Assembly (NCBI GenBank): GCA_963771275.1
Contig: CAVYSW010000010.1
Span: 780,201 to 844,200 of the forward strand
Reading direction: 5' to 3'
Source: an uncultured Gemmatimonadales bacterium
GTDB lineage: Bacteria; Gemmatimonadota; Gemmatimonadetes; Gemmatimonadales; GWC2-71-9
Length of the DNA: 64,000 nt
Part shown: positions 1 through 64,000 of the stretch, piece by piece
How positions within the stretch are numbered: position 1 is the first letter of the stretch
Layout: every line of letters starts with the position of its first letter
Notes under the pieces: generated by a model
The model's input: only the letters and a program-made list of their open reading frames with translations
Databases searched by the model: none
Told to the model about the DNA's origin: nothing
Position numbers and translations under genes: made by a program

Positions 1-1293
1 CGCCACCTGGGCGAGCGGGCGCGCGTCCATCCCGACGTTCAGCTCCACCAGGTATGCCACGACGTCCGCCCCCTGCGACGTCGTCGGGCCGGGCGCGACG
101 TCCACGCGGACCCTGCCGCCCGGCAGGCCGAGCCCCGGCAGCAGTCGGGTGACCGCCTTCCCCAGGCGCGCTGCCGCCTTGCCCCGCTTGGCGGTGAGCG
201 CCTCCGCGGCGGCGGCCAGGCGGCGGTCCGCGGCCAAGCGCCGCTCCCGCAGACCGGCCAGATCGAGCGTCCGGGTGTCGAGCAGCTCCAGCTCCCGCCG
301 GGCTTCGTCGCCGGTGCGGAGCACGTCCTCGATCGTCGGGCCGTACTTCTGCATGAGCCGGAACAGCAGGTCGCGACGCCGCTCGACCTGCTCCAGGCGC
401 GCGGGATCAAGATCCAGCTCCGAGGCATAGTCGCGCACCGCCCGCCCGAGCTCGTCCGCCTGGGCGAGCGCTCCATCAAGCAGCTCGCGCCACCGGCCGA
501 CGGACGGATCGAGGCGCTCGAGCTGGGTCAGCGCGCGGTCGGCGCCGCCGAGGCGCGTGATCGCTCCCTGGTCCTCGTCGTCCAGCAGATCGGCGAGCTG
601 GCCCGAGAGGCGGATCAGCTCCTCGCCCGCCGCGAGGCGCTTGGCGTCGGTAGCGAGTGTCTCGTCCTCGCCGGGCCTGGGGGCCGCGGCCGCGATCTCC
701 TGGCTCACGTGGCGCAGGTAGTCGGCCCGGCGCTCGATCTCCCCGTGCCGGGCGACCAGTGCCGCCTCCGCTTCCCGCGCCGTCTGCGCGTCCGCAAACG
801 CCGCCGCGACGGCATCGCGCTCGCCCTCGGCTTCGGCGAAGGCGTCGAGCAGGGTCCGCTGCTCGGCGGGCCGCAGCAGGGACTGCGCTTCATGCTGTCC
901 ATGGAGGTCCACCAGCACGCTGCCGAGCTCGGCCAGGGTGGCAACGGTCGTTGGAGCGCCATTGGCCCACGCGCGGTTGGGCCCGTCCGAGCGCAGCTCG
1001 CGGCGCACGACGAGCCGCCCGTGCTCCAGCTCGATACCGGCCGGCCCCGCACGCGCCGCGAGCGCCGCTCCGGCGCGCCCGGTGGGCTCGAACGCCGCTT
1101 CCACCGCGGCCCGGTCGGCACCGGGCCGCACCCGATCGCCGGTCGCGCGTTCGCCGAGCAGCAGGGCCAGCGCGTCGACCAGCATGGACTTCCCGGCACC
1201 GGTCTCGCCGGTCAGCACGTTGAGGCCAGGTGCGAGATGCAGGGAGGCATCCGCGATCACCGCCAGATCGCGGACGCGGAGCTCGGTCAGCAC
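1..1293 (-). CDS. recN: DNA repair protein RecN (3' end outside window)
   Basis: Manual translation from GTG at 1293: MLTELRVRDLAVIADASLHLAPGLNVLTGETGAGKSMLVDAL (Walker A) ... VDLHGQHEAQSLL; follows NAD kinase as usual. Absent from the ORF track because it has no stop in the window. Confidence 0.95.
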   Translation of the reverse strand, partial: MLTELRVRDLAVIADASLHLAPGLNVLTGETGAGKSMLVDALALLLGERATGDRVRPGADRAAVEAAFEPTGRAGAALAARAGPAGIELEHGRLVVRRELRSDGPNRAWANGAPTTVATLAELGSVLVDLHGQHEAQSLLRPAEQRTLLDAFAEAEGERDAVAAAFADAQTAREAEAALVARHGEIERRADYLRHVSQEIAAAAPRPGEDETLATDAKRLAAGEELIRLSGQLADLLDDEDQGAITRLGGADRALTQLERLDPSVGRWRELLDGALAQADELGRAVRDYASELDLDPARLEQVERRRDLLFRLMQKYGPTIEDVLRTGDEARRELELLDTRTLDLAGLRERRLAADRRLAAAAEALTAKRGKAAARLGKAVTRLLPGLGLPGGRVRVDVAPGPTTSQGADVVAYLVELNVGMDARPLAQVA

Positions 1294-1295
1294 GC

Positions 1296-2171
1296 TCAGG
1301 CCCGTTCGCGGTCGGTCAGGTCACCCCATTGCAGCATCCGGCGCATGCGGGCAAAGAAGCCGCCCGATCCGAGCCGGACGAGCCGGGCATCGTAGCTGCC
1401 GCGCGTCACGGTCAGCCGGGCCCCCTCGCCGAGCGATTCGCCCACCTGGCCGTCGTACGAGACGATCACGTCCTCCTCGCCGATCGGCGGCAGCACCTCG
1501 ACCGTGATGCGCGCGCTCGCCGGCACGACGATCGGTCGCACTGCGAGCGTATGGGGACAGATCGGCGTCACGACGAAGGCGTCGACGGCCGGCACCACGA
1601 CCGGACCACCGGCGCTCAGCGAGTAGGCCGTCGACCCGGTGGGCGTCGCCACGATCAGGCCGTCGGACGCGAACGCGCCGATCTCCTCGTCGTTGAGCAG
1701 CAGGCGGAGCCGGATCACCCGGGAGACCCCGGCCTTGTGCACCACCACGTCGTTCAGGGCCGTGGCCTGGCGATGGACCTGCCCGCGGGCATCGACCGTC
1801 GCGGCCGCGAGGGTGCTGTGCGTCTCGACGTGGTAGTCGCCGCGCACGGCCGCCGCGAGCGCGGCGTCCAGCGTGCCGGGCACGGCAGTCGTGAGGAATC
1901 CGACCATGCCGATCTTCACGCCGAGGATCGGAATCCCGTGCGGGCTCACGAGGCGCGCCGTGCGGAGCAGCGTCCCGTCGCCCCCGAAGCACACCACCAG
2001 GTCGGGCCGGCGTCCGGTCAGATCCAGCGCGGGCACGGGCGTGCTCCACACCTCCGCCAGATCGGGCTCGGATTGGAGCGCGAAGCCGTCCCGGGCCGCG
2101 GCGCGGGCGACCTGCTCGAGCAGGGCCCGCAGGCCGTCGTAGCGGGGGTTCCCGGTGACGCCGAGGATCAT
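1296..2171 (-). CDS. nadK: NAD(+) kinase
   Basis: GGDGTLL, LNDVVV and DGLIVATPTGSTAYSLSAGGP motifs; ATG overlaps the dxs stop. Confidence 0.95.
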   Translation of the reverse strand: MILGVTGNPRYDGLRALLEQVARAAARDGFALQSEPDLAEVWSTPVPALDLTGRRPDLVVCFGGDGTLLRTARLVSPHGIPILGVKIGMVGFLTTAVPGTLDAALAAAVRGDYHVETHSTLAAATVDARGQVHRQATALNDVVVHKAGVSRVIRLRLLLNDEEIGAFASDGLIVATPTGSTAYSLSAGGPVVVPAVDAFVVTPICPHTLAVRPIVVPASARITVEVLPPIGEEDVIVSYDGQVGESLGEGARLTVTRGSYDARLVRLGSGGFFARMRRMLQWGDLTDRERA

Positions 2172-4066
2172 CGGGCCGAGAGGCTCTCCCGTTCGGCGAG
2201 GGCCCGCACCCTGGCGGCAATGCCCGCGGCGTCGAGGCCCGCGTCCGCGAGCTGGGCCGACCGGCCGGCGTGCTCCCACGTGCGGTCCGCGACGCCGAGC
2301 GTGCTGACGCGGACATCGGGGGCGAGTTCGCCCACATGCACGGCCACCATGGCGCCGAAGCCGTTCACGACCACGCCGTCCTCGACCGTGACGAGCACCC
2401 GGTGGTCCTGCACCAGGAGCTCCAGCAGCGCGTGATCCATCGGCTTGAGAAACCGGCAGCTTACCACCGACACGTCGAGCCCGTCGGCGCGCAGCAGCTC
2501 CGCCGCGCCCAGGGCCGGCTCGCACATCACGCCCACGGCGAGAATCGCGCAGTCGCGTCCCTGCCGCAGCACCTCCCACGACCCGTACGGCAGCGCGCCC
2601 ACGTCCGCCACCGGCGGAACGACGCCCGGCACGTTGTCCCGCGGGTAGCGGATGGCGAACGGCCCGTCGTGCGCCAGCGCGCCGCGCAACAGCCCGATCA
2701 GCTCGGCGGCGTCGCGCGGCGCCGTGACCGTCATGTTGGGCACGGCGAGCATGTAGGCGATGTCGTACAGTCCCATATGGGTCTGGCCGTCCGCGCCGAC
2801 CATGCCGGCGCGGTCGAGGCAGAACGTGACCGGCAGGTTCTGAATCGCCACGTCATGGATCACGCCGTCGTAGGCCCGCTGCAGGAACGTCGAGTAGATC
2901 GCGACGACCGGCCGCAGCCCCTGCGTCGCGAGCCCCGCCGCGAACGTGGTGGCGTGTCCCTCGGCGATGCCCACGTCGAAGAACCGGGCGGGCCAGCGCT
3001 GCTCGAACGCGTTCGTGCCGGTGCCGGAGGGCATCGCCGCCGTGATCGCCACGATCCGCTCGTCCTCGCCGGCGAGGGCGGCGAGCGCCTCGCCGAACAC
3101 CTTGGTCCAGGCCGACCCCGGGTTCTTCACCGGCCGCAACACACCGGTCTGCGGATCGTAGGGGTTCCGCGCGTGGAACTTCTCGCGGTCCGGCTCGCTG
3201 AGCGGGAAGCCCCGGCCCTTTTCGGTCAGAACGTGCATCAGCCGCGGGCCCTTCAGAGTCCGCACCAGGTCGAGCGTGCGCAGCAGGGCGGGAATGTCGT
3301 GACCGTTGATCGGACCGAAGTAGCGGAACCCCAGCTCCTCGAACAGCATGCCGGGCGACCAGAGGTTCTTGATGCTCTCTTCGACCGTCTTCGCGAGATC
3401 GATCATGCGCTGGCCGCCCACGACGTGCGACGCGCGCTCGATGATGTGCTTCACGCCCTCCCGCATCCGGTTGGCCAGCGGGCTCGCGATCGCGGAGCCG
3501 AGGTACTTGTGGATCGCCCCGACATTCGGGGCGATCGACATGCCGTTGTCGTTGAGGACGATCAGCAGATCGCGGTGCGAGTGGCCCGCGTTGTTCAAGC
3601 CCTCGTAGGGGAGCCCGCACGTCATGGCGCCGTCACCCACCACCGCCACCACCTGGAACTGCTCGCCCTGAAGATCGCGCGCGACCGCGATCCCCAGCGC
3701 CGCCGAGATCGCGGTGCCCGCGTGCCCGGCCCCGAACACGTCATGCTCGCTCTCGACCCGGCGCAAAAAGCCGGAGAGGCCGCCGGCCTGCCGCAGCGTC
3801 GGCAGCCGGGCGTTCCGGCCGGTAAGCACCTTCCACGGATAGCCCTGGTGCCCCACGTCCCACACGATCCGGTCGCGCGGCGAATCGAAGCTGTAGAGCA
3901 GCGCGACGGTGAGCTCGACGACCCCGAGCCCTGCCCCGATGTGGCCGCCGGTCTGCGACACCACGTCGATCAGGCGCTGGCGCACCTCATCCGCGACCGC
4001 CGGCAGCTGCTCGCGCGGCAGGCGCTTGAGGTCCTCGGGGCCTTGGATCGAGTCGAGTAGGCTCAT
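2168..4066 (-). CDS. dxs: 1-deoxy-D-xylulose-5-phosphate synthase
   Basis: GGHIGAGLGVVELT, WDVGHQ, GDGAMT..LNDN, FDVGIAEGHA, YSTFLQRAYD motifs. Confidence 0.97.
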   Translation of the reverse strand: MSLLDSIQGPEDLKRLPREQLPAVADEVRQRLIDVVSQTGGHIGAGLGVVELTVALLYSFDSPRDRIVWDVGHQGYPWKVLTGRNARLPTLRQAGGLSGFLRRVESEHDVFGAGHAGTAISAALGIAVARDLQGEQFQVVAVVGDGAMTCGLPYEGLNNAGHSHRDLLIVLNDNGMSIAPNVGAIHKYLGSAIASPLANRMREGVKHIIERASHVVGGQRMIDLAKTVEESIKNLWSPGMLFEELGFRYFGPINGHDIPALLRTLDLVRTLKGPRLMHVLTEKGRGFPLSEPDREKFHARNPYDPQTGVLRPVKNPGSAWTKVFGEALAALAGEDERIVAITAAMPSGTGTNAFEQRWPARFFDVGIAEGHATTFAAGLATQGLRPVVAIYSTFLQRAYDGVIHDVAIQNLPVTFCLDRAGMVGADGQTHMGLYDIAYMLAVPNMTVTAPRDAAELIGLLRGALAHDGPFAIRYPRDNVPGVVPPVADVGALPYGSWEVLRQGRDCAILAVGVMCEPALGAAELLRADGLDVSVVSCRFLKPMDHALLELLVQDHRVLVTVEDGVVVNGFGAMVAVHVGELAPDVRVSTLGVADRTWEHAGRSAQLADAGLDAAGIAARVRALAERESLSAR

Positions 4067-4134
4067 GGGGGCGCTACGCTGGTTTCCGTCCGCACCGCTC
4101 AATCACGGCTCCCTCATCGCTGTTCCGCGCCCCC

Positions 4135-5046
4135 TCACGAGCGCCGATTCACCACGAACCGGGCGAGGCCCGGCAGCAGGGTGGAATCTATCCCGGCCGC
4201 CCCGAGACGGTCCACCGCGCGGTCCACCGCGGCCCGCGCCTCCGCCAGCGCGCCGTCCGGCCCGAGCAGCGCGCTGAACGTCGCCTTCCGCTGCCGCGCG
4301 TCCTTGCCGGCCGTCTTGCCGAGCCGAACCGAGCTCTCGGTCACGTCCAGCACGTCGTCCACGATCTGGAACGCCAGCCCGAGCTCCGCCCCGTAGGCCC
4401 GGACCGCCGCGAGGCGTTCGTTGGTGAGCCCCGCCGCGAGCCCGCCGATTGCCGCGCTCGCGGCGATCATCGCGCCGGTCTTGGCGCGGTGGAGCGCGAT
4501 CACCGCCGCCAGGTCGAGCGCGCAGCCCTCGGCCGCCAGGTCGAGCACCTGCCCGCCGATCATGCCGCCCACGCCGGCAGCCTGGAACAGGGCCCGCACC
4601 ACCACCCGCCGCGGGTCCGTCGCCATCCCCAGGCGCTCGCAGCCCGCCGCGGCCATCCACGCGGCGAGCGGCACCATGCGGAACCCGGCCTCCGCGGCCA
4701 CGCCGGCCCCGAATACGCGGTGCACCGTCGGCCGCCCGCGCCGCAGCGCGTCGTCGTCCATGCAGGGCAGATCGTCGTGCACCAGCGAGTAGGTGTGCAC
4801 CACCTCGATGGCGGCGGCGAGCTCGGCCGCGTCCCCGCGCCCGCCGACCTCGCGGTGGATCGCGAGGGTCAGCCCCGGTCGGAGCCGCTTGCCGGGTCCC
4901 TCGAGGGCGTACACGATGGCTTCACCCACCGGCCCGGGATACGCCGCGCGAATGCGGGGGTGCCAGGCCGCGAGCGCCGCGTTCACCGCCGCGCGCGCGC
5001 CGGCCAGGAAGGCCGCCGCGTCAGGCGTCGAGGTCGCCGGTGACAA
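4135..5046 (-). CDS. ispA: Polyprenyl (farnesyl/geranylgeranyl) diphosphate synthase; start approximate (TTG)
   Basis: GKRLRP, HTYSLVHDDLPCMDDDALRRGRPT, FQIVDDVLD, GKTAGKD; xseB-ispA-dxs synteny. Confidence 0.92.
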   Translation of the reverse strand: MSPATSTPDAAAFLAGARAAVNAALAAWHPRIRAAYPGPVGEAIVYALEGPGKRLRPGLTLAIHREVGGRGDAAELAAAIEVVHTYSLVHDDLPCMDDDALRRGRPTVHRVFGAGVAAEAGFRMVPLAAWMAAAGCERLGMATDPRRVVVRALFQAAGVGGMIGGQVLDLAAEGCALDLAAVIALHRAKTGAMIAASAAIGGLAAGLTNERLAAVRAYGAELGLAFQIVDDVLDVTESSVRLGKTAGKDARQRKATFSALLGPDGALAEARAAVDRAVDRLGAAGIDSTLLPGLARFVVNRRS

Positions 5047-5242
5047 TGGTGCCGTCCGCCTCAGCCAGCACTTTCTTGACCTGCTGCTCGCCCGCGGCGA
5101 GCAGCCCGCGCGCCACCTTGAGCTGCGCGATCCCGTCGGCGAACAGCGCCAGCGCGCGGTCCAGATCGAGGTCGTTGCGCTCGAGGTCCCGCACGATGGC
5201 CTCGAGCCGCTCGAGCGCCTCACCGAACGACGGTTGCGTCAT
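5021..5242 (-). CDS. xseB: Exodeoxyribonuclease VII small subunit
   Basis: SFGEALERLEAIVRDLE...LDRALALFADG; 73 aa. Confidence 0.93.
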   Translation of the reverse strand: MTQPSFGEALERLEAIVRDLERNDLDLDRALALFADGIAQLKVARGLLAAGEQQVKKVLAEADGTIVTGDLDA

Positions 5243-6408
5243 CAGGCCTCCTTCGGTCCGGCCACCCGGGCCGGCACGTCGCCGTCCGCGAGCGTGAGGC
5301 GGAACGGTGCTCCGGGGGTGAACTGCCCCACCCGGCGGAGCACGTGGCCGTCGGCGTCCCGGGCGACGGCGTAACCCCGCTCCAGCACGCGGAGCGGGCT
5401 CAGCGCCTGCAGCGTGCCGCCCAGCGCGTCGAGCCGCGCGCGCCCCCGCTCGAGCCGTCCGCTCAACGAGGCGCTCAGCCGGTCCGCCGTGCGCTCGAGC
5501 CGCTGCTGGCCGGCCTCGACCCGGCCGATGAGGCCGCCGGCGAGCCGTCGCGCGAGCCCGTTCACCTGCGCCAGCGTCGCCGTGCGATCCGGCACGACCG
5601 CCTCCGCCGCGGCCGAGGGGGTGGCGGCGCGCACGTCGGCCACGAGGTCGGTGAGCGAGACGTCGGTCTCATGGCCCACGGCGGACACCGTCGGCACGCG
5701 CACCGCGGCGACCGCACGGGCCACCGCCTCGCTGTTGAACGCCCAGAGGTCCTCGCGCGATCCACCGCCCCGGCCGACGATCACCACCTCCACGTCCAGC
5801 CGGTTCACCAGCGCGAGGGCGGCCCGCAGCTCGGCCTCCGCGGTCTCGCCCTGGACCCGCGCGGGCACCACCGTCAGGCGGGCCGCCGGCCAGCGGCGTC
5901 GCATCACCGCCACGATGTCCCGCAAGGCGGCGCCATCGGGGCTCGTCACGATGGCGATGCGCTCGGGGTAGCGCGGCAGCGGACGCTTCCGCGCGGGGTC
6001 GAGCAGCCCGTCCTGCGCCAGGGCCGCGCGGGCGCGCTCGAGCTTGAGCTGCCACATCCCCCCCGCGGTGGTCGGGATCACCTGGCGCACCGTGAGGCGG
6101 AACTCGCCGCGCTCCTCCCAGACCGTGGGCTGCGCTTCCGCGAAGATCGCGAGGCCGTCCGCGAGCGGCGCGTCGAGCCGCTGGTTGTCGGTGCGCCACA
6201 TGACGCAGCGCACCTGCGCCTGCCGGTCGCGCAGGGAGAAGTACCAATGGCCGCTCTGGTACGCCTTGAAGCCGGTCACCTCGCCGCGCACCCACAGACG
6301 CTCGAAGCCCGCCTCCAGCAGCTGGCGGGCCCGTTGGGTCACCTGCGAAACCGACCAGGCGCCTTCGGCGGGCGCCGCGCCGCTCGGGAAGAGCGTCAGC
6401 TCACCCAC
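5242..6408 (-). CDS. xseA: Exodeoxyribonuclease VII large subunit
   Basis: WVRGEVTGF..SGHWYFSLRD, GRGGGSREDLWAFN, SAVGHETD..D.RAATPSAAAE. Confidence 0.95.
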   Translation of the reverse strand: MGELTLFPSGAAPAEGAWSVSQVTQRARQLLEAGFERLWVRGEVTGFKAYQSGHWYFSLRDRQAQVRCVMWRTDNQRLDAPLADGLAIFAEAQPTVWEERGEFRLTVRQVIPTTAGGMWQLKLERARAALAQDGLLDPARKRPLPRYPERIAIVTSPDGAALRDIVAVMRRRWPAARLTVVPARVQGETAEAELRAALALVNRLDVEVVIVGRGGGSREDLWAFNSEAVARAVAAVRVPTVSAVGHETDVSLTDLVADVRAATPSAAAEAVVPDRTATLAQVNGLARRLAGGLIGRVEAGQQRLERTADRLSASLSGRLERGRARLDALGGTLQALSPLRVLERGYAVARDADGHVLRRVGQFTPGAPFRLTLADGDVPARVAGPKEA

Positions 6409-7280
6409 TGCCGCGCGGCCTGCACGGTGTTGTAGAGCAGCATCGTGATCGTCATCGGGCCGACGCCGCCGGGCACCGGAGTGATCGCGGCCGCCACCTC
6501 GCTCACCTCGTCGAACGCGACGTCGCCCACCAGCTTGTAGCCCTTGTCGCTGGCGGCGTCGTCCACCCGGTTCACCCCCACGTCGATCACCACCGCCCCG
6601 GGCCGCACCATGGCGCCCCGCACGAACTCGGGCTTCCCCATCGCCACGACGAGGATGTCGGCCAGCCGGGTCACCGCCCCGATGTCCCTGGTACGCGAGT
6701 GGCACACGGTGACGGTCGCATCCCCGCCCTTCCCCTTGTGCATCAGCAGCGCGGCCATCGGGCGCCCGACGATGTTGGACCGCCCCACGATCACGGCGTG
6801 CGCGCCCGCCGTCGCGATCCCCGACCGCACGAGGATCTGCTGCACGCCGTACGGCGTCGCCGGACGGAACCCCGTGGGATCGCCGATCGACACCTTGCCG
6901 ACGTTCTCGGGGTGGAACCCGTCCACGTCCTTGGTGGGCAGGATGCGGTGCAGCACGCGGGTCTCGTTGATCTGCGGCGGCAGGGGCAGCTGCACCAGCA
7001 TGCCGTGGATCTTCGGGTCCGCGTTCAGCCGGTCGATCACCGCCAGCAGCTCGGCCTCGGCGGCCTCCTTGGGGAGCCGGATCGTCTCGCTGTGCATGCC
7101 GGCCGCCTCGCACGCGCGGCCCTTCATCCGCACGTACACCTGGCTGGCGGGGTTCTCGCCCACCAGCACCACCGCGAGGCCGGGCTGCACACCCTGCGCC
7201 CGCAGCGCGTCGATCTCGGGCTGCAAGTCCGCCCGCATCGCATCGGCAATCTGCTTGCCGTCGAGGATTCTAGCGCGCAA
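6396..7280 (-). CDS. folD: Bifunctional methylene-THF dehydrogenase/cyclohydrolase
   Basis: ILDGKQIA, VQLPLP, KDVDGFHP, GRSNIVGRP, TPVPGGVGPMT. Confidence 0.97.
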   Translation of the reverse strand: MRARILDGKQIADAMRADLQPEIDALRAQGVQPGLAVVLVGENPASQVYVRMKGRACEAAGMHSETIRLPKEAAEAELLAVIDRLNADPKIHGMLVQLPLPPQINETRVLHRILPTKDVDGFHPENVGKVSIGDPTGFRPATPYGVQQILVRSGIATAGAHAVIVGRSNIVGRPMAALLMHKGKGGDATVTVCHSRTRDIGAVTRLADILVVAMGKPEFVRGAMVRPGAVVIDVGVNRVDDAASDKGYKLVGDVAFDEVSEVAAAITPVPGGVGPMTITMLLYNTVQAARQWVS

Positions 7281-8853
7281 AGTCGACCGACCTCGTTTCA
7301 CGGATCACGACGACCTTGATCTGTCCCGGATACTGCAGCTCGTTCTCGATGCGGCGCGCGATCTGGTCGCTCAGCGACGCCGCCTTGCCGTCGTCCACCA
7401 GCTCGGGGATCACGACGATGCGGATCTCGCGTCCCGCCTGGATCGCGTAGCACTTCTCGACGCCCTGGTAGCTCGTCGCGATCGACTCCAGGTTGGTGAG
7501 CCGCTTGACGTAGGTCTCGAACGCCTCGCGCCGCGCGCCGGGCCGCGAGCCGCTCACCGCGTCGGCCGCCTGCACGATCACCGAGATCGGCGACTCGTGC
7601 GCGACGTCGTCGTGGTGCGCCGCAACCGCGTTGACCACCAACGGGTGCTCCCCGTACTTGGTCGTCACTTCCACCCCGAGCTCGACGTGGGTTCCCTCGT
7701 GCGTGTGGGTCAGCACCTTCCCCACGTCGTGCAGCAGGGCGCCGCGCTTGGCGAGGTGCACGTCGAGCTTCAGCTCGGCGGCCATGATGCCCGCGAGCCA
7801 GGAGACCTCCTTGGAGTGCTGCAGGATGTTCTGGCCGTACGACGTGCGGTACTTCATCCGGCCGATCAGCTTGACCAGCTCGGCGTGCATCCCGTGGATG
7901 CCCAGCTCGTACACCGTCTGCTCGCCGACCTCGACGAGCTCCTTCTCGAGTCCGTCGCGCACCTGTGTCACGACTTCCTCGATCCGGCCCGGATGGATGC
8001 GGCCGTCGGCGATCAGCTGCTCGAGCGCGCGCCGCGCGACCTCGCGCCGCACCGGGTCGAAGCAGGACACCACGACCGTGTCGGGCGTGTCGTCGATGAT
8101 GACGTCCACGCCGGTGGCCGTCTCGAAGGCGCGGATGTTCCGTCCCTCGCGGCCGATGATCCGCCCCTTCATCTCGTCGTTGGGCAGGGCCACCGCCGAC
8201 ACCGTGGTCTCCGCGGTGTGCTCGGCGGCGATGCGCTGGATCGCGAGCGCCACGATCTTCTTGGCCTCGCGCTCCGCGTTCCGCTTGGCCTCTTCCTTGA
8301 GGTCCCGCACCGTGGCGGCGGCCGCGCTGCGGGCCTCGTCCTCGATCGCCCGGACCAGCTCCGCCTTGGCGTCCTGCGCACTCATCCCGGCAAGCGCCTC
8401 GAGCCGGCTCCGCGCCTCCGCCTGGAGGCGCTTGACCGCCTCCTCCCCCTCCTCGAGCTGCCGCCCCCGCTGGACGGCCGAGCGCTCCCGCCGTTCCAGC
8501 TCGCGATCCCGCTCCTCGAGCGTGTCGAGCTTCCGGTCGAGCAGCGTGGTGCGCTCCTCCATGCGCCGCTCGTGACGCTCGAGCTCCTCGCGCCGGCTCT
8601 GGGCCTCCCGCTCCCACTGCTCGCGGGCCCGGATGATCTCTTCCTTGGCGGCCAGCACCGCCTGGGCGCGCTCCGTCTCCGCCACGCGCCGCGCCTCCGC
8701 GAGGTGGCGCTCCGCCTGCTGCGCGCCGGTGCGGCCCGCGAGGTCCGCGCGCCGCCGCTCGGAACGCCCTCCCAGGAAGTGGAAAACCGCCGCGGCGAGG
8801 ACTCCGACACCGAGAACGGCGGCAAGCCAGAGGATGACCGGCGTTGAGACCAT
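7270..8853 (-). CDS. rny: Ribonuclease Y
   Basis: N-terminal TM, coiled coil, KH (MKGRIIGREGRNIR), HD (LLHDVGK), SRPGARRE. Confidence 0.97.
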   Translation of the reverse strand: MVSTPVILWLAAVLGVGVLAAAVFHFLGGRSERRRADLAGRTGAQQAERHLAEARRVAETERAQAVLAAKEEIIRAREQWEREAQSRREELERHERRMEERTTLLDRKLDTLEERDRELERRERSAVQRGRQLEEGEEAVKRLQAEARSRLEALAGMSAQDAKAELVRAIEDEARSAAAATVRDLKEEAKRNAEREAKKIVALAIQRIAAEHTAETTVSAVALPNDEMKGRIIGREGRNIRAFETATGVDVIIDDTPDTVVVSCFDPVRREVARRALEQLIADGRIHPGRIEEVVTQVRDGLEKELVEVGEQTVYELGIHGMHAELVKLIGRMKYRTSYGQNILQHSKEVSWLAGIMAAELKLDVHLAKRGALLHDVGKVLTHTHEGTHVELGVEVTTKYGEHPLVVNAVAAHHDDVAHESPISVIVQAADAVSGSRPGARREAFETYVKRLTNLESIATSYQGVEKCYAIQAGREIRIVVIPELVDDGKAASLSDQIARRIENELQYPGQIKVVVIRETRSVDFAR

Positions 8854-8959
8854 AGGGGGATCTATCTCCAGCGGCTGCTCCGCTCCCGTCGCCGAGCGGG
8901 CGCCGCGTCCTGTCCTGAACGGCCCGAGGACGCGCCCGTGCTACACCTGCCCCCCCAAG

Positions 8960-9295
8960 CTACGGCCCGTCGCCGGACGAGGCAAACGCCCCCGTCGCCC
9001 GGGACGCGCGCTTGGCTGGCGGGAGCAGCCGGGCCAGCTCGACGGTGAGCCGCTCCAACCGCTCCGTGATGTCCGCCTGCGCGGCGCGCGCCTGGAACAG
9101 CTCGTCGGCGATCGCGAGGGCCGCGAGAATCGCCGCCTTCTGCGACTCGACGATGGTCCCCGCGGACAGCACATCCTTGAGGGCCTTGTTCACGTGATCG
9201 GCCACCGCGCGGGTGTACTCCTCCGGCCGGTCGGAGCGGAGCGCGTACTCCTCCGACCCGATCCGGACCTTGACGAGCGTGCGGCTCGTGCTCAC
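8960..9295 (-). CDS. zapA: Cell division protein ZapA
   Basis: VKVRIGSEEYALRS...AAILAALAIADELF; pheT-zapA-rny synteny. Confidence 0.88.
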   Translation of the reverse strand: MSTSRTLVKVRIGSEEYALRSDRPEEYTRAVADHVNKALKDVLSAGTIVESQKAAILAALAIADELFQARAAQADITERLERLTVELARLLPPAKRASRATGAFASSGDGP

Positions 9296-9591
9296 CGGGG
9301 CTGGCCCTCCACGCCGACCTGCTGCTCGAGGAACCGCAGCCGCGCGTGGAGATGCTCCACCCGCTCGCGCGCCGCGCTGAGCCGCTCTTGCAGATCGGCG
9401 TTCACCTGCTCGAGCTCGAGGATCCGCTCGCGCGCGCCCACGACGTCGTGCCCGACCCCCAGCTCCGCGCGCTGGGTTTCGGCCTTGAGCGCGCGGCGAC
9501 GCCATGCGGCGAGCTCCTCCGCGATGTGACCGATCGCGGCTTCGAGCTCCCCCAGCGCACGCAGCTCAGGCCTGCCGGCGTTCGACTCCAA
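9292..9591 (-). CDS. Short coiled-coil protein (ZapB-like position)
   Basis: 99-aa helical heptad-rich ORF, translationally coupled between pheT and zapA. Confidence 0.65.
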   Translation of the reverse strand: MESNAGRPELRALGELEAAIGHIAEELAAWRRRALKAETQRAELGVGHDVVGARERILELEQVNADLQERLSAARERVEHLHARLRFLEQQVGVEGQPR

Positions 9592-11944
9592 GCTCCCTCC
9601 TCAGGGCCCCCAGAATCGCCTCCACCGCACCGTCCACCTCCGCGTCCCGCAGGGTACGCTGCGGATCGCGGAACACCAGCCGCCACGCGACGCTCCGCCG
9701 ATCCGCCCCGGTCCCGCGGTACTCGTCGAAGGGCCGAACCGACTCGAGCAGCGATCCGCCCGCGCGCCGGATGACGGCCACCACCGGCTCGGCCAGGATC
9801 CCGGCCGGCAGGAGCAGGGCGACATCGCGCTCGGCCGCGGGCGTGGTCGGAAGCGGCGCATAGCGTGCCACCGTCGCCGCTTCGGCCACGAGATCGAGCT
9901 CGAGCCCCCATGCCGCGCCCGCCCAGAGGGGACGATCGGCTGCGAGCGGCCCCGCCCGGCCCCGCTCCGTCCCCGTCGCGTCCCGCAGCACCCAGCCCGA
10001 CGCCCCGTCCGGCTCCACCACCCCACCCTCGGGCCCCGTGACCCGGGCAAGCTCCTCAAACATACCCTTCAGATCCCACAGGTCGAGATCCGCCGCCTTG
10101 CCGGCCTGGGACCAGTGGTCCGGCTCCCGGGCCCCCGTGAGCACCACCGCCACCCGCAGGGTCTCCTCCGGCAGCCCACCACCGCCATCGGGGCTCGGAC
10201 CCGTCGCGCGGAACACCCGCCCGATCTCGAACAGCCGCACGTCCCGTTCCCGCACCGACCAGTTGTGCTCGACCGACCGGGCCAGGCCGGGCAGGAGGTC
10301 CGTCCGCAGAAACCCCTCTTCCGAGGAGAGCGGGTTGAGGATCGCCTGCGCGTGCGGTGCGGACCGTGGCCCCATCGGCACGGTGCGCGCCTCGTGCACC
10401 CCCCAGCCCGTGAGGAGACGCCGCAGTCGCGCCGCGGCCGCTTCCATCGGCGCGTCGGGCACGGCCGTTGGCCGGTACGGCTGCAGCTCCACGGGGAACG
10501 TGTCGTAGCCCCGGAGCCGCGCTACCTCCTCGATCAGGTCGACCTCGCGGAGCACGTCCGGGCGCCACCCCGGGACCTGCACCGCCAGGCGGTCCCCCTT
10601 GGGCGCCACCGTGAACCCGACACTCGTGAGCAGGCGCTCGATCTCGGGTTGCGGGATCTCGACCCCCAGCAGATGGGCCGCCCGGGCCGGCCGCAGGAAC
10701 ACCGTGCGGGGTTGCTGCGGCTCCGGCCAGAGATCCAGGGACGCTTCGGCCTCCTCCCCGCCGGCCACGCCGATGATCAGCTCGACGGCGCGCCGCACCG
10801 ACTGCGCCAGTCCCAGCAGGTCGGTGCCGCGCTCGAAGCGGTAGGACGCATCGGTGCTCAGCTTGAGCGTGGTCCGGGCGCGCCGCACGCGGGCCGGATC
10901 GAAGTAGGCGCACTCGAGCAGGATGTCGGACGTGTCGGCCGACACCTCCGAGCTCTCGCCGCCCATCACTCCGGCGACCGCCACCGGCCCCTCACCGTCG
11001 CAGATCATCGTCATGTCGGGTGTGAGCGCACGGCGCTCGCCGTCGAGGGTCACCAGCGTCTCGCCGGGCCGCGCGCGCCGGACCACCACCCGGTTGCCGC
11101 GCAGGCTCCGGAGATCGAACGCGTGGAGCGGCTGGTTGATCTCGTGCAGCACGTAGTTCGTGGCGTCCACGACGTTGTTGATCGGGCGCGCGCCGATCAC
11201 GAGCAGCCGCGCCCGCAGCCACTCGGGCGACGGGCCGACGCGGACCCCGCGAATCACGGCCGCGATGTAGCGGGGGCACCCCGCCGCATCCTCGATCGCC
11301 ACGTCCACTCCACCCACCGTGCCGCGCGTGGTCGCGCGGCGCGGGGCCAGGGGCGCGGGCGCGCCCGGCACCACGGGCAGACGCACGCTCAGCCCGTGCA
11401 GCGCCGCGAGCTCGCGCGCGATGCCCCGCTGCGACAGCAGGTCGGGACGGTTGGGCGTCACGTCCACCAGCAGCCGCGTATCGGCCACCGGCACCGCCTC
11501 CAGGAACGGGGTGCCCGGCGCGGCCGCGGTGTTGAGCGCCAGGATGCCCTGATGCTCCGCCCCCAGTCCCAGCTCGCGCGCCGAGCAGAGCATGCCGTTC
11601 GAGAACACGCCCCGGATCTTGCGCCGCTCGAGCTTGAGACCGCCGGGCAGCGCCGCACCCACCGGCGCGAACGGGTACTTCACCCCGGCCTGGACGTTGG
11701 GCGCCCCACAGACGACCTCGAACGGCTTCTCGCCGCCCGCGTCCACCAGGCACACCGAGAGCCGGTCGGCGTCGGGATGCCGGTCGACGTGCCGCACCAG
11801 CCCGATCAGCACGTCTCCCAGCTCCTGGTGGACCGGCTCGATGGCATCCACCGCCGCCCCGAGCAGCGTCAGCCGGCGCGCGGTTTCCTCCGGCTCGAGC
11901 TGCCGGCCCAGGAGATCGCCCACCCAGCTCAGCGAGGCGTACAC
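9566..11944 (-). CDS. pheT: Phenylalanine-tRNA ligase beta subunit
   Basis: HPDADRLSVC, CGAPNV, TPNRPDLLS, NNVVDATNYV, SYRFERG, FDX-ACB C-terminus. Confidence 0.97.
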   Translation of the reverse strand: MYASLSWVGDLLGRQLEPEETARRLTLLGAAVDAIEPVHQELGDVLIGLVRHVDRHPDADRLSVCLVDAGGEKPFEVVCGAPNVQAGVKYPFAPVGAALPGGLKLERRKIRGVFSNGMLCSARELGLGAEHQGILALNTAAAPGTPFLEAVPVADTRLLVDVTPNRPDLLSQRGIARELAALHGLSVRLPVVPGAPAPLAPRRATTRGTVGGVDVAIEDAAGCPRYIAAVIRGVRVGPSPEWLRARLLVIGARPINNVVDATNYVLHEINQPLHAFDLRSLRGNRVVVRRARPGETLVTLDGERRALTPDMTMICDGEGPVAVAGVMGGESSEVSADTSDILLECAYFDPARVRRARTTLKLSTDASYRFERGTDLLGLAQSVRRAVELIIGVAGGEEAEASLDLWPEPQQPRTVFLRPARAAHLLGVEIPQPEIERLLTSVGFTVAPKGDRLAVQVPGWRPDVLREVDLIEEVARLRGYDTFPVELQPYRPTAVPDAPMEAAAARLRRLLTGWGVHEARTVPMGPRSAPHAQAILNPLSSEEGFLRTDLLPGLARSVEHNWSVRERDVRLFEIGRVFRATGPSPDGGGGLPEETLRVAVVLTGAREPDHWSQAGKAADLDLWDLKGMFEELARVTGPEGGVVEPDGASGWVLRDATGTERGRAGPLAADRPLWAGAAWGLELDLVAEAATVARYAPLPTTPAAERDVALLLPAGILAEPVVAVIRRAGGSLLESVRPFDEYRGTGADRRSVAWRLVFRDPQRTLRDAEVDGAVEAILGALRRELGVERRQA

Positions 11945-11948
11945 CGGC

Positions 11949-12971
11949 TCACTCCACGAACTGCGCCAGGAAGCGCATGTCGTTCTGGTAGAGCATCCGG
12001 ATGTCCGGAATGCCGTAGCGCACGAGCGCCATCCGGGCCGGCCCCATGCCGAAGGCGTATCCCGTGTAGCGCTCGGCGTCGACGCCGCAGGTCTCGAACA
12101 CGGCCGGGTGCACCATCCCCGCACCCATGATCTCCATCCACCCGGTCTGCTTGCACGTGGGACACCCACCGCCACCGCAGATCTGGCAGCGGACGTCGAC
12201 CTCGGCGGAGGGCTCGGTGAACGGGAAGAAGGACGCGCGAAACCGCATGGGCGTGTCCTTCGCGAAGAACCGGCGCACGAAGTAGTCGATCGCCGCCTTG
12301 AAATCCACGAAGCTCACGCCTTCGTCGACCACCAGCCCTTCGATCTGGTCGAACACGGGGGCGTGCGACGGGTCGAACGGATCGCGGCGATACGCGAGGC
12401 CCGGCACGACTACCCGGATCGGCGGCGGGTACCGTTCCATCACGCGGGCCTGCACCGGCGACGTGTGGGTGCGCAGCACCACGCCCGGTCCGAGGTAGAA
12501 CGTGTCGTGCATGTCGGCCGCCGGGTGGTCCAGCGGGATGTTCAGCTTGGTGAAGTTGTAGGCTTCGGTCTCCGCCTCCGGGCCCACCACGCGCGCGAAC
12601 CCCAGCTCGCGGAAGATGGCGCAGACCTCGTCGACGACCTGAGTGATGGGGTGGAGCGCGCCGCGCCAGCGGCCGCGTCCCGGCATCGTGCGGTCCACGG
12701 TCACCGCCCGCACGGCGGCCGCGAGCGCCGCCTGACGCGCGGCAATCGCCTCCTCGAGCAGACGCTTGACCTGGTTGGCCTGCTGACCCGCCCCGCGGCG
12801 CTCCTCGGGCGGGAGCTCGGGGAGGGATCGCAGGATGGTCGTGAGCGCCCCGGCCTTGCGGCCGAGCAGCTCGGTCTTCAGCTCCTCGAGCTGGCGCGCG
12901 TCCGCGCCCGCGATCTCGTCGACCCGCGCCGCGATCGCCGCCAGCTGCTCAGCGAGCGAACCGTGCGCCAT
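11949..12971 (-). CDS. pheS: Phenylalanine-tRNA ligase alpha subunit
   Basis: HPAADMHDTFY, LRTHTSPVQ, FFPFTEPS, AFGMG. Confidence 0.97.
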   Translation of the reverse strand: MAHGSLAEQLAAIAARVDEIAGADARQLEELKTELLGRKAGALTTILRSLPELPPEERRGAGQQANQVKRLLEEAIAARQAALAAAVRAVTVDRTMPGRGRWRGALHPITQVVDEVCAIFRELGFARVVGPEAETEAYNFTKLNIPLDHPAADMHDTFYLGPGVVLRTHTSPVQARVMERYPPPIRVVVPGLAYRRDPFDPSHAPVFDQIEGLVVDEGVSFVDFKAAIDYFVRRFFAKDTPMRFRASFFPFTEPSAEVDVRCQICGGGGCPTCKQTGWMEIMGAGMVHPAVFETCGVDAERYTGYAFGMGPARMALVRYGIPDIRMLYQNDMRFLAQFVE

Positions 12972-13002
12972 GAATGCGGCCCGTGGGCCGGGGCTCCCCG
13001 GC

Positions 13003-13356
13003 CTACTTGCCCTTCTTGGCGACGGCGGCCAGTTCCCCGAACGCGGCCGGGTCGCTCACGGCGAGCTCGGCCAGGATCTTCCGGTTGATCACCACGCCGG
13101 CGTCCTTGAGTCCGGCCATGAACCGGCTGTAGGACAGGTCGTGCTCGCGAGCCGCGGCGTTGATCCGCACGATCCACAGGCTGCGGAACTCCCGCTTCTT
13201 GGTCCGGCGGTCCCGGTACGCGTACCGCATGGCCCGCTCGACCGTTTCCTTGGCCGTCTTGTACAGCTTGCTGCGAGCCCCACGCGCCCCCTTGGCGGCG
13301 CGCAGGATCTTGTTGCGGCGCTTGAGACGCGCCACCGTCGTCTTGACTCGTGCCAT
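13003..13356 (-). CDS. rplT: 50S ribosomal protein L20
   Basis: MARVK...[25 protein letters not shown]. Confidence 0.98.
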
Positions 13357-13366
13357 GGTGCCTCCG

Positions 13367-13561
13367 CTACGCCTGGAGCAGGCGCCGGATGCGCCCCTCG
13401 TCCGCCTTCGACAACGTGGTTCCATGCCGCAGGCGGCGCTTCCGCTTCGCATCCTTCTTCGTCAGGATGTGACTCTTGAAGGCGCGAAACCGGCGGACCT
13501 TGCCCGTGCCGGTCAGCTTGAAGCGCTTTACCGCAGCGCGCTTGGTCTTCTTCTTTGGCAT
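13367..13561 (-). CDS. rpmI: 50S ribosomal protein L35
   Basis: [22 protein letters not shown]...HILTKK. Confidence 0.98.
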
Positions 13562-13571
13562 TGCCTCAGTC

Positions 13572-14093
13572 TCACTTTGGTGCCAGCACCATCGTCATGT
13601 TCCGGCCTTCGAGCTTCGGCTCGGATTCCACCTTCGCGACTTCCTTGACCTCCTCGAAGACGCGGAACAACACCTGACGCCCGAGCTCGGGATGCGTGAC
13701 CTGCCGCCCGCGGAACATCATGGTGAGCTTCACCTTGTTGCCCTCTTCCAGGAACTGCCGCGCGTGGCGGGTCTTGAAGTCGAAATCGTGATCGTCAATC
13801 CCCGGCCGATACTTCACTTCCTTGATCTGAATGATGTGCTGCTTCTTCTTGGCCGCCCGAGCCGCCTTGGCCTGCTCGAACTTGAACTTGCCGTAGTCCA
13901 TGATCTTCACGACGGGCGGCCGCGCCGTCGGTGCGACCTCGACCAGGTCGAGCGCCCGTTCGTTCGCGAGGCGGAACGCCTCATCGAGCGGCACGATGCC
14001 GACCTGCGAACCGTCCGCGTCAACCAGCCGGACGGGACTGATGCGGATCATGCGATTGACCCGAATCCGCTGTTCCTGACTCTCGCTCGGTAT
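13572..14093 (-). CDS. infC: Translation initiation factor IF-3 (non-AUG start: ATA at 14093 or CTG at 14099)
   Basis: [47 protein letters not shown] at about 14105-14112 precedes in-frame CTG/ATA with no ATG. Confidence 0.95.
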
Positions 14094-14128
14094 CGCCAGT
14101 TCGTCCTCCTCCCAGTGGGGTGGGCTAC

Positions 14129-14163
14129 AAAAAAACGGACTCCACCACCCTCATGGAATCCGC
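14129..14163 (-). terminator. Intrinsic terminator upstream of infC
   Basis: Minus strand GCGGATTCCAT-GAGGGTG-GTGGAGTCCG followed by TTTTTTT. Confidence 0.8.
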
Positions 14164-14270
14164 ACGCCCGCGATCAACTCCGGTCCGCGGGGCTACTCAC
14201 GGAACCCTGAACGCGCACCGGCTAGCGGTGGCAGGAGGGTGAAGCGCTAACGCGCTTGCTTGCTTCAATT
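14129..14270 (-). promoter_or_regulatory. Putative L20-leader-type attenuator 5' UTR of infC-rpmI-rplT
   Basis: Leader starts AATTGAAGCAAGCAAGCG..CGCTTCACCCTC and ends in a terminator; CACCCTC is complementary to GAGGGTG in the terminator loop/3' arm. Confidence 0.6.
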
Positions 14271-14276
14271 TGCGTC

Positions 14277-14305
14277 AAGCTACCCCGGCTCCGCCGGAGT
14301 GTCAA
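14277..14305 (-). promoter_or_regulatory. Sigma70-type promoter for the infC operon
   Basis: Minus strand TTGACA-17 nt-TAGCTT immediately upstream of the leader. Confidence 0.75.
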
Positions 14306-15203
14306 GCGGCACGAACTCGTATCCCCGCGTCCCGAGCTCGACGCGCCCGATCCCCGGTCCGGGCTCGTGCTCGAAGATCAGCACCCACCGGTCGCGCTCG
14401 GCGCGGGCGAGGAACCGCCGCTTGGTCTCGAGGGTGACCAGGGGGTGCAGGTCGTACCCCATGATCCAGGGCAGCGGCAGATGTGCCACCGTCGGGATCA
14501 GGTCGCCAATGAAGCAGCCGGTCTCCCCGGCGCTCTCGACGACGATGGACTGATGGTGGGGGACGTGCCCTGGCGTCGGGAGGACCCGAATGCCCGGAAG
14601 GACCTCCTGCTCCCCTTCCACCAGGCGCCAGCGGCCCGCCGCCGCTATCGGCTCGAAGTTCGGGGGGAGATAGCTTGCCGCGGTTCGCTCGTTGCGATGC
14701 CGCGCGAAGTCCAGCTCGCCCCGCTGAACGACATACGTGGCATTCGGGAACGCCAACTCGGCGGCCGCCTCTGCCGCTCCTGCCGCTCCCGCGCTGGCGC
14801 CACGTTCTCCACGAATCAACGTGTTCCCGCCCGCGTGGTCGAAGTGGAGATGTGTATTGATAATGTACTTTATATCAGCTGGCGTAACTCCAATACTGGC
14901 AATAGCATCATCGAGCAGAGTCGCTCCACCTGCTCCCCGGTTCTCCACAGCATAGATGCCGAGGAACTTGTCATTCTCCTTGTTGCCAACACCGGTGTCC
15001 ACAAGCACCAGGCCCGCCTCATGCTCGACGAGCAGGCAGCGCAGGGCCAACGGAATCCGGTTGCGGTCATCCGGCGGGGCCCGCCGCTCCCAGAGCGGTT
15101 TCGGGACGACCCCGAACATGGCTCCACCGTCGAGCCGTTGGCTCCCCGCATCGAGGGCGTGGCACGTGAGCGCGCCGATCCGGAACGTCTGAACCCGGCT
15201 CAT
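14280..15203 (-). CDS. MBL-fold metallo-hydrolase (YtnP-like)
   Basis: LDGGAMFGVVPKPLW, THLHFDHAGG, TPGHVPHH, GDLIP, MGYD. Confidence 0.9.
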   Translation of the reverse strand: MSRVQTFRIGALTCHALDAGSQRLDGGAMFGVVPKPLWERRAPPDDRNRIPLALRCLLVEHEAGLVLVDTGVGNKENDKFLGIYAVENRGAGGATLLDDAIASIGVTPADIKYIINTHLHFDHAGGNTLIRGERGASAGAAGAAEAAAELAFPNATYVVQRGELDFARHRNERTAASYLPPNFEPIAAAGRWRLVEGEQEVLPGIRVLPTPGHVPHHQSIVVESAGETGCFIGDLIPTVAHLPLPWIMGYDLHPLVTLETKRRFLARAERDRWVLIFEHEPGPGIGRVELGTRGYEFVPLDTPAEPG

Positions 15204-16051
15204 ATCTCCTGCACCCAGCCCGGGCCCGCCGTCTTCCGCGGCTTCACGGCGGCACTGACCTGGGTCAGCTCATCGATCGTGGTGGCTCCCAGCTCCCCTG
15301 CCCGGTCGAGCAGTTTCACCAGGATCCTGGCGGTGGCCAGGGCGTCTCCCCCGGCGCGGTGCCGGTTTTCGATCTCGATGCCGAAGTACCGGCTCACGGA
15401 GTCCAGTCCCCGGTTCTTGAGCCCGGGGATCAGCCTGCGGGCCAGCTTGACCGTGCAGACGCGTGGGCCGTCCAGCCTCAGGTCGCGGGCCCGGCGCACC
15501 TCAGCATCCAGGAACCGCCAATCGAATTGCGCGTTGTGGGCGACGAACACCCGCCCCGCCAACGCCGTCAGCACGTCGTCCACGATCTCCCGGAACGTCG
15601 GCTGGCCCCGCACCATGGTATCGGTGATGCGCGTGAGGCGGGTGACGATTGGCGGGATCGGCCGCTCGGGATCGACGAGGCGATCGACGACGATCTCCAC
15701 CCGCCCCCTCGGTCCGGCCAGCACGACCGCCACTTCCGTGATCCGGTCCTCCCCGCCGGCGCGCGACCCGGTGGTCTCGACGTCCACCACCGCGAAGACC
15801 AGGTCCTCGAGCAGGGTGGCCGGACGCGGCTCCGTGGCCAGGCGCCAGCGGCCGAGGTGGTCGCGCCGCACCCTGGGGTCGGCTCCCAGCAGGGCCGTGG
15901 CAAGCCGCTCGGCCACCAGCGTCGGTGCTCGCCCCAATCCGAGCACGTCTCGCGCGATCGCCAGGCTCTCCGCGGGTCCCGCCTGGAGGTGCAGCAGCGC
16001 CCGATCGAGCAGGGTGCCGATCGGCCGGGCGGCGAGCCCGGGCTGCGTCAC
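15200..16051 (-). CDS. DEDDh 3'-5' exonuclease (DnaQ/PolC epsilon-like)
   Basis: VVDVETTG, VAHNAQFD, HRAGGDA motifs. Confidence 0.9.
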   Translation of the reverse strand: MTQPGLAARPIGTLLDRALLHLQAGPAESLAIARDVLGLGRAPTLVAERLATALLGADPRVRRDHLGRWRLATEPRPATLLEDLVFAVVDVETTGSRAGGEDRITEVAVVLAGPRGRVEIVVDRLVDPERPIPPIVTRLTRITDTMVRGQPTFREIVDDVLTALAGRVFVAHNAQFDWRFLDAEVRRARDLRLDGPRVCTVKLARRLIPGLKNRGLDSVSRYFGIEIENRHRAGGDALATARILVKLLDRAGELGATTIDELTQVSAAVKPRKTAGPGWVQEI

Positions 16052-17280
16052 AGCGGGTCCCTCCGGAGCGGCAGCGTCATGCAGCGCGGGCCGCCGCCGC
16101 CGCGCACCAGCTCGGTGCCCTCGATCGTGATGATGGCGCGCTCGCCCTCCGCGATCTGCCGCTGTCCGGTGAGGAACTCCAGGGCCGGCACGATCGCGAA
16201 TCCCGCCTTGGCGCACTCGGCGAGCGTCTCCTCGTTGCGGCTGAACGCCAGGGCGACCCCCGGCCGCAGACACGCGAGATTGCAGCCGGACGCCCACTGC
16301 TCGCGTTCCTGCATGGTCCGGTCGGTCCCCCCGCACATTACCGGCTCCAGCACGAGGTCGACCGCCCGAAGGGCCGCGAAGAAATTGGGTATCTCGCGCA
16401 GGCCCTGATCACCCTTGCGGCGATGCAGCACGGGCAGCCGTTCCGGGCCGACGAAGTGCGGCGGGTAGACGGTGCACACCTCGCGATCGAGCTGGGTGAA
16501 GATCATGTCGAGGTGAATCGCCGTCCGCTCGCCCGGCATGACGACGACGATCACGTCGGTGATGCCGCCCCGCGCGAACACGAGGTCGCACAGGTGATCG
16601 AGCGCCGCCGGGCTGGAACGGTCGCTGAAGCCGAGCACCAGCGTGTCCGGCCGTACCGGGTGGACGTCCCCGCCCTCGAGGGTGTAGTTGAGCCGGCGCT
16701 CCTCGGAGCCGTCGTACAGGATCCCGGCGTTGGCCATGGCGGGGTGGTAGGCGAACAGCGCCTTGACGATCAGCTCCTCGCTCCACCGCGCCCCGTGCCG
16801 CATCGAGCCGATCACCACGTGCTCGCCGATCACGATGCCCACGTCCCGCGTGAAGAACAGGTTGGGCACCGGCGGCAGCGCGTAGCCGACCTCGTTCAGC
16901 GCCCGGCCGATCGGCCCGCCCTCCTCGATCGCCCCTTCGATGAGCGTCGTCACCAGCTGCGCCGTCGGCAGGTCGGAGAGCTGGCGGGCCAGCGCGTCCG
17001 ACGGCACGACTTCGAGCGTCCGGCCGATCAGGAAGTCGAGGGCCGCGCGCTGCTCCAGCACCTCCGCGAGGAGCTGGCGTACCTCGTACACCTCGGCGAA
17101 GCGCTGCAGCACCGCCACCATGCGCTGGTGCTCGCGCCGGGCGATATCGACGTCGATGATGTCGTCGTAGAGATAGTCCTCGCGCGTCCCCGGGGTGACC
17201 GCGAGCAGCTCGTTGCCGGGCGTATGAACCAAGACGGCCCGCAATGGGCCGATCTCGGAGGTGACGTTGACGCGGGGCAT
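16048..17280 (-). CDS. arcA: Arginine deiminase
   Basis: SEIGPLRAVLVHTPG, PNLFFTRD, LEGGDV, IHLDMIF, ELVRGGGGPRCMTLPLRR. Confidence 0.92.
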   Translation of the reverse strand: MPRVNVTSEIGPLRAVLVHTPGNELLAVTPGTREDYLYDDIIDVDIARREHQRMVAVLQRFAEVYEVRQLLAEVLEQRAALDFLIGRTLEVVPSDALARQLSDLPTAQLVTTLIEGAIEEGGPIGRALNEVGYALPPVPNLFFTRDVGIVIGEHVVIGSMRHGARWSEELIVKALFAYHPAMANAGILYDGSEERRLNYTLEGGDVHPVRPDTLVLGFSDRSSPAALDHLCDLVFARGGITDVIVVVMPGERTAIHLDMIFTQLDREVCTVYPPHFVGPERLPVLHRRKGDQGLREIPNFFAALRAVDLVLEPVMCGGTDRTMQEREQWASGCNLACLRPGVALAFSRNEETLAECAKAGFAIVPALEFLTGQRQIAEGERAIITIEGTELVRGGGGPRCMTLPLRRDPL

Positions 17281-17290
17281 GTGCCCCAAT

Positions 17291-17911
17291 CTAGCGATGT
17301 CTCAGCGCGTAGCTCAACGTCTCGAGCTCGAGGGCCATGTTCACGTGCTTCACGGTCACGTCCGCCGGAACGGTGAGCGGCACGGGCGCGAAGTTGAGGA
17401 TCGCCTTGACGCCGACCGCGACCAGTCGGTCGGTGACCGCCTGGGCGCCTTCGGCCGGCACGGCGACGATCGCGATGTCGGCCGGCCGCGCGGCCAGGTC
17501 GTCGTCCAGTCGCGCGACATCGCGGATCGCGACCCCCGCCCACCCACGGCCGATCTTGGCCGGGTCCTTGTCGTACGCGGCGAAAATGTGGAACCCGCGG
17601 CTCGCGAACTCCCGGAACTGGGCGAGCGCGCTCCCCACCTTGCCCGCCCCGACGACCACCACGGCGTATTCGTGCTCGAGGCCAAGGATGTCGCGCAGCC
17701 TGGACACCAGCTCGGGCACGCGGTAACCCATGCCCCGCTTGCCGAACGAGCCGAAGAACGACAGGTCCTTCCGCACCTGGGCGGCGGTGGTGCTCCCCCG
17801 CTGCGCCAGCGCCTGGGAGCTCACCGTCTCCATGCCCTCCTGCTCGAACTCCTCGAGCAGGCGCAGGTACAGGGAGAGCCGTCGGACGGTCGAGTCGGCG
17901 ATCTTGCGCAT
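17291..17911 (-). CDS. rex: Redox-sensing transcriptional repressor Rex
   Basis: STVRRLSLY, QVRKDLSFFGSFGKRGMGY, GAGKVGSAL, ILNFAP. Confidence 0.97.
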   Translation of the reverse strand: MRKIADSTVRRLSLYLRLLEEFEQEGMETVSSQALAQRGSTTAAQVRKDLSFFGSFGKRGMGYRVPELVSRLRDILGLEHEYAVVVVGAGKVGSALAQFREFASRGFHIFAAYDKDPAKIGRGWAGVAIRDVARLDDDLAARPADIAIVAVPAEGAQAVTDRLVAVGVKAILNFAPVPLTVPADVTVKHVNMALELETLSYALRHR

Positions 17912-17917
17912 CTGATA

Positions 17918-17935
17918 TTGTGAAAGAATTCACAA
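17918..17935. promoter_or_regulatory. Rex operator
   Basis: TTGTGAA-AGAA-TTCACAA, a perfect match to the Rex consensus TTGTGAA-N4-TTCACAA, 6 nt upstream of the rex ATG. Confidence 0.9.
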
Positions 17936-18772
17936 TGTATCAGCGCGCTGGATCGCCGTCAACGAACTGAACAGGGTGACGAGGTCGCCCGGCGCGACGG
18001 TTTCCGGGCGGGCGGCCGGGGGTATTCCAAGTCCTTCGAGCAGGGCGAGCGCGGCATCGCGATCGATCCCGGCCACCGCCCGCAGGCTGCGGACAAGCTG
18101 CTTGCGCCGCTGCGCGAACAGCTGGGTGGTGAACCTGCGGAACGCGGGGCGGCGGGCCGGCGCCACCAGCGGCCGCTCCAGTGGGGTGAGCCGCAGCACG
18201 GCCGACTCCACCTTTGGGGGCGGCAGGAACGACCCGGCCTTCACCGTGAACAGCCGCTCCGCGCGCGCCGCCGTCTGCACCCCGACGGACAGCGCGCCGA
18301 ACGCCTTCGTGCCGGGCTCCGCCACCACGCGGTCGGCCACCTCGCGCTGCACGAGGAACACGATGACGCGGGCGCCTGGCAGGGTCAGGGCTTTGTCGAT
18401 CAGCGGTGACGTGATGTAGTACGGGATGTTGCCGATGACCTTTGGGGGAAGCGGGAACTGGGAAACGGGAAACGCGTCCCGCAGCAGGGCGTGCCAGTCG
18501 GCTTTGAGGGCATCCACGCAGTGCACGACCAGTGGCGCCCGCTTCCCGTTTCCCGTTTCCCCTCTCCCCGCGGCCGCCAGTGCCGTCGCCAGCCGTCGGT
18601 CCTTTTCGATCGCCACCACCGCGCCGACCCGCGGCAGCAACCGCGCGGTGAGGCTTCCCTCCCCCGGCCCGATCTCGATTACCGCATCGTCGCTCGCCGG
18701 GTCGAGTGCCGCGACGATCCGGTCGAGAATCGCGGGATCGCGCAGGAAGTGCTGACCGAGGCGGCGGGACAC
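17930..18772 (-). CDS. rsmA: 16S rRNA m6,2A dimethyltransferase
   Basis: LGQHFL, EIGPGEG, GNIPYYITSP, QREVADR, FLPPPKVES; carries two repeat-derived in-frame inserts. Confidence 0.95.
   Translation of the reverse strand: MSRRLGQHFLRDPAILDRIVAALDPASDDAVIEIGPGEGSLTARLLPRVGAVVAIEKDRRLATALAAAGRGETGNGKRAPLVVHCVDALKADWHALLRDAFPVSQFPLPPKVIGNIPYYITSPLIDKALTLPGARVIVFLVQREVADRVVAEPGTKAFGALSVGVQTAARAERLFTVKAGSFLPPPKVESAVLRLTPLERPLVAPARRPAFRRFTTQLFAQRRKQLVRSLRAVAGIDRDAALALLEGLGIPPAARPETVAPGDLVTLFSSLTAIQRADTL
18444..18569. repeat. Inverted pair of GGGAAAC heptamer arrays inside rsmA
   Basis: GGGGGAAGC GGGAACT GGGAAAC GGGAAAC (18444-18474) and CCC GCTTCCC GTTTCCC GTTTCCC CTCTCCCC (18538-18569). Confidence 0.8.
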
Positions 18773-18777
18773 CCCGG

Positions 18778-20244
18778 TCAGGCGTTGAGCACGAGGACGG
18801 TCCGGTCGTCGCGGCCCGCTCCGTTGAACGCCGCGAGGGCCTCGAACACCGCTTCCACAGCCGCTCGGGAGCCGTTGCGCCGCTCCCGGCGGACGACGTC
18901 GAGCACCCGCTCTTCGCCGAACCGATCGCCCGCATCGTTCCGGGCGTCCACCACGCCGTCCGAGCACAGCACGAGGCTGTCGGCGCCCCTGGACCACGAC
19001 GTTTCCGCGCCGGTGAAGGGCTGCTCCGGCGCGAGCCCGAGCGGGGGGACCGTTGCCTCCAGCCGCACGGCCTGGCCGTCGCCCCGGAGCACGAACGCGT
19101 GCGGGTGTCCGGCGTTGGCGTATCGCAGGGTGCCCGCCGCCCGGTCCGTGACGGCGTAGATCACGGAGAGGTACATCTCCGTGTCGGCGAGGTCGTCCCC
19201 GACCGACGACAGCAGCAGGCGCAGCACGTCTTCCGGCGACCCGGCTTCCTCGGCGTGGATGCCTGCGGCGGACAGCACCAGCGCCATGATCAGGGCCGCC
19301 GGAAATCCGTGGGATGAGACGTCGCCGAGCATCACGCCCAGCCGGTGCTCGGGCAGGCGGATGATGTGGTAGAAGTCGCCGCCCACCTCGTCCACCTGCT
19401 GGCAGCGCGCGGCGACGTCCGCGTGGCCCGCGTACCGCGGCCGGAGGAGCTTGAGCTGGAGGTCGCGCGCCAGCTCGACTTCGCGGCGCAGCCGCTGCTG
19501 TTCCCGATCGCGCTCGACGAGCCGCTGGTTTTCGATCGAGGCCCCCACCTGGCTCGCCACCGCCGCGAGCAGGCGCTTGTCGCCTGCGGAGAACGCGTCG
19601 GTGCCGGCGCGATCCGTGACGCTCAGGACGCCGATCGGTCGCGGCGGCGCCCCGGGCTGCGGGTAGAGGATCGGGACGGAAACGAACGCCACGCCGCGAT
19701 AGGCGCGGGTGGGCTCGCAGGGGGGGGCTTCGGCGCCACTCGTCGGATCGTGCTCGAGGAGGCGGCGCTCGCGGAACACCCGGGCCGCGACCGAGCAGTC
19801 ATCATCCACGGGAATCGGATCGAACTGCTGCACGTCGATCCCCCACCCCGCCAGCGGCCGGAGCAGGCCATGCTCCTCGTCGAACACGAGGATCGAGGCG
19901 CGCCGGGCGCCCACGACGGTCGCCACCTCGCGCACGATGGTCCGCGCCGACTCGGTGAGGCCCAGCGTGCGCCCCAACGTCTCGCTGATGGTGTAGAGCA
20001 GCTCGATCTCTTCGAGGCGATCGTGCAGCTGCTGTACGATCGCCAGGGAATCGCGCTCGGAGCCGAGCAGGCTCGCGAGCAGGGGAACCGTCCGTTCCGC
20101 GGCGGTGTCGCTGGCGTGCTCCAGCTCGACCCAGTAGTCCTCCAGCGCGGGCACCGGCGCGAACCACGAGCGTCCCCAGCGGAATCCCTCCCCTCCCTCG
20201 GGGGGCTCCGGCGGCGGTCGATCGTCCGGGCCCTCCCCGGCCAC
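18778..20244 (-). CDS. GAF + SpoIIE/PP2C phosphatase (RsbU-like); the frame is open upstream to about 20340
   Basis: VGGDFY, GDVSSHG, YANAGHP, SDGVVDA, DDRT motifs after a GAF domain. Confidence 0.9.
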   Translation of the reverse strand: MAGEGPDDRPPPEPPEGGEGFRWGRSWFAPVPALEDYWVELEHASDTAAERTVPLLASLLGSERDSLAIVQQLHDRLEEIELLYTISETLGRTLGLTESARTIVREVATVVGARRASILVFDEEHGLLRPLAGWGIDVQQFDPIPVDDDCSVAARVFRERRLLEHDPTSGAEAPPCEPTRAYRGVAFVSVPILYPQPGAPPRPIGVLSVTDRAGTDAFSAGDKRLLAAVASQVGASIENQRLVERDREQQRLRREVELARDLQLKLLRPRYAGHADVAARCQQVDEVGGDFYHIIRLPEHRLGVMLGDVSSHGFPAALIMALVLSAAGIHAEEAGSPEDVLRLLLSSVGDDLADTEMYLSVIYAVTDRAAGTLRYANAGHPHAFVLRGDGQAVRLEATVPPLGLAPEQPFTGAETSWSRGADSLVLCSDGVVDARNDAGDRFGEERVLDVVRRERRNGSRAAVEAVFEALAAFNGAGRDDRTVLVLNA

Positions 20245-20333
20245 GGCGCGCAGTCCGGCGTGCCCCGCGCTCCACAGGCGGATGCGATGGCCGACCAGAT
20301 TGCCGAGGGCGAGCAGGATGGCGTCGAGCCGTT

Positions 20334-20810
20334 CTAGGCGCGGCGCAGAACCATGCAGATGGTGTTACCTCGTTCGTTGAGGTACACGTCGTCGACGAGC
20401 TGGCGGATCAGGAACAGGCCCCGTCCGCCCGTCGCCTCGAGATCGTCGGGCAGGCACACGTCGTCGAAGTGCGCCGGATCGAAGCCGTTGCCCTCGTCCA
20501 CCACCTCGACGCGGAGCTGCGGCTCGGTCACCGTGACGTGGACCTCGACCGCCTTGGTCGGGTCGAGGGCGTTGCCGTAGATCATCGCGTTGGCGAGGGC
20601 TTCACACAGCGCGACCCGGAGGTTGAAGCGCGCGCGGCGCGCCGACAGGCCCGCGGCGATGCAGTGCCGGGCCACGATGTCCACGGCTTGCTCGACCACG
20701 TCCAGCTCGCTGGGCACGCGCACGGAAATGCGCAGGGCCGTGCGCGGGGACACCGTCCCCGGCAGCGGCACGTCCGCGCGCCGCACCGACAGCCGCAGCG
20801 GAACCGTCAC
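20334..20810 (-). CDS. RsbW-like anti-sigma factor / Ser kinase (HATPase_c_2)
   Basis: EALANAMIYGN, VVDEGNGFD, GGRGLFLIRQLVD. Confidence 0.88.
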   Translation of the reverse strand: MTVPLRLSVRRADVPLPGTVSPRTALRISVRVPSELDVVEQAVDIVARHCIAAGLSARRARFNLRVALCEALANAMIYGNALDPTKAVEVHVTVTEPQLRVEVVDEGNGFDPAHFDDVCLPDDLEATGGRGLFLIRQLVDDVYLNERGNTICMVLRRA

Positions 20811-20814
20811 CGTC

Positions 20815-21150
20815 TCAGAAGCTCGTCAGCGCTTCTTGGGGCGTCGCGGTGATGGCGAAAAGCGTGTCGAGCTTGGTCAGCTCGAACAGCGTGCGCAGGT
20901 CTTCGTTCAGTCCGGCGAGGCGCAGCTCACCACCCACCTCCCGGAGCTTCTTGGCGAGCGATACCAGCGCGCCGAGCCCGGAGGAGTCGATGTACCCGGT
21001 GCTCGTGAAATCCACCAGCACCCGGCGCGCACCGCCACTGACCGCGTCGAGGACCTTCTCCTTGAGCTCGTGCCGGTTGGACACGATGAGTTGCCCGTCC
21101 ACACCGACCACCCACACGCCCGTCGGGTCCTTCCGCATCGTGAAGCTCAT
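20815..21150 (-). CDS. STAS anti-anti-sigma factor (RsbV-like)
   Basis: [18 protein letters not shown]...LFELTKLD. Confidence 0.92.
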
Positions 21151-22157
21151 GCCCCCTCCGGTATCGGATCACGTCCCTTCGCGGATTGCAGCAGCGCGAC
21201 CGCCGCCACATCGACGATGTCGTCCGCGGTGGCACCGCGCGAGAGGTCGGCCATCGGCCGGGCCAGGCCCTGCACGATCGGCCCGATCGCCACCGCGCCG
21301 GCGAGACGCTGCACCAGTTTGTATGCAATGTTGCCGCTGTCAAGGTCCGGGAAGACCAGGACGCTCGCCCGCCCGGCCACGGGGGACCCGGGTGCCTTGC
21401 GGTCGGCCACCCCGGGAACCAGGGCGGCGTCGCCCTGAAGCTCCCCGTCGCACGCGACGGCGGGCCGCAGCGTGCGGAAGCGGGCGACGGCCGTCCGGAC
21501 CTTGTCCACCCGCGGCCCTTCGGCGCTCCCTTTGGTGCTGAACGAGAGAAACGCGACGACCGGCTCGTCGCCGACGATGCGGCGCCGGTCATCGGCGGCC
21601 GCGGCGGCGATGTCGGCGAGCTGCTCGGCGGTGGGATCCGGTACGACGCCCGCATCCGTGAAGGTGAGCACCCCGCTCGGCGGCAGCCTCGCCCCACCCG
21701 CGGTTGCTCCCTCTCTGCCCCTCTCCCCCGCTGCCCCGGCCCGTTCAAGCACCATGTAGAACGCACTGCTCACCGTCTCGATCCCCGGTGCCGGCCCGAT
21801 CGCCCACAGCGCCGCCCGCAGCACGTCGGCGGTGGGACACGTGGCCCCACCCACGGCCGCGTGGGCCTCGCCCAGCGCGACGAGGCCGGCCGCGAACCGC
21901 AGCGGATCCGCCGCCAGCTCGCGCGCGTGCGTCCCGTCCCGCACGCGATCGGGCTTCCGCCGGTGCAGCAGCTCGGCCACGTCGCCCAGCCGGGGATGGC
22001 CGCGCACCGGTCGTTGCAGCACGATCACGGTTGCGATCCCGCGCGCGCGCAGCCGGTCGGCGGCCTGCGCCACGCGCGGGTCCCAGCCTTCCGCCAGGAC
22101 CACCGTATGCCCCAGGGCCCGCGCCCGCTCGTGGAGCGCCGCGCGGAACGCGGTCAT
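21147..22157 (-). CDS. pta: Phosphate acetyltransferase
   Basis: [43 protein letters not shown]. Confidence 0.9.
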
Positions 22158-22633
22158 CGGAACTTGGCGCGCAGGGCGCGCTCGACGACCGGGTGGACGA
22201 ACGCGCGCACGTCGCCGCCGAACCGCGCGACTTCGCGCACGACGCTCGAGCTGAGGAACGTGAGCCCCAGATCGGGCACGAGGAAGACGGTTTCCAGCTC
22301 CGGATTGAGCTGGCGGTTCATCAGCGCCATCTGGAACTCGTACTCGAAGTCGCTCACGGCGCGGAGGCCGCGCACCACCAGGGTGGCGCCCACGCCGCGC
22401 GCGAAGTCGGCGAGCAGGCCGTTGAACGAGCGGATGTCGACCCGCGGCTCGTCTCCTACCACGGCGCGCAGCATCGCGACCCGCTCGTCGACGGAGAACA
22501 GGGGCGCCTTGGCGGCGTTGACCGCGACCGCCACGATCACGCGGTCGGCGAGCTGGAGGCTCCGCTGAATGAGATCCTCGTGGCCGCGCGTCAGCGGGTC
22601 GAACGAACCGGGGTAGAGAGCGAGTTGGGTCAT
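22154..22633 (-). CDS. coaD: Pantetheine-phosphate adenylyltransferase
   Basis: [35 protein letters not shown]. Confidence 0.97.
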
Positions 22634-23145
22634 GGGGCGTAGAAGAAGGTGATGGTCACGTTGCCGTAACGGCGCGTCGCGTCGCCGCCCAGGGCGAGCT
22701 CGGACTGGTGCTCGATGCCCAGGATACGCGCAAACGGCCCGGCGCGGAACCGGTCGCGTAAAATCGCGGCCTGACCGGTCGTATAGGGCGGGTCGGCGAA
22801 GGCGACGTCGAACGCGCCGGGGGTGAGCCGCTCGACGTAGCGCAGCGCGTCGGCGCGCCGCACCAGCGCCCGGCCCTGGAGGCCGAGTGCGTCGATGTTC
22901 GCCCGCAGGGTGCGGAGCGAGGCCGTGGCGAGCTCGACGAACGTCGCGTGCGCCGCGCCGCGCGACAGGGCTTCGAGGCCGAGCGCGCCGGAGCCGGCGT
23001 ACAGGTCGACCACGCGGGCCTCGTGGACGGCCGCGCCGAGGATGCTGAACCACGCCTCGCGTACCCGGTCCGCGGTGGGCCGCACCCGGCCGTCGGGCGG
23101 CGGCGCGAGTTGGCGTCCGCGGAATTCACCGGCGATGATCCGCAT
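22630..23145 (-). CDS. rsmD: 16S rRNA m2G966 methyltransferase
   Basis: [42 protein letters not shown]. Confidence 0.95.
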
Positions 23146-24854
23146 CACGCCGCCGACGGCCGGAGCTGGATCACGCGCCCCTGCAGGCTCACGGCGCCGT
23201 GCCATTCGTTGCGCTCGAGGCGAAACGCGACGTCCACCGGTCCGCGCCACCAGGCCGGGTCGATGCGATCCGCCCAGTCGAACCCGATGGCGGCGAGCCG
23301 CGCCCCCGCGTCCTCGAGCAGCAGGCGCAGGTGATTGGTCCCCACCGGACGGGCCTCCCGGACCGCCGCGCGGGCGACGCCGAACACCGGCGACGGGTTG
23401 CCGGATCCGCACGGCTCGAGGTGACGCAGCAGGCGCTCGAGCTCGAGGTCGAGCTGGCCGAGGCCGACGACCGCGTCGACGCGCTGGGCCGGGACCAGGT
23501 CGTCGGGCGTGAGCACGCGGCGCGCCTCGTCGTTGAACGCCGCGCGGAACGCGTCCAGCCGGTCGCGCGCCACCGTGACGCCCGCGGCCATGCGGTGGCC
23601 GCCGTAGCGCACCAGCAGCGGCGCGCAGGCCCGCAGCGCGGCGTGCAGGTCGAACCCGGCGATGCTCCGCCCCGAGCCCTTGCCGGTCTTGCCCTCCAGG
23701 GCGATCAGGATCGTGGGTCGCCCGTAGCGCTCCACCACCCGCGACGCGACGATCCCGATCACGCCGGGATGCCAGCCGTCCCGCGCGAGCACCAGGCCGT
23801 ACTCCCGGTCGAGGTCCACCTCGCGCTCGATCGTGTCGATCGCCTCGCCGAGGATCGCCTGGTCCCGCTCCTGGCGCTGCGCGTTGAGGTCCTCGAGGCG
23901 CCGCGCCAGGGTCTCCGCCTCGGCGGGATCGTCGGTGAGCAGCAGCGCGAGGCCGTCCATCGCTTCGCCGATCCGGCCGGCTGCGTTGAGCCGGGGACCG
24001 AGCACGAAGCCGACGTGGCCTGCGCGGACCTCCGTCTTGCCGAGCCCCGCCACGTCAATCAGGGCGCGCACGCCGGGCCAGCGTGTCTCGGCGAGCTTGC
24101 GCAGGCCGAACCGAGTGAGGATGCGGTTCTCGCCGGTGAGCGGCACGACGTCGGCCACGGTCGCGATCGCGACCAAGTCGATCAGATGGAGCGGGAGGTT
24201 TGGCGGCAGGTCGAGCGCCGGGACGAGCGCCTGGACCAGCTTGAACGCCACCCCCGCGCCGCACAGGTCGGCCGCCGGCGATGTCGGGTCGCCGCGTCGC
24301 GGGTTCACGATCGCGTCCGCCGCGGGCAGCTCGCCCGGCAGGTGGTGGTCGGTGATCACCACCTGGATCCCCGCCGCCCGCGCCGCCGCCACCGGCTCCA
24401 CCGCGGTGACGCCGCAGTCGCACGTGACGATCACCCCGGCGCCCGCCGCCCGCGCCGCCGCGATCCCCGCGGGGCCCAGGTCATAGCCGTCGCGCATGCG
24501 GTTCGGGATGAACGGCACGACGCGGGCCCCCCCGGCCCGGAGCGCGCGGGTGAGCAGCGCCGTCGCACACTGCCCGTCGACGTCGTAGTCGCCGTGGATC
24601 ATGATGGTCTTGCCCGCCCGCACCGCGTCGGCCACGACGGCGACGGCCCGGTCCATGTCGGGCAGCTCGCGCGGGTCGGTGAGCGCGTCGAGCGTTGGCC
24701 GAAGGAAGCGCCGCGCGCGGTCCTCGGAGTCGTAGCCGCGCTGCACCAGCAGGCGCGCGAGCGGCTCCGGCAGGCTCAGGAGCTGGGCGAGCCGCCGCAC
24801 GTCATCGGCCGGCGGCTCGGCGACGACGTCCCACCGCGGCGTTGGGAGCATCAC
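23145..24854 (-). CDS. recJ: ssDNA exonuclease RecJ
   Basis: GDYDVDG, TCDCG, TDHH, PRLNAAGR, GGHRMAAG. Confidence 0.97.
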   Translation of the reverse strand: MMLPTPRWDVVAEPPADDVRRLAQLLSLPEPLARLLVQRGYDSEDRARRFLRPTLDALTDPRELPDMDRAVAVVADAVRAGKTIMIHGDYDVDGQCATALLTRALRAGGARVVPFIPNRMRDGYDLGPAGIAAARAAGAGVIVTCDCGVTAVEPVAAARAAGIQVVITDHHLPGELPAADAIVNPRRGDPTSPAADLCGAGVAFKLVQALVPALDLPPNLPLHLIDLVAIATVADVVPLTGENRILTRFGLRKLAETRWPGVRALIDVAGLGKTEVRAGHVGFVLGPRLNAAGRIGEAMDGLALLLTDDPAEAETLARRLEDLNAQRQERDQAILGEAIDTIEREVDLDREYGLVLARDGWHPGVIGIVASRVVERYGRPTILIALEGKTGKGSGRSIAGFDLHAALRACAPLLVRYGGHRMAAGVTVARDRLDAFRAAFNDEARRVLTPDDLVPAQRVDAVVGLGQLDLELERLLRHLEPCGSGNPSPVFGVARAAVREARPVGTNHLRLLLEDAGARLAAIGFDWADRIDPAWWRGPVDVAFRLERNEWHGAVSLQGRVIQLRPSAA

Positions 24855-25570
24855 GCCGGGGGGATGAGCTCGGCGTTGTAGATCATCACGCCGCAGGCCT
24901 CACACATGACGACCTTCTGCCCGGTGCGCAGCTCCTGGCGCCGGTGCATCGGCACGGCGGTGAGGCAGTGCCCGCACGCGTCGCTATGCACGGGGTAGAG
25001 CGCCATGGGCGCCCGGCCGCGCCGGATCCGCTCGTATTGCACGAGCGTCGGCTTGGTCAGCTGCTTCGCCACCGCGCCGCGCGCGGCCTGGGCGACCGCC
25101 AGCCGGTCGCCGCAGTCTGCCTGTCGCGCCGCGATCTCCTCGCGGCGCGGGGCCTGGGCCGCCTTGAGCTCCTCGAGATTGCGCTCGGCCTCCGCCGCGC
25201 CGGTTCCGGCCTCCTGGATGCGGTCGGCGGACCGCATCCACTCGGCTTCCTCTCGCGCCAGCACGCTGCGACCGAGATCCAGCTCCGCCATCAGCGTGGC
25301 GGCTTCTTTCGCGCCGCGCACCCATTCGAGCCGCTGGCGCCGGCGTTCCTGCATCTGGCGGAAGCTCTCGATCTTCTCCTCGAGCTGCGCCCGCCGCGTC
25401 TCCGCGTCCGTGATCCCGAGCTGCGCCGCTTCCAGCCGCGCCGTGGCGGCGGCCGCCTCGGCGTCGAGCTGCCCGAGCTCGGGCTCGAACGCCGCGAGCT
25501 CCTCGCGGATCTCATCGATGACGCGATCCTTCTCCTGCAGCAATAACAACGTAGACAGTTCAGCCAGCAC
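24851..25570 (-). CDS. Coiled-coil protein with C4-type zinc ribbon (DUF164/CT398-like)
   Basis: Long coiled coil, then CGHC...CEACG. Confidence 0.85.
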   Translation of the reverse strand: MLAELSTLLLLQEKDRVIDEIREELAAFEPELGQLDAEAAAATARLEAAQLGITDAETRRAQLEEKIESFRQMQERRRQRLEWVRGAKEAATLMAELDLGRSVLAREEAEWMRSADRIQEAGTGAAEAERNLEELKAAQAPRREEIAARQADCGDRLAVAQAARGAVAKQLTKPTLVQYERIRRGRAPMALYPVHSDACGHCLTAVPMHRRQELRTGQKVVMCEACGVMIYNAELIPPA

Positions 25571-27356
25571 CGGTCCTCCCTTTCCGAATCACGTTCCAGC
25601 GAGCCGGATTGAGCTGCGACATCTTCCGGCTCAGGGTGTCCTTCTCGTGCGCCAGGGCCATCTGCTCGTCGGCGTTCGCGAACGGCAGGCGCCGGTTGAC
25701 TTCGTGCATCCGTCGCTCGAGCCGGAGACTCTCGATCCGGTCCACCGCCCCCGCGACGACCGCGCCGACGTCGGGCGGTCCCCAGTTCTCCTCCAGCAGC
25801 GCCGCGAGCAACACGCGCGGCTCGGGGGCCAGCGTCTCGAGCAAGCTCGCCGGCGGCAGCTCCGATCCCAGCTGCAGCACGGCCTCGAACAGCGTCGCGT
25901 CCGGCTCGCGCAGCGATGCGCGGTCGGGCAGCAGCTCCGCGATGCGGCCCCGAGCGTCGGGATCGTGCAGCATGACGCGAATCAGATCCCGTTCCGGGCC
26001 CGAGTGGCTGCGCACGCGCGGCGCTTCGGGCGCCGCGGCCTCCGCCGGCCGGGCCGTTCCGGACCGGTAGCCGGAGGAGCCGGGGCGGTCGGCGATCTCC
26101 TGCAGCACCGCCTCGCGGGTTACGCCGAGCGCCTCGCCGACCCGCGCGATGTAGAGGTCGCGCGTCACGGGGTCGGCGGCGGCCCGGAGTGTGGGCAGCA
26201 GCCGATCGAGCGCGCGGCGTCTGCCGCTCAGCGTCCCGAGCCACCCCTTCCGCTCCAGCAGCTGCAGCTTGCGCTCGAATACGTCCACGCCGTCCCGCAG
26301 CACCTTCTCGAGTGCCGCCAGCCCGCCGCGCCGGACGAGGGTGTCGGGATCCTCGCCCTCGGGCATCGTCGCCACGGACACGCTCACCTGGGCGCGCAGC
26401 AGCTCGTCGCCGGTGCGGAACGTGGCCCGCAGGCCGGCCATGTCGCTGTCGAACAGCAGGGTCACGCGCTCGGTGAGCTTCTTGAGCAGCAGGGCCTGCT
26501 CCGGCGTGAACCCGGTGCCGAGCGGCGCCACCACGTGGTCGAGCCCGGCGAGCAGCAGGCGCAGCACGTCGAAGTAGCCCTCGACCAGCACCGCGTGCTC
26601 GGCCTTGCGGATCGCGTGCTTGGCGCTGTGCAGGTTGTAGAGCAGCCGGCCCTTGTGAAACACCTCGGAGTCGGGCGAGTTGAGGTACTTGGGCTCGCCG
26701 TCGCCGATCACGCGCCCGCCGAACGCCACCACCCGCCCGCGCAGGTCGTGGATCGGGAACAGCAGCCGGCCCCAGAACCGCGCGCGCAGCGTCTGGTCCT
26801 CACGGCGCAGGGCGAGCCCCGCGCCGATCAAGACGTCCGGCGTGATGCCGAGCTTCTGCATCGCGTCGAGGAACGCGGGGCCGGGCGGCGCGTAGCCGAG
26901 CCCGTAGGGGTGGAGCTGCTCGAGATCGAGGCCCCGCGACGCAACGTAGCGGCGGGCGGGCTCCGCCTCGGGCGCCTCGCGCAGCTGCCGCGCGTACCAC
27001 TCCTGAGCGACCGCGACCGCCTGGTAGAACGGCTCGAGGGGATCCGGGCCCGAGGCGGTGCGCTCCGGGATGGTGACGCCGACGCGGCGCGCCACCTCGC
27101 GCACCGCCGTCGGGTAGTCCATCCCGAACTTCTTCATGTAGAACGTGAAGACGTCGCCGCCCTCGTGGCACACGAAGCAGTAGAACATCTGCTTCTTGGG
27201 AATCACGGCGAAGTTGCGGTGCTTGCCGCCGTGGAACGGGCAGGCGCCGCGGTAGTCGGTCCCCGTGCGCCGCAGCTGCACGTGCTCGCCGATCACCTCG
27301 ACGAGGTCGGCGGCGTCGCGCACCTGCTCGATCACGTCGTCGGGGATGCTCGTCAC
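25560..27356 (-). CDS. dnaG: DNA primase
   Basis: CPFH..CFVC zinc finger, PKYLNSP, VEGYFD, FDSDMAG (Toprim). Confidence 0.97.
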   Translation of the reverse strand: MTSIPDDVIEQVRDAADLVEVIGEHVQLRRTGTDYRGACPFHGGKHRNFAVIPKKQMFYCFVCHEGGDVFTFYMKKFGMDYPTAVREVARRVGVTIPERTASGPDPLEPFYQAVAVAQEWYARQLREAPEAEPARRYVASRGLDLEQLHPYGLGYAPPGPAFLDAMQKLGITPDVLIGAGLALRREDQTLRARFWGRLLFPIHDLRGRVVAFGGRVIGDGEPKYLNSPDSEVFHKGRLLYNLHSAKHAIRKAEHAVLVEGYFDVLRLLLAGLDHVVAPLGTGFTPEQALLLKKLTERVTLLFDSDMAGLRATFRTGDELLRAQVSVSVATMPEGEDPDTLVRRGGLAALEKVLRDGVDVFERKLQLLERKGWLGTLSGRRRALDRLLPTLRAAADPVTRDLYIARVGEALGVTREAVLQEIADRPGSSGYRSGTARPAEAAAPEAPRVRSHSGPERDLIRVMLHDPDARGRIAELLPDRASLREPDATLFEAVLQLGSELPPASLLETLAPEPRVLLAALLEENWGPPDVGAVVAGAVDRIESLRLERRMHEVNRRLPFANADEQMALAHEKDTLSRKMSQLNPARWNVIRKGRTGAG

Positions 27357-29686
27357 GCGAGCTCCGCGATCGTGACACCGGTACCGCCTTCGCGCGGCGG
27401 GGCAAGCCGGTGCGCCGTGATCCGGCGGTCGCCGCGCAGCAGCTCGTCGACGACCTGGCGCAGCACGCCGGTCCCCTTGCCGTGGATGATCCGCAGCGCC
27501 GGGATATCGGCGAGCGTGGCGGCGTCCACCGCGCGATCCACCGCCTCGCGGGCCTCCTCGGCGGTCATGCCGCGGAGATCGAGCTCGGACACGCTGGGTG
27601 CGGCCGGCGACCGCGGGGCGGGCGCCGCCGGATCGGCGGGGGCCGCGGCGGCCTTGATCCGACCGCGATGCACCACGCGGGGCGAGCCGGCCGTGCCCGC
27701 CGATCCCCTGACGCCTTTCACCCGCCAGCCCTTGCTCACCAGCTCGGCCTCGAGCTTCTCGAGCGCGTTCCCTTCGTCGCGGATCCCCTGCTCCACCAGG
27801 CGCCGCGCCGCGCGCGCCGTCGCGTCCGTGCCCGCCGTCCGGGCCGTGCCAATCGCGTCCTCGACCCGCTTGCGCGCGTCGAGCAGGAAGCGCCGGGCCT
27901 GCTCGCGCCCCTCGCGCTCCAGCTCGGCCGCCCGAGTGGCCGCCGCCCGCTCGCGCTCGGCGAGCGTCTCCCGGAGGTTGGCCAGCTCCCCGTCGCGCCG
28001 GCCGAGCTGGGCGGCGAGGGTGTCGAGCTCCGTCTCGCGGGTGGCAACGAGCGCGGCCCGTCGCTCGACGTCCGCCAGAATGGCGTCGAGCGAGCGCTCC
28101 GCCTCCGGCGTGCGCCGCTCGGCCCGATCGAGCACGTCGGCCGGCAGGCCGAGGCGCCGCGCGATGACGAGCCCGTAGGAGCGGCCCGGAATGCCCTTGA
28201 CCAGGCGGTAGGTCGGCCGGAGTGTGGCGGCGTCGAAGTGGAGCGAGGCGTTCACCACGCCCGCCGTCTCCGCGGCCAGCAGCTTCAGCTCGCTCAGGTG
28301 GGTCGTCGCGACGACGCGGCTGCCACGCTCCACCAGCGTCTGCAGGGTCGCCGCCGCGAGGGCCGCCCCCTCGACCGGGTCGGTGCCGCTGCCGATTTCG
28401 TCGAGCAGCACGAGCGCCGCCGGGCCCGCCTGCGCGAGCGCCTCCCGCAGCGCGTACAGGTGCGCGCTGAACGTCGAGAGGCTCGCGGCGATCGACTGAT
28501 TGTCGCCGATATCGGAGACGATCGTGCGGTAGACCGGCACGGCTGACCCGTCGCCGAGCGGCGGCACGACGCCGGCCTGGACGAGCGCGCTGGCGAGCCC
28601 CACCGCCTTGAGCAGGACCGTCTTGCCGCCGGTGTTGGGGCCGCTCACGATCAGCGCCAGCTCACCGCTCTCGAGCTCGAGGTCGAACGGGATGGCGGCG
28701 ACGCCCTCGGCCAGCAGCAGCGGGTGCCGTGCGGTGCGCAGCACGTGCGGGCCGGGCGCGGGCGCCACCGCCGGGATCGCCGCCTGCACGTCGGCGGCGT
28801 AGCGCGCCCGGGCGTAGAGATCGTCCACCGCCACGCACATCGCCAGCCCGGCGGCCGCCGCGGGCGCGTGGGGGCGCACGGCATCCGTGAGGCGCCGCAG
28901 CAGCGCCAGCACCGCGCGGGCCTCCTCACCCTCCAGCGCGTTGAGCGCGTTCGCCGGCTCCACCGCCGCCTGGGGCTCGACGAACAGCGTCGCCCCGGAG
29001 GCGGACTCGGCGTGGACGATCCCGGGAACGCGGCCGCGCGCGTCGCGCGTCACGGGAATCACGTACCGGCCGTTGCGCACCGTGACCGACGCGTCGGGCG
29101 GGGCCTCGTGCGCAGCGAGTCCGCGCAGCGTGCGCTCGAGCAGCTGGATCACGTGCGCCCGCGCCTCGCGCAGGCGGGTCCGCGCCCGGTCAACCCCCGG
29201 GTCCGCGCCGTCCCGGACGCGGCCGTCCGGCTCGATCGCCTGCAGGATGTCGCGCGCGAGGCGCGGAGGCGGGACCTCGACCCCCAGCGCCGCGACCCGC
29301 GGCGCCACCTCCGCCACGCGTTTCAGCTCCGCGGCCACCAGCCGCATGGCCTCGAGCCCGCGTCCCAGCTCGAGCAGCGCCACGCCGTCGAGCACGGTGC
29401 CGGCGACCGCCAGCTGATCGAGCAACGCGGTGAGATCGGCGATCGGCTCGGGCCGGATCGCATCGCCGCCGACCAGCAGGCGCTGCAGCTCGGCCGTGGT
29501 CGCCAGCTCGGCCCGGATCGCGTCGACGTCCGCCGACGGGAGGCGCCCCCGCACGCGCGCGGCCCCGAGCGGGCCGACCGCGCGCGCCGCGACGTCGTCG
29601 AGCGCCCGGGCGAACTCGAGCTGCCGCAGCACCTCCGCGGCCGCGACGGCCGGCAACGCGGAAGGGGCGCTCGTGACCCGCGTCAC
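27353..29686 (-). CDS. mutS2: MutS2 endonuclease with Smr domain (start approximate)
   Basis: SGATLFVEP, GPNTGGKT, DIGDNQS..LSTFS, DEIGSGTDP, IIHGKGTG. Confidence 0.93.
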   Translation of the reverse strand: MTRVTSAPSALPAVAAAEVLRQLEFARALDDVAARAVGPLGAARVRGRLPSADVDAIRAELATTAELQRLLVGGDAIRPEPIADLTALLDQLAVAGTVLDGVALLELGRGLEAMRLVAAELKRVAEVAPRVAALGVEVPPPRLARDILQAIEPDGRVRDGADPGVDRARTRLREARAHVIQLLERTLRGLAAHEAPPDASVTVRNGRYVIPVTRDARGRVPGIVHAESASGATLFVEPQAAVEPANALNALEGEEARAVLALLRRLTDAVRPHAPAAAAGLAMCVAVDDLYARARYAADVQAAIPAVAPAPGPHVLRTARHPLLLAEGVAAIPFDLELESGELALIVSGPNTGGKTVLLKAVGLASALVQAGVVPPLGDGSAVPVYRTIVSDIGDNQSIAASLSTFSAHLYALREALAQAGPAALVLLDEIGSGTDPVEGAALAAATLQTLVERGSRVVATTHLSELKLLAAETAGVVNASLHFDAATLRPTYRLVKGIPGRSYGLVIARRLGLPADVLDRAERRTPEAERSLDAILADVERRAALVATRETELDTLAAQLGRRDGELANLRETLAERERAAATRAAELEREGREQARRFLLDARKRVEDAIGTARTAGTDATARAARRLVEQGIRDEGNALEKLEAELVSKGWRVKGVRGSAGTAGSPRVVHRGRIKAAAAPADPAAPAPRSPAAPSVSELDLRGMTAEEAREAVDRAVDAATLADIPALRIIHGKGTGVLRQVVDELLRGDRRITAHRLAPPREGGTGVTIAELA

Positions 29687-29783
29687 GCGCGCCCCTTCCT
29701 GGTTCCCCTCTGCGACCGACACCCTTACTTCCCAGCCGTTCCCGCGGGATTGGCCACCTGCGCGTCCGGGTCCGAGACGATCG

Positions 29784-29972
29784 TCAGGGTCGTCGCTCCC
29801 TGCGGGTCTTGCGACGCGACGAGTTGAGTTTCCGCTTCTTGCGCTCGCTGGGCTTCTCGTAGTGACGGTGCTTCCGCAAGTCAGACAGGATCCCCGCCTT
29901 TTCACACTTCTTCTTGAAGCGCTTGAGCGCCCGCTCGAAGCTCTCATCCTCGTGGATGATCACTTCCGCCAT
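29784..29972 (-). CDS. rpsU: 30S ribosomal protein S21
   Basis: [12 protein letters not shown]...[11 protein letters not shown]. Confidence 0.96.
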
Positions 29973-30084
29973 TCCCTCAAATCACCCCTTCCGAGTCGCA
30001 CCCGCGTCCGGGCAGCAAAGGTGAGAGATTGGTTCCGCGAAGCCTTTTATGATACCGGGACCCCGCGCCCGCTACAAGTGCGGC

Positions 30085-30426
30085 TCAGCCCGGCGGCCAC
30101 CCCATCTGCCGGCCACCGAGAATGTGGGCGTGGAGGTGCGCCACCGCCTGACCGCCGTGCCGGTTGGTGTTGAGCACCGTGCGATAGCCTGCCTCCGCCA
30201 CACCGGCGTCGCGCGCCACGCGGCGCACGAACGCCAGGAGCCCGCCCAGCAGGGCCGGATCGTCCGCCGCGTCGAGCGACGCGACGTGCGTCCGGGGAAT
30301 CACCAGGATGTGCGTCGGGGCCTTGGGATCGATGTCGTGGAACGCGACGAAGCGCTCGTCGCTGGCGACCAGCTTCGCGGGGATGTCCCCGCGGGCGATC
30401 TTGCAGAACAGACAGTCCCCGCCCAT
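30085..30426 (-). CDS. Histidine triad (HIT) nucleotide-binding protein
   Basis: DCLFCKI...GQAVAHLHAHILGGRQMGWPPG. Confidence 0.93.
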   Translation of the reverse strand: MGGDCLFCKIARGDIPAKLVASDERFVAFHDIDPKAPTHILVIPRTHVASLDAADDPALLGGLLAFVRRVARDAGVAEAGYRTVLNTNRHGGQAVAHLHAHILGGRQMGWPPG

Positions 30427-31574
30427 CAGCCGCCCAGCGCCTCCCGCATCTTGTCCCAGAATCCCCTGCCGCCCGAGCGCTCGGTTTCCGGCGGGTCGCC
30501 CTCGAGATCCTTGAGCCGCGTGAGCAGCTCCTCCAACTCGCGGGACAGCTTGGCCGGCGTCCACACGCGCACCCGCACGTGCAGATCCCCCACGCGTCCG
30601 GACTCCAGGCCGGGAAGCCCCTTGCCCCGCTGGGTGAGGATCGCCCCGGACTGCGTCCCCGCCGGGACGCGCACCGTGATGGAGCCGACGGGCAGCGGCA
30701 CCTCGTGCTCGGCGCCGAGCGCCGCCTGGCTGAACGACACCGGCAGATCGTACACGAGATCGTCGCCGTGCCGCTCGAAGCGCGGGTCTTCCGTCACCTC
30801 GAGCACGACGATCAGATCGCCGGCCGGGCCGCCGCGCGGCCCCGCCTGTCCCTCCCCGCGGAGCGTGAGGTAGTTGTTGCTCGACACGCCGGGTGGGATC
30901 TCGATGTCGACGGTCTTCTCGCGCCGGACGCGCCCATCGCCGCGGCATGCGTCGCACACGTCGCGGATCACCGTGCCCTCCCCGTTGCAGGTGGGACACG
31001 GCGTGACCGAGACCAGCTGGCCGAGGAACGACTGCGTCGCCCGCCGCACCTCGCCCACCCCCCCGCAGGTGCGGCACACCTCGCTGCCCGCCCCCGGTTT
31101 GGCCCCCGTCCCACCGCAGGTCGCGCACGCCTGCAACGTGCGCAGCTTGACGGCGCGCTTGGCGCCCGTCACCACTTCCGCGAGACTCACCTCGATGGAC
31201 ATGCGCACGTCGGGGCCGCGGCGCCGCGTCCTTCGGCTGCGCTCGCCGCCCCCGAAGAACGCGTCGAACCCGCCCATGTTGCCGAAGTCGCGCATGAAGA
31301 TGCCGAGCGCCTCGGCCAGGTCGGGATGGAACCCGCCGAATCCGCCCCCGCCACGCGGCCCCGCCGCGCCGAACCGATCGTACTGGGCGCGTTTCTGCGG
31401 GTCGCGCAGCACCTCGTAGGCCTCGGTCACTTCCTTGAACCGCTCTTCGGCGCGCTTGGCCCCGCTGTTCCGGTCGGGGTGGTACTCCATGGCGAGCTTG
31501 CGGTAGGCGCGCTTGACGTCCGCCTCGGAGGCGTCGCGGGAGATTCCGAGGACTTCGTAGTAGTCCCGGGCCAT
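30426..31574 (-). CDS. dnaJ: Chaperone DnaJ
   Basis: DYYEVLG, YHPDRN, four CxxCxGxG repeats. Confidence 0.97.
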   Translation of the reverse strand: MARDYYEVLGISRDASEADVKRAYRKLAMEYHPDRNSGAKRAEERFKEVTEAYEVLRDPQKRAQYDRFGAAGPRGGGGFGGFHPDLAEALGIFMRDFGNMGGFDAFFGGGERSRRTRRRGPDVRMSIEVSLAEVVTGAKRAVKLRTLQACATCGGTGAKPGAGSEVCRTCGGVGEVRRATQSFLGQLVSVTPCPTCNGEGTVIRDVCDACRGDGRVRREKTVDIEIPPGVSSNNYLTLRGEGQAGPRGGPAGDLIVVLEVTEDPRFERHGDDLVYDLPVSFSQAALGAEHEVPLPVGSITVRVPAGTQSGAILTQRGKGLPGLESGRVGDLHVRVRVWTPAKLSRELEELLTRLKDLEGDPPETERSGGRGFWDKMREALGG

Positions 31575-31575
31575 G

Positions 31576-32607
31576 TCAGCTGGCGAGATCCTCGACCATG
31601 CGGCTGGTGTGGTCCACAAGGGCCAGCACCTTCTCGTACGGCATGCGGGTGGGTCCCATCACGCCGATCACGCCCGCGAGCGAGCCGAAGCGATAGCTCG
31701 CGGTGACGATCGTCAACGCGGTGAGCCGCGGGTCGGCGTTCTCGCTCCCGATGGTGACCGTGACGCCGGGCTCGCTCCGCTGCCGCAGGGCGTCCCGCAG
31801 CAGGTCGCGCCGCTCGGTGAGCTCGAGCAGCGTCCGCATCTGGGTATTCGAGTGGAACTCGGGCTGCTCGGCGAGGAGCTGGGCGCTGCCGAGCACGAGG
31901 CTCTGGGCCGCCGCCGGCAGGTCGAACAGCGCATCGGCCTCTTCGATGAAGATGTTGAGCAGCTCCGACTCGTGCGTCCCGCCCGCGCTGTCCCGCAGCC
32001 GGTCGCGCAGGGTGGCGCGGATCTCGCGCAGCGTGAGCCCGGCGAGCCGCTCGTTGAGCACCAGCGTCACGCCGGCGACCGCTTCCGCCGGAAGGTACGT
32101 CGCCACCTGCACGAACAGCGTCCGCGCCAGCCCGCCGCGCATGACCAGGACGAGGAGCAGGCGCTCCGCCGAGATCTGCGTGAGGTCGAGCCGCTCCAGC
32201 ACCGCCGCGTCGAACGACGGCGCGACCGCGACACCCAGCTCGTGGGTCAGCACCCCCAGCACCTGCGCCGCCTTGACGAGGATCCCCTCGATCACGCCGG
32301 AATCGCGGCCCAGCTCGAGGCGCAGCCGGTCCTGGTCGGCGGGCGACACCTCGGACCGCCAGATCAGCCCGTCCACGTAGGCACGGTAGGCCAGGTCCGT
32401 GGGAATGCGCCCCGCCGACGTGTGCGGATGGAACAGGTAGCCGCGGTCCTCGAGATCGCTCATCGTGTTGCGGATCGTGGCCGCCGAGACACCCAGCCGG
32501 AAGCGCTTGGCAATGGTGCGCGACCCTGCCGGCTCGGCGGTTTCGATGTAGGTCCGGACGACAGCCGACAGGACCTCGCGCTCGCGATCAGAGAGTTGGT
32601 CCGACAT
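31576..32607 (-). CDS. hrcA: Heat-inducible repressor HrcA
   Basis: SAATIRNTMSDLE..PHTSAGRIPT, GVMGPTRMPY. Confidence 0.96.
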   Translation of the reverse strand: MSDQLSDREREVLSAVVRTYIETAEPAGSRTIAKRFRLGVSAATIRNTMSDLEDRGYLFHPHTSAGRIPTDLAYRAYVDGLIWRSEVSPADQDRLRLELGRDSGVIEGILVKAAQVLGVLTHELGVAVAPSFDAAVLERLDLTQISAERLLLVLVMRGGLARTLFVQVATYLPAEAVAGVTLVLNERLAGLTLREIRATLRDRLRDSAGGTHESELLNIFIEEADALFDLPAAAQSLVLGSAQLLAEQPEFHSNTQMRTLLELTERRDLLRDALRQRSEPGVTVTIGSENADPRLTALTIVTASYRFGSLAGVIGVMGPTRMPYEKVLALVDHTSRMVEDLAS

Positions 32608-32633
32608 AGCCCAAGTGTTGTAGTTGCACAAAA

Positions 32634-33764
32634 TTAGCCACCTTCGGCCGAAGTGGTCAAGGCGGTCACCAGGGAGTCGAGCACGAGCCAGCCCGCGGGG
32701 GTGCATCGCAGGGCGCCGTCCCGCGCTGTCAGCCACCCCTGGCTGATGGCTGCAACGACCCGGTCCTGGACGAGGGATCGGCCCTCCCGGGGCGGCAGGC
32801 CACCGTCGGTCCGGAGCGCGAGGTAGACGCGCTCCAGGCGCATCGCCGCCGGCGAGAGATCCTCCACGCCGCCGACGGGATCCTCGTCGCGGAGCACCGC
32901 CCGCTCGTACGCCACCCAGTCGCGGAGATTCCAGCGGCGGCGCCGGCCGTCGAACGCGTGCGCCGACGGCCCGAGACCGGCATAGGCCGCTCCGCTCCAG
33001 TAGGCGGCGTTGTGCCGCGCGCGCGCGCTGCCACCCGCGGCGTCCACCCGCGCGTAATTCGAGATCTCGTAGTGCGCGAACCCCGCGGCGACGAGCGTCT
33101 CGTGCGCCAGCAGGAACTCGGCCGCGTAGCGCGCTTCCGAGGCCGGCCGGGTCGCGCCCCGCGCGGCCCAGCGCGCGTAGGGCGTGCGCGGCTCCAGCGT
33201 GAGGCCGTAGACCGACAGGTGATCGGGGGCCAGCGCGAGCGCGGCCGCCAGATCGCGCGCGACAGCGTGATCCAGGCCGGCCGGCAGGCCGAAGATGAGA
33301 TCGAGCGAGAGCGAGGTGACGCCCGCGTCGCGCAGCGCCGGCACCGCGCGGAGCACCGCCGCCCGATCGTGGGTCCGGTGCATCCAGCGCAGCACGTCAT
33401 CCGCGAACGACTGCACCCCCAAGGACACGCGATTGACGCCGGACGCCACCCACGCGCGCGCGGCAGCGGGGGTCACGTCGTCCGGGTTGGCTTCGAGCGT
33501 GACCTCCGCACCGGCCACCCGCGGGAACGCGTCGAGCAGCCTGGCAAGCGCGTCCGCGGCGAGCCGCGACGGGGTCCCGCCCCCGAGGTACACGGTCTCG
33601 CACGGCGCATCGCGCCAGCCCTCGGCCGCGCGGCGGTGCGCGTGCTCCCGGAGGACCGCGTCGACGAACCGCTCGCTCGGCACCGCACGGCGCACGGCGA
33701 TGGCGAAGTCGCAGTAGCTGCAGCGCCGCGCGCAGAACGGGACGTGGATGTAGAGGTGGCGCAT
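32634..33764 (-). CDS. hemW: Radical SAM heme chaperone HemW
   Basis: YIHVPFCARRCSYCDF, GGGTPS, YEISNYA, HNAAYW; adjacent to hrcA. Confidence 0.92.
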   Translation of the reverse strand: MRHLYIHVPFCARRCSYCDFAIAVRRAVPSERFVDAVLREHAHRRAAEGWRDAPCETVYLGGGTPSRLAADALARLLDAFPRVAGAEVTLEANPDDVTPAAARAWVASGVNRVSLGVQSFADDVLRWMHRTHDRAAVLRAVPALRDAGVTSLSLDLIFGLPAGLDHAVARDLAAALALAPDHLSVYGLTLEPRTPYARWAARGATRPASEARYAAEFLLAHETLVAAGFAHYEISNYARVDAAGGSARARHNAAYWSGAAYAGLGPSAHAFDGRRRRWNLRDWVAYERAVLRDEDPVGGVEDLSPAAMRLERVYLALRTDGGLPPREGRSLVQDRVVAAISQGWLTARDGALRCTPAGWLVLDSLVTALTTSAEGG

Positions 33765-33773
33765 CATGATGAT

Positions 33774-33877
33774 CAATGTTCAATGCTCAATGCTCAATGA
33801 TCAATGCGCAATGACGAATGCTCACTCACCAAGTACTTGAACATTCAGCATTGAACATTGAGCATTGAACATTCAGC
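33774..33877. repeat. Inverted CAATGNN heptamer arrays around a CAAGTACTTG centre
   Basis: 7 units of CAATGNN, palindrome CAAGTACTTG at 33830-33839, then 5 units of NNCATTG/NNCATTC. Confidence 0.9.
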
Positions 33878-34955
33878 TGTGTCTGCCGAACACCTGCCCC
33901 GGCTCCCGGCGCACCAGGCCCCGGATCTCGAGCGACGTCAGCGTGGCGAGCACCACGGCGGGGTCGGCGTCGAGCGCCTCCGCGACCCGGTCCACGTGCA
34001 GCTCCTCGGTGTCGAGGGCGGCAAGGACGCGGCGCTCGTCGTCGGTGAGGTCGTTGGGGAGTCGCGCGCCGGGCGCGTTCTCGAGCGCGATGCCGTACTC
34101 CTCGAGCACGTCGCGCAGGCCGAGCGCGGGCTTGGCCCCGTGCTGAATCAGGCGGTTGCAGCCGAGCGACACGGGACTCGTGATCGGGCCGGGTACGGCG
34201 AGCACCTCCCTGCCCTGGGACAACGCGGCGTCCACCGTCACGAGGGCGCCGGATTTCTCGCGCGCCTCGATCACGAGGACGGCGTGGGCGAGGCCGCTCA
34301 CCAGGCGGTTGCGGCGCGGGAAGCTCCCCACGCGCGGCCGCTCGCCGGGCGGGAACTCGGTGAGCAGCGCGCCGTGCTCGCCCACCCGGTCGTACAGCGC
34401 GCGGTTCGCCGCGGGATAGATGACGCCCAGTCCGTTCCCCAGCACACCGACCGTGCCGCCGCCGGCGTCGAGCGCCGCCGCGTGGGCGAGCGCGTCGATC
34501 CCGCGCGCCATGCCGCTCACGACGACGAGCCCCGCGCGCGCGCAGCCCACCGCGAAATGACGGCACACCTCGCCCCCGTAGCGCGTGTGCGCGCGGCTCC
34601 CCACGATGGCGACGGCGGGGCGCGCGAACAGCTCGGCGTCGCCGGCCACGAACAGCAGCGTGGGGGGATCGGGGATCTCGCGCAGGGCCGCGGGGAACGC
34701 CGCATCGGACGGGGTGAGGACGCGGCCCCCCAGCTCGGTCGCCCGGCGCACCAGCCGCGCGGCCGCGGCGAGCGACGCGTGCCGCAGCGCGGTGGCGGCG
34801 GCGCAGCTGATGCCCGGCACGGCCTCGAGATCCGCCTGGGAGGCGCGCAGCACGTCCACCGGGTACGCGAACCGCGCGAGGAGACTGTCGAGCCGGGCCC
34901 GGCCGATTCCCGGCGTGAGGGCGAGCGCGACGTAGGCCAGATCGGCCGACGTCAC
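33873..34955 (-). CDS. dprA: DNA processing protein DprA
   Basis: AIVGSR, VSGMARGID, FPRRNRLVSGL, SGALVT, GCNRLI. Confidence 0.95.
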   Translation of the reverse strand: MTSADLAYVALALTPGIGRARLDSLLARFAYPVDVLRASQADLEAVPGISCAAATALRHASLAAAARLVRRATELGGRVLTPSDAAFPAALREIPDPPTLLFVAGDAELFARPAVAIVGSRAHTRYGGEVCRHFAVGCARAGLVVVSGMARGIDALAHAAALDAGGGTVGVLGNGLGVIYPAANRALYDRVGEHGALLTEFPPGERPRVGSFPRRNRLVSGLAHAVLVIEAREKSGALVTVDAALSQGREVLAVPGPITSPVSLGCNRLIQHGAKPALGLRDVLEEYGIALENAPGARLPNDLTDDERRVLAALDTEELHVDRVAEALDADPAVVLATLTSLEIRGLVRREPGQVFGRHS

Positions 34956-35980
34956 GGTGCGAAGTCGTCGTCCGCCGTGGGCTGAGATTCCGTGGCGATG
35001 GCCGTGGCGACGAGCCGCCAGAGCTGCTCGCGCAGCGTGTCGAGCCCGCGGTGCGCGACCGCCGAGACGGCGATCACCGCTTGCGCCTCGGGCGCCTCCA
35101 GCGCGGGCAGGGCGCCGTCGGGCGGCAGCAGGTCGAGCTTGGTGAACACGACGACGTGCGGCTTCCGCGCGAGCAGCGGGCTGTAGGCGGTCGCCTCGCG
35201 GCGCAGCAGGTCGTAGGTGGCGGCAGCGTCGGGCCCGTCGAGCGGGATCAGGTGCGCGAGCACGCGGGTCCGCTCGACGTGGCGCAGGAACCGGTCGCCG
35301 AGCCCCTTGCCCTGGTGCGCGCCCTCGATGATGCCGGGAATGTCCGCCAGGACGAACGAGCGCCCCTCGCCCACCCCCACCACGCCGAGCTGCGGCCTGA
35401 GCGTGGTGAACGGGTAGTCGGCGATCTTCGGCCGGGCGGACGACAGGGCCGCGAGCAGCGTGCTCTTGCCGGCGTTGGGCTCGCCGAGCAGGCCCACGTC
35501 GGCGATCAGCTTGAGAATCAGCCGAATGCGCCGGTCCTCGCCCTCTTCCCCGGGCTCCCACTCACGCGGCGCCTGATGGGTGGGGGTCGCGAACCGCGCG
35601 TTGCCGCGCCCGCCGCGGCCGCCGCGCGCCACGCGCAGCGTCTCGTCCGGCTCCACCAGCTCGCCCAAAACCTCTCCCGTGTCGGCGTCCTGGATCACCG
35701 TGCCGGGCGGGACGGGAAGGTACACGTCGTCCGACGACCTGCCCGTCTTGTTGGAGCCCTTCCCGTGCTGAGCGCGCTCCGCCTTCCAGTGATTGCGGTA
35801 CTGGTAGTCGAGCAGCGTGGACATCTGGGCGTTCACGCGGACATAGATGCTGCCGCCGTGCCCGCCGTCGCCGCCGTCCGGCCCGCCCTTGGGCACGAAC
35901 GTCTCGCGGCGGAACGACATGCAGCCCGACCCGCCGGTGCCGGCGGTGACCTGGATCGTGGCCTCGTCGAGAAACGTCAT
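34952..35980 (-). CDS. obgE: GTPase ObgE
   Basis: FRRETFVPKGGPDGGDGG, PNAGKST, YPFTTL, DIPGIIEGAH. Confidence 0.97.
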   Translation of the reverse strand: MTFLDEATIQVTAGTGGSGCMSFRRETFVPKGGPDGGDGGHGGSIYVRVNAQMSTLLDYQYRNHWKAERAQHGKGSNKTGRSSDDVYLPVPPGTVIQDADTGEVLGELVEPDETLRVARGGRGGRGNARFATPTHQAPREWEPGEEGEDRRIRLILKLIADVGLLGEPNAGKSTLLAALSSARPKIADYPFTTLRPQLGVVGVGEGRSFVLADIPGIIEGAHQGKGLGDRFLRHVERTRVLAHLIPLDGPDAAATYDLLRREATAYSPLLARKPHVVVFTKLDLLPPDGALPALEAPEAQAVIAVSAVAHRGLDTLREQLWRLVATAIATESQPTADDDFAP

Positions 35981-36129
35981 CGGGACCTCGCGACGGCCGG
36001 ACAGCACGGCGGCCAGGTGATGCTCCGCCTCGGCGACGAGGCGCGGCAGGCAGGCGCGGGGGACCGAACGCATGCCCCACGGTGGCGGCCCCCGCCCGTG
36101 CGCGACACATCAATCGGGCGCGGCACCGC

Positions 36130-37125
36130 TCATTCGAACGAGATCGCGCCGGCCGCGTCCAGCGCGCCCACGATCTCGTTCCGCGTGTTGTAGACCGGAA
36201 ACCGGGCAAAGCGATCGAGCGACGGATGGGGCTCGAACCCCAGCTGCCGCAGCACGGCGACCAGCGCCGCCATGTTGGCGCGCGCGTCACCATCCTCGAC
36301 CTTGATGGCAAGCCCGAGGCCGCGGCGCGGCAGCGCCGCCCCGTAGACCCCGTCCGCGCCCACCTTGGCGACGACGTCCCCGGGATAGGCGCGCATCACC
36401 GTGGTGCAGAGCCGATAGCGGCCGGCGACGAGATCGGGGTGGGCGAGCATCGCGCCCCGGAGCCGGGTCGCCGGCTCGTCGTCCGCGACCCCGAAGCGGG
36501 CGAACGCACCGGCCATGGCGTCGAGCGGCACCTGGAACGTCACGACGCCGCAGCCGTCCACCGCTTCCGCGATCGCGTCAGCCGGCATTCGGGTCCAGCG
36601 CGCCACTTCCGCCCGGCAGCGCTGCTGCACCGGGTGGTCCGGGCGATGGTAGCCCGCCACCGGCCAGCCGTGTGCCCGGGCGAGAGCCAGCATGCCCGCG
36701 TGCTTGCCCGAGCAGTTGCTGGCGAGGCGTCCGGGCGGCTCGAGATCGTCGGGCGGGCGCTCGTCGGGGAGCAGCACGCCCAGCTCCAGCGCCAGCGCGC
36801 GGTGCGGGCCGCACGCCAGGTCGGCCTCGGTGCAGTCGAGCCGCTGCAGCAGGCCGCGCGCGATCGCGACCTGGCGCCGCTCGGAGTTGTGCGACGCGCA
36901 CGCCAGCGCCAGCTCCTCGGGCGACATGGCGAAGCGGTCCGCCGCCCCGTCGGCGACGATCGGCATGGCCTGAAACGGCTTGGCCGCCGAGCGCATGAAC
37001 ACCGGGAAGCGCGGATCGCCGTTGGTCGCGACCCGACGACCGGCGGGATCCACGACGGCGAGCGAGACCCGGTGGACCGACTCGACGGTGCTGCCGCGGC
37101 GGGCTTCGATGGTGAGTGACGACAC
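36130..37125 (-). CDS. L-asparaginase II (Rhizobium AnsA type)
   Basis: RSAAKPFQA, CASH, NCSGKHAG, DGCG, KVGADG, KVEDG. Confidence 0.88.
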   Translation of the reverse strand: MSSLTIEARRGSTVESVHRVSLAVVDPAGRRVATNGDPRFPVFMRSAAKPFQAMPIVADGAADRFAMSPEELALACASHNSERRQVAIARGLLQRLDCTEADLACGPHRALALELGVLLPDERPPDDLEPPGRLASNCSGKHAGMLALARAHGWPVAGYHRPDHPVQQRCRAEVARWTRMPADAIAEAVDGCGVVTFQVPLDAMAGAFARFGVADDEPATRLRGAMLAHPDLVAGRYRLCTTVMRAYPGDVVAKVGADGVYGAALPRRGLGLAIKVEDGDARANMAALVAVLRQLGFEPHPSLDRFARFPVYNTRNEIVGALDAAGAISFE

Positions 37126-37136
37126 GGGGGAATAAT

Positions 37137-37237
37137 CAATGTTCAATGCTCAATGTTCAATGCCCAATGTTCAATCCTCAATGGTCAATGTCCAACTACT
37201 TGGATATTGAGCATTGGTTATTGAACATTGGACATTC
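37137..37237. repeat. Inverted CAATGNN heptamer arrays around a CAACTACTTG centre
   Basis: 8 units of CAATGNN-like, centre CCAACTACTTGG, 5 units of NNNATTG; occupies the divergent intergenic region. Confidence 0.9.
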
Positions 37238-37253
37238 GCTGTAGATTGTGCCC

Positions 37254-38786
37254 ATGCGTGCGTTGGTCGCTCTCGCCCTCGTCCTGGCCCCGGTGGGGGC
37301 GGCAGGCCAGCAGCTCCCGCCGCACGCCAATCTCCCGCTCGATCACTGGACGATGCCCTACCTCGAGCACCTCGTGGCGCGCCGGGTCGTCGCCGACCCG
37401 ACGCCGCTGGTGCGCCCGTGGACGGTGGGCGCGATCGGCCGGGCGGTGGCGGCCGCCGACACGACCCGCCTCTCCGTGGCGGACCGCGCCACGCTTGCGA
37501 TGCTGCGGCGGGCCCTCGTCCCCGAGGCCGCCGACCTCACGCTCACGGCAGGGGCCGACGCGGGCGCGCGCGCGGCGACGCACGCGCGGCGCACCGCGTT
37601 CGATCTCCGGCCCGCCGGGCCGGGCGACGTCGTCCCGGTGGGGGGCTTCACGCTCGGGCTCCAGTTCGGGCCCGCGCTCGTGCTGATGCACCCCGTGTGG
37701 CTCGGCAACCTGTACGACGACCCCGACGTCGGCGCCACGAAGCAGCCGATGCGAGGCCGCTTCGCCGAGGCGTACGTGGCGTATCGCTCGCGCCTGTTCG
37801 ACCTGGACTTCGGCAACGTGTCGCGCAACTGGGGCCCGCCGATGTTCCCCGGCCTGCTGTTCTCCACCTGGACGCCGTCGATCGACCATCTGTACCTGCG
37901 GTTCGGGCCGCCCGCCATTTCGCTCGTGCTGGTCGTGGCGCAGCTCGATCGCATGGCCAACACGAACGGCGACCTGAGCAACCGGTACTTCTACGCCGGC
38001 CGCCTGCAGGTCCGGCCGGCCCGCTGGATCGATCTCGCCGCGTGGCAGGGCACGATCGCGAGCGGCCCGAACCGCTCGGTCGACCTGTGGTTCCTCAATC
38101 CGTTCAAGACCACGTTCCAGTCGCGCGACGAGCACCAGCAGGCGGCGAACGTGTGGCTCGGCGGGGATGGCGAGCTGCGGCTGGGCCGGTTCACGCTCGA
38201 CGGCAGCCTCACGATCGACGACATCCAGCTGTTCAAGTCGGGCGGAGCGGGCGACCAGGAGCCGCCGTCGTACGCGGGCTCGGCGACGGTGACGACGCAC
38301 GCCGGGCCGGTCGGGTTACGACTGGGGTACACCCGCGTGAGCAACCTGATGTACCGCACCGGCGACCCGTCGGAATCACCGATCACCGGCGTGAACCTCG
38401 GGCGCAGTCGCTTCGGCACGGGGCTGGCGCGCAACTTCAGCGACTACGAGCAGGCGACGTTTTTGGCGACGTTCGTGCCGCTGCCGGGCGTGCTGCTGCA
38501 GCCCGAGCTCACGTGGCTGCGTCAGGGCGAAGGCGATTTTCGCCTGCCGTTCCCCACGAGCGCCGAATACGCCACGACGCCCACGATCTTCGCCGGCATC
38601 GTCGAGCGCACGTGGCGCACGGCGCTCCGCGCCTCGGTGCACCTGCCGTTCGATCTCACCGTCGAGGGGGACGCCGGCGCCCACTTCCTGGCGAACGCGC
38701 AGCACGTACAGGGCGCCAAGCAGACCGACTTCGTCGGCAGCCTGGTGGTGCGGTTCGGCGTCAGCCGGCTTTGGGGACTGCACTGA
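37254..38786 (+). CDS. Exported protein, probable outer-membrane beta-barrel (capsule assembly Wzi-like)
   Basis: Signal peptide, N-terminal helical P-x-D-x-x-Y segment, amphipathic beta strands, GNVSRNWGP. Family call is by resemblance only. Confidence 0.5.
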   Translation: MRALVALALVLAPVGAAGQQLPPHANLPLDHWTMPYLEHLVARRVVADPTPLVRPWTVGAIGRAVAAADTTRLSVADRATLAMLRRALVPEAADLTLTAGADAGARAATHARRTAFDLRPAGPGDVVPVGGFTLGLQFGPALVLMHPVWLGNLYDDPDVGATKQPMRGRFAEAYVAYRSRLFDLDFGNVSRNWGPPMFPGLLFSTWTPSIDHLYLRFGPPAISLVLVVAQLDRMANTNGDLSNRYFYAGRLQVRPARWIDLAAWQGTIASGPNRSVDLWFLNPFKTTFQSRDEHQQAANVWLGGDGELRLGRFTLDGSLTIDDIQLFKSGGAGDQEPPSYAGSATVTTHAGPVGLRLGYTRVSNLMYRTGDPSESPITGVNLGRSRFGTGLARNFSDYEQATFLATFVPLPGVLLQPELTWLRQGEGDFRLPFPTSAEYATTPTIFAGIVERTWRTALRASVHLPFDLTVEGDAGAHFLANAQHVQGAKQTDFVGSLVVRFGVSRLWGLH

Positions 38787-38788
38787 GA

Positions 38789-38877
38789 CACCGCAGAGAT
38801 CGCAGAGCACGCAGAGGAGTGACGGGTGGGGACGGTACGGTCAGGTCCTCTCTGCGGTCTCTGCGCTCTCTGCGGTG
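38789..38877. repeat. Inverted 9-bp (NNCGCAGAG)x3 palindromic element between convergent genes
   Basis: CACCGCAGAG ATCGCAGAG CACGCAGAG ... CTCTGCGGT CTCTGCGCT CTCTGCGGTG. Confidence 0.88.
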
Positions 38878-38886
38878 CAAAACGGA

Positions 38887-39417
38887 TCAGCCGTTCCATC
38901 CCTCCCGCTCGCGCAGCGCGGTGATGTGCGCGATGTGGTGGCGGCCGTGCCAGGCGTACAGCGCCACCAGGTAGTCCACGTTCATCGCGCCGCTCTCCGG
39001 GTGATGCAGCGGCCGGGCGAACGCCGCCGCGTCGAGCGAGCGGAGCAGCACCACCCAGCGCGCGTGCAGGTGCTCCAGCAATCCAAGCGACAGCTCGATT
39101 GGCGCCGTCCGCGCGTCCGCCAGCTCGGCCCAGCGCTTCTCCTCGTACGGCCTGATGGTGGGCATCTCCTCGGTGAGCGCGAGCTTGATGCGGGTGTATG
39201 CGTTCACGTGGCTGTCCGGCACGTGGTGCACGACCTGCCGCACGGTCCACCCGCCCGGCCGGTAGGGGGTGTCGAGCTGGCCGTCGGAGAGCCCGCGCAC
39301 GGCCGCCCGCAGCCCCGCGGGCGCCGCGGCGATCTCGCCGATCCAGCGCTCGCGCAGCGCCGCGTCGGCGATCGTGGGAGGGGCAAAGCGGCCGATCGGG
39401 TATCGCAGGTCGGTCAT
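38887..39417 (-). CDS. YfiT/BstA-like DinB-family thiol transferase
   Basis: DLRYPIGRF, YRPGGWTVRQVVHHVPDSH, YAWHGRHHIAHI. Confidence 0.92.
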   Translation of the reverse strand: MTDLRYPIGRFAPPTIADAALRERWIGEIAAAPAGLRAAVRGLSDGQLDTPYRPGGWTVRQVVHHVPDSHVNAYTRIKLALTEEMPTIRPYEEKRWAELADARTAPIELSLGLLEHLHARWVVLLRSLDAAAFARPLHHPESGAMNVDYLVALYAWHGRHHIAHITALREREGWNG

Positions 39418-39998
39418 ACGGGCCTCGCGGCGTAGCGCCGCAGGTTACCGCGCGCCCGGTACGTGGCCGGTCCGATCTCGAACCCGGCGGCGCGGACGGT
39501 GGCTTCGGTGTCGCGATTGGGGTGGCAGCCGCCCGCGCACCAGGTCCAGAGCGGCTGCACGGTATCCTGCCACCGCCCGCCAAGCCGCGAGAGGGATCGC
39601 ACGTGCTCCAGCATCCGCAACGTCCCCGCCGGCGCCAGGACGCGGCGTACCTCGCGCAGCCCGAGCGCCGGATCGCCGACGCCGCAGAACACCAGTCCGC
39701 TCACGACCGTGTCGAACACGCCGTCCCGAAACGGCAGTGCCTCGGCCCGGCCAACCACCAGCGGCACGCCTGGGGCGCGGCGTCGCCCGCGGCGCAGCAG
39801 CGCGCGGTCGGGATCGAGCGCCACCGGGCGCGCCCCGTCACGATACAGCGGCAGGTTGCGTCCGGTCCCGGCGCCGATGTCGAGGGTGCGGCCACGCGCG
39901 CCGTCCACCAGCCAGACGCGCCACGCGAACAGCCCCGCACGCTCGACGATCGCCATGAACGAGTCGTACAGCCACGGGATGTGCTCGACGCCCCGCAC
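39414..39998 (-). CDS. Class I SAM-dependent methyltransferase
   Basis: LDIGAGTG, AEALPF, LEHVRS, GGCHPNRD. Confidence 0.88.
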   Translation of the reverse strand: MRGVEHIPWLYDSFMAIVERAGLFAWRVWLVDGARGRTLDIGAGTGRNLPLYRDGARPVALDPDRALLRRGRRRAPGVPLVVGRAEALPFRDGVFDTVVSGLVFCGVGDPALGLREVRRVLAPAGTLRMLEHVRSLSRLGGRWQDTVQPLWTWCAGGCHPNRDTEATVRAAGFEIGPATYRARGNLRRYAARPV

Positions 39999-42389
<2,391 letters not shown>

Positions 42390-42477
42390 CCTAGCGCACT
42401 CCCCCGTCTCCTTGTGTTTCCCGTCTGTAAGACACTTGTCGCACAAGAAGTTTCCGTGGAGGAGCCCCAAAGAAGCA

Positions 42478-42510
42478 ACCCCGCCCCGGGAGGTCCTCCG
42501 GGGCGGGGCT
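42478..42510 (-). terminator. GC-rich hairpin downstream of tRNA-Val
   Basis: CCCCGCCCCGG..CCGGGGCGGGG inverted repeat followed on the minus strand by TTGCTTCTTT. Confidence 0.7.
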
Positions 42511-42516
42511 GTTCAA

Positions 42517-42590
42517 TGGGCGGTACTGGATTCGAACCAGTGACCTCCGGTATGTGAGACCGGCGCTCTAACCAGCTGAGCTAACCACCC
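42517..42590 (-). tRNA. tRNA-Val(CAC)
   Basis: GGGTGGTTAGCTCAGCTGGTTAGAGC G CCGGT CT-CAC-AT ACCGG AGGTC ACTGGTTCGAATCCAGT ACCGCCC A; cloverleaf, no encoded CCA. Confidence 0.96.
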
Positions 42591-42690
42591 GGGGCTCGGT
42601 CACCAACGGAGCGGAATATCACGTCTGCGGGGGCTTTCCTCAACCCCAATGGGACCACGAGAATGGCGGTGCGCACGAGACGGTTCGCTG

Positions 42691-43425
42691 TCAGCCGGGA
42701 TTATATCCCGACGTCACCAGCGAGCCGACGGTAGCATGCCAGGGCTCCACCGCCTCCTCACGCGGGACGACGAGCCGCTTCTGTCGGACAGGGGCGAATC
42801 CGGCGCCCTCGAAAACCAGAGCCCACTGCGCGGCGCTGAGCAGCGCCATGCGAAGCCCGACGTACTGCGGCCAGCCGTGGCTCTCCGGGTTCTCCGCGTA
42901 GAAGTCCACCGCGGAGACGAAGAGGGCCCCCGGCTTCAGCAACCGCCGGATCTCCGCCAGCCCGGCAGGGATGTCGGGCAGATAGTACAAGGCCTCCATC
43001 GAGAAGATCACGTCGAAGCTCCCATACGGGAGGTGGTGGCTGGGGAACACCGCTTCGTGGAACTCAACGCCGGCGTAACCGCGCGAGAGCTCCCGTGCCC
43101 GCGCCACCATCTCAGGCGCGGCATCAAGCCCGACCGCGCGACCGCGAGGCAGCCGGGCAGCCGCCCACCGCACGGTGTACCCGTTGCCGCACCCGATGTC
43201 GAGGTACCACCCGTCGGGTGGCAGCTGAATGCCGTCCAGGATGCGGCGCACAACCGGCCCGTGGGCCCGTTCCATTCCGGCGGCGCGGCCGTCCAGTGCC
43301 CAGGTGCTGAACACCTCGGGCTTGGTCGCCGCGAACGCGCGCGGTTGGCGCCTGATGAGCCGCATCAGCCGACGCCACAGCGCCCGTGCTAGGCGGGCCG
43401 GAGCCGTCAGGAGGGCGTTGGTCAT
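42691..43425 (-). CDS. Class I SAM-dependent methyltransferase (start uncertain)
   Basis: LDIGCGNG, FDVIFSMEALYY, LLKPGA. Confidence 0.85.
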   Translation of the reverse strand: MTNALLTAPARLARALWRRLMRLIRRQPRAFAATKPEVFSTWALDGRAAGMERAHGPVVRRILDGIQLPPDGWYLDIGCGNGYTVRWAAARLPRGRAVGLDAAPEMVARARELSRGYAGVEFHEAVFPSHHLPYGSFDVIFSMEALYYLPDIPAGLAEIRRLLKPGALFVSAVDFYAENPESHGWPQYVGLRMALLSAAQWALVFEGAGFAPVRQKRLVVPREEAVEPWHATVGSLVTSGYNPG

Positions 43426-43506
43426 GATCATCGTCATCGTTGAAACATCGCGCGGCCGAGCTCCAGGGCTCGGCCCCTCGCCACCCACGTGAGCTGGGCA
43501 ATGCAG

Positions 43507-43580
43507 TGGGCCCTGAAGGATTTGAACCTTCGACCGACGGATTATGAGTCCGCTGCTCTAACCACCTGAGCTAAGGGCCC
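43507..43580 (-). tRNA. tRNA with CAT anticodon, most likely tRNA-Ile2 (lysidine)
   Basis: GGGCCCTTAGCTCAGGTGGTTAGAGCA GCGGA CT-CAT-AA TCCGT ... GGTTCAAATCC..GGGCCC A. It lacks the initiator C1 mismatch and the 3 GC anticodon pairs, and resembles E. coli ileX. Confidence 0.9.
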
Positions 43581-43887
43581 GGCACGCTTGAGGAATCATA
43601 TCGCGCCACCCGCACCGCACAAACCCCCTGCGGGCCGATCCGGTTGGCGCACCACGCCAGTTGAGGATCGCGCGGCCAGGTGCTTGCGGGCGTCCGGGAG
43701 GAACCACATCTTCGATCCGTAGTCCACCTCGCGACGGTGGTTGCTCCCCCCGCCGGCTGGGCAGCGCCCGACGACGACGCGAGTCTCCACCGCTCCGTTA
43801 CCGCGGCTCGGTATCGAGCCGCACCACTGGGTCGAACGCCAAAGCGCGAAGCGGCCCACGCTCGCGCGGCGGCGGGAAGGAGGAGCC

Positions 43888-44175
43888 GTGCGCCCCCTCA
43901 GAAACCACCTTGTTGCGTTGATCTTTCTGGTTGCTCCCTTGGGGTGCGCTAAGATCCCCAAACCGCCGCCTGGGGCGCCCGGCCAACTCGAGTCCGAGAA
44001 ACTCGCGATTGCCGACACGCTACCGCTGGCGTGGGGGAAGCTGGTCTCAGTGACTCCCGGTACCGTGGTTGATCGCCTCTGGTTCGAGAACGATGCGGGA
44101 GAAATCAGGATCGTGACCTACAATCACGATCAACGACGCTTTTGGTCAATGGCACCCGTGATTCGCAGAAAGTGA
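43888..44175 (+). CDS. Small lipoprotein, unknown function
   Basis: GGAGGAG RBS; hydrophobic stretch plus lipobox PLGC. Confidence 0.65.
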   Translation: MRPLRNHLVALIFLVAPLGCAKIPKPPPGAPGQLESEKLAIADTLPLAWGKLVSVTPGTVVDRLWFENDAGEIRIVTYNHDQRRFWSMAPVIRRK

Positions 44176-44186
44176 GGGGCGAACCG

Positions 44187-44414
44187 ATGAACCAGCTCAG
44201 CAGCCTGGGAAGTCGCGCACTGTTCGGCCTGGCGTTCGTGCTTGCTGGCCTCGCCGTCTGGCAGAAACTCGCGACCCTCTTTGGACTCACCCTCACCTTC
44301 CTGGGTGGCGTCGTTCCGTCGCGCTTGCTCGAGTGGGCCGCTGTCGTGCTGTTGTTCGTTATCGCGCTACAGCTGCGAGAAATCAAACACTCTGGAGGCA
44401 AGACGGGAGGCTGA
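44187..44414 (+). CDS. Small two-TM membrane protein
   Basis: 75 aa with two hydrophobic helices; GAGGGG RBS. Confidence 0.65.
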   Translation: MNQLSSLGSRALFGLAFVLAGLAVWQKLATLFGLTLTFLGGVVPSRLLEWAAVVLLFVIALQLREIKHSGGKTGG

Positions 44415-44619
44415 ACGGCGCCGAGGCCCGTGGGGCGCGGAACCGTTGGACCAGCGGGCTCCGCGCTCCTCAGACCTGCCGACCCAAGACCGCACCAGGC
44501 GGAACGTCCCGGCAACCAGGGGCGATGGCCGTCGTCCTGATCGCCAGCTCCTGGAAGGAAGCACGACGCAGGCGGGACAAGCGGGGATCGCGATCCGACT
44601 CTGCGGGGTAGCGGCTACC

Positions 44620-45747
44620 CTACCCCGCCAGCTCCTCGTACAACGCCAGGTGCGCGTGGATCATCCGCTCCAGCGTGAACCGCTCGAGCACCCGCTGGCG
44701 GCCGCACGCGCCCAGCTTGGCGCGCAGCGCGGCGTCCTCGGTCAGCCGCCGCATCGCCTTGCGCAGCTCGGTGGCGTCGCCCACCGGCACCTCGAGCCCC
44801 GTGACGTTCGCCACGTTCACCTCGTGCACGCCGGTGGGGAGCGCCGTGCTGATCGCGGGCCGCTCGCTCGCCATCGCCTCGAGCAGCGTGACGCCGAACA
44901 TCTCCTGTGACGTGACCGACGGCAGCACGAAGTACGCGGCCGCCCGGTAATAGATCGGGAGGTCGTCGTCCGACACCTCGCCGGCCAGGATGATCTGGCT
45001 CTTGAGGCCCAGCCGCTCGATCCGCTGCTCCAGCTCCGGCCGCACCGGGCCCCCGCCCACGATCACGACGTGGAGGTCGGTGCCCTTGACGGCGTCGAGC
45101 AGCACATGCAGGCCCTTGTAGCCCAGCAGCCGGCCGACGAACAGGCCGACGGGCGTCTGCCCGTCGCCGGGGAAGCAGGCGGGCCGCGCCACGTCGGGCT
45201 TGGGGGAGAAGCGCTGCACGTCCACCCCGAACGGGATCACCCGGATCTTGCCCTCGAACCCGTGCAGCTCCCTGGAGATCGCGATGTGCGCCCCGGTCGC
45301 CGCGACGATCGCCGACGCCCGCTTGAGCACGGCGCGGAGCAGCGGCAGGTACAGGGCTTTGGCGGCCACCTGGCGCCGGATGTCGCTGTGATGCGTCACG
45401 ACGAGCGGCTTGCGCGGCCCCGCGAGATAGGCCACGTCCGCCAGCGGGTGCGGGTGATGCAGGTGCACGACGTCGGCGGGGCCGCGGGCGGCCGCGAGAT
45501 AGCCGCGGGCGAGCGGCTGCGACCACACGATCCGCGTCGTCGGCAGCCGCACCACCACGACGCCGCCGTGCGGCGGCTCGGTGAAGCGCCGCCCCGGCCC
45601 CGGGCGCCGGGCCCAGCCCGACCCGGTGGCGGCGATGACGCGGACGTCGTGGCCCGCCCGCACCGCGCCTTCGGCGAGCTGCGCCACGACCTGCTCGAGA
45701 CCGCCGGGATCGGGCGGATAAAACCTGCTGAGATGGAGAATGCGCAC
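44620..45747 (-). CDS. GT4 glycosyltransferase
   Basis: FYPPDPGGLE, FVGRLLGYKG, EMFGVTLLEAMA. Confidence 0.92.
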   Translation of the reverse strand: MRILHLSRFYPPDPGGLEQVVAQLAEGAVRAGHDVRVIAATGSGWARRPGPGRRFTEPPHGGVVVVRLPTTRIVWSQPLARGYLAAARGPADVVHLHHPHPLADVAYLAGPRKPLVVTHHSDIRRQVAAKALYLPLLRAVLKRASAIVAATGAHIAISRELHGFEGKIRVIPFGVDVQRFSPKPDVARPACFPGDGQTPVGLFVGRLLGYKGLHVLLDAVKGTDLHVVIVGGGPVRPELEQRIERLGLKSQIILAGEVSDDDLPIYYRAAAYFVLPSVTSQEMFGVTLLEAMASERPAISTALPTGVHEVNVANVTGLEVPVGDATELRKAMRRLTEDAALRAKLGACGRQRVLERFTLERMIHAHLALYEELAG

Positions 45748-45895
45748 GCCCGCACCGCCCTTTCGACGTTGGACAACGCGTGAGGCTGGCGTCGAGCACC
45801 GGCACGCGAGGCACGGCACAAAGGAGCCGCGGCCCGCGCACGGCACAAAGACAGGGGCCGGGACGCGGGTTGTCAACCGGGGGGTGGTGTACCGG

Positions 45896-45931
45896 CGGGA
45901 ACGGGGAAACGGGAAACGGGAAACGGGAAGC
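45896..45931 (+). repeat. GGGAAAC heptamer array (intergenic); another copy at 47320-47345
   Basis: CGGGAAC GGGGAAAC GGGAAAC GGGAAAC GGGAAGC. Confidence 0.8.
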
Positions 45932-46126
45932 GTGAGGGGGACCGCCCCCCCCTCATGGATTGCGGGACGCCGTCCCGAGTGCGACGTTGAGCCCCGTCCT
46001 GACACGCCCGGCGGCCCTGGGCCGGGCCCACACCATGACTCTTGCGCCGTCGCACGTTTCCTTCCCAGACCAGACCGCCTGCTTAACCGGCCGCGCCAGC
46101 CCACCGCGCGCGCCGGGGAGCGTCGC

Positions 46127-47293
46127 GTGACCCGCGTCCTGCTCATTCCCGATCTCCAGGGCGAGCGGTGGCTCTCGATGGACCGCTACGCCACGCGGCT
46201 CGCCGCCCACCTGCCCCACGCGGCGCCCGACCTGACGTTCGCGCTGGCGAGCCCGGTGAGCCATCTCACGTTCGACGAGCGGCCGCTGCCGCTCCGGCCG
46301 TACGGCGACCGCGAGGGCACCGAGCCGTCGCTCGCGGTCGAGTGGTCGCGTTACGTGCAGCGCTACCTGCGCTACCCGGCGCAGGTGCGGCTCCAGCCGG
46401 CCGACGTGTTCCACGTGCTCGATCACACCTACGCGCACCTGGTTCGGGTGGCCGGGGGAACCCCGACCGTCGTAACGGTACACGACCTGCTCCCGGTGCT
46501 CACGGTGAAGCGTCGCGCCCGGCGACTGCGGGAGCGCGCGCGCAACGTGCTGCTGCGCCACGCGCTCGGCGGGCTCAGGCGGGCCCGCGCCTGGATCGTG
46601 GGCACGGAGTGGCTGCGCGGAGAGCTGGCCGCCTGGCTCGGCCGGGAGGCCGGGATCCACGTGGTGCCGTACGGCGTGGACGACGCGTTCTTCGACCCCC
46701 CGCCCAAGGACGAGGCGCGCGCGGCGGTCCGCGAGGGGCTCGGCATTCCCACCGACGCCTTCGTGGTGCTCCACGTGGGCAGCGTGGTGGAGCGGAAGAA
46801 CATCCCGGCCGTGATCGCCGCGGTGCATGGGCTCCGGCAACGCGGCGTTCCCGCCTGGCTGCTGCAGGTGGGCGGGCCGTTCACCGAGCAGCAGATCGCG
46901 GCGCTCGCCGACCGCGGCATCCGGGACGCGGTGGTCCAGGTGCCCGAGGCGCCGGAGCGCCAGCTGCGCGCGGCGTACCACGCGGCGGACGTGCTGCTGT
47001 TCCCGTCGCACTACGAGGGCTTCGGCCTGCCGTTGCTCGAAGCGATGGCATCGGGGCTCCCGGTGGTCACGTCGGGCGCCGGGGCGCTGGCCGAGGTCGC
47101 GGGCGACGGCGCGATCGTGGTGCCGAGCCGCGACCCCGAGCGCTACGTGGACGCCGTGATCGCGCTGGCGGAAGACGCGCAACAGGCCGACGATCTCCGG
47201 GCCCGCGGCCGCAGGCGGGCGAGCGGGTTCCGCTGGACCGAGACGGCGCGCCGCACCGCGGAGGTGTATCGGTTGCTGATCAGTGAAAAGTGA
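46127..47293 (+). CDS. GT4 glycosyltransferase
   Basis: VTVHDL, HVGSVVERKN, YEGFGLPLLEAMASG. Confidence 0.92.
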   Translation: MTRVLLIPDLQGERWLSMDRYATRLAAHLPHAAPDLTFALASPVSHLTFDERPLPLRPYGDREGTEPSLAVEWSRYVQRYLRYPAQVRLQPADVFHVLDHTYAHLVRVAGGTPTVVTVHDLLPVLTVKRRARRLRERARNVLLRHALGGLRRARAWIVGTEWLRGELAAWLGREAGIHVVPYGVDDAFFDPPPKDEARAAVREGLGIPTDAFVVLHVGSVVERKNIPAVIAAVHGLRQRGVPAWLLQVGGPFTEQQIAALADRGIRDAVVQVPEAPERQLRAAYHAADVLLFPSHYEGFGLPLLEAMASGLPVVTSGAGALAEVAGDGAIVVPSRDPERYVDAVIALAEDAQQADDLRARGRRRASGFRWTETARRTAEVYRLLISEK

Positions 47294-47313
47294 GAAGTGA
47301 AAAGTGAAAAGGG
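47282..47313 (+). repeat. GTGAAAA heptamer array
   Basis: AGTGAAAAGTGAGAAGTGAAAAGTGAAAAGGG, identical to 49834-49865. Confidence 0.9.
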
Positions 47314-47357
47314 GTGTCGCGGGAAACGGGAACCGGGAAACGAAGGCGAGTGACCTG

Positions 47358-48554
47358 GTGACACACGGCCATAGCGACGCCGCCCTGCGCGTCACCGCGC
47401 TCGCCGTCTCCGCCCAGCTCGGCGGGACGGAGCGCGTGCTGCTCGATTTCGCGGCGCGCGCCTTCGAGTTCGACATCCTGCTGCGCGTGATCGCGCCGCG
47501 GCACGGGCCGCTGATCCGCATCCTCGGCGAGTTGGGCATCCCGGCGGAGGTCGTGCCGGGCCCGGCGACGATGGTGCACGAGTCGCGCGGCGGGCGCCGG
47601 CTCGCGGTGGCGTCGCTCGCGCTCCCGGGTCTCCGGGCCTGGAGCCGGCGGATCCAGCGCCACCCGGTGGTGCGCGACGCCGACGTCGTCTACTCGGTCG
47701 CCTTCACGGCCCACCTCGCCACCCTCGGCGGGGCCGGGCCCGTCGTCTGGCACCTGCACGAGTTCCCCCCACCGCTCACCGCGCCGCTGTGGCACGCCCT
47801 GGCGCGACGGCCGGCGGCGCTGATCGCCAACTCCCACGCCGTCGCGCGGGCCTGGGGCCGGCACGCGCCCGCGGGACGGATCACCACCGTGCCGAACGGC
47901 GTGGACCTCGACCGGTTCCAGCCGCGCGCGCGTACGGGCTGGATTCACCAGCGGCTGGGCATCCCGCGTGACGCGCGGCTGATCGGCATGCCGGCGGTGC
48001 TGGCGCCCTGGAAAGGCCAGCTTGCGGTCTTGGACGCGTTCGCCGCGATCGCGGACCAGTTCCCGGCGGTCCACCTCGTCTTCCTGGGGGGCGTGGTGTA
48101 CGACACGGCCGCCGAGCGGGCGTTCGAGCACGACCTGCTGCGGGCGATCACCGCGCGGCGCTCGGGCGGCCCGGCGCACATCCATCGGCTGCCGTTCCAG
48201 CCCAAGGTGGAGCTGGTCTATCCCGAGCTGGACGCCGTGGTGCACTACTCCACGCGGCCCGAGCCGTTCGGCCGCGTCGTGCTGGAAGGCATGGCCTGCG
48301 AGATCCCCGTGCTGGCGGCGGCCGAGGGCGGCCCATGCGAGATCCTGACGGAGGGTGGCTGGCTGGTCGAGCCGCGCAACCCGCGAGCCCTGGCCGGTGC
48401 CCTCGCGGCCACGCTCAGGCTCGCGCCCGAGGCGCTCAAAGAGGTCGGTCAGCGCGGCCGGCGCCGGGCGGAGGACTGCTACTCGGCGCGGCGGTTCGCG
48501 CGGGAGGTGGGGGCAGTGCTGTGGGGGGTGAAGCGAGTGAAACGTGAAAAGTGA
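47358..48554 (+). CDS. GT4 glycosyltransferase
   Basis: GGTER, WHLHE, VPNGVD, WKGQ, EPFGRVVLEGMA. Confidence 0.9.
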   Translation: MTHGHSDAALRVTALAVSAQLGGTERVLLDFAARAFEFDILLRVIAPRHGPLIRILGELGIPAEVVPGPATMVHESRGGRRLAVASLALPGLRAWSRRIQRHPVVRDADVVYSVAFTAHLATLGGAGPVVWHLHEFPPPLTAPLWHALARRPAALIANSHAVARAWGRHAPAGRITTVPNGVDLDRFQPRARTGWIHQRLGIPRDARLIGMPAVLAPWKGQLAVLDAFAAIADQFPAVHLVFLGGVVYDTAAERAFEHDLLRAITARRSGGPAHIHRLPFQPKVELVYPELDAVVHYSTRPEPFGRVVLEGMACEIPVLAAAEGGPCEILTEGGWLVEPRNPRALAGALAATLRLAPEALKEVGQRGRRRAEDCYSARRFAREVGAVLWGVKRVKREK

Positions 48555-48601
48555 AGAGTGAACAGAGGCGCGTTGCTCTTTTCACTTTTCACTCTTTCAC
48601 C
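48528..48601. repeat. Inverted GTGAAAA / TTTTCAC arrays between convergent genes
   Basis: GTGAAAC GTGAAAA GTGAAGA GTGAACA ... CTTTTCA CTTTTCA CTCTTTCAC. Confidence 0.85.
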
Positions 48602-49074
48602 TCGCACCGCCACACCCCGCTCTCCGCCGCGTAGCCCTCGCGCGGCAGAATCTGCTCGGCCGCGAGCACGATCCCCCAGAAGCCGGCCACCAGGGCCAGC
48701 ACGTGCGCCGCGGGACTGCGCAGCCGCCAGGCGGCCATCGCCGCCCAGCCGGCGGTGAGCAGCACGACGAACACGGCGCCGAGGTAGCTGTAGAGCGGCC
48801 ACCCGCAGTCGGCCCGGTACGGCCACTGGGTGAGCGCGGCACCGAGTCCCGCGGCACCGACGGCGCGCGCCCACACGCCGGCGCGCTCGAGCGGCGTCGG
48901 CCCCGGGCGGCGGGGGGGCGGAACGGCCGGCCGGGGCCCTGAGGAGGTCCCCGGGGGACGGGCAGGCGGCTCGTCGGGATCACCCCGAAGGGTCGGATCG
49001 GCCCCCGGCAGCTTCCTCAGCAGCCGTTCGACCTCACGGGCCATCGAATCGCGCTTGTCAGGGGGCTTGGGCAC
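48589..49074 (-). CDS. Hypothetical membrane protein
   Basis: Pro-rich N-terminus then about 3 TM helices (WPY..CG motif). Confidence 0.7.
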   Translation of the reverse strand: MPKPPDKRDSMAREVERLLRKLPGADPTLRGDPDEPPARPPGTSSGPRPAVPPPRRPGPTPLERAGVWARAVGAAGLGAALTQWPYRADCGWPLYSYLGAVFVVLLTAGWAAMAAWRLRSPAAHVLALVAGFWGIVLAAEQILPREGYAAESGVWRCEVKE

Positions 49075-49273
49075 GGAGGGACCATACAAGGGGGGAGGAT
49101 CGGGCGTCCACCACATAGATCACAGCCCCACAACCGCTTTCCCTGGGGCCATCCCCCCCCCGGGCGTCACCAGGCCGCTCACCGCGTTCTTTCGATGACG
49201 ACGATCCCCCGGTCACTCCGCACGTTCCCGCATGTGCCGACTCTTGCCAACTCGGCCGAGGAGCACCCATCGT

Positions 49274-49828
49274 ATGGCCATGCCCGATACCGCACGGCGC
49301 TACACCGTCGAGGAGGTGCTCGCGTTCCCCAGCGATGGGAACCGCTACGAGCTGGTGGATGGGGAGCTGCTGGTGACGCCGGCGCCCCGGAGCCGGCATC
49401 AGCTCATCGTGGGCGAGCTGTACGGCCGCTTGTATCAGTATCTGGAGCCGCGCCGTCGTGAGGCGCGGGTTGTGCTGTCTCCGGCCGACATCCGGTGGCC
49501 GGGCGAGGTGCTGGTCCAGCCCGACGTGTTCGTGGTACCGGCGGCGGAGCTCACCGCGCAGGACTGGTCGAGTGTCCGCACGCTGCTGCTGGCGGTGGAG
49601 GTCGTTTCACCCAGCTCGTCACGCCATGACCGGGTCACGAAGCGGCAGGTGTACCAGCGGCAGCGGGTCGCCACCTACTGGGTGGTGGACCCCGACGCCC
49701 GGGTGGTGGAGGTCTGGCACCCGGACGACCAGCGCCCGGAGATCGTCACCGGCGTGCTCACGTGGCGACTGCCGGGAGCGGCTGAAGAGCTCAGGATCGA
49801 GCTCGAAGCGGTGTTCGCGGGGGTGTGA
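49274..49828 (+). CDS. Uma2 family PD-(D/E)xK endonuclease-like protein
   Basis: RYELVDGELLVTPAP..HQ, QPDVFV, LAVEVVSPSS..D...K...Y, YWVVDP. Confidence 0.92.
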   Translation: MAMPDTARRYTVEEVLAFPSDGNRYELVDGELLVTPAPRSRHQLIVGELYGRLYQYLEPRRREARVVLSPADIRWPGEVLVQPDVFVVPAAELTAQDWSSVRTLLLAVEVVSPSSSRHDRVTKRQVYQRQRVATYWVVDPDARVVEVWHPDDQRPEIVTGVLTWRLPGAAEELRIELEAVFAGV

Positions 49829-49833
49829 TCAGG

Positions 49834-49973
49834 AGTGAAAAGTGAGAAGTGAAAAGTGAAAAGGGAGAACCGGGCTGGCGTTGACGCAGGCCGCGCAGCA
49901 CGGGGTGCGAATCAGAAGCAGTCTGTCTTTTCACTTTTCACTTATCACTTTTCACTCTTTTTCACTTTTCACT
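49834..49973. repeat. Inverted GTGAAAA / TTTTCAC arrays between Uma2 and hflX
   Basis: 4 units at 49834-49863 and 6 reverse units at about 49927-49973, with a spacer of about 60 nt. Confidence 0.9.
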
Positions 49974-51154
49974 GATGCCTCCTGAAGCGCCGCCACCAGC
50001 TCCCCCACCTCCCCCTTCACCGCACTGACACATGCCGCCGGCGCGAACGTCTCGCGCACCCGCTGGCGGAAGCCGTCGGGATCGCTCAAGCGGTCCATCT
50101 TGTTGAACACGTGGACCACGCGCGCGCCATTCAGATCGAGGTCGGCGAGCACCGTGTCCACCACGGCGACCTGCTCCTCCCACTGCGGGTGCGACGCATC
50201 GACCACGTGGAGCAGGAGGTCGGCCTCAGCCACTTCCTCGAGCGTGGCCCGGAAGCTCGCCACCAGGTGGTGCGGCAGCTTGCGGATGAAGCCCACCGTA
50301 TCGACCAGCCGGATCCGCTGCCCGTTCTCGAACCGCGTCTCGCGGGTGAGCGTGTCGAGCGTGGCGAACAGCCGGTCCTCGACGAACGTCTCGGCCCCGG
50401 TCAGCGCGCGGAGCAGGCTCGACTTCCCGGCGTTGGTGTAGCCCACCAGCGCCGCGGTCGGCACGGCGCGGCGCGCCCTGCCCTGCCGCAGCAGCGTGCG
50501 GTGGCGCTCCCAGTCGGCCAGCTTCTCCTTCAGGCGGCTGATCTTCTGCCGGATCATCCGGCGGTCGGTCTCGATCTGCGTCTCGCCCGGTCCCCGGAGC
50601 CCGATGCCGCCGCGGATGCGGGACAGGTGGACCCACATGCGGGCGAGGCGCGGCAGCAGGTACTCGAGCTGCGCCAGCTCCACCTGCATCCGGGCCTCGT
50701 TGCTCCGGGCCCGCGTGGCGAAGATGTCGAGGATCAGCTCGGCCCGGTCCATCACGCGGAGGTCCAAGGCCTTCTCCAGGTTCTTCCCCTGGACGGGCGC
50801 CAGCTCCTCGTCGAACAGCAGCAGCGTGGCGCCGGCCGCTTCGGCGGCGAGGCGCACCTCCTCGACTTTCCCCTTGCCGAGGTAGAGCGCGGGTGTCGGC
50901 TTCTGGATGCGCTGCGTCATGCGGCCCACGACGGTGGCGCCGGCGGTATCGGCGAGCCGCGCAAGCTCGTCGAGATGATCCTCGCTGTGGGTGGCATCGC
51001 GGGTGCCGCGGCGCGGCGCGCCCACCAGAAAGGCGCGCTCGATGGGATCGCGGATTTCGTGCAGTTTGGTGGGGATGTGCGCGGTCCTCGCTTTCTCGGT
51101 CAGCGGATGGCGGCTAGGCGGTTGCCCGAGCCTTGGATATTGAGAATTGGACAT
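49952..51154 (-). CDS. hflX: GTPase HflX (start may be downstream of the ORF-track start)
   Basis: LILDIFATRA, QVELAQLEYLLPRL, RGPGETQIETDRR, GYTNAGKS, LFATLD, DTVGFI. Confidence 0.96.
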   Translation of the reverse strand: MSNSQYPRLGQPPSRHPLTEKARTAHIPTKLHEIRDPIERAFLVGAPRRGTRDATHSEDHLDELARLADTAGATVVGRMTQRIQKPTPALYLGKGKVEEVRLAAEAAGATLLLFDEELAPVQGKNLEKALDLRVMDRAELILDIFATRARSNEARMQVELAQLEYLLPRLARMWVHLSRIRGGIGLRGPGETQIETDRRMIRQKISRLKEKLADWERHRTLLRQGRARRAVPTAALVGYTNAGKSSLLRALTGAETFVEDRLFATLDTLTRETRFENGQRIRLVDTVGFIRKLPHHLVASFRATLEEVAEADLLLHVVDASHPQWEEQVAVVDTVLADLDLNGARVVHVFNKMDRLSDPDGFRQRVRETFAPAACVSAVKGEVGELVAALQEASVKSEKE

Positions 51155-51194
51155 TGATCATTGGTCATTGAATTGATCATTGGTCATTGATCAG
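51132..51194. repeat. Single-arm NNCATTG heptamer array (same family as 33.8 and 37.2 kb)
   Basis: CTTGGATATTG AGAATTG GACATTG ATCATTG GTCATTG ... directly after the protease stop. Confidence 0.85.
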
Positions 51195-51547
51195 ACCAGC
51201 AGCGCCCGCATGGGGTGGAGGGTGCGGCGGAAGGGATCGAACACCAGGCCCAGGATCTCCAACGTGACGACGCCCAGGAGCGCCTCGGCGTCGCCGGGCT
51301 CGCCCAGGACGACGGGCGTGTGGCACTCCCCCTCAGCAAGCGAGAGGTGGCATTCGGACACCGTCCGGCGGATGGTGGTGCCGTCCGCCAGCGCGAATCC
51401 CATGTCACGCTTGGCGGTGAGACCGATCGCGGTCCACACGGCGTGCGGGAGGAGCGAGTAGACCGCTCCGCTGTCGATCAGAAAGCGGACCTCCGCGGTG
51501 ATGCCGGTGGGACCACGGACGGTCCCTTGGATGTAGCTCAAGCCCAT
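51191..51547 (-). CDS. Clan AA (retropepsin-like) aspartyl protease
   Basis: FLIDSGA, LADG, ALLGVVTLE motifs; 118 aa. Confidence 0.88.
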   Translation of the reverse strand: MGLSYIQGTVRGPTGITAEVRFLIDSGAVYSLLPHAVWTAIGLTAKRDMGFALADGTTIRRTVSECHLSLAEGECHTPVVLGEPGDAEALLGVVTLEILGLVFDPFRRTLHPMRALLV

Positions 51548-51653
51548 GCTCCCGAAGCTGAATGCTCTCGGCCAGCCTGCGTCACCGTAAGATCGCGGGG
51601 GCGGGCGGAATCACGCCAGGTGCCTGAGAGATGGTGCGTGGTTCCAGCGGCCC

Positions 51654-51686
51654 TCGGCTATCGGCTGTCGGCTATCGGTTATCGGC
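51654..51686. repeat. TCGGCTA heptamer array (left arm); inverted partner TAGCCGA at 52363-52384
   Basis: TCGGCTA TCGGCTG TCGGCTA TCGGTTA TCGGC. Confidence 0.85.
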
Positions 51687-51778
51687 CCCACTGATGGATG
51701 ACGTGCCGCGTGGTTTTGCCTACCTCCCCGGCCGAGCGTACCTTACTGTGTGTGCCATCTTGACCATGGTGGCGCCCC

Positions 51779-52354
51779 ATGCCGGTCGCGAAGCTGTCAC
51801 GCGAGTTCTACCAGAAGTTCGGGGACAAGATCACCAACGAGCTGGTGGGCTGCTTGAATTCCATCGAGACGAGCTACCGAGCGGAGCTCCGCGACCTGTT
51901 CGAGGCGCAGTTCGGGCGCTTCGAGGAGAAGCTCGCGCACCATGTGGCCGAGACCGAGGCCCGCTTTGGGCGGTTCGAGGAGAAGCTCGCGCACCACATC
52001 GCCGAAACCAGGGCGCTGATCGCGCACCACATCGCCGAAACCAAGGCGCTGCTCGAGCATGGCCTGGCCGAAAACCGGGCGCTGCTCGAGCACGGCCTGG
52101 CCGAAAACCGGGCGCTGCTCGAGCACGGCCTGGCCGACGACCGGGTGCTGCTCGAGCACGGCCTGGCCGAAAACCGGGCGCTGCTCGAGTACGGCTTGGC
52201 CGAAACCCGGGGCGAGCTGAGGACGGAGTTCCGCACGGACATGGCGCAGCTCCGGGTGGAAATCCACGCGGTCAAGGCGGAGCTGCTCAAGTGGAACTTC
52301 GTGTTCTGGGTTCCGGTGGCGCTGGCGCTGATCGGGCTGTACGTGAAGACGTGA
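51779..52354 (+). CDS. DUF1640/CCDC90-like membrane-anchored coiled-coil protein with 11-aa repeats
   Basis: N-terminal head, ALLEHGLAENR x5, C-terminal KAELLKW followed by a TM anchor. Confidence 0.7.
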   Translation: MPVAKLSREFYQKFGDKITNELVGCLNSIETSYRAELRDLFEAQFGRFEEKLAHHVAETEARFGRFEEKLAHHIAETRALIAHHIAETKALLEHGLAENRALLEHGLAENRALLEHGLADDRVLLEHGLAENRALLEYGLAETRGELRTEFRTDMAQLRVEIHAVKAELLKWNFVFWVPVALALIGLYVKT

Positions 52355-52514
52355 TGCACCAGTAGCCGATGGCCGATGGCGGATCGTCGTCAGCTGCGAT
52401 GTTGATCGGGTAGCCGCCAGTAGGAAGCCGCTCAAGCGGCCACTCGGCACCATCTGTCGCACGAAGGCGACCCCGCTCGCGTTCTTGCCAACTCGGCCGA
52501 GGAGTGCCCATCGT

Positions 52515-53049
52515 ATGGCCATGCCCGATACTGCTCGCCGCTACACCGTCGAGGAAGTGCTGGCGTTCCCGAGCGACGGGAACCGGTACGAGCTGGTGGA
52601 CGGGGAGCTGCTAGTGACGCCGGCCCCCGCCGGCACCAGCTCGTAGGCGGATCTGCATCTGCGACGGTACTGCCGGCAATCCGGTCTGGAGCCGTTCTCC
52701 CCCGCGGACATCCGGTGGCCGGGCGAGGTGCTGGTGCAGCCGGACGTGTTCGTCGTGCCGGCCGAGGAGCTCGCGGCCGCAGGACTGGTCTGGCGTTCGG
52801 ACGCTGGCCCTCGCGGTCGAGGTGGTGTCTCCCAGCTCGTCGCGCTACGACCGGGTCACCAAGCGGCGGGTCTATCAGCGGCACGGCGTGGCGACTTACT
52901 GGGTGGTGGATCCCGACGCCCGCCTGGTGGAGGTCTGGCACCCGGAGGATGACCGCCCCGAGATCGTGACGGACGTGCTGCGCTGGCGCATTCGCCCCGA
53001 CGCACCGGAGCTCGAGATCACGCTGGAGGACGTGTTTCGCGACGTGTGA
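52515..53049 (+). pseudogene. Second Uma2 paralog, frameshifted (pseudogene or assembly error)
   Basis: Start MAMPDTARRYTVEEVLAFPSDGNRYELVDGELLVTPAP is identical to 49274; frame breaks near 52630-52700 and about 52780; the C-terminus YWVVDP..HPEDDRPEIV is intact. Confidence 0.8.
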
Positions 53050-53054
53050 GCGGT

Positions 53055-53172
53055 GAGCCAATAGCCGATAGCCGATAGCGGATGGCCGATTGCCCCGTGG
53101 TGGTTCTCGCCACCAGCGGGTGACCGCGGCGCGCCCGGCCCTATCGGCTTTCAGCCATCGGCTATCGGCCAT
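53055..53172. repeat. Inverted TAGCCGA / TCGGCTA arrays after the second Uma2
   Basis: TAGCCGA TAGCCGA TAGCGGA TGGCCGA ... CTATCGG CTTTCAG CCATCGG CTATCGG. Confidence 0.85.
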
Positions 53173-53519
53173 GCCCTAACCCATTGACCGAATGCCAGTT
53201 ACGCGTGTCGCAGGTTCCAGCGCTCAAGGCCCCCCATTCGCCTCCTCTCGAACATCCGCTTGGCAACGCGGCGTTCGTTAGCTAGGAACATCCTGAGACT
53301 TGGCGGGGAACAGTCAGCAGGGCTCGTCTGCCGGCGCCTCACAAACCCGACAAGTCTTGTTGTTGTGCTCTGACGGCAGCTGTCCCATACTGGCGCGTCT
53401 ACGACCTGCCGGTGGCCCTCCCAGGCCCGCCGCTCGACCGACGCCGCAGCATGACGCCCGCCCCGTGGCGTGACCTTGGGCCTTCGACGAGATCGCATCC
53501 TCCGGACCGAGGTTCCCTC

Positions 53520-55829
53520 ATGCGCAGCGGTCTCTCCCTCGGAGCAGCCACGCTATCGGTGTGTGCCCTCGCGGGCTGCTGGGACGGTGACGCACTCACC
53601 GAGCCCCTCGCTTCCCCGGCCGTACAGGCAGTCCATTGCAGGGCCGACGTCACCGTCGGAACGCTCACATGCGGATCGCCAACCGTCGACGCGGCGTCCG
53701 GGCCGCAGCTCGCGATTACGCTCGGCGGCCAGGACCTGTACGTGCGCCTCGCCTCCAGCAACGTGAGCTACGACGGCTCGGATGTGTTTCAGGCGGATGT
53801 CACCATCCGGAGCCTGATCGCTCAACCGCTGGGCACACTGGACGGGACCACGCTCACCGGGATCAAGGTGTTCTTCCACTCGGGACCCGTGGTGACGAGC
53901 GGCGATGGCTCGGTGACGGTGGCAAACGCCGATGGCACCGGGACGTTCACGGGCGTGAACCAGCCCTACTTCGAGTACAACACGATCCTCGAGCGAGGCG
54001 AGACCTCGGCGTCGAAGACGTGGCAATGGAGCGTGCCGCCGACGGTCGCGACGTTCGAGTTCTCCGTGTTGGTGAACGCGGACATCCCCCACGAGCAGGG
54101 TGTGCTCCAGTGGTCGAAAGTGCTCGGGAGTCGTCTGTGGGACGTGTGGGGCAGCTCACCGACGGATGTCTTCGCCGTGAGTGGTGATGGCGGGATTCTC
54201 CACTACGACGGTTCGGGCTGGGTCAGGCAGGCCGGCGGAAACCCGGAGCCGCTCTATGGTGTCTGGGGCAGCTCCTCGACGGACATCTTTGCCGTGGGGT
54301 CTTTCGGTACGATTCTGCGCTACAACGGCGACGACGTGGAGCACGCAGGCGAGCGGGACGACTTCACACCTCTGGGGCGTATGGGGCAGCTCCTCCACGG
54401 ACGTCTTTGCGGTGGGCGCCGGCGGCAGGATCGTGCACAACGATGGCTCGGGGTGGACCACGCAGGCCAGCGGGACAGGGTCGTCGCTGCAGGCCGTCTG
54501 GGGCAGCTCATCGACGGACGTGTTCGCGGTCGGTACGTCGTATGGCGACGATGCCTATGTGCTGCACTATAACGGATCGAGTTGGACTGCGCTGCTTTGG
54601 GGAACGGACCCGGCGGCCACGAGCCTCTACGGGGTCTGGGGCACCTCCTCGACTGACGTCTTCGCCGTCGGCTCCGCGGTGGGCTACGACGGCCTGATCT
54701 TGCACTACGACGGCTCGGGCTGGACCGCACAGGTCCTCGGGATCGGGGCGCCCACGTTCTACGCCGTCTGGGGCACCTCCTCGACCGACGTCTTCGCGCT
54801 GGGGGCCAGTGGCAGGATCTTCCACTACGACGGCACGGGCTGGAGCGAGCAGACCACCCCGACGATCTCAACGCTCTATGGTGCGTGGGGCAGCTCCTCG
54901 ACGGACGTCTTTGCCGTCGGGCACCTCGGTACTACCCTGCACTACAACGGCAGCGACGTGGAGCGCCCAGACCGGCGCGATCGCTCCATCTCTCAACAGC
55001 GTGTGGGGCAGCTCCTCCACGGACGTCTTTGCCGTAGGGTCTAGCGGCACGATCATGCACTACAACGGCACGAGGTGGAGCGGCCCGACCATCGAGACCG
55101 GTTCAGCTCTCAACGGCGTGTGGGGCAGCTCCTCCACGGACGTCTTTGCCGTGGGGGCGGGTGGCACGATCCTGCACTACAACGGCACGACGTGGGGCAC
55201 GCAGTCAAGCGGCACGACTTCAAATCTCTACGGTGTGTGGGGCAGCTCCGCCGCGGATGTCTTCGCGGTGGGTGCCGACGCCACGATCCTGCACTACGAC
55301 GGCATGAGCTGGAGCACGCAGACAAACGGGACCGGGAGCCATCTTCGGTGTCTGGGGCAGCTCCCCGACGAACGTCTTCGCGGTAGGAGTCGCGGGCTGG
55401 ATCCTGCACTACGACGGCGCGAGCTGGCATGAGGACCGAGCCAGCACGCCGGGCAGCGCCGACCACATGGCCGTGTGGGGCAGCTCCGCCACGGACGTCT
55501 TTGTCGCGGGGTTGGGCGGTGGGTTCAGGCATTACGACGGGTCGAACTGGACCGCGATGACCAACGGCACCGCCATCGACTACATGTACGCGGTGTGGGG
55601 CACCTCGTCGGCGGACGTGTATGCGGTGGGCTGTACGTACACCTCCGTTGGAAATCTGTACGAGGCCACGGTCATTCACTACAACGGCACGAGCTGGACC
55701 GAGCAACTGCGGCGGTCCACGGGGATGGACGGGACTTCCAGTTGCGACCTCCATGGAGTCTGGGGCAGCTCACCCACCCGTGTCTTTGCGGTTGGGGGCT
55801 ACGGGACGGTGTTCCACGGAACGCGGTGA
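53520..55829 (+). CDS. Lipoprotein: conserved N-terminal beta domain + 14 WGSSxxDVFAVG repeats (probable double beta-propeller); 3 frameshifts
   Basis: Lipobox LAGC; the repeats continue across ORFs 53412, 54181, 54809 and 55467, with breaks near 54330, 54952 and 55345. Confidence 0.8.
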
Positions 55830-56021
55830 GGAGGGCGATCGAGACACGCTGCCGGCGCTCGGGTGGGACTCGTCAGAGTGAGGGGGACATGCCTGTTGGG
55901 CACGTGCAACAGCAGCCTGGATCCAAGGTTCCCGCGTGGAGGTTGCGCGCCGGGCCGTCAGGGTGAAGTATTGCGAATCCGACTCCGCTAGCGATCGAGT
56001 GCCCAGCCGTTGGAGGCGACG

Positions 56022-57725
56022 ATGCAGCCTGTTGTCCGGCACCTCACGTGGACGCTCGTAGTGTGCGCCGTGCCGCTCCTCGCCAACGGTTGTTCCGACC
56101 TGCCGGTCGACACGTCCGCGCCAGCCGTGACCCCGGCGGGGCCAAGCGCGTGGCGGAACTTCGCGGTCGCGGTCACCTGTACGGCGAGCGTCGCGCAGGG
56201 CAGCCTCACCTGCAGGCAGCCCCGTCCAACCACGGGCCCCTTCGGACCCAACTTTCTGATCGTGGGTGGGCAGAATCAGTTCGTGCAGCTCGCATCCAGC
56301 GGTGTGAGCTACGACGGCAGCGACATCTTTCAGGCCAACGTGACCGTGAAGGTCCTGTTCGGGCAGCCCATGGGCACCACTGACAGCACGACACCCACGG
56401 GCGTGCGCGTGTTCTTCCACAGCGGCCCCACCACGACGAGCGGCGACGGGTCCGTCACCGTAGCCAATGCGGACGGCACCGATACGTTCACCGGCACCAA
56501 CCAGCCCTATCACCTCTACAACCAGATCCTGTTCACCAACACGACCTCCGCACCCAAGACCTGGCGGTGGCACGTCCCGAACACGGTCAACACGTTCGAC
56601 TTCGAGGTCTACGTCGAGGGCGACGTGCCGTACCCCAACGGGTGGGTGAACGTGGCCCCGAATCCAACAGCGGTGGCACCGGGGGGGCAGGCTTCGCTCG
56701 GCGCGACCGTCCTCGATGTCGTCACGCGAACACTCGGGGGCTCGGTCACGTGGTCCAGCGGGGACGACGCGATCGCGACGGTGAGCGGTACCGGACTCGT
56801 GCTGGGGGTCGCGCCGGGCGTGGTGGACATCACCGCCTCGAACGGCGGGCCGCAGGCGGATGGGTATTCGCGAGTCACCGTGATCGGCAGTGGGTTCAAC
56901 ATCGCACTGCGCCTCCAGCCGGGCGCTTCCACTCCGCCGCAGTACGTGTTGGACGCGTTCGAGATCGCCGCGGCCCGTTGGGAGACGCTGATCACGGGGG
57001 ACCTGTCGAACGTGCTCATACAGAACCAGGCCGTCAGCTGCGCGCCGGCCTTGAACGAGGTCATTGACGACCTGCTGATCTTCATGGACATCGTGCCGAT
57101 CGACGGTGCCGGCGGGATCCTGGGGCAGGCCGGCCCCTGCTACTACCGCTCGACGGGTCACCTCCCGATCACCGGCATGATGCAGTTCGACGTCGACGAC
57201 CTGGCCGCTCTCCACACATCCGGCCAGCTTGAGCAGGTGATCCTCCACGAGATGGGACACGTCCTCGGCATCGGATCGTACTGGAACGCCCTCGGCCTGC
57301 TGAACCCGAGCAATTGCAGCGCCGCGTCACCGGATCCGTACTTCAGCGGCGCGTCCGCCGTGGCCGCCTTCGATGCGGCCGGTGGGACCACCTACGTGGG
57401 CAACAAGGTGCCGGTCGAGAACACTGGCGGAGCGGGCACCGTGTGCTCGCACTGGCGCGAGAGCGTGCTGGACAACGAGCTGATGACGGGATGGCTCAAT
57501 GCGGGCACCAATCTGCTCAGCGCGATCACCGTGGAGTCGCTGGCCGACATGGGGTACACGGTGAACGCGGCCGGTGCCGATGCGTACACCCTCCCATCGG
57601 CGCCGCTGCCGGCCATACGCGCCGGGGCGATCTTCCTCAACAACGACATCCTCGTCGGCCCCGCCTACATGGTGGACGAGCAGGGCCGCGTGACGGTGAT
57701 CCAGCGGCCGTGGCTGGAACAGTGA
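56022..57725 (+). CDS. Lipoprotein: same N-terminal domain + Ig-like domain + leishmanolysin-like (M8) zinc metallopeptidase
   Basis: Lipobox ANGC; VTWSSGDDAIATVSGTGLV (Ig/Big2-like); ILGQAGPC, HEMGHVLG, SHWRE..NELMTG. Confidence 0.88.
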   Translation: MQPVVRHLTWTLVVCAVPLLANGCSDLPVDTSAPAVTPAGPSAWRNFAVAVTCTASVAQGSLTCRQPRPTTGPFGPNFLIVGGQNQFVQLASSGVSYDGSDIFQANVTVKVLFGQPMGTTDSTTPTGVRVFFHSGPTTTSGDGSVTVANADGTDTFTGTNQPYHLYNQILFTNTTSAPKTWRWHVPNTVNTFDFEVYVEGDVPYPNGWVNVAPNPTAVAPGGQASLGATVLDVVTRTLGGSVTWSSGDDAIATVSGTGLVLGVAPGVVDITASNGGPQADGYSRVTVIGSGFNIALRLQPGASTPPQYVLDAFEIAAARWETLITGDLSNVLIQNQAVSCAPALNEVIDDLLIFMDIVPIDGAGGILGQAGPCYYRSTGHLPITGMMQFDVDDLAALHTSGQLEQVILHEMGHVLGIGSYWNALGLLNPSNCSAASPDPYFSGASAVAAFDAAGGTTYVGNKVPVENTGGAGTVCSHWRESVLDNELMTGWLNAGTNLLSAITVESLADMGYTVNAAGADAYTLPSAPLPAIRAGAIFLNNDILVGPAYMVDEQGRVTVIQRPWLEQ

Positions 57726-57784
57726 GCGGCCAAACGCGGAGTGACCGATCCGACAACCAGCGCGCGCTGCGCAGGAGTCATGCG

Positions 57785-57950
57785 ATGAACACGACTAACC
57801 AGCAGTCTCCCACACCGGACGCCCCGCGCCGGCCGTGGACCCCCCCGACGGTGGAGGATCTGCCGAAGCTGACCGACCTCACGCTGCTCACGGGCAGACC
57901 CGATCGGCGGCGGCGGCGGCACCGGGGGCGGAGGCTCGTCGGTCTTCTAG
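57785..57950 (+). CDS. Putative RiPP precursor with lasso-type leader (needs removal of 1 nt at about 57896)
   Basis: AGGAG RBS; MNTTNQQSPTPDAPRRPWTPPTVEDLPKLTDLTL-LTGxPIGGGGGTGGGGSSVF*; TAG at 57948-57950 lies just before the rSAM start. Confidence 0.75.
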
Positions 57951-57953
57951 CCC

Positions 57954-58962
57954 GTGCCGATGCTCGTAGGCTTTGCCGTCACGGAGCACTGCAACCTGCG
58001 GTGCCCCCACTGCATCCGCGACGACGTGACCACCGTACGCTCGCTCGAGCCCGAGCTGATCGCCGCGGTGCTGGATCAGGCAGCGGCCCTGTTCGGGCCG
58101 GTCACGGCGAGCTTCACGGGAGGCGAGCCGCTGCTGCACGCCGAGTTCGGCCGCATCGTGGCGGACTGCGCCGCGCGTGACGTGCCGTACCGCTTCGTCA
58201 CCAACGCCTGGCACTTGAAGCGGGCCGTCCCGCTGCTGCGCCGTCATCGCCCGCAATCCGTGCGGCTGAGCCTCTCCGGGGCGAGCGAAGCCACCCATGA
58301 CGCCGAGCGCGGCCAGGGGAGCTTCCGCCGGGTCCTGCTCGGCGCGGCGCTGCTCACGAACGAGCGGATTCCCGCCTACCTGTCGATCGTGATCGACCGC
58401 CGCAACCGCCACGAGCTCCGGACCGCCGCGGACCTCGCCGAGCAGCTGGGGTGCCTCGGCATCGGGTTCATCCTGCCGCAGCCCACACCCGGCAGCGCCG
58501 CGCGGGACAGCGATCTCCCACCCGAGGATTGGCTGCCGACGGTGCGCGCGGTCCAAGCGCTCGCGGCTGAACCGGGACGACGCTCGGCGGTGACTCTGGA
58601 CTACGGCCACCCGTTCGAGGGCGCGGAAGCACCGTGCGAGACCTTCTCGCGGGCAGCGGATCTACGTCGACACCAAGGGCCGGCTCTGCACCTGCTGCCA
58701 GCTCTCCGGGTTCGGCTTCAACGAGACTGAGGTCGTCGCGGATCTGCACGACGTCTCGCTGGCCGAGGCGTACGAGCGATACGTCCAGCGGGTCGAAGCG
58801 CTGCGCCGGGCCCAGCGGCCTGGGATCGGGAGTCCGCACATCACCGATCCGTTCCCCTGCCTCCGCTGCTGCGTTGCGAGCGGGAAGCTCGAGTGGCTCT
58901 CCCGGCACCCGGGGTCGCACTGGCACCGCGCCGCGCATCGGACGATCACGTCGGCGGCGTGA
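57954..58962 (+). CDS. Radical SAM protein with Twitch/SPASM-like C-terminus (frameshift at about 58650)
   Basis: CNLRCPHC, FTGGEPLL, VTNA, HDAERG..SF; after the shift: C..RIYVDTKGRLCTCCQL...ADLHDVSLAE...FPCLRCC. Confidence 0.88.
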
Positions 58963-58980
58963 TCCGTCAGGTCCACCGGC

Positions 58981-59990
58981 ATGTCGTCCCCATCCACCGT
59001 CTTCATTCGCGCGCTGCGATGGACCACGGCCGCTCTCCGTCACCGGCGCCTGGTCGGCGCCTCCGCCTTGCTGTGCGCGGTCCTGGCGACGGTCGCCACG
59101 CTCGTCTACGGTCCCGAGTACACGGCTGAGTCGTCCTACATTCCCCACATTTCGCCCTACATGTCGGGGTCCGCTCCGATCCAGTTCACCGCGCTGCTGG
59201 GTGGGGCCGGTGTTCGCATACCCTATTCCGAAGCCAGCGAACAGCCCATGTTCTATGAGGAGCTCGTGACGTCGCGCACGATCCTCACCGAGGTCGCGCG
59301 GTTCACCTATCGGTTCCCCCGCCGCCAGGACGGTACGGACAGCCTCGAAGGCAATCTCCTCGCGCTGTGGGGTACGGACGGTGACTCCGAGGAGGAGCGC
59401 CTGGCTGCCGCGCTCGATCGTCTCGAACGCATGGTGTCGGCGGACATGGACCTGAGAACCGGCATCGTCACCGTGAAGACGCGGGCCCGCTGGCCGGATC
59501 TCGCCGAGCAGATGAACCGCCGCATCCTGCAGGCGATCCAGGAGTTCATCTTCCTCAAGCGGAGCGAGCGGTACGAGGCGATGCACGCGTTTGCCGAAGG
59601 GCGGACCCAGGTGGCTGCGCGGGAGCTGTCGAGCGCGGAAGGCGCGCTGCTCGACTTCAACGTGCGCAACCGCCGGTTCGACAACTCACCCCAGCTCGAG
59701 CTGGAAGAACGGCGCCTCCGGGACGAGATGGAGCGGCAGTTGGAGTTCCACACTTCGCTGCTCCTGGCGGCGGAGGAGACGAGCGTCGAGCGGCTGCGGG
59801 ATACGCCGTTCATCACCGTGATCGACTCGCCGGAGGGTGGCGCCCACCGCACGGGCCTTCGACTGCCGCTTGCGATCCCGGTGGGGCTGCTCTTCGGCGG
59901 GCTCCTGGGGATCGCGGCCGCCGTGGTCGTGGACGCGACCACCGTGGGTCGCCACTGGTCGCCACCGATCCCCGAGATCACCAGTCATGA
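58981..59990 (+). CDS. Wzz/polysaccharide co-polymerase-like protein (end uncertain, probable frameshift)
   Basis: N-terminal TM + PEYTAES, periplasmic coiled coil, VIDSP, C-terminal Gly-rich TM (GLLFGGLLG); no tyrosine kinase domain. Confidence 0.75.
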
Positions 59991-61172
59991 GCCGACGCAT
60001 ATGGGCCATCGGTCTCGGCCAGCCTGGGGCGCGAGCCCGGAGAGTGCTCGTGGGGCCATGCTCACCGCGACCGCGGGGAGCGTGCTCGTCGCGTGCGGTG
60101 ACACCACCGCCCCTGACGCGCTCGCCATCGAGATCGCCGGCCGCCTGGAGCGCAGCTGCCGTGGTGAGCCTGAGCGCGAGCTTCGAGGGGACACTCCTGG
60201 CCGATTCCGCGGTCACCTGGACCGCCGAGCCGGCCGGTGCCGTGATATTCCTCGGAGGAGGCAGCGCCACACTCGCCCAGGCGGGGCAAGTGACCTTCAC
60301 CGCGCACGCGGCGGTCGGAACCGGCGCGCGCACCATAACGGTGGCGACGCCTCCGACCATCGTGTTCGACCTGCTGCGCGACGGCAACCGCGACATCTAT
60401 CGGGCGGCGCTCGACGGCGGGGACCTGGCGCGCCTCACGACCGATCCCGGTGACGACGGCGATCCGACGGCGGTGGGCGATCGCGTCGTCTTCGTCAGCT
60501 ATCGGGATGGGAACGGCGAGCTGTATGCGACATCGCTGAGCGGAGGGGCGCCCACGAGGCTCACGTTCACCGACGTGGCCGAAGCGGGACCGGCATTGTC
60601 TCGGGACGGCGCGTGGCTCGCCTACACCAGGAGCGATGGGGGAGTACCCAAGCTGTGGGTGTCACTGTCCAACGGCGGTGCCGCGGCCCGGGTCACCGGG
60701 AGCTTCGGGTTCCCGGGCTCGATCGAGGCCAGCCCGTCCTGGGCTCCGAGCCGGGGATCGTCTGGCCTTCGTGTCCACGTCCGAGGGAACGGCGGACCTG
60801 TTCACCTATACGGTATCCACTGGAGCGTTCGCCCCGCTCGTGCCGGACTCGGCGTCGCGCGCGGAGGTCGAGCCCGCGTGGAGTCCCGATGGCGCGTGGG
60901 TCGCGTTTGCGACCGACCGCCCGGGCGATACCGAGATCTACCTGCTCGAGGTCGCGACGGGCGAGCTGCGTCGCCTGACCAATCGTCCCGATAGCGACGG
61001 ACAGCCGACCTGGGTGCCGGACGGGCGGCTGGTGTACGTCGCCTGGACCGGGGGCGCTCCCGGCCTCCGCTGGCTCGATCCGCAGGTACCGAGCGAGATT
61101 CACGACATCGACGTCGGGCCGGGCGAGCCACGCCACCCGGCCGGCGTTCTCCCGCTACCGGCGGCCCAATGA
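59987..61172 (+). CDS. Lipoprotein with Ig-like segment and TolB/PD40 beta-propeller (frameshifted)
   Basis: Lipobox LVAC; DGNRDIY, YRDGNGELY, PSWAP, PAWSPDG, GDTEIY repeats across ORFs 58981, 59837 and 60636. Confidence 0.75.
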
Positions 61173-61447
61173 GCGACGGCGCACCCGCTCCGCGATACGC
61201 GGTCTCGAAGGACGTGCTGACGGCCCATCTCGAGGGTGAAGCCGTGTTGCTGCACCTCGAGACCAAGCAGTACTACCGCCTCAACGAAACCGCGGCGGCC
61301 ATCTGGCGGGGCCTGGAAGGCGGCCTGGATCCGGCCGACATCGTTGGGGGCCTCGTCAAGGACTTCGAGATCGACGCCGCGACCGCTGAAGCCGAGGTCG
61401 AGCGGGTGCTCGGCGATCTGCGCGAACGGGGTCTCCTCGCATCGTGA
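61169..61447 (+). CDS. PqqD-family RiPP recognition element (lasso B1-like)
   Basis: EAVLLHLETKQYYRLNETAAAIW...LVKDFEID...LRERGLL. Confidence 0.92.
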   Translation: MSDGAPAPRYAVSKDVLTAHLEGEAVLLHLETKQYYRLNETAAAIWRGLEGGLDPADIVGGLVKDFEIDAATAEAEVERVLGDLRERGLLAS

Positions 61448-61833
61448 CGAGCCGTTTGCTCGAGATGGCGATCGGGACCGGCGCCGCGCTCCGCAGTCCC
61501 CTGTGGATCACGGGCTCGCGCCTGCAACGGCTGCTGCAGGACACCCCCGGCGTCTCGCGGGGCTCCCGTCATCCCGAGACGGCGACGCGAGCTTCCCTGC
61601 TCGCCCTGAGGGCGCTCGCGCGCCTTCCCCTGCTCCCGTGGCGGAATACGTGCCTCTACCGCAGCGTCGCCGAGTGTCTCGTGCTGCGGAGCTGCGGGAT
61701 CGGCTGCCGGCTGCAACTCGGCGTGTCGCACGACGCCGCGTCGGGTGACGGGATCGTGGCCCACGCGTGGGTGGAGCGCAGTGACCGAGAGCAGGCCGAT
61801 CACCCTCACGTCCTGCTGCGCCCTGGTTCGTGA
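61444..61833 (+). CDS. Lasso B2-type transglutaminase-like leader peptidase
   Basis: TCLYRS ... LQLGV ... AHAWVE (catalytic Cys/His). Confidence 0.9.
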   Translation: MTSRLLEMAIGTGAALRSPLWITGSRLQRLLQDTPGVSRGSRHPETATRASLLALRALARLPLLPWRNTCLYRSVAECLVLRSCGIGCRLQLGVSHDAASGDGIVAHAWVERSDREQADHPHVLLRPGS

Positions 61834-62796
61834 GCATTCGTGGAGACGACGGGCAGATCGCGCACGCGTTGCTGGCAGATCAATCGCTCGTGCTGCGGTC
61901 GGACCCCCGCTGCTGGCCCCTCGTCCAGTCCGTGGGTGCCGCTGAGCTGCGATCCGGCAGAAGGGACGCAGCACCTCGCGCCGTCGTGGCGGTCGAGCCC
62001 CTGCAGTCCCCAGCACCGCCATCCCGAGAGGCTGGGCGACCCACCCTCACGGTTGGGCCCGTCGGTGCTTGGCTCGAACCCGGTGCGGCCAGCGCGGCGT
62101 TGCAGGGGGTTACCGGCAGCTGGGGCCGGCTCGACCTCACCACGCTGCACGCCACGCTGCGGGCGGACCTCGCTGCGGGCGAGGCAGCCGGTGCCGACCT
62201 CTACGCCATGCTCACCATCGCGTCGGCGCTGCTGCTCGGCCGAATGAGACGGCCGTTGATCCATGCCGGAGCGGTCGTGGCACCCGACGGGAGGGGCTGG
62301 CTCGTCGTGGGCGATGCGCGGTCGGGCAAGTCCACGACGTGCGTGAGCCTCGCGAGCGCCGGCTGGGGACTGCTGTCGGACGACCAGGTGGTGCTCACGC
62401 CGAACGGGCCCACGCTCGAAGTCGAGGGCTGGCTGCGACCCGTGCATCTCGACGAGGGTTGGCGTGACGGGATGCCGCGGGGCCGCCGCCGGACGGTGCA
62501 TCCCTCCGAGCTGGCCGCCGGTGCGCCGTGCCGCGTCGTGCCGCTGGCCGGCACCGTGCACACGTCGGTCGATGCCAGACCAACCGACGCACGTCTCCAA
62601 GATGGCAGCGGGCGATGCGTTCACGGGGCTGGTCCGCCAGTCCCCGTGGCTGCTGGCCGACCGCGTGGTGGCACCGTCATTGGCCGACATCTTGTCGGCC
62701 GTCGCCCGGCTGCCGCGGTTCTCCCTGCGATTGGGACTGGACACGTTCGGCAGGCCGGACCGGCTGCGAGCGCTGCTTACGCCGGCGCTGTTTTAG
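61830..62796 (+). CDS. HPr kinase-like peptide kinase (frameshift at about 62577)
   Basis: LIHAGAVV, GDARSGKSTT (Walker A), LLSDD; the C-terminus continues in ORF 62464..62796. Confidence 0.85.
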
Positions 62797-63945
62797 GCCG
62801 CGCCTTCGTCGCACGGGCCGCGGCATGAGGTCGCCAGCAAGGCGAGCGGCGCAGCCAGGACCGTGGCGAACACTACTCGCATCACCCGGCTCGTGACCCG
62901 CACGCCCCGGCCGAGTCGCGGCGCCCGCCGCTCGATCCACGCGATGGAACGGGACGACGACGGACCTGTGGTCACCATCCGCACCCTGCCCCACTCTCTG
63001 CGCATGTCGGCCCGGCCGGCGATGAGCGCAACCGCCCACTTGCCGACATCGGCGCGGATCACTTCGGGCAGGGGCAGCCACCTGCCGCGCCAGCTGACGT
63101 AGTACGCAACGGCGGCCTGATACACAAATCGGTCCTCGAACGATGCGGTGCCCGCGAACCCTCGGGCCATGGACAGCATGTCCTGGAGCGTGTGCGCGTA
63201 CGGATGAGTCTCGAGTGCCGCCGTGACATCTGCTCAGCTCGTCGTCGCTGCACCGCGTCAGCGCCTGGCTGAGGAGTAGCAAGTCCCGGATCGCTCCCCG
63301 CCGGTACGGGTGCAGCACGCCGACGTGTACGAGGAGGTGCCAGAGATGGTCCCGCGGAGCGAGACCGCGGAGATGCTTGGTCCCGGCCAGCGGGGTCACC
63401 CGGCTCCAGACCGACTCGGCCCACTCGCAGCCCACCATGTCGATGCTGGCGTGGACTTCGACCTTGAGCCCTCCATCGGCGATTCTCCCCTCGAGGTGCG
63501 AGGGGCTGCTGGCCCCGGCAGCGCGGTAGCCGGCCGAGTCGAGCGCCGCGGCAAGTGCCCGGGCGTCCTGCGGCGTCGCCAAGACGTCGAGATCGGTCAA
63601 GTCCGCGGCGTCTCGGTCGGTGAGCGCCGCAACACCACCCTTGAGCACCACGATGTTCCACCCGTGCTCCTCCCCCAGCCGATCGATCAAGAAGAGCTGC
63701 GCCCGAGCACTGAGCACCCGCTGCAGCTCGGCCCGAGCGGCGTCGTCGAGCTCATGCTTCGGTTCCCGCTCGAGCAGTGCGTACTGACTGCCCGCAACGA
63801 GGCGGGCCTTGAGCGGCAACGCACATCGCTCGGCCCGGAGGAAGAAGTGCCAGGAGGCGGGCGAGCACGCAGGTGGCGCACCGGGGCCGAGCGCCAGCGT
63901 CCGGAGCGCCCAGGCCCGCAGCTCAAGGACTTCACTGATCTTCAT
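62793..63945 (-). CDS. Nucleotidyltransferase (NTP_transf_5-like; frameshift at about 63225)
   Basis: VVLKGG, DLTDLDVL, VEVH, HLLVH..H, RDLLLL; the C-terminus is in ORF 62793..63179; convergent with the kinase. Confidence 0.82.
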
Positions 63946-64000
63946 TCCGTCACCATGTGGCATAGTATCGAAGTCCCACGGCGCGTCGGGCAAGGGCTCC

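Follow-up and report, generated by a model that had tools for sequence, protein, structure and literature searches.

A Gemmatimonadota soil-bacterial gene cluster, most likely for the maturation of a small Gly-rich peptide by a radical SAM enzyme and lasso-type helper proteins, without a ring-closing enzyme

The phosphorylated lasso peptide clusters with split B1/B2 functions, i.e., those of paeninodin (PadeK/ThcoK), pseudomycoidin (PsmK/PsmN) and Bradymonas Bsf, share an accessory set consisting of a discrete PqqD-type RiPP recognition element (RRE, B1), a B2 cysteine peptidase, an HPrK-like kinase and a PF14907 nucleotidyltransferase (PMC9266682, PMC10368454), to which an Asn-synthase-like cyclase and an ABC exporter are added. 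A motif H...G..G.GKS...DD has been reported for the kinases acting on lasso precursors (PMC10368454). Another assemblage, the SynChlorMet (Scm)/HPr-rel-A systems, combines HPrK-like, PqqD-like and radical SAM/SPASM-type proteins with no cyclase; our literature search returned no paper on either system, and they are compared here via their NCBIfam models (TIGR04248-04251, TIGR04352/04353). The PqqD-partnered maturases PqqE/PqqD, MftC/MftB and StsB/StsC (streptosactin), and with them the epimerase YydG, resemble the cassette described here in a radical SAM enzyme of the SPASM/Twitch superfamily that is devoid of an RRE and occurs beside a small PqqD protein, and in a W/YxxP-type recognition motif, which is reported not to be restricted to one RiPP class (PMC12710340). 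Finally, the RRE-Finder survey encountered "false-positive" discrete lasso RREs co-occurring with radical SAM enzymes (PMC7470986). These probably belong to the same broad class as the present cassette; the main text of the survey leaves the class undescribed and unnamed, and mentions neither a precursor nor a link to a kinase, a nucleotidyltransferase or lipoproteins.

The window, i.e., the whole stretch of 64,000 nucleotides from an uncultured Gemmatimonadales bacterium, ends together with its contig, C10. A preliminary description of the segment 57785..63945 had recognized precursor, radical SAM/Twitch, Wzz-like, TolB-like, PqqD, B2 and HPr-like kinase genes running on the + strand and facing a nucleotidyltransferase gene on the - strand, and both profile matches and ORF coordinates place all of them where they had been read. 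The TolB/PqqD (61169-61172), PqqD/B2 (61444-61447) and B2/kinase (61830-61833) junctions overlap by 4 nt each, and the radical SAM gene, which starts at 57954, indeed sits directly behind the precursor gene, which ends at 57950. The cluster starts upstream of 57785, at about 53.4 kb, and opens with two lipoprotein genes:

53412..55829, + strand: Lipoprotein 1, with a conserved N-terminal domain (NTD) besides its lipobox signal, and with repeats resembling those of beta-propellers; split by frameshifts into several ORFs in the window
56010..57725, + strand: Lipoprotein 2, with a lipobox signal, NTD, Big_2 domain and leishmanolysin-like (M8) metalloprotease domain
57785..57950, + strand: precursor peptide, from a three-frame reading; frame interrupted by a single additional base near 57895-57898
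57954..58962, + strand: radical SAM enzyme (PF04055), bearing an auxiliary-cluster domain of the Twitch type; extra base near 58649-58651
58981..60100, + strand: Wzz/PCP-like inner-membrane protein, accessory (TIGR01010); 3' end uncertain, indel at 60051
60058..61172, + strand: TolB-like lipoprotein, with a lipobox signal, N-terminal domain and PD40 beta-propeller; several 1-nt indels
61169..61447, + strand: discrete PqqD-family RiPP recognition element, B1-like (PF05402)
61444..61833, + strand: lasso-type B2 transglutaminase-like cysteine peptidase (NF033537)
61830..62796, + strand: HPrK-like peptide kinase (HprK_rel_A, weak); 1-nt indels near 61929, 61964 and 62574
62793..63945, - strand: nucleotidyltransferase (PF14907), its gene converging on that of the kinase; 1-nt indels near 62827-62838, 63232 and 63744

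The B2, PF05402, PF04055 and PF14907 matches exceed their curated cut-offs, and all other family matches fall short. Single-nucleotide indels break the precursor, radical SAM, TolB-like, kinase and nucleotidyltransferase genes in the window; a second contig of the genome, C8, carries a variant of the cluster with intact copies of these genes.

The PqqD protein matches PF05402 with 73 bits and NF033530 with 59.3 bits, under the cut-off of 70. The B2 peptidase, the sole B2 of the genome besides its C8 copy, reaches 54.7 bits for NF033537 (cut-off 33), and 21 sequences share its Cys70 and His107. The kinase scores about 35-36 bits against HprK_rel_A (cut-off 200), and H145, G161, G166, K167, D184 and D185, arranged as H...GxxGxGKS...DD, are conserved in 27 sequences; the nucleotidyltransferase matches PF14907 with 59 bits and keeps G77, D92 and D94 of a G...DxD motif in 19 sequences. 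The radical SAM enzyme, intact on C8 (335 aa), matches PF04055 with 70 bits, lacks an N-terminal RRE, and possesses invariant cysteines at positions 13/17/20 and 228/247/248/302/305. Its structure model (pLDDT 88.5) finds its nearest folds in BlsE, SuiB, PqqE, anSME and SkfB. From their conserved catalytic residues, the radical SAM enzyme, B2, kinase and nucleotidyltransferase all appear intact. The Wzz-like protein, taken as a cluster member in the preliminary description, reaches only 29-31 bits against BexC/KpsE (TIGR01010), is missing from C8 and occurs in one of 50 related loci; it is accessory.

The precursor, of which an intact 60-aa copy occurs on C8, consists of a leader with W-x-x-P-x-V and L-T-x-L-T-L motifs and of a Gly-rich core with a C-terminal S-S-V-F. 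Alignment of 35 orthologues reveals invariant W24, P27, L32, P33, L35, L38, T39 and L40, and the lasso leader register is kept in all 35, the Trp standing at -17 and a Thr at -2 relative to the predicted cleavage site. Core position 2 is Ser/Thr in 34 of them, and a C-terminal [ST][VIC][FIVTC] motif occurs in 33, several precursors having extra residues (Pro, Gly or Ala) beyond it. The lack of Asp/Glu at core positions 7-9, previously read from the single precursor, extends to most orthologues (such a ring acceptor occurs in 8/35 only), and a small residue (Gly/Ala/Ser/Cys) occupies core position 1 in only 7/35. Since the core is Cys-free in 29 precursors and contains Cys in 6, thioether chemistry is unlikely.

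Of the 401 genomes and 147 genera of the phylum, 28 and 18, respectively, possess an orthologue of the radical SAM enzyme. The gene set recurs, in shuffled order, in 20 fetched Gemmatimonadota loci and in a further set from the genome collection. Among 50 non-redundant loci, many of which are cut by contig ends, the precursor was found in 36, the TolB-like gene in 33, PqqD in 31, the NTD lipoprotein in 28, the kinase in 27, B2 in 21 and the nucleotidyltransferase in 20, these co-occurrence counts overstating the support because related genomes are not independent. Several long loci carry part of the set near the radical SAM gene, down to the precursor and radical SAM genes only within 10 kb on either side (locus L081), so that the set is looser than an obligate operon. 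The anticipated recurrence of a precursor/radical SAM/Wzz/B1/B2/kinase set without a cyclase holds in part: none of 20 related neighborhoods contains PF00733, but Wzz occurs in a single locus and B2 was undetected in 5 of 24 loci with both PqqD and kinase. Outside the phylum, homologues of about 30% identity are arranged in the order kinase-radical SAM-PqqD; they come from anammox Planctomycetes, Acidobacteriota, Nitrospira, Calditrichia and delta-proteobacteria. B2 or the nucleotidyltransferase joins this core in some loci, both being present in Brocadia, and YxxPxL-type leaders precede varied cores. Literature searches found no published product of the cassette.

Precursor genes are paired with those of lipoproteins having a novel N-terminal domain in common, an association new to this work. 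The NTD of Lipoprotein 1 (window 53628-54101) is 58% identical to its C8 counterpart. In Lipoprotein 2, which matches PF01457 (52.5 bits) and PF02368 (38.5 bits), residues ~45-210, i.e., the NTD, are the only part conserved in related loci. An NTD-lipoprotein gene adjoins each of five further precursor genes on other contigs (5/5), and in one genome three paralogues are fused in the order leader-core-lipobox-NTD. Across the 401 genomes, 21 contain both NTD and radical SAM enzyme, 7 the radical SAM enzyme only, 10 the NTD only and 363 neither. The TolB-like protein gives PD40 repeat and TolB matches, with no peptidase domain detected. The envelope link proposed earlier is real, although its carriers are the NTD-lipoprotein family and the TolB-like gene, which had not been singled out.

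Compared to the paeninodin, pseudomycoidin and Bsf clusters, the cassette possesses the same discrete RRE, a B2 peptidase over the NF033537 cut-off, an HPrK-like kinase with identical motif and spacing, the PF14907 nucleotidyltransferase and a leader whose positions -17, -14 and -2 are occupied by an aromatic residue, Pro and Thr, respectively. It differs from them by the lack of both Asn-synthase-like cyclase and ABC exporter, by the radical SAM gene directly behind the precursor, by the linked lipoprotein genes and by a core mostly devoid of ring-forming residues. A repurposing of lasso machinery, as first proposed, implies a direction of descent that does not follow: the kinase-radical SAM-PqqD core, joined in some loci by B2 or the nucleotidyltransferase, is itself widespread in other phyla, and the W/YxxP leader motif is reportedly not confined to a single RiPP class (PMC12710340). 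For the radical SAM enzyme, PqqD and kinase, the best matches to named families include the Scm/HPr-rel-A models, but the scores stay well under the cut-offs (ScmF 67/400, ScmD 26/100, ScmC 20/125, HprK_rel_A 36/200), and the cassette contains one radical SAM enzyme instead of the two of Scm, with B2, nucleotidyltransferase and lipoproteins in addition. In contrast to PqqE, MftC, StsB and YydG, only a Twitch-like auxiliary cysteine set is conserved, the core is mostly Cys-free, and kinase, nucleotidyltransferase and B2 are present.

The frameshifts might denote a decaying pseudogene cluster, in agreement with the at least nine 1-nt indels, located in six genes and not all in homopolymer runs, that separate the window from C8. 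However, the extra bases at 57898, 58649, 60158, 60751 and 63232 are missing from short-read contigs of public runs, one of which, at 63232, differs from the window in nothing else (that at 58649 shows three other differences, and one contig has a G inserted after 60051, at the 3' end of the Wzz-like gene). Because of these contigs, the frame breaks are attributed to assembly errors rather than to gene decay. C8 has frameshifts of its own, even in rml housekeeping genes, which indicates an error-prone assembly, and orthologues keep their catalytic residues; real decay is thus highly improbable. An ordinary kinase-type lasso cluster, whose cyclase, possibly along with another precursor, would lie in a different part of the genome or past the contig end, is suggested by the accessory set and by a window ending with its contig. 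On C8, however, an intergenic gap separates the start of the nucleotidyltransferase gene from rmlA, on the + strand, and the other dTDP-rhamnose genes (rmlACDB), which supports neither the - strand gene once suspected to end at about 63950 nor a continuation of the cluster into a cyclase; the extension lies upstream instead. PF00733 has no match in the 20 related Gemmatimonadota neighborhoods (245 called ORFs of 18 loci and 25 ORFs of 2 loci, called by a crude GC3-based script that short genes or genes of odd composition may escape), and none of five genomes passes the lasso-cyclase model NF033535 (best 226 bits, cut-off 525), in agreement with the earlier report of no cyclase. A truncated Asn-synthase gene opening contig C6 was rejected as a lasso cyclase: this partial AsnB scores 153 bits as a generic asparagine synthase against 81 for the lasso model, and adjoins NadE. 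Taking into account the scarcity of ring acceptors and of small first residues in the cores, this possibility is largely refuted and scarcely credible.

Two other readings retain the cassette and assign its product differently. The peptide may be a detachable N-terminal module of the NTD lipoproteins, a modified pro-signal gating their export, sorting, anchoring or activation. The three fused paralogues, in which leader and core lead into a hydrophobic stretch, the lipobox Cys and the NTD, the common adjacency of precursor and NTD-lipoprotein genes, and the co-distribution of NTD and radical SAM enzyme all point in this direction, as does the lack of any conserved dedicated exporter among the called ORFs of 18 related neighborhoods, which poorly fits a product that is secreted and acts on lipoproteins of the periplasm. 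Yet most of the precursors, 35 of them, are encoded apart from the lipoproteins and end at a stop codon, the NTD lipoproteins have ordinary signal peptides, 16 of 20 distal NTD-lipoprotein loci have no leader-like peptide nearby, NTD and radical SAM enzyme each occur without the other, and the cassettes inspected in other phyla lack the NTD family, which makes the proposal unlikely. Very unlikely is a small peptide-derived cofactor, built as in the PQQ and mycofactocin pathways from the C-terminal Thr-Val-Phe, the rest being discarded. The pairing of a radical SAM enzyme and a separate PqqD protein reproduces the architecture of these pathways, PqqE is the best solved sequence relative (E 3.9e-15; SkfB and YydG are also among the solved relatives), mycofactocin maturase is among the top NCBIfam matches (56-60 bits), and both the conserved C-terminal motif and the missing exporter would suit a cofactor. 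Nevertheless, these scores are far under the family cut-offs of 265-381 bits, no homologues of later PQQ or mycofactocin steps occur in the neighborhoods examined, and the residues past the motif, together with fused forms running on for ~800 residues, indicate that a free C-terminal carboxylate is not required.

The preferred reading remains a non-lasso, radical SAM-associated Gly-rich peptide handled by B1/B2, HPrK-like kinase and nucleotidyltransferase without a cyclase, as first suggested and now supported by the recurrence and cyclase searches. Gene content, conservation, the missing cyclase, catalytic residues, leader register and lipoprotein linkage are observed, whereas the chemistry, deduced from the families to which the proteins belong, and the biological role are inferred. 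A precursor of ~52-70 aa would be bound by the discrete PqqD through its W(-17)-x-x-P-x-L/V leader and handed to the radical SAM enzyme, which lacks an RRE itself and contains a single auxiliary cluster of the Twitch type. The enzyme would modify the mostly Cys-free, Gly-rich core of 13-23 residues, likely at a conserved beta-branched residue, either Ile6 or one in the Thr-Val close to the C-terminus, by epimerization or a C-C/C-O cross-link rather than a thioether. The HPrK-like kinase may phosphorylate a conserved Ser/Thr, at core position 2 or in the C-terminal Ser-Thr, and the PF14907 enzyme may extend the phosphate so placed. B2 would cut behind the invariant L-T-L, putting Thr at -2, and no lasso ring would be formed. 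The product would then work with the envelope lipoproteins, i.e., the TolB-like propeller and the family sharing the novel N-terminal domain, a beta-sandwich. Accordingly worded, the cluster is probably a functional, cyclase-less RiPP-type cassette, the Gemmatimonadota branch of a widespread kinase/radical SAM/PqqD cassette frequently accompanied by B2 and nucleotidyltransferase, acting together with lipoproteins of the cell envelope.

Judged by its sequence, the locus at 57785-63945 of the window is a member of a multi-phylum, cyclase-less cassette composed of a radical SAM enzyme (rSAM), a PqqD protein, a kinase and a nucleotidyltransferase, with a B2 peptidase in most loci, and this cassette is predicted to act as a RiPP-like pathway with a borrowed lasso leader register. 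The preliminary description, which had proposed a RiPP cluster associating a radical SAM enzyme with lasso machinery but devoid of cyclase, was essentially right. The cluster lies at the end of contig C10 (844 kb), where the window also ends, in a genome of 3.86 Mb with 70% G+C distributed over 11 contigs. All members of the gene set previously assigned to this region were recovered from the ORF list and the family scans, together with the 4-nt start/stop overlaps at the TolB/PqqD, PqqD/B2 and B2/kinase junctions. The genes of the locus and its upstream neighbors are the following.

Window 53.4-55.8 kb: second lipoprotein with the shared N-terminal domain (NTD)
Window 56010-57725: lipoprotein bearing a leishmanolysin-like domain, immediately preceding the precursor gene
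Within 57785-63945: precursor, a small leader-like ORF (ORF list)
Within 57785-63945: radical SAM enzyme (PF04055, 70 bits, family scan)
Within 57785-63945: Wzz/KpsE-like membrane protein (weak match, family scan)
Within 57785-63945: TolB-like lipoprotein (PD40, family scan)
Within 57785-63945: PqqD protein (PF05402, 73 bits)
Within 57785-63945: lasso-type B2 peptidase (NF033537, 54.7 bits for a cut-off of 33)
Within 57785-63945: HPrK-like P-loop protein (kinase)
Within 57785-63945, strand opposite to the other cluster genes: nucleotidyltransferase (PF14907)

Farther upstream, at 51779-52354 on the + strand, occurs a 191-aa ORF with near-identical repeats of 8-11 residues (type H-G-L-A-E-N-R-A-L-L-E) and a hydrophobic C-terminus, which is overlapped by long ORFs in other frames.

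The precursor, rSAM, TolB-like, kinase and nucleotidyltransferase genes of the window are each divided between reading frames. A second contig of the same genome, C8 (11.3 kb), carries the same locus at 86-88% identity to the window and holds an unbroken 60-residue precursor, a 335-residue rSAM and a 321-residue kinase; pairwise alignment of C8 and C10 revealed 26 indels, those within shared genes being mostly single bases. Short-read contigs from public runs lack the extra base found in the window at 57898 (precursor), 58649 (rSAM), 60158 and 60751 (TolB-like), and 63232 (nucleotidyltransferase), the contig at 63232 showing no other difference from the window over 201 bases and that at 58649 exhibiting 3 further differences in 151 bases. 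This check covers these five sites, the other indels lying at 60051, 60686, 61050, 61929, 61964, 62574, 62797-62838 and 63744; the best public run contains 0.21 of the sampled words, with large parts of the window without cover, and runs X2 and X3 give the same figures and are probably a single data set filed twice. C8 is itself frameshifted in the TolB-like gene and the rml genes. Owing to the short-read contigs devoid of the extra bases and to the frameshifts within C8, it is concluded that the organism itself carries unbroken genes and that the assembly is prone to indels; the frameshifts of this MAG should not be taken for gene decay.

C8 extends 3.9 kb past the end of C10, with an intergenic gap followed by rmlA at the very place where a minus-strand gene ending at about 63950 had been expected, an expectation which thus finds no support. 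The genes rmlA, rmlC, rmlD and rmlB (dTDP-rhamnose) succeed one another after the nucleotidyltransferase (L008:7649-11275, L008 denoting C8), several of them being frameshift-split, consistent with an indel-prone assembly. Over window positions 55577-63939, the proteins of both contigs diverge unevenly, with identities of 100% for PqqD and B2, 93-96% for the rSAM, 81-88% for the kinase, 80% for the M8 lipoprotein and 62-75% for the nucleotidyltransferase, a pattern which suggests that one bin has taken up two strains or a recombination mosaic. In the same genome (G000), a repeat of ~145-150 bp (86-99% identity) is present in many copies both at the start of contig C3 and on contig C7.

Orthologues of the C8 rSAM occur in 28 of the 401 sampled Gemmatimonadota genomes, distributed among 18 of 147 genera. 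Twenty of these loci, of up to 20 kb each, were retrieved and searched by tblastn with the proteins of the window, and the precursor, rSAM, TolB-like protein, PqqD, B2, kinase and nucleotidyltransferase were found co-located in many gene orders, with nothing common in the flanks outside this core set. Scanning a single genome from each species supplied further loci, resulting in 50 Gemmatimonadota loci once duplicates had been removed.

Components detected in the 50 loci (counts are minima, many loci being short contigs)
Precursor (strict motif): 36/50
TolB-like protein: 33/50
PqqD: 31/50
Lipoprotein NTD: 28/50
Kinase: 27/50
B2: 21/50
Nucleotidyltransferase: 20/50
Wzz-like protein: 1/50

The Wzz-like gene, formerly listed as a cluster member, is also missing from C8, and these two results rule out the Wzz-like protein as a core component. 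B2 was undetected in 5 of the 24 loci holding both PqqD and kinase, and in a few long loci only part of the set occurs near the rSAM, both of which argue against a strict operon; in a genome-wide search of the present genome, B2 was found on C10 and C8 only.

With respect to the precursor, W24, P27, L32, P33, L35, L38, T39 and L40 are invariant among 35 aligned sequences, and in all 35 the Trp residue is located exactly 17 residues ahead of the end of the invariant L-T-L, after which B2 is predicted to cut, which places Thr at -2. According to PMC10368454, the YxxPxL motif of phosphorylated lasso precursors spans -17 to -12, with Thr (rarely Ile/Val) at -2, and the cassette precursors display this same lasso register. 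The core, of 13-23 residues, begins differently: Gly/Ala/Ser/Cys occupies position 1 in only 7/35 precursors, and an Asp/Glu acceptor occurs at positions 7-9, as lasso cores have it, in only 8/35. Position 2 is Ser/Thr in 34/35 sequences, followed a few residues later by nearly invariant Ile and Gly and a Gly-rich middle, and the core ends with [ST][VIC][FIVTC] in 33/35. The precursor thus combines a lasso-style leader with a non-lasso core. Since Cys residues occur in the core of only six of the 35 precursors, thioether chemistry catalyzed by the rSAM seems improbable. None of the 35 precursors matched an NCBIfam model at useful E-values, two of them touching the 'rhodolasso' model (E 0.002), and the C8 precursor has no Pfam or NCBIfam match. 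In the Longimicrobium-type loci (L068-L070, L073, L120), the Val residue of the C-terminal motif is replaced by Cys and a second Cys occurs in the core; these Cys-bearing precursors may form a disulfide or another cross-link.

The rSAM begins straight at its CxxxCxxC motif (residues 13-20) and therefore possesses no RRE of its own. Like the SPASM/Twitch maturases, it combines this motif with C-terminal auxiliary-cluster cysteines, the residues C13/C17/C20 and C228/C247/C248/C302/C305 being invariant in 18 sequences; the alignment does not retain the complete SPASM set of seven cysteines, and we take the auxiliary set to be Twitch-like, with a single auxiliary cluster. The predicted structure (pLDDT 88.5) resembles BlsE, SuiB, PqqE, anSME, SkfB and CteB (TM 0.6-0.7), and the closest solved protein by sequence is PqqE (E 3.9e-15), followed by SkfB, BlsE, MoaA and YydG. 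Named NCBIfam models (ScmF, StsB, MftC, heme b synthase and others) give 50-67 bits for cut-offs of 265-625. The PqqD protein clearly matches PF05402 (73 bits) and scores below the cut-offs of the lasso B1 models (NF033530, 59.3 bits for 70; NF033536, 44 for 80). As in the lasso B2 peptidases, whose NF033537 cut-off the cassette B2 exceeds, the Cys/His pair is kept (Cys70 and His107 conserved in 21 sequences). The kinase residues H145, G161, G166, K167, D184 and D185 each reach 93% conservation or more in 27 sequences, with a spacing matching that of H148...K169...D186-D187 in BsfK, a kinase of the PadeK/ThcoK/BsfK type which, according to PMC10368454, shares H148, G163, G166, G168, K169, S170, D186 and D187 with other lasso precursor kinases. 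The nucleotidyltransferase has conserved G77, D92 and D94. PMC9266682 and PMC10368454 describe lasso precursor kinases that phosphorylate a Ser residue of the precursor (the C-terminal one in paeninodin and Ser3 in BsfA), an acceleration of this phosphorylation by B1, and the attachment of a hexose to phospho-Ser by PsmN; the steps assigned to the cassette kinase and nucleotidyltransferase would follow by analogy with these reactions.

As previously noted, no lasso cyclase accompanies these genes. The Asn_synthase family (PF00733) gave 0 matches among 245 crudely called ORFs of 18 related loci (Pfam, E <= 1e-5 or 1e-6) and among 25 long ORFs of two further loci, which, having a low GC content, were scanned through long ORFs instead of crude gene calls (E <= 1e-12; three ORFs >880 aa excluded). 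The lasso-cyclase model NF033535 was passed by none of five cassette-bearing genomes, the present one included, the top score being 226 bits for a cut-off of 525, and the search beyond the end of the window, as followed on C8, leads to rmlACDB and to no cyclase. Genome-wide, PF00733 matches a complete AsnB on C3 and, where contig C6 begins, a truncated gene; three further matches are weak. The C6 fragment was rejected as a lost cyclase: it scores 153 bits as a generic asparagine synthase against 81 with the lasso-cyclase model (cut-off 525), and it adjoins a NAD synthase gene. The expectation that the set would recur without a cyclase was borne out across the 20 loci, except that neither the Wzz-like gene nor, in some loci, B2 belongs to what recurs. 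Because both features that define a lasso cluster, the cyclase and the core, are lacking, the locus is not considered a lasso cluster.

Among named systems, SynChlorMet possesses two rSAM/SPASM genes whereas the cassette has one rSAM gene per locus, and the cassette proteins score below the equivalog cut-offs of ScmF (66.8 vs. 400), ScmE (51 vs. 400), ScmD (26.3 vs. 100) and ScmC (19.6 vs. 125). They also score below those of the HPr-rel-A system (TIGR04352, 35.9 vs. 200; TIGR04353, 25.8 vs. 35), and the rSAM below those of mycofactocin and PQQ (MftC, 56-60 bits vs. 265; PqqE, 49 vs. 381), other families of these two pathways being absent from the Pfam-scanned neighborhoods. More distant rSAM homologues (~28-37% identity) occur in Brocadia, Scalindua, Jettenia, Acidobacteriota, Nitrospira, Calditrichia and delta-proteobacterial MAGs. 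In 24 of these wider loci (L095-L118), tblastn detected the kinase 20 times, as a rule immediately ahead of the rSAM gene, and PqqD 22 times; PF14907 occurs in at least five of them, and the family scan adds, in Brocadia, the kinase and a B2, the latter scoring above its cut-off. No PF00733 match was found among 74 ORFs (420-760 aa) of 20 wider loci. Small ORFs upstream carry Y/F-x-x-P-x-L/V/I leaders followed by very different cores, one of them Cys-rich. In a Calditrichia locus (L098:11425-12438), the gene lying between those of the rSAM and PqqD codes for a protein that is secreted and combines a choice-of-anchor J domain with a T9SS sorting tail, and in locus L096 the rSAM is followed by a TolB-like protein; secreted proteins may be general companions of the wider cassette.

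From these alignments and neighborhoods, kinase-rSAM-PqqD, completed in some loci by B2 or the nucleotidyltransferase, is concluded to be a widespread and probably old combination. The leader register, the B2, the kinase and the missing cyclase agree with the proposed non-lasso use of lasso-type machinery; the recurrence of kinase-rSAM-PqqD across phyla argues against a local re-use of lasso parts. PMC7470986 mentions ~300 proteins of the discrete-lasso-RRE model of RRE-Finder which co-occur with an rSAM and are regarded there as false positives, and a 2025 survey (PMC12710340) describes a W/Y/LxxP/L/I recognition motif common to lasso, PQQ and sactipeptide RREs. Literature searches retrieved no paper, product or structure for the combination of an rSAM with lasso-type leader, kinase and nucleotidyltransferase.

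The linkage to envelope lipoproteins is a new observation. Only the first ~160 mature residues (the NTD) of the 56010-57725 lipoprotein recur in related loci, and elsewhere this domain precedes quite different C-terminal domains. The NTD was found in 31 of 401 genomes, 21 of which also contain the rSAM and 10 the NTD only; seven genomes contain the rSAM only, of which two have a contig end beside the rSAM, four an rSAM only 34-44% identical to the query, and one an rSAM of 61% identity. Genomes encode 1-8 NTD proteins, with a lipobox signal in all those inspected. Twenty distal NTD loci yielded five further precursor genes (four loci, three genomes), all five directly adjoining an NTD-lipoprotein gene on contigs separate from that of the rSAM. 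One genome has three paralogues in tandem, each of them a single ORF made up of leader, core, hydrophobic stretch, lipobox Cys and NTD. This co-occurrence, the adjacent genes and the fused ORFs suggest that the peptide is functionally tied to the NTD lipoproteins. In another long-read MAG (L093:6987-7900), the precursor frame is lost within a Gly-coding GGC repeat and continues as one ORF into an NTD lipoprotein, which points to a second fused form or to an assembly error of the same kind. The predicted NTD is a beta-sandwich (pLDDT 81.7). Foldseek gave no PDB match at E <= 0.001, and the top VIA-align hit among 48,161 chains was a shrimp-virus envelope protein (Z 7.7), ahead of beta-sandwiches of the CBM and adaptin-appendage types; since these values lie within the background of the tool, the domain is called a beta-sandwich only.

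The main rival to a free-peptide pathway proceeds from these lipoproteins. It assumes that the RiPP machinery builds the lipoprotein's own modified peptide instead of a free antibiotic, that every precursor has an NTD lipoprotein as its partner and in one genome forms the fused N-terminal extension of that lipoprotein, and that the marks introduced by the rSAM, kinase and nucleotidyltransferase control the export, sorting, anchoring or switching-on of the lipoprotein; taken as one joint claim, we hold it to be rather unlikely. The adjacent and fused genes agree with such a partnership, and no exporter is conserved in the related neighborhoods; complex predictions of the NTD with the precursor scored 0.00, 0.67 and 0.00 in three runs, values which speak neither for nor against it. 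If true, this lipoprotein-bound peptide would represent a peptide-based system of protein sorting or activation of an undescribed kind.

Whichever product is made, the cassette unites radical SAM peptide chemistry with lasso-type leader handling, a kinase and a nucleotidyltransferase, and its mostly Cys-free, nearly all-Gly cores would imply an rSAM reaction other than the common thioether chemistry. Mining rules which call 'lasso' on the basis of B1, B2 and kinase would misassign these loci, which are found in poorly cultured bacteria of soil and wastewater belonging to several phyla. The tie between precursor and lipoprotein suggests a role beyond the usual view of RiPPs as antibiotics or signals, and names concrete partners for it.

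Follow-up and report, generated by a model that had tools for sequence, protein, structure and literature searches.

Lasso peptides require a ring of 7–9 residues that is closed to an Asp or Glu (PMC8498205). A cyclase-less arrangement is represented by the LPP system, whose cluster combines an RRE, an HprK-like kinase and an NTP transferase, and in which the kinase LppK polyphosphorylates the core residue S3 (PMC13381572). The radical SAM (rSAM) enzyme EpeE epimerises Val and Ile by means of one auxiliary cluster and a free Cys223 that serves as the H donor (PMC13012085, PMC5682303, PMC8326336). Furthermore, RRE-Finder yielded about 300 lasso-type RREs beside rSAM enzymes, which were regarded as uncharacterised false positives (PMC7470986).

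The gene studied here belongs to a so far uncharacterised RiPP cassette of Gemmatimonadota, which is cyclase-less and includes a radical SAM enzyme, and encodes its precursor. The precursor is conserved, and its product is probably a linear, modified 20-mer that is made together with a lipoprotein family of the same phylum.

The precursor, its family and its cassette

The window, i.e. the whole 64,000-nucleotide stretch that was analysed, is the final 64 kb of contig C10 of an assembly of 3.86 Mb in 11 contigs, and all features given here lie on its forward strand unless stated otherwise. The precursor gene occupies positions 57785..57950 and encodes 54 residues when a break is read through; its ATG lies 7 nt downstream of a Shine–Dalgarno-like AGGAG (57773..57777). 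The residues W18, P21, V23, P27, T30, T33 and L34 are read in the frame of the ATG at 57785, and the Gly-rich tail with the stop codon TAG (57948–57950) lies one frame over from this leader. Removal of one base restores the 54 residues, with residue 38 being D, N, S or R. The sequence-only reading had proposed that one extra base breaks a 54-aa precursor and had named the same four residues according to the choice of the spurious base; in-silico removal reproduces the four, and the break itself is corroborated by an intact second copy on contig C8 of the same assembly (L020:2207–2389, 95% nucleotide identity over the precursor and rSAM genes). This copy differs from the window precursor by exactly one base in length, at 57895, and reads Gly-Asp across the point of the extra base (57895..57896). 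In addition, the relatives' contigs X1, X3 and X6, from three studies, bridge the site and are each one base shorter at 57896–57898; a bridging piece comes from three of eight sequencing runs, with none listed for X2, X4, X5, X7 and X14. Since both the C8 copy and these contigs are without it, the extra base is most likely spurious, as had been supposed.

The leader W18-x2-P21-x-V23-x3-P27-x5-T33-L34 (57836..57886) contains the predicted RRE-binding part and ends in the putative B2 cleavage site after L34, which is placed from spacing. The presumed 20-aa core (57887..57947) comprises an invariant Thr/Ser at position 2, an invariant Ile at position 6, a Gly tract and an [ST][ST]VF end, and the count of 10 Gly, with Gly at positions 7–9, agrees with the half-glycine core first described.

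The bare spacing motif is weak, as the genome contains 16 matches when all six reading frames are counted, or 0.27 per 64 kb, and the precursor is taken as real because of its homologues and gene context, not because of motif spacing alone. A profile built from 13 intact copies retrieved, from 8000 candidates that were scored, 922 clusters of 27–112 aa with an E of at most 0.01. A pattern-based scan of genome contigs gave at least 10 close loci. Named records of the family are from Gemmatimonadota, and no Pfam domain is present in the 120 members listed of the 922 clusters; together with 80 fused clusters, discussed below, they form an unannotated RiPP family in an almost uncultured phylum. 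Conservation was assessed in the best 120 of the 922, which are the closest matches and thus overstate it, one of them being left out of the motif counts. In the remaining 119, W, P+3, L+8, P+9, L+11, T+12, L+14, T+15, L+16 and the core Ile-6 are invariant, and the lasso-type leader motif (W, P+3, [VLI]+5 and T+15, with Thr at −2 of the presumed cut) is present in 119/119. The assignments of W18, P21, V23 and T33 as leader residues, and of Pro as the replacement of Gly at +9, are thereby upheld. The core ends in STVF in 113 of these best 119 members; Phe is the final residue in 117 and the penultimate one in the other two, and Cys is absent from all 119 main-type cores. Core position 2 is Ser or Thr in all 120 free members and all 86 longer motif-bearing proteins (206/206), and Ile or Val occurs at core positions 4–6 in 205/206. 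An acid at core positions 7–9, for which the aligned cores of the many homologues were inspected, is found in only 18/119 relatives. Among 301 genomes of the phylum, apparently the same sample for each count and including kin that are not independent, a strong precursor match was found in 23, the rSAM enzyme in 25 and both in 22.

The precursor is followed by the gene for the rSAM enzyme (57954..58962, frameshift at 58651), which has 335 aa in the C8 copy and a C-terminal C228...C247C248...C302xxC305 pattern. Downstream of it lie an accessory Wzz/KpsE-like protein (58981..59900, end approximate), among the loci present only here and at L035, and a frameshifted TolB-like PD40 lipoprotein (60010..61172, start approximate). 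Next come an intact discrete RRE of the PqqD family (61169..61447; PF05402, E 2e-20), an intact lasso-type B2 leader protease (61444..61833; NF033537, 54.7 bits, cut-off 33) and an HprK-like kinase (61830..62796, frameshift about 62574). An NTP_transf_5 nucleotidyltransferase (62793..63993; PF14907, E 5e-16; frameshift about 63234) is convergent on the reverse strand. The order precursor, rSAM, variable lipoproteins, TolB-like lipoprotein, RRE, B2, HprK-like kinase and convergent NTP_transf_5 recurs across loci, and this context, the 922 homologue clusters and the conserved leader substantiate the earlier view of a real RiPP precursor. After 40 distinct free precursors the next gene encodes the rSAM enzyme in 23 cases, a LipoN lipoprotein (see below) in 14 and the RRE in one, and is unassigned in two. 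B2, the gene between RRE and kinase, has invariant Cys70 and His107 (6/6); it is missing at L022, L025, L034 and L175, with a B2-family gene elsewhere in those genomes. The His, GKST and SDD elements of the kinase are invariant (5/5), and the His, Lys, Asp and Asp residues named for lasso kinases are kept (PMC9266682).

No cyclase was found in the cluster ORFs scanned (73 of 146 candidates, and 32 of 73 in a second set), and tblastn with the genome's own asparagine-synthase ORF found none on 22 loci. Of five cassette genomes searched for PF00733, three, G373, G063 and G031 (97–99% complete), contain no full-length gene of this family; PF00733 or asparagine-synthase-family genes occur elsewhere in G077, G087 and the present genome. 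The same ORF scans (73/146 and 32/73 candidates) gave no SpI-type leader peptidase and no MsbA-like transporter.

Several loci show variants of the cassette. At L025:8773–9549, in the single-contig genome G077, a truncated rSAM gene forms an in-frame fusion with the end of the gene for the TolB-like protein, and B2 is absent, as in a decaying cassette. A divergent sister clade of rSAM enzymes with the same Cys pattern is found at L168, L169 and L170; at the first two the precursor keeps the leader spacing, but has an unrelated 38-residue core. Sister precursors with an FxxP leader and an x-Ser-Gly-rich core lie beside a kinase and an RRE at L145, L147, L148, L160 and L161; with no rSAM gene in the stretches fetched, these are closer to a plain LPP-like cassette. 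In the Longimicrobium records L044, L045, L047 and L051 the precursor core has two Cys, which may form a disulfide loop. An additional precursor, whose leader has the canonical Gly+9 and whose core is 6 residues long, is encoded at L044 and L045, and tandem YadA-head/Peptidase_S74 proteins are located inside the cassette at L044:12739–16443 and L047:12654–13688. Within the present assembly, contig C8 contains a second whole cassette (L020:1–7340) that is 80–95% identical in nucleotides to the window and lacks the Wzz-like gene; it adjoins heavily frameshifted rfb (dTDP-rhamnose) genes and may be a paralogue or derive from a co-binned relative. A third, more distant PqqD/RRE gene lies at the end of contig C11 (141572–141724), with no B2 match nearby. 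Two similar small genes (49232–49828 and 52728–53049, the second frameshifted), which border the cluster region on its left side in the window, resemble those of Uma2 endonucleases.

Proposed maturation and the radical SAM enzyme

Binding of the WxxPxV leader by the RRE is predicted from a model of the complex, which the sequence-only reading had suggested building and which passes: the ipSAE is 0.78 compared to 0.00 for the best of three controls, no less than 98% of the contacts are shared between runs, and the interface lies on the W/P/V stretch, with a partner pLDDT of 61–62. The pass mark was reached by 116/157 solved and 2/215 mismatched pairs, and as solved lasso RRE–leader complexes exist, the pass may reflect likeness to them. 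In the maturation pathway proposed here, the kinase likely phosphorylates Thr36 at core position 2, the nucleotidyltransferase likely decorates this phosphate by glycosylation or nucleotidylation, a residue of the core is likely changed by the rSAM enzyme, and cleavage by B2 likely takes place after T33-L34. Lasso kinases target a C-terminal Ser, which is absent from this peptide. The SSVF tail, initially noted among possible kinase targets, is unsupported as the prime kinase site: it is internal in the 80 fusions and variable in distant members, whereas Ser/Thr at position 2 is invariant. Thr36 is the inferred kinase site because of this invariance and the precedent of S3 in LPP; LppK did not accept S3T (PMC13381572), whereas Thr is the usual residue in the free members here. 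LppN was inactive in the LPP study (PMC13381572), and a precedent for the nucleotidyltransferase is found in pseudomycoidin (PMC8498205). The cassette also offers a compact, testable system for the roles of HprK-like kinases and NTP_transf_5 enzymes in RiPP clusters.

The rSAM family, of uncharacterised chemistry, comprises 166 clusters at 50% identity (E up to 1e-30). The modelled enzyme (pLDDT 82.9, region 250–254 of low confidence) has a SPASM/twitch-type fold, with SuiB as the best match (Z 22.8, rmsd 3.6, 294 aligned), followed by BlsE (21.6), SkfB (21.3) and PqqE (20.9); the match to EpeE is lower than that to SuiB (Z 16.2, rmsd 4.2, 265 aligned). The enzyme scores below every NCBIfam family cut-off, the YydG model TIGR04078 giving 16 bits, over the N-terminal motif only, compared to a cut-off of 300. 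Orthology to EpeE was considered and is unsupported by the NCBIfam models and by PDB sequence searches. In 110 full-length distant homologues (median 29% identity) the five C-terminal Cys are kept in 108, 106, 98, 107 and 105, i.e. four at 95–98% and the adjacent fifth at 89%.

The reaction is not readable from sequence or fold. Epimerisation of Ile/Val with the putatively spare Cys248 is tentatively put forward as the single best guess, because Ile/Val are the invariant hydrophobic residues of the core and this Cys may correspond to the free one of EpeE. The donor Cys223 of EpeE follows a ligand Cys in the C...CC...CxxC pattern. It is also quite possible that in the same cassette the enzyme forms a crosslink or an oxidised residue, for example at the terminal Phe or at Ser/Thr, instead of a D-residue. 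The closest folds, SuiB, BlsE, SkfB and PqqE, are those of crosslinking or oxidising SPASM/twitch enzymes, the Phe is last or next-to-last in all 119 cores, and the Gly tract could permit a loop. However, distant members with rSAM enzymes 55–60% identical end in VIP or VCP and have no Phe, thioethers are ruled out in the 119 Cys-free main-type cores, and such chemistry leaves the fifth Cys unexplained. Mycofactocin ends in VY, to be compared with VF here. A mycofactocin-like C-terminal decarboxylation is nevertheless disfavoured, as the fused forms have no free C-terminus and other members end in VIP or VCP. A reaction other than epimerisation, crosslinking or oxidation is somewhat unlikely.

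Linkage to lipoproteins

Upstream of the precursor, the window encodes a LipoN lipoprotein (56010..57725) consisting of the N-domain, Big_2 and Peptidase_M8, where LipoN is a label coined here for the unnamed N-domain of the partner lipoprotein family. A second LipoN lipoprotein (53412..55829), frameshifted and with propeller-type repeats, belongs to the family of the fused lipoproteins. The domain has no Pfam or Atlas family, its nearest models being Gemmatimonadota hypotheticals (TM 0.72–0.78). With a length of ~170 aa, it stands at the front of lipoproteins whose C-terminal parts differ (propeller, M8 peptidase, PD40), reaches up to 11 copies per genome and is possibly a sorting or partner-binding domain. 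LipoN occurs in 22/25 genomes with the rSAM enzyme compared to 8 of the other 276 in the 301-genome sample, kin again not being independent.

The phylum search also placed precursor matches inside frames of 800–900 codons. Tandem genes starting with the full leader and core number four in G373 and three in G063, and in all of them the STVF end continues in frame into a hydrophobic stretch, a lipobox-type Cys and the LipoN N-domain. The four fused lipoproteins of G373 occupy the place of the precursor before the rSAM, TolB, RRE, B2, kinase and nucleotidyltransferase genes, and the locus has no free precursor. A search for longer proteins gave 89 matches, 80 of which have leader, core and downstream Cys (68 of those with at least 750 aa, and 71 of the 80 with a stricter lipobox pattern), and conservation in the fused forms stops at the Phe where free peptides terminate. 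The precursor family is tied to LipoN lipoproteins, and one lineage group has it fused to the signal peptides of lipoproteins. In a quick rSAM tree of 34 rows the fused genome falls in an open fork, and the order of free and fused forms is not recoverable from it. Read-through of the stop codon from a free precursor into the downstream lipoprotein was rejected, since frames and spacers vary.

A segment before the h-region stays in the cytoplasm and leaves with the signal peptide after Lgt and LspA. There would be two routes to the peptide: it would be made free, from a gene immediately upstream of that for the lipoprotein, or be part of the lipoprotein's signal peptide, of which it would form the N-region. 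In the second case the core would be exposed to the cytoplasm and modified on that side, and would still be attached to the signal peptide when LspA releases the latter. What results may be a signal, either membrane-tethered or intracellular, that is linked to the production of lipoproteins, and the mature lipoprotein would not display it. RiPP tailoring would be linked to protein export by signal peptides whose N-region is an entire RiPP leader and core. Taken further, it can be speculated, at some distance from what we consider likely, that in Gemmatimonadota the lasso leader machinery has taken on the task of editing the organisms' own lipoprotein signal peptides. An RRE-guided kinase, nucleotidyltransferase, rSAM enzyme and B2 would modify and trim an N-region tag, which gates export or leaves a membrane-anchored phosphopeptide as a signal or glycan primer, with the free copies being the same tag supplied apart.

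It is unlikely that the enzymes serve mainly to control the lipoproteins as an export gate, in which Sec targeting would be switched or timed when the N-terminal extension is bound by the RRE, phosphorylated and cleaved by B2, the free peptides acting in trans or by titration. Such a role fits with Lys/Arg being absent between the presumed cut and the lipobox Cys in all 80 fused proteins (0/80), which confines the N-region's basic residues to the leader that would be removed. Furthermore, 14/40 free copies directly precede a gene for a LipoN lipoprotein, with an overlap at the start of the latter (TGATG) in two cases, and no conserved exporter was seen across the cassette loci. However, most LipoN lipoproteins, including both in the window, have an ordinary signal peptide and no leader, 23/40 free copies precede the rSAM gene instead, and LipoN occurs without the rSAM enzyme in 8 genomes. 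A modified linear peptide produced along with the lipoproteins is the more probable reading.

Possible cluster decay, the rejected lasso reading and relation to described systems

Besides the precursor, the rSAM, TolB-like, kinase and nucleotidyltransferase genes and one lipoprotein gene of the window cluster are frameshifted. This copy could be a decaying pseudogene cluster in which the extra base is real, the working form being that of C8 or of other genomes. Consistent with this are the frameshifts in no fewer than five genes of the cluster within the last 11 kb, compared to 0/15 housekeeping genes, the second cassette copy in the assembly and the truncated rSAM–TolB fusion of G077. We consider this improbable. 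Over 456 codons compared with C8 there is no in-frame stop, synonymous differences (31) exceed non-synonymous ones (17), and the RRE and B2 proteins are identical in sequence. Frameshift calls from a codon-model scan, which overlooks the known breaks at 57895 and 62574, are raised also in the first 11 kb of C10, an end unrelated to the cluster (11 calls, compared to 6 in the final 11 kb), and in the rfb genes of C8 (5 on this contig); the 30 interior samples of 11 kb have 18 calls between them. The frameshifts probably stem from poor consensus at the ends of contigs, and the reading of the precursor family is independent of this question.

The leader motif, the RRE (B1) and B2 are those of a lasso cluster, and Gly occupies core positions 7–9 in place of the Asp/Glu of a lasso. 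A lasso peptide is rejected because a 7–9-residue ring to Asp/Glu is needed, the ring acid is not conserved (18/119) and a macrolactam cyclase was not found in the cluster ORFs scanned; the sequence-only reading had placed Gly at core positions 7–9, and the relatives bear out that the core has no conserved ring-forming acid. The sequence-only reading had allowed a lasso variant in which T30 is the −2 residue and a ring of seven residues is closed at Asp38; this variant, which would need a cyclase in trans, is extremely improbable: it is in keeping with the Asp at the break position of the C8 copy, the lasso type of RRE and B2 and the asparagine-synthase-family genes elsewhere in this genome, but an acid at core 7–9 is present in only 14/119 relatives in this register, 26/119 cores are free of any acid, full-length PF00733 genes are absent from G373, G063 and G031, and a fused core with 780 following residues could not thread. 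Mined 'lasso' cluster counts for Gemmatimonadota (PMC11316326) may include such cyclase-less cassettes.

In the open-access articles searched, no description of the cassette or of the leader-core/signal-peptide layout was found, and passages of PMC8692599, PMC11316326 and 10.1101/2023.03.08.531785 do not describe it. SynChlorMet (TIGR04248–04251) provides the best NCBIfam match of the rSAM enzyme (ScmF), with weak matches to ScmD (RRE) and ScmC (kinase), yet these are far under the cut-offs (67 compared to 400, 26 compared to 100 and 21 compared to 125 bits, respectively), and none of the ScmC/D/E/F models exceeds its cut-off for the cassette proteins. DAG-RiPPs likewise join a RiPP to the lipoprotein pathway via a signal peptide and a lipobox Cys, but in mirror image: there the modified core follows the lipidated Cys and MNIO enzymes act (PMC13056109), whereas here, in the 80 fusions, the core precedes the h-region and Cys and an rSAM enzyme and kinase are present.

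EpeE/YydG resembles the present rSAM enzyme in being a stand-alone protein of ~320–335 aa, for which a single auxiliary cluster is predicted and a Cys may be left spare, and its Ile/Val targets correspond to the invariant hydrophobic core residues here (PMC13012085, PMC5682303). The two differ in sequence (14% identity), in fold score (Z 16.2 compared to 22.8 for the best fold) and in the TIGR04078 score, which stays under its cut-off here. Epipeptide clusters are not known to contain an RRE, B2 or kinase.

The phosphorylated lassos paeninodin and pseudomycoidin share with the cassette the WxxP leader, split B1/B2, a kinase with His-Lys-Asp-Asp and a nucleotidyltransferase (PMC9266682, PMC8498205); here, however, there is no cyclase, no conserved ring acid and no C-terminal Ser, the peptide ending in Phe, and an rSAM enzyme is present. 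The LPP cluster of Bacillota (lppA-K-B-S-D-N) likewise has no cyclase and combines an RRE of the discrete type, an HprK-like kinase and an NTP transferase with a [Y/W]xxP leader and a conserved Ser near the core N-terminus, some of its loci lying near polysaccharide genes (PMC13381572). It differs in having an SpI peptidase in place of the B2 cysteine protease and an MsbA-like pump, which was not seen here; radical SAM, rSAM, lipoprotein and Gemmatimonad are all unmentioned in the main text of that paper. The present cassette is set apart from it by the rSAM enzyme, another leader consensus, a short, Gly-rich, conserved core and a lipoprotein partner with fusion. The cassette would work like the LPP and paeninodin-type clusters, yet is a member of neither.
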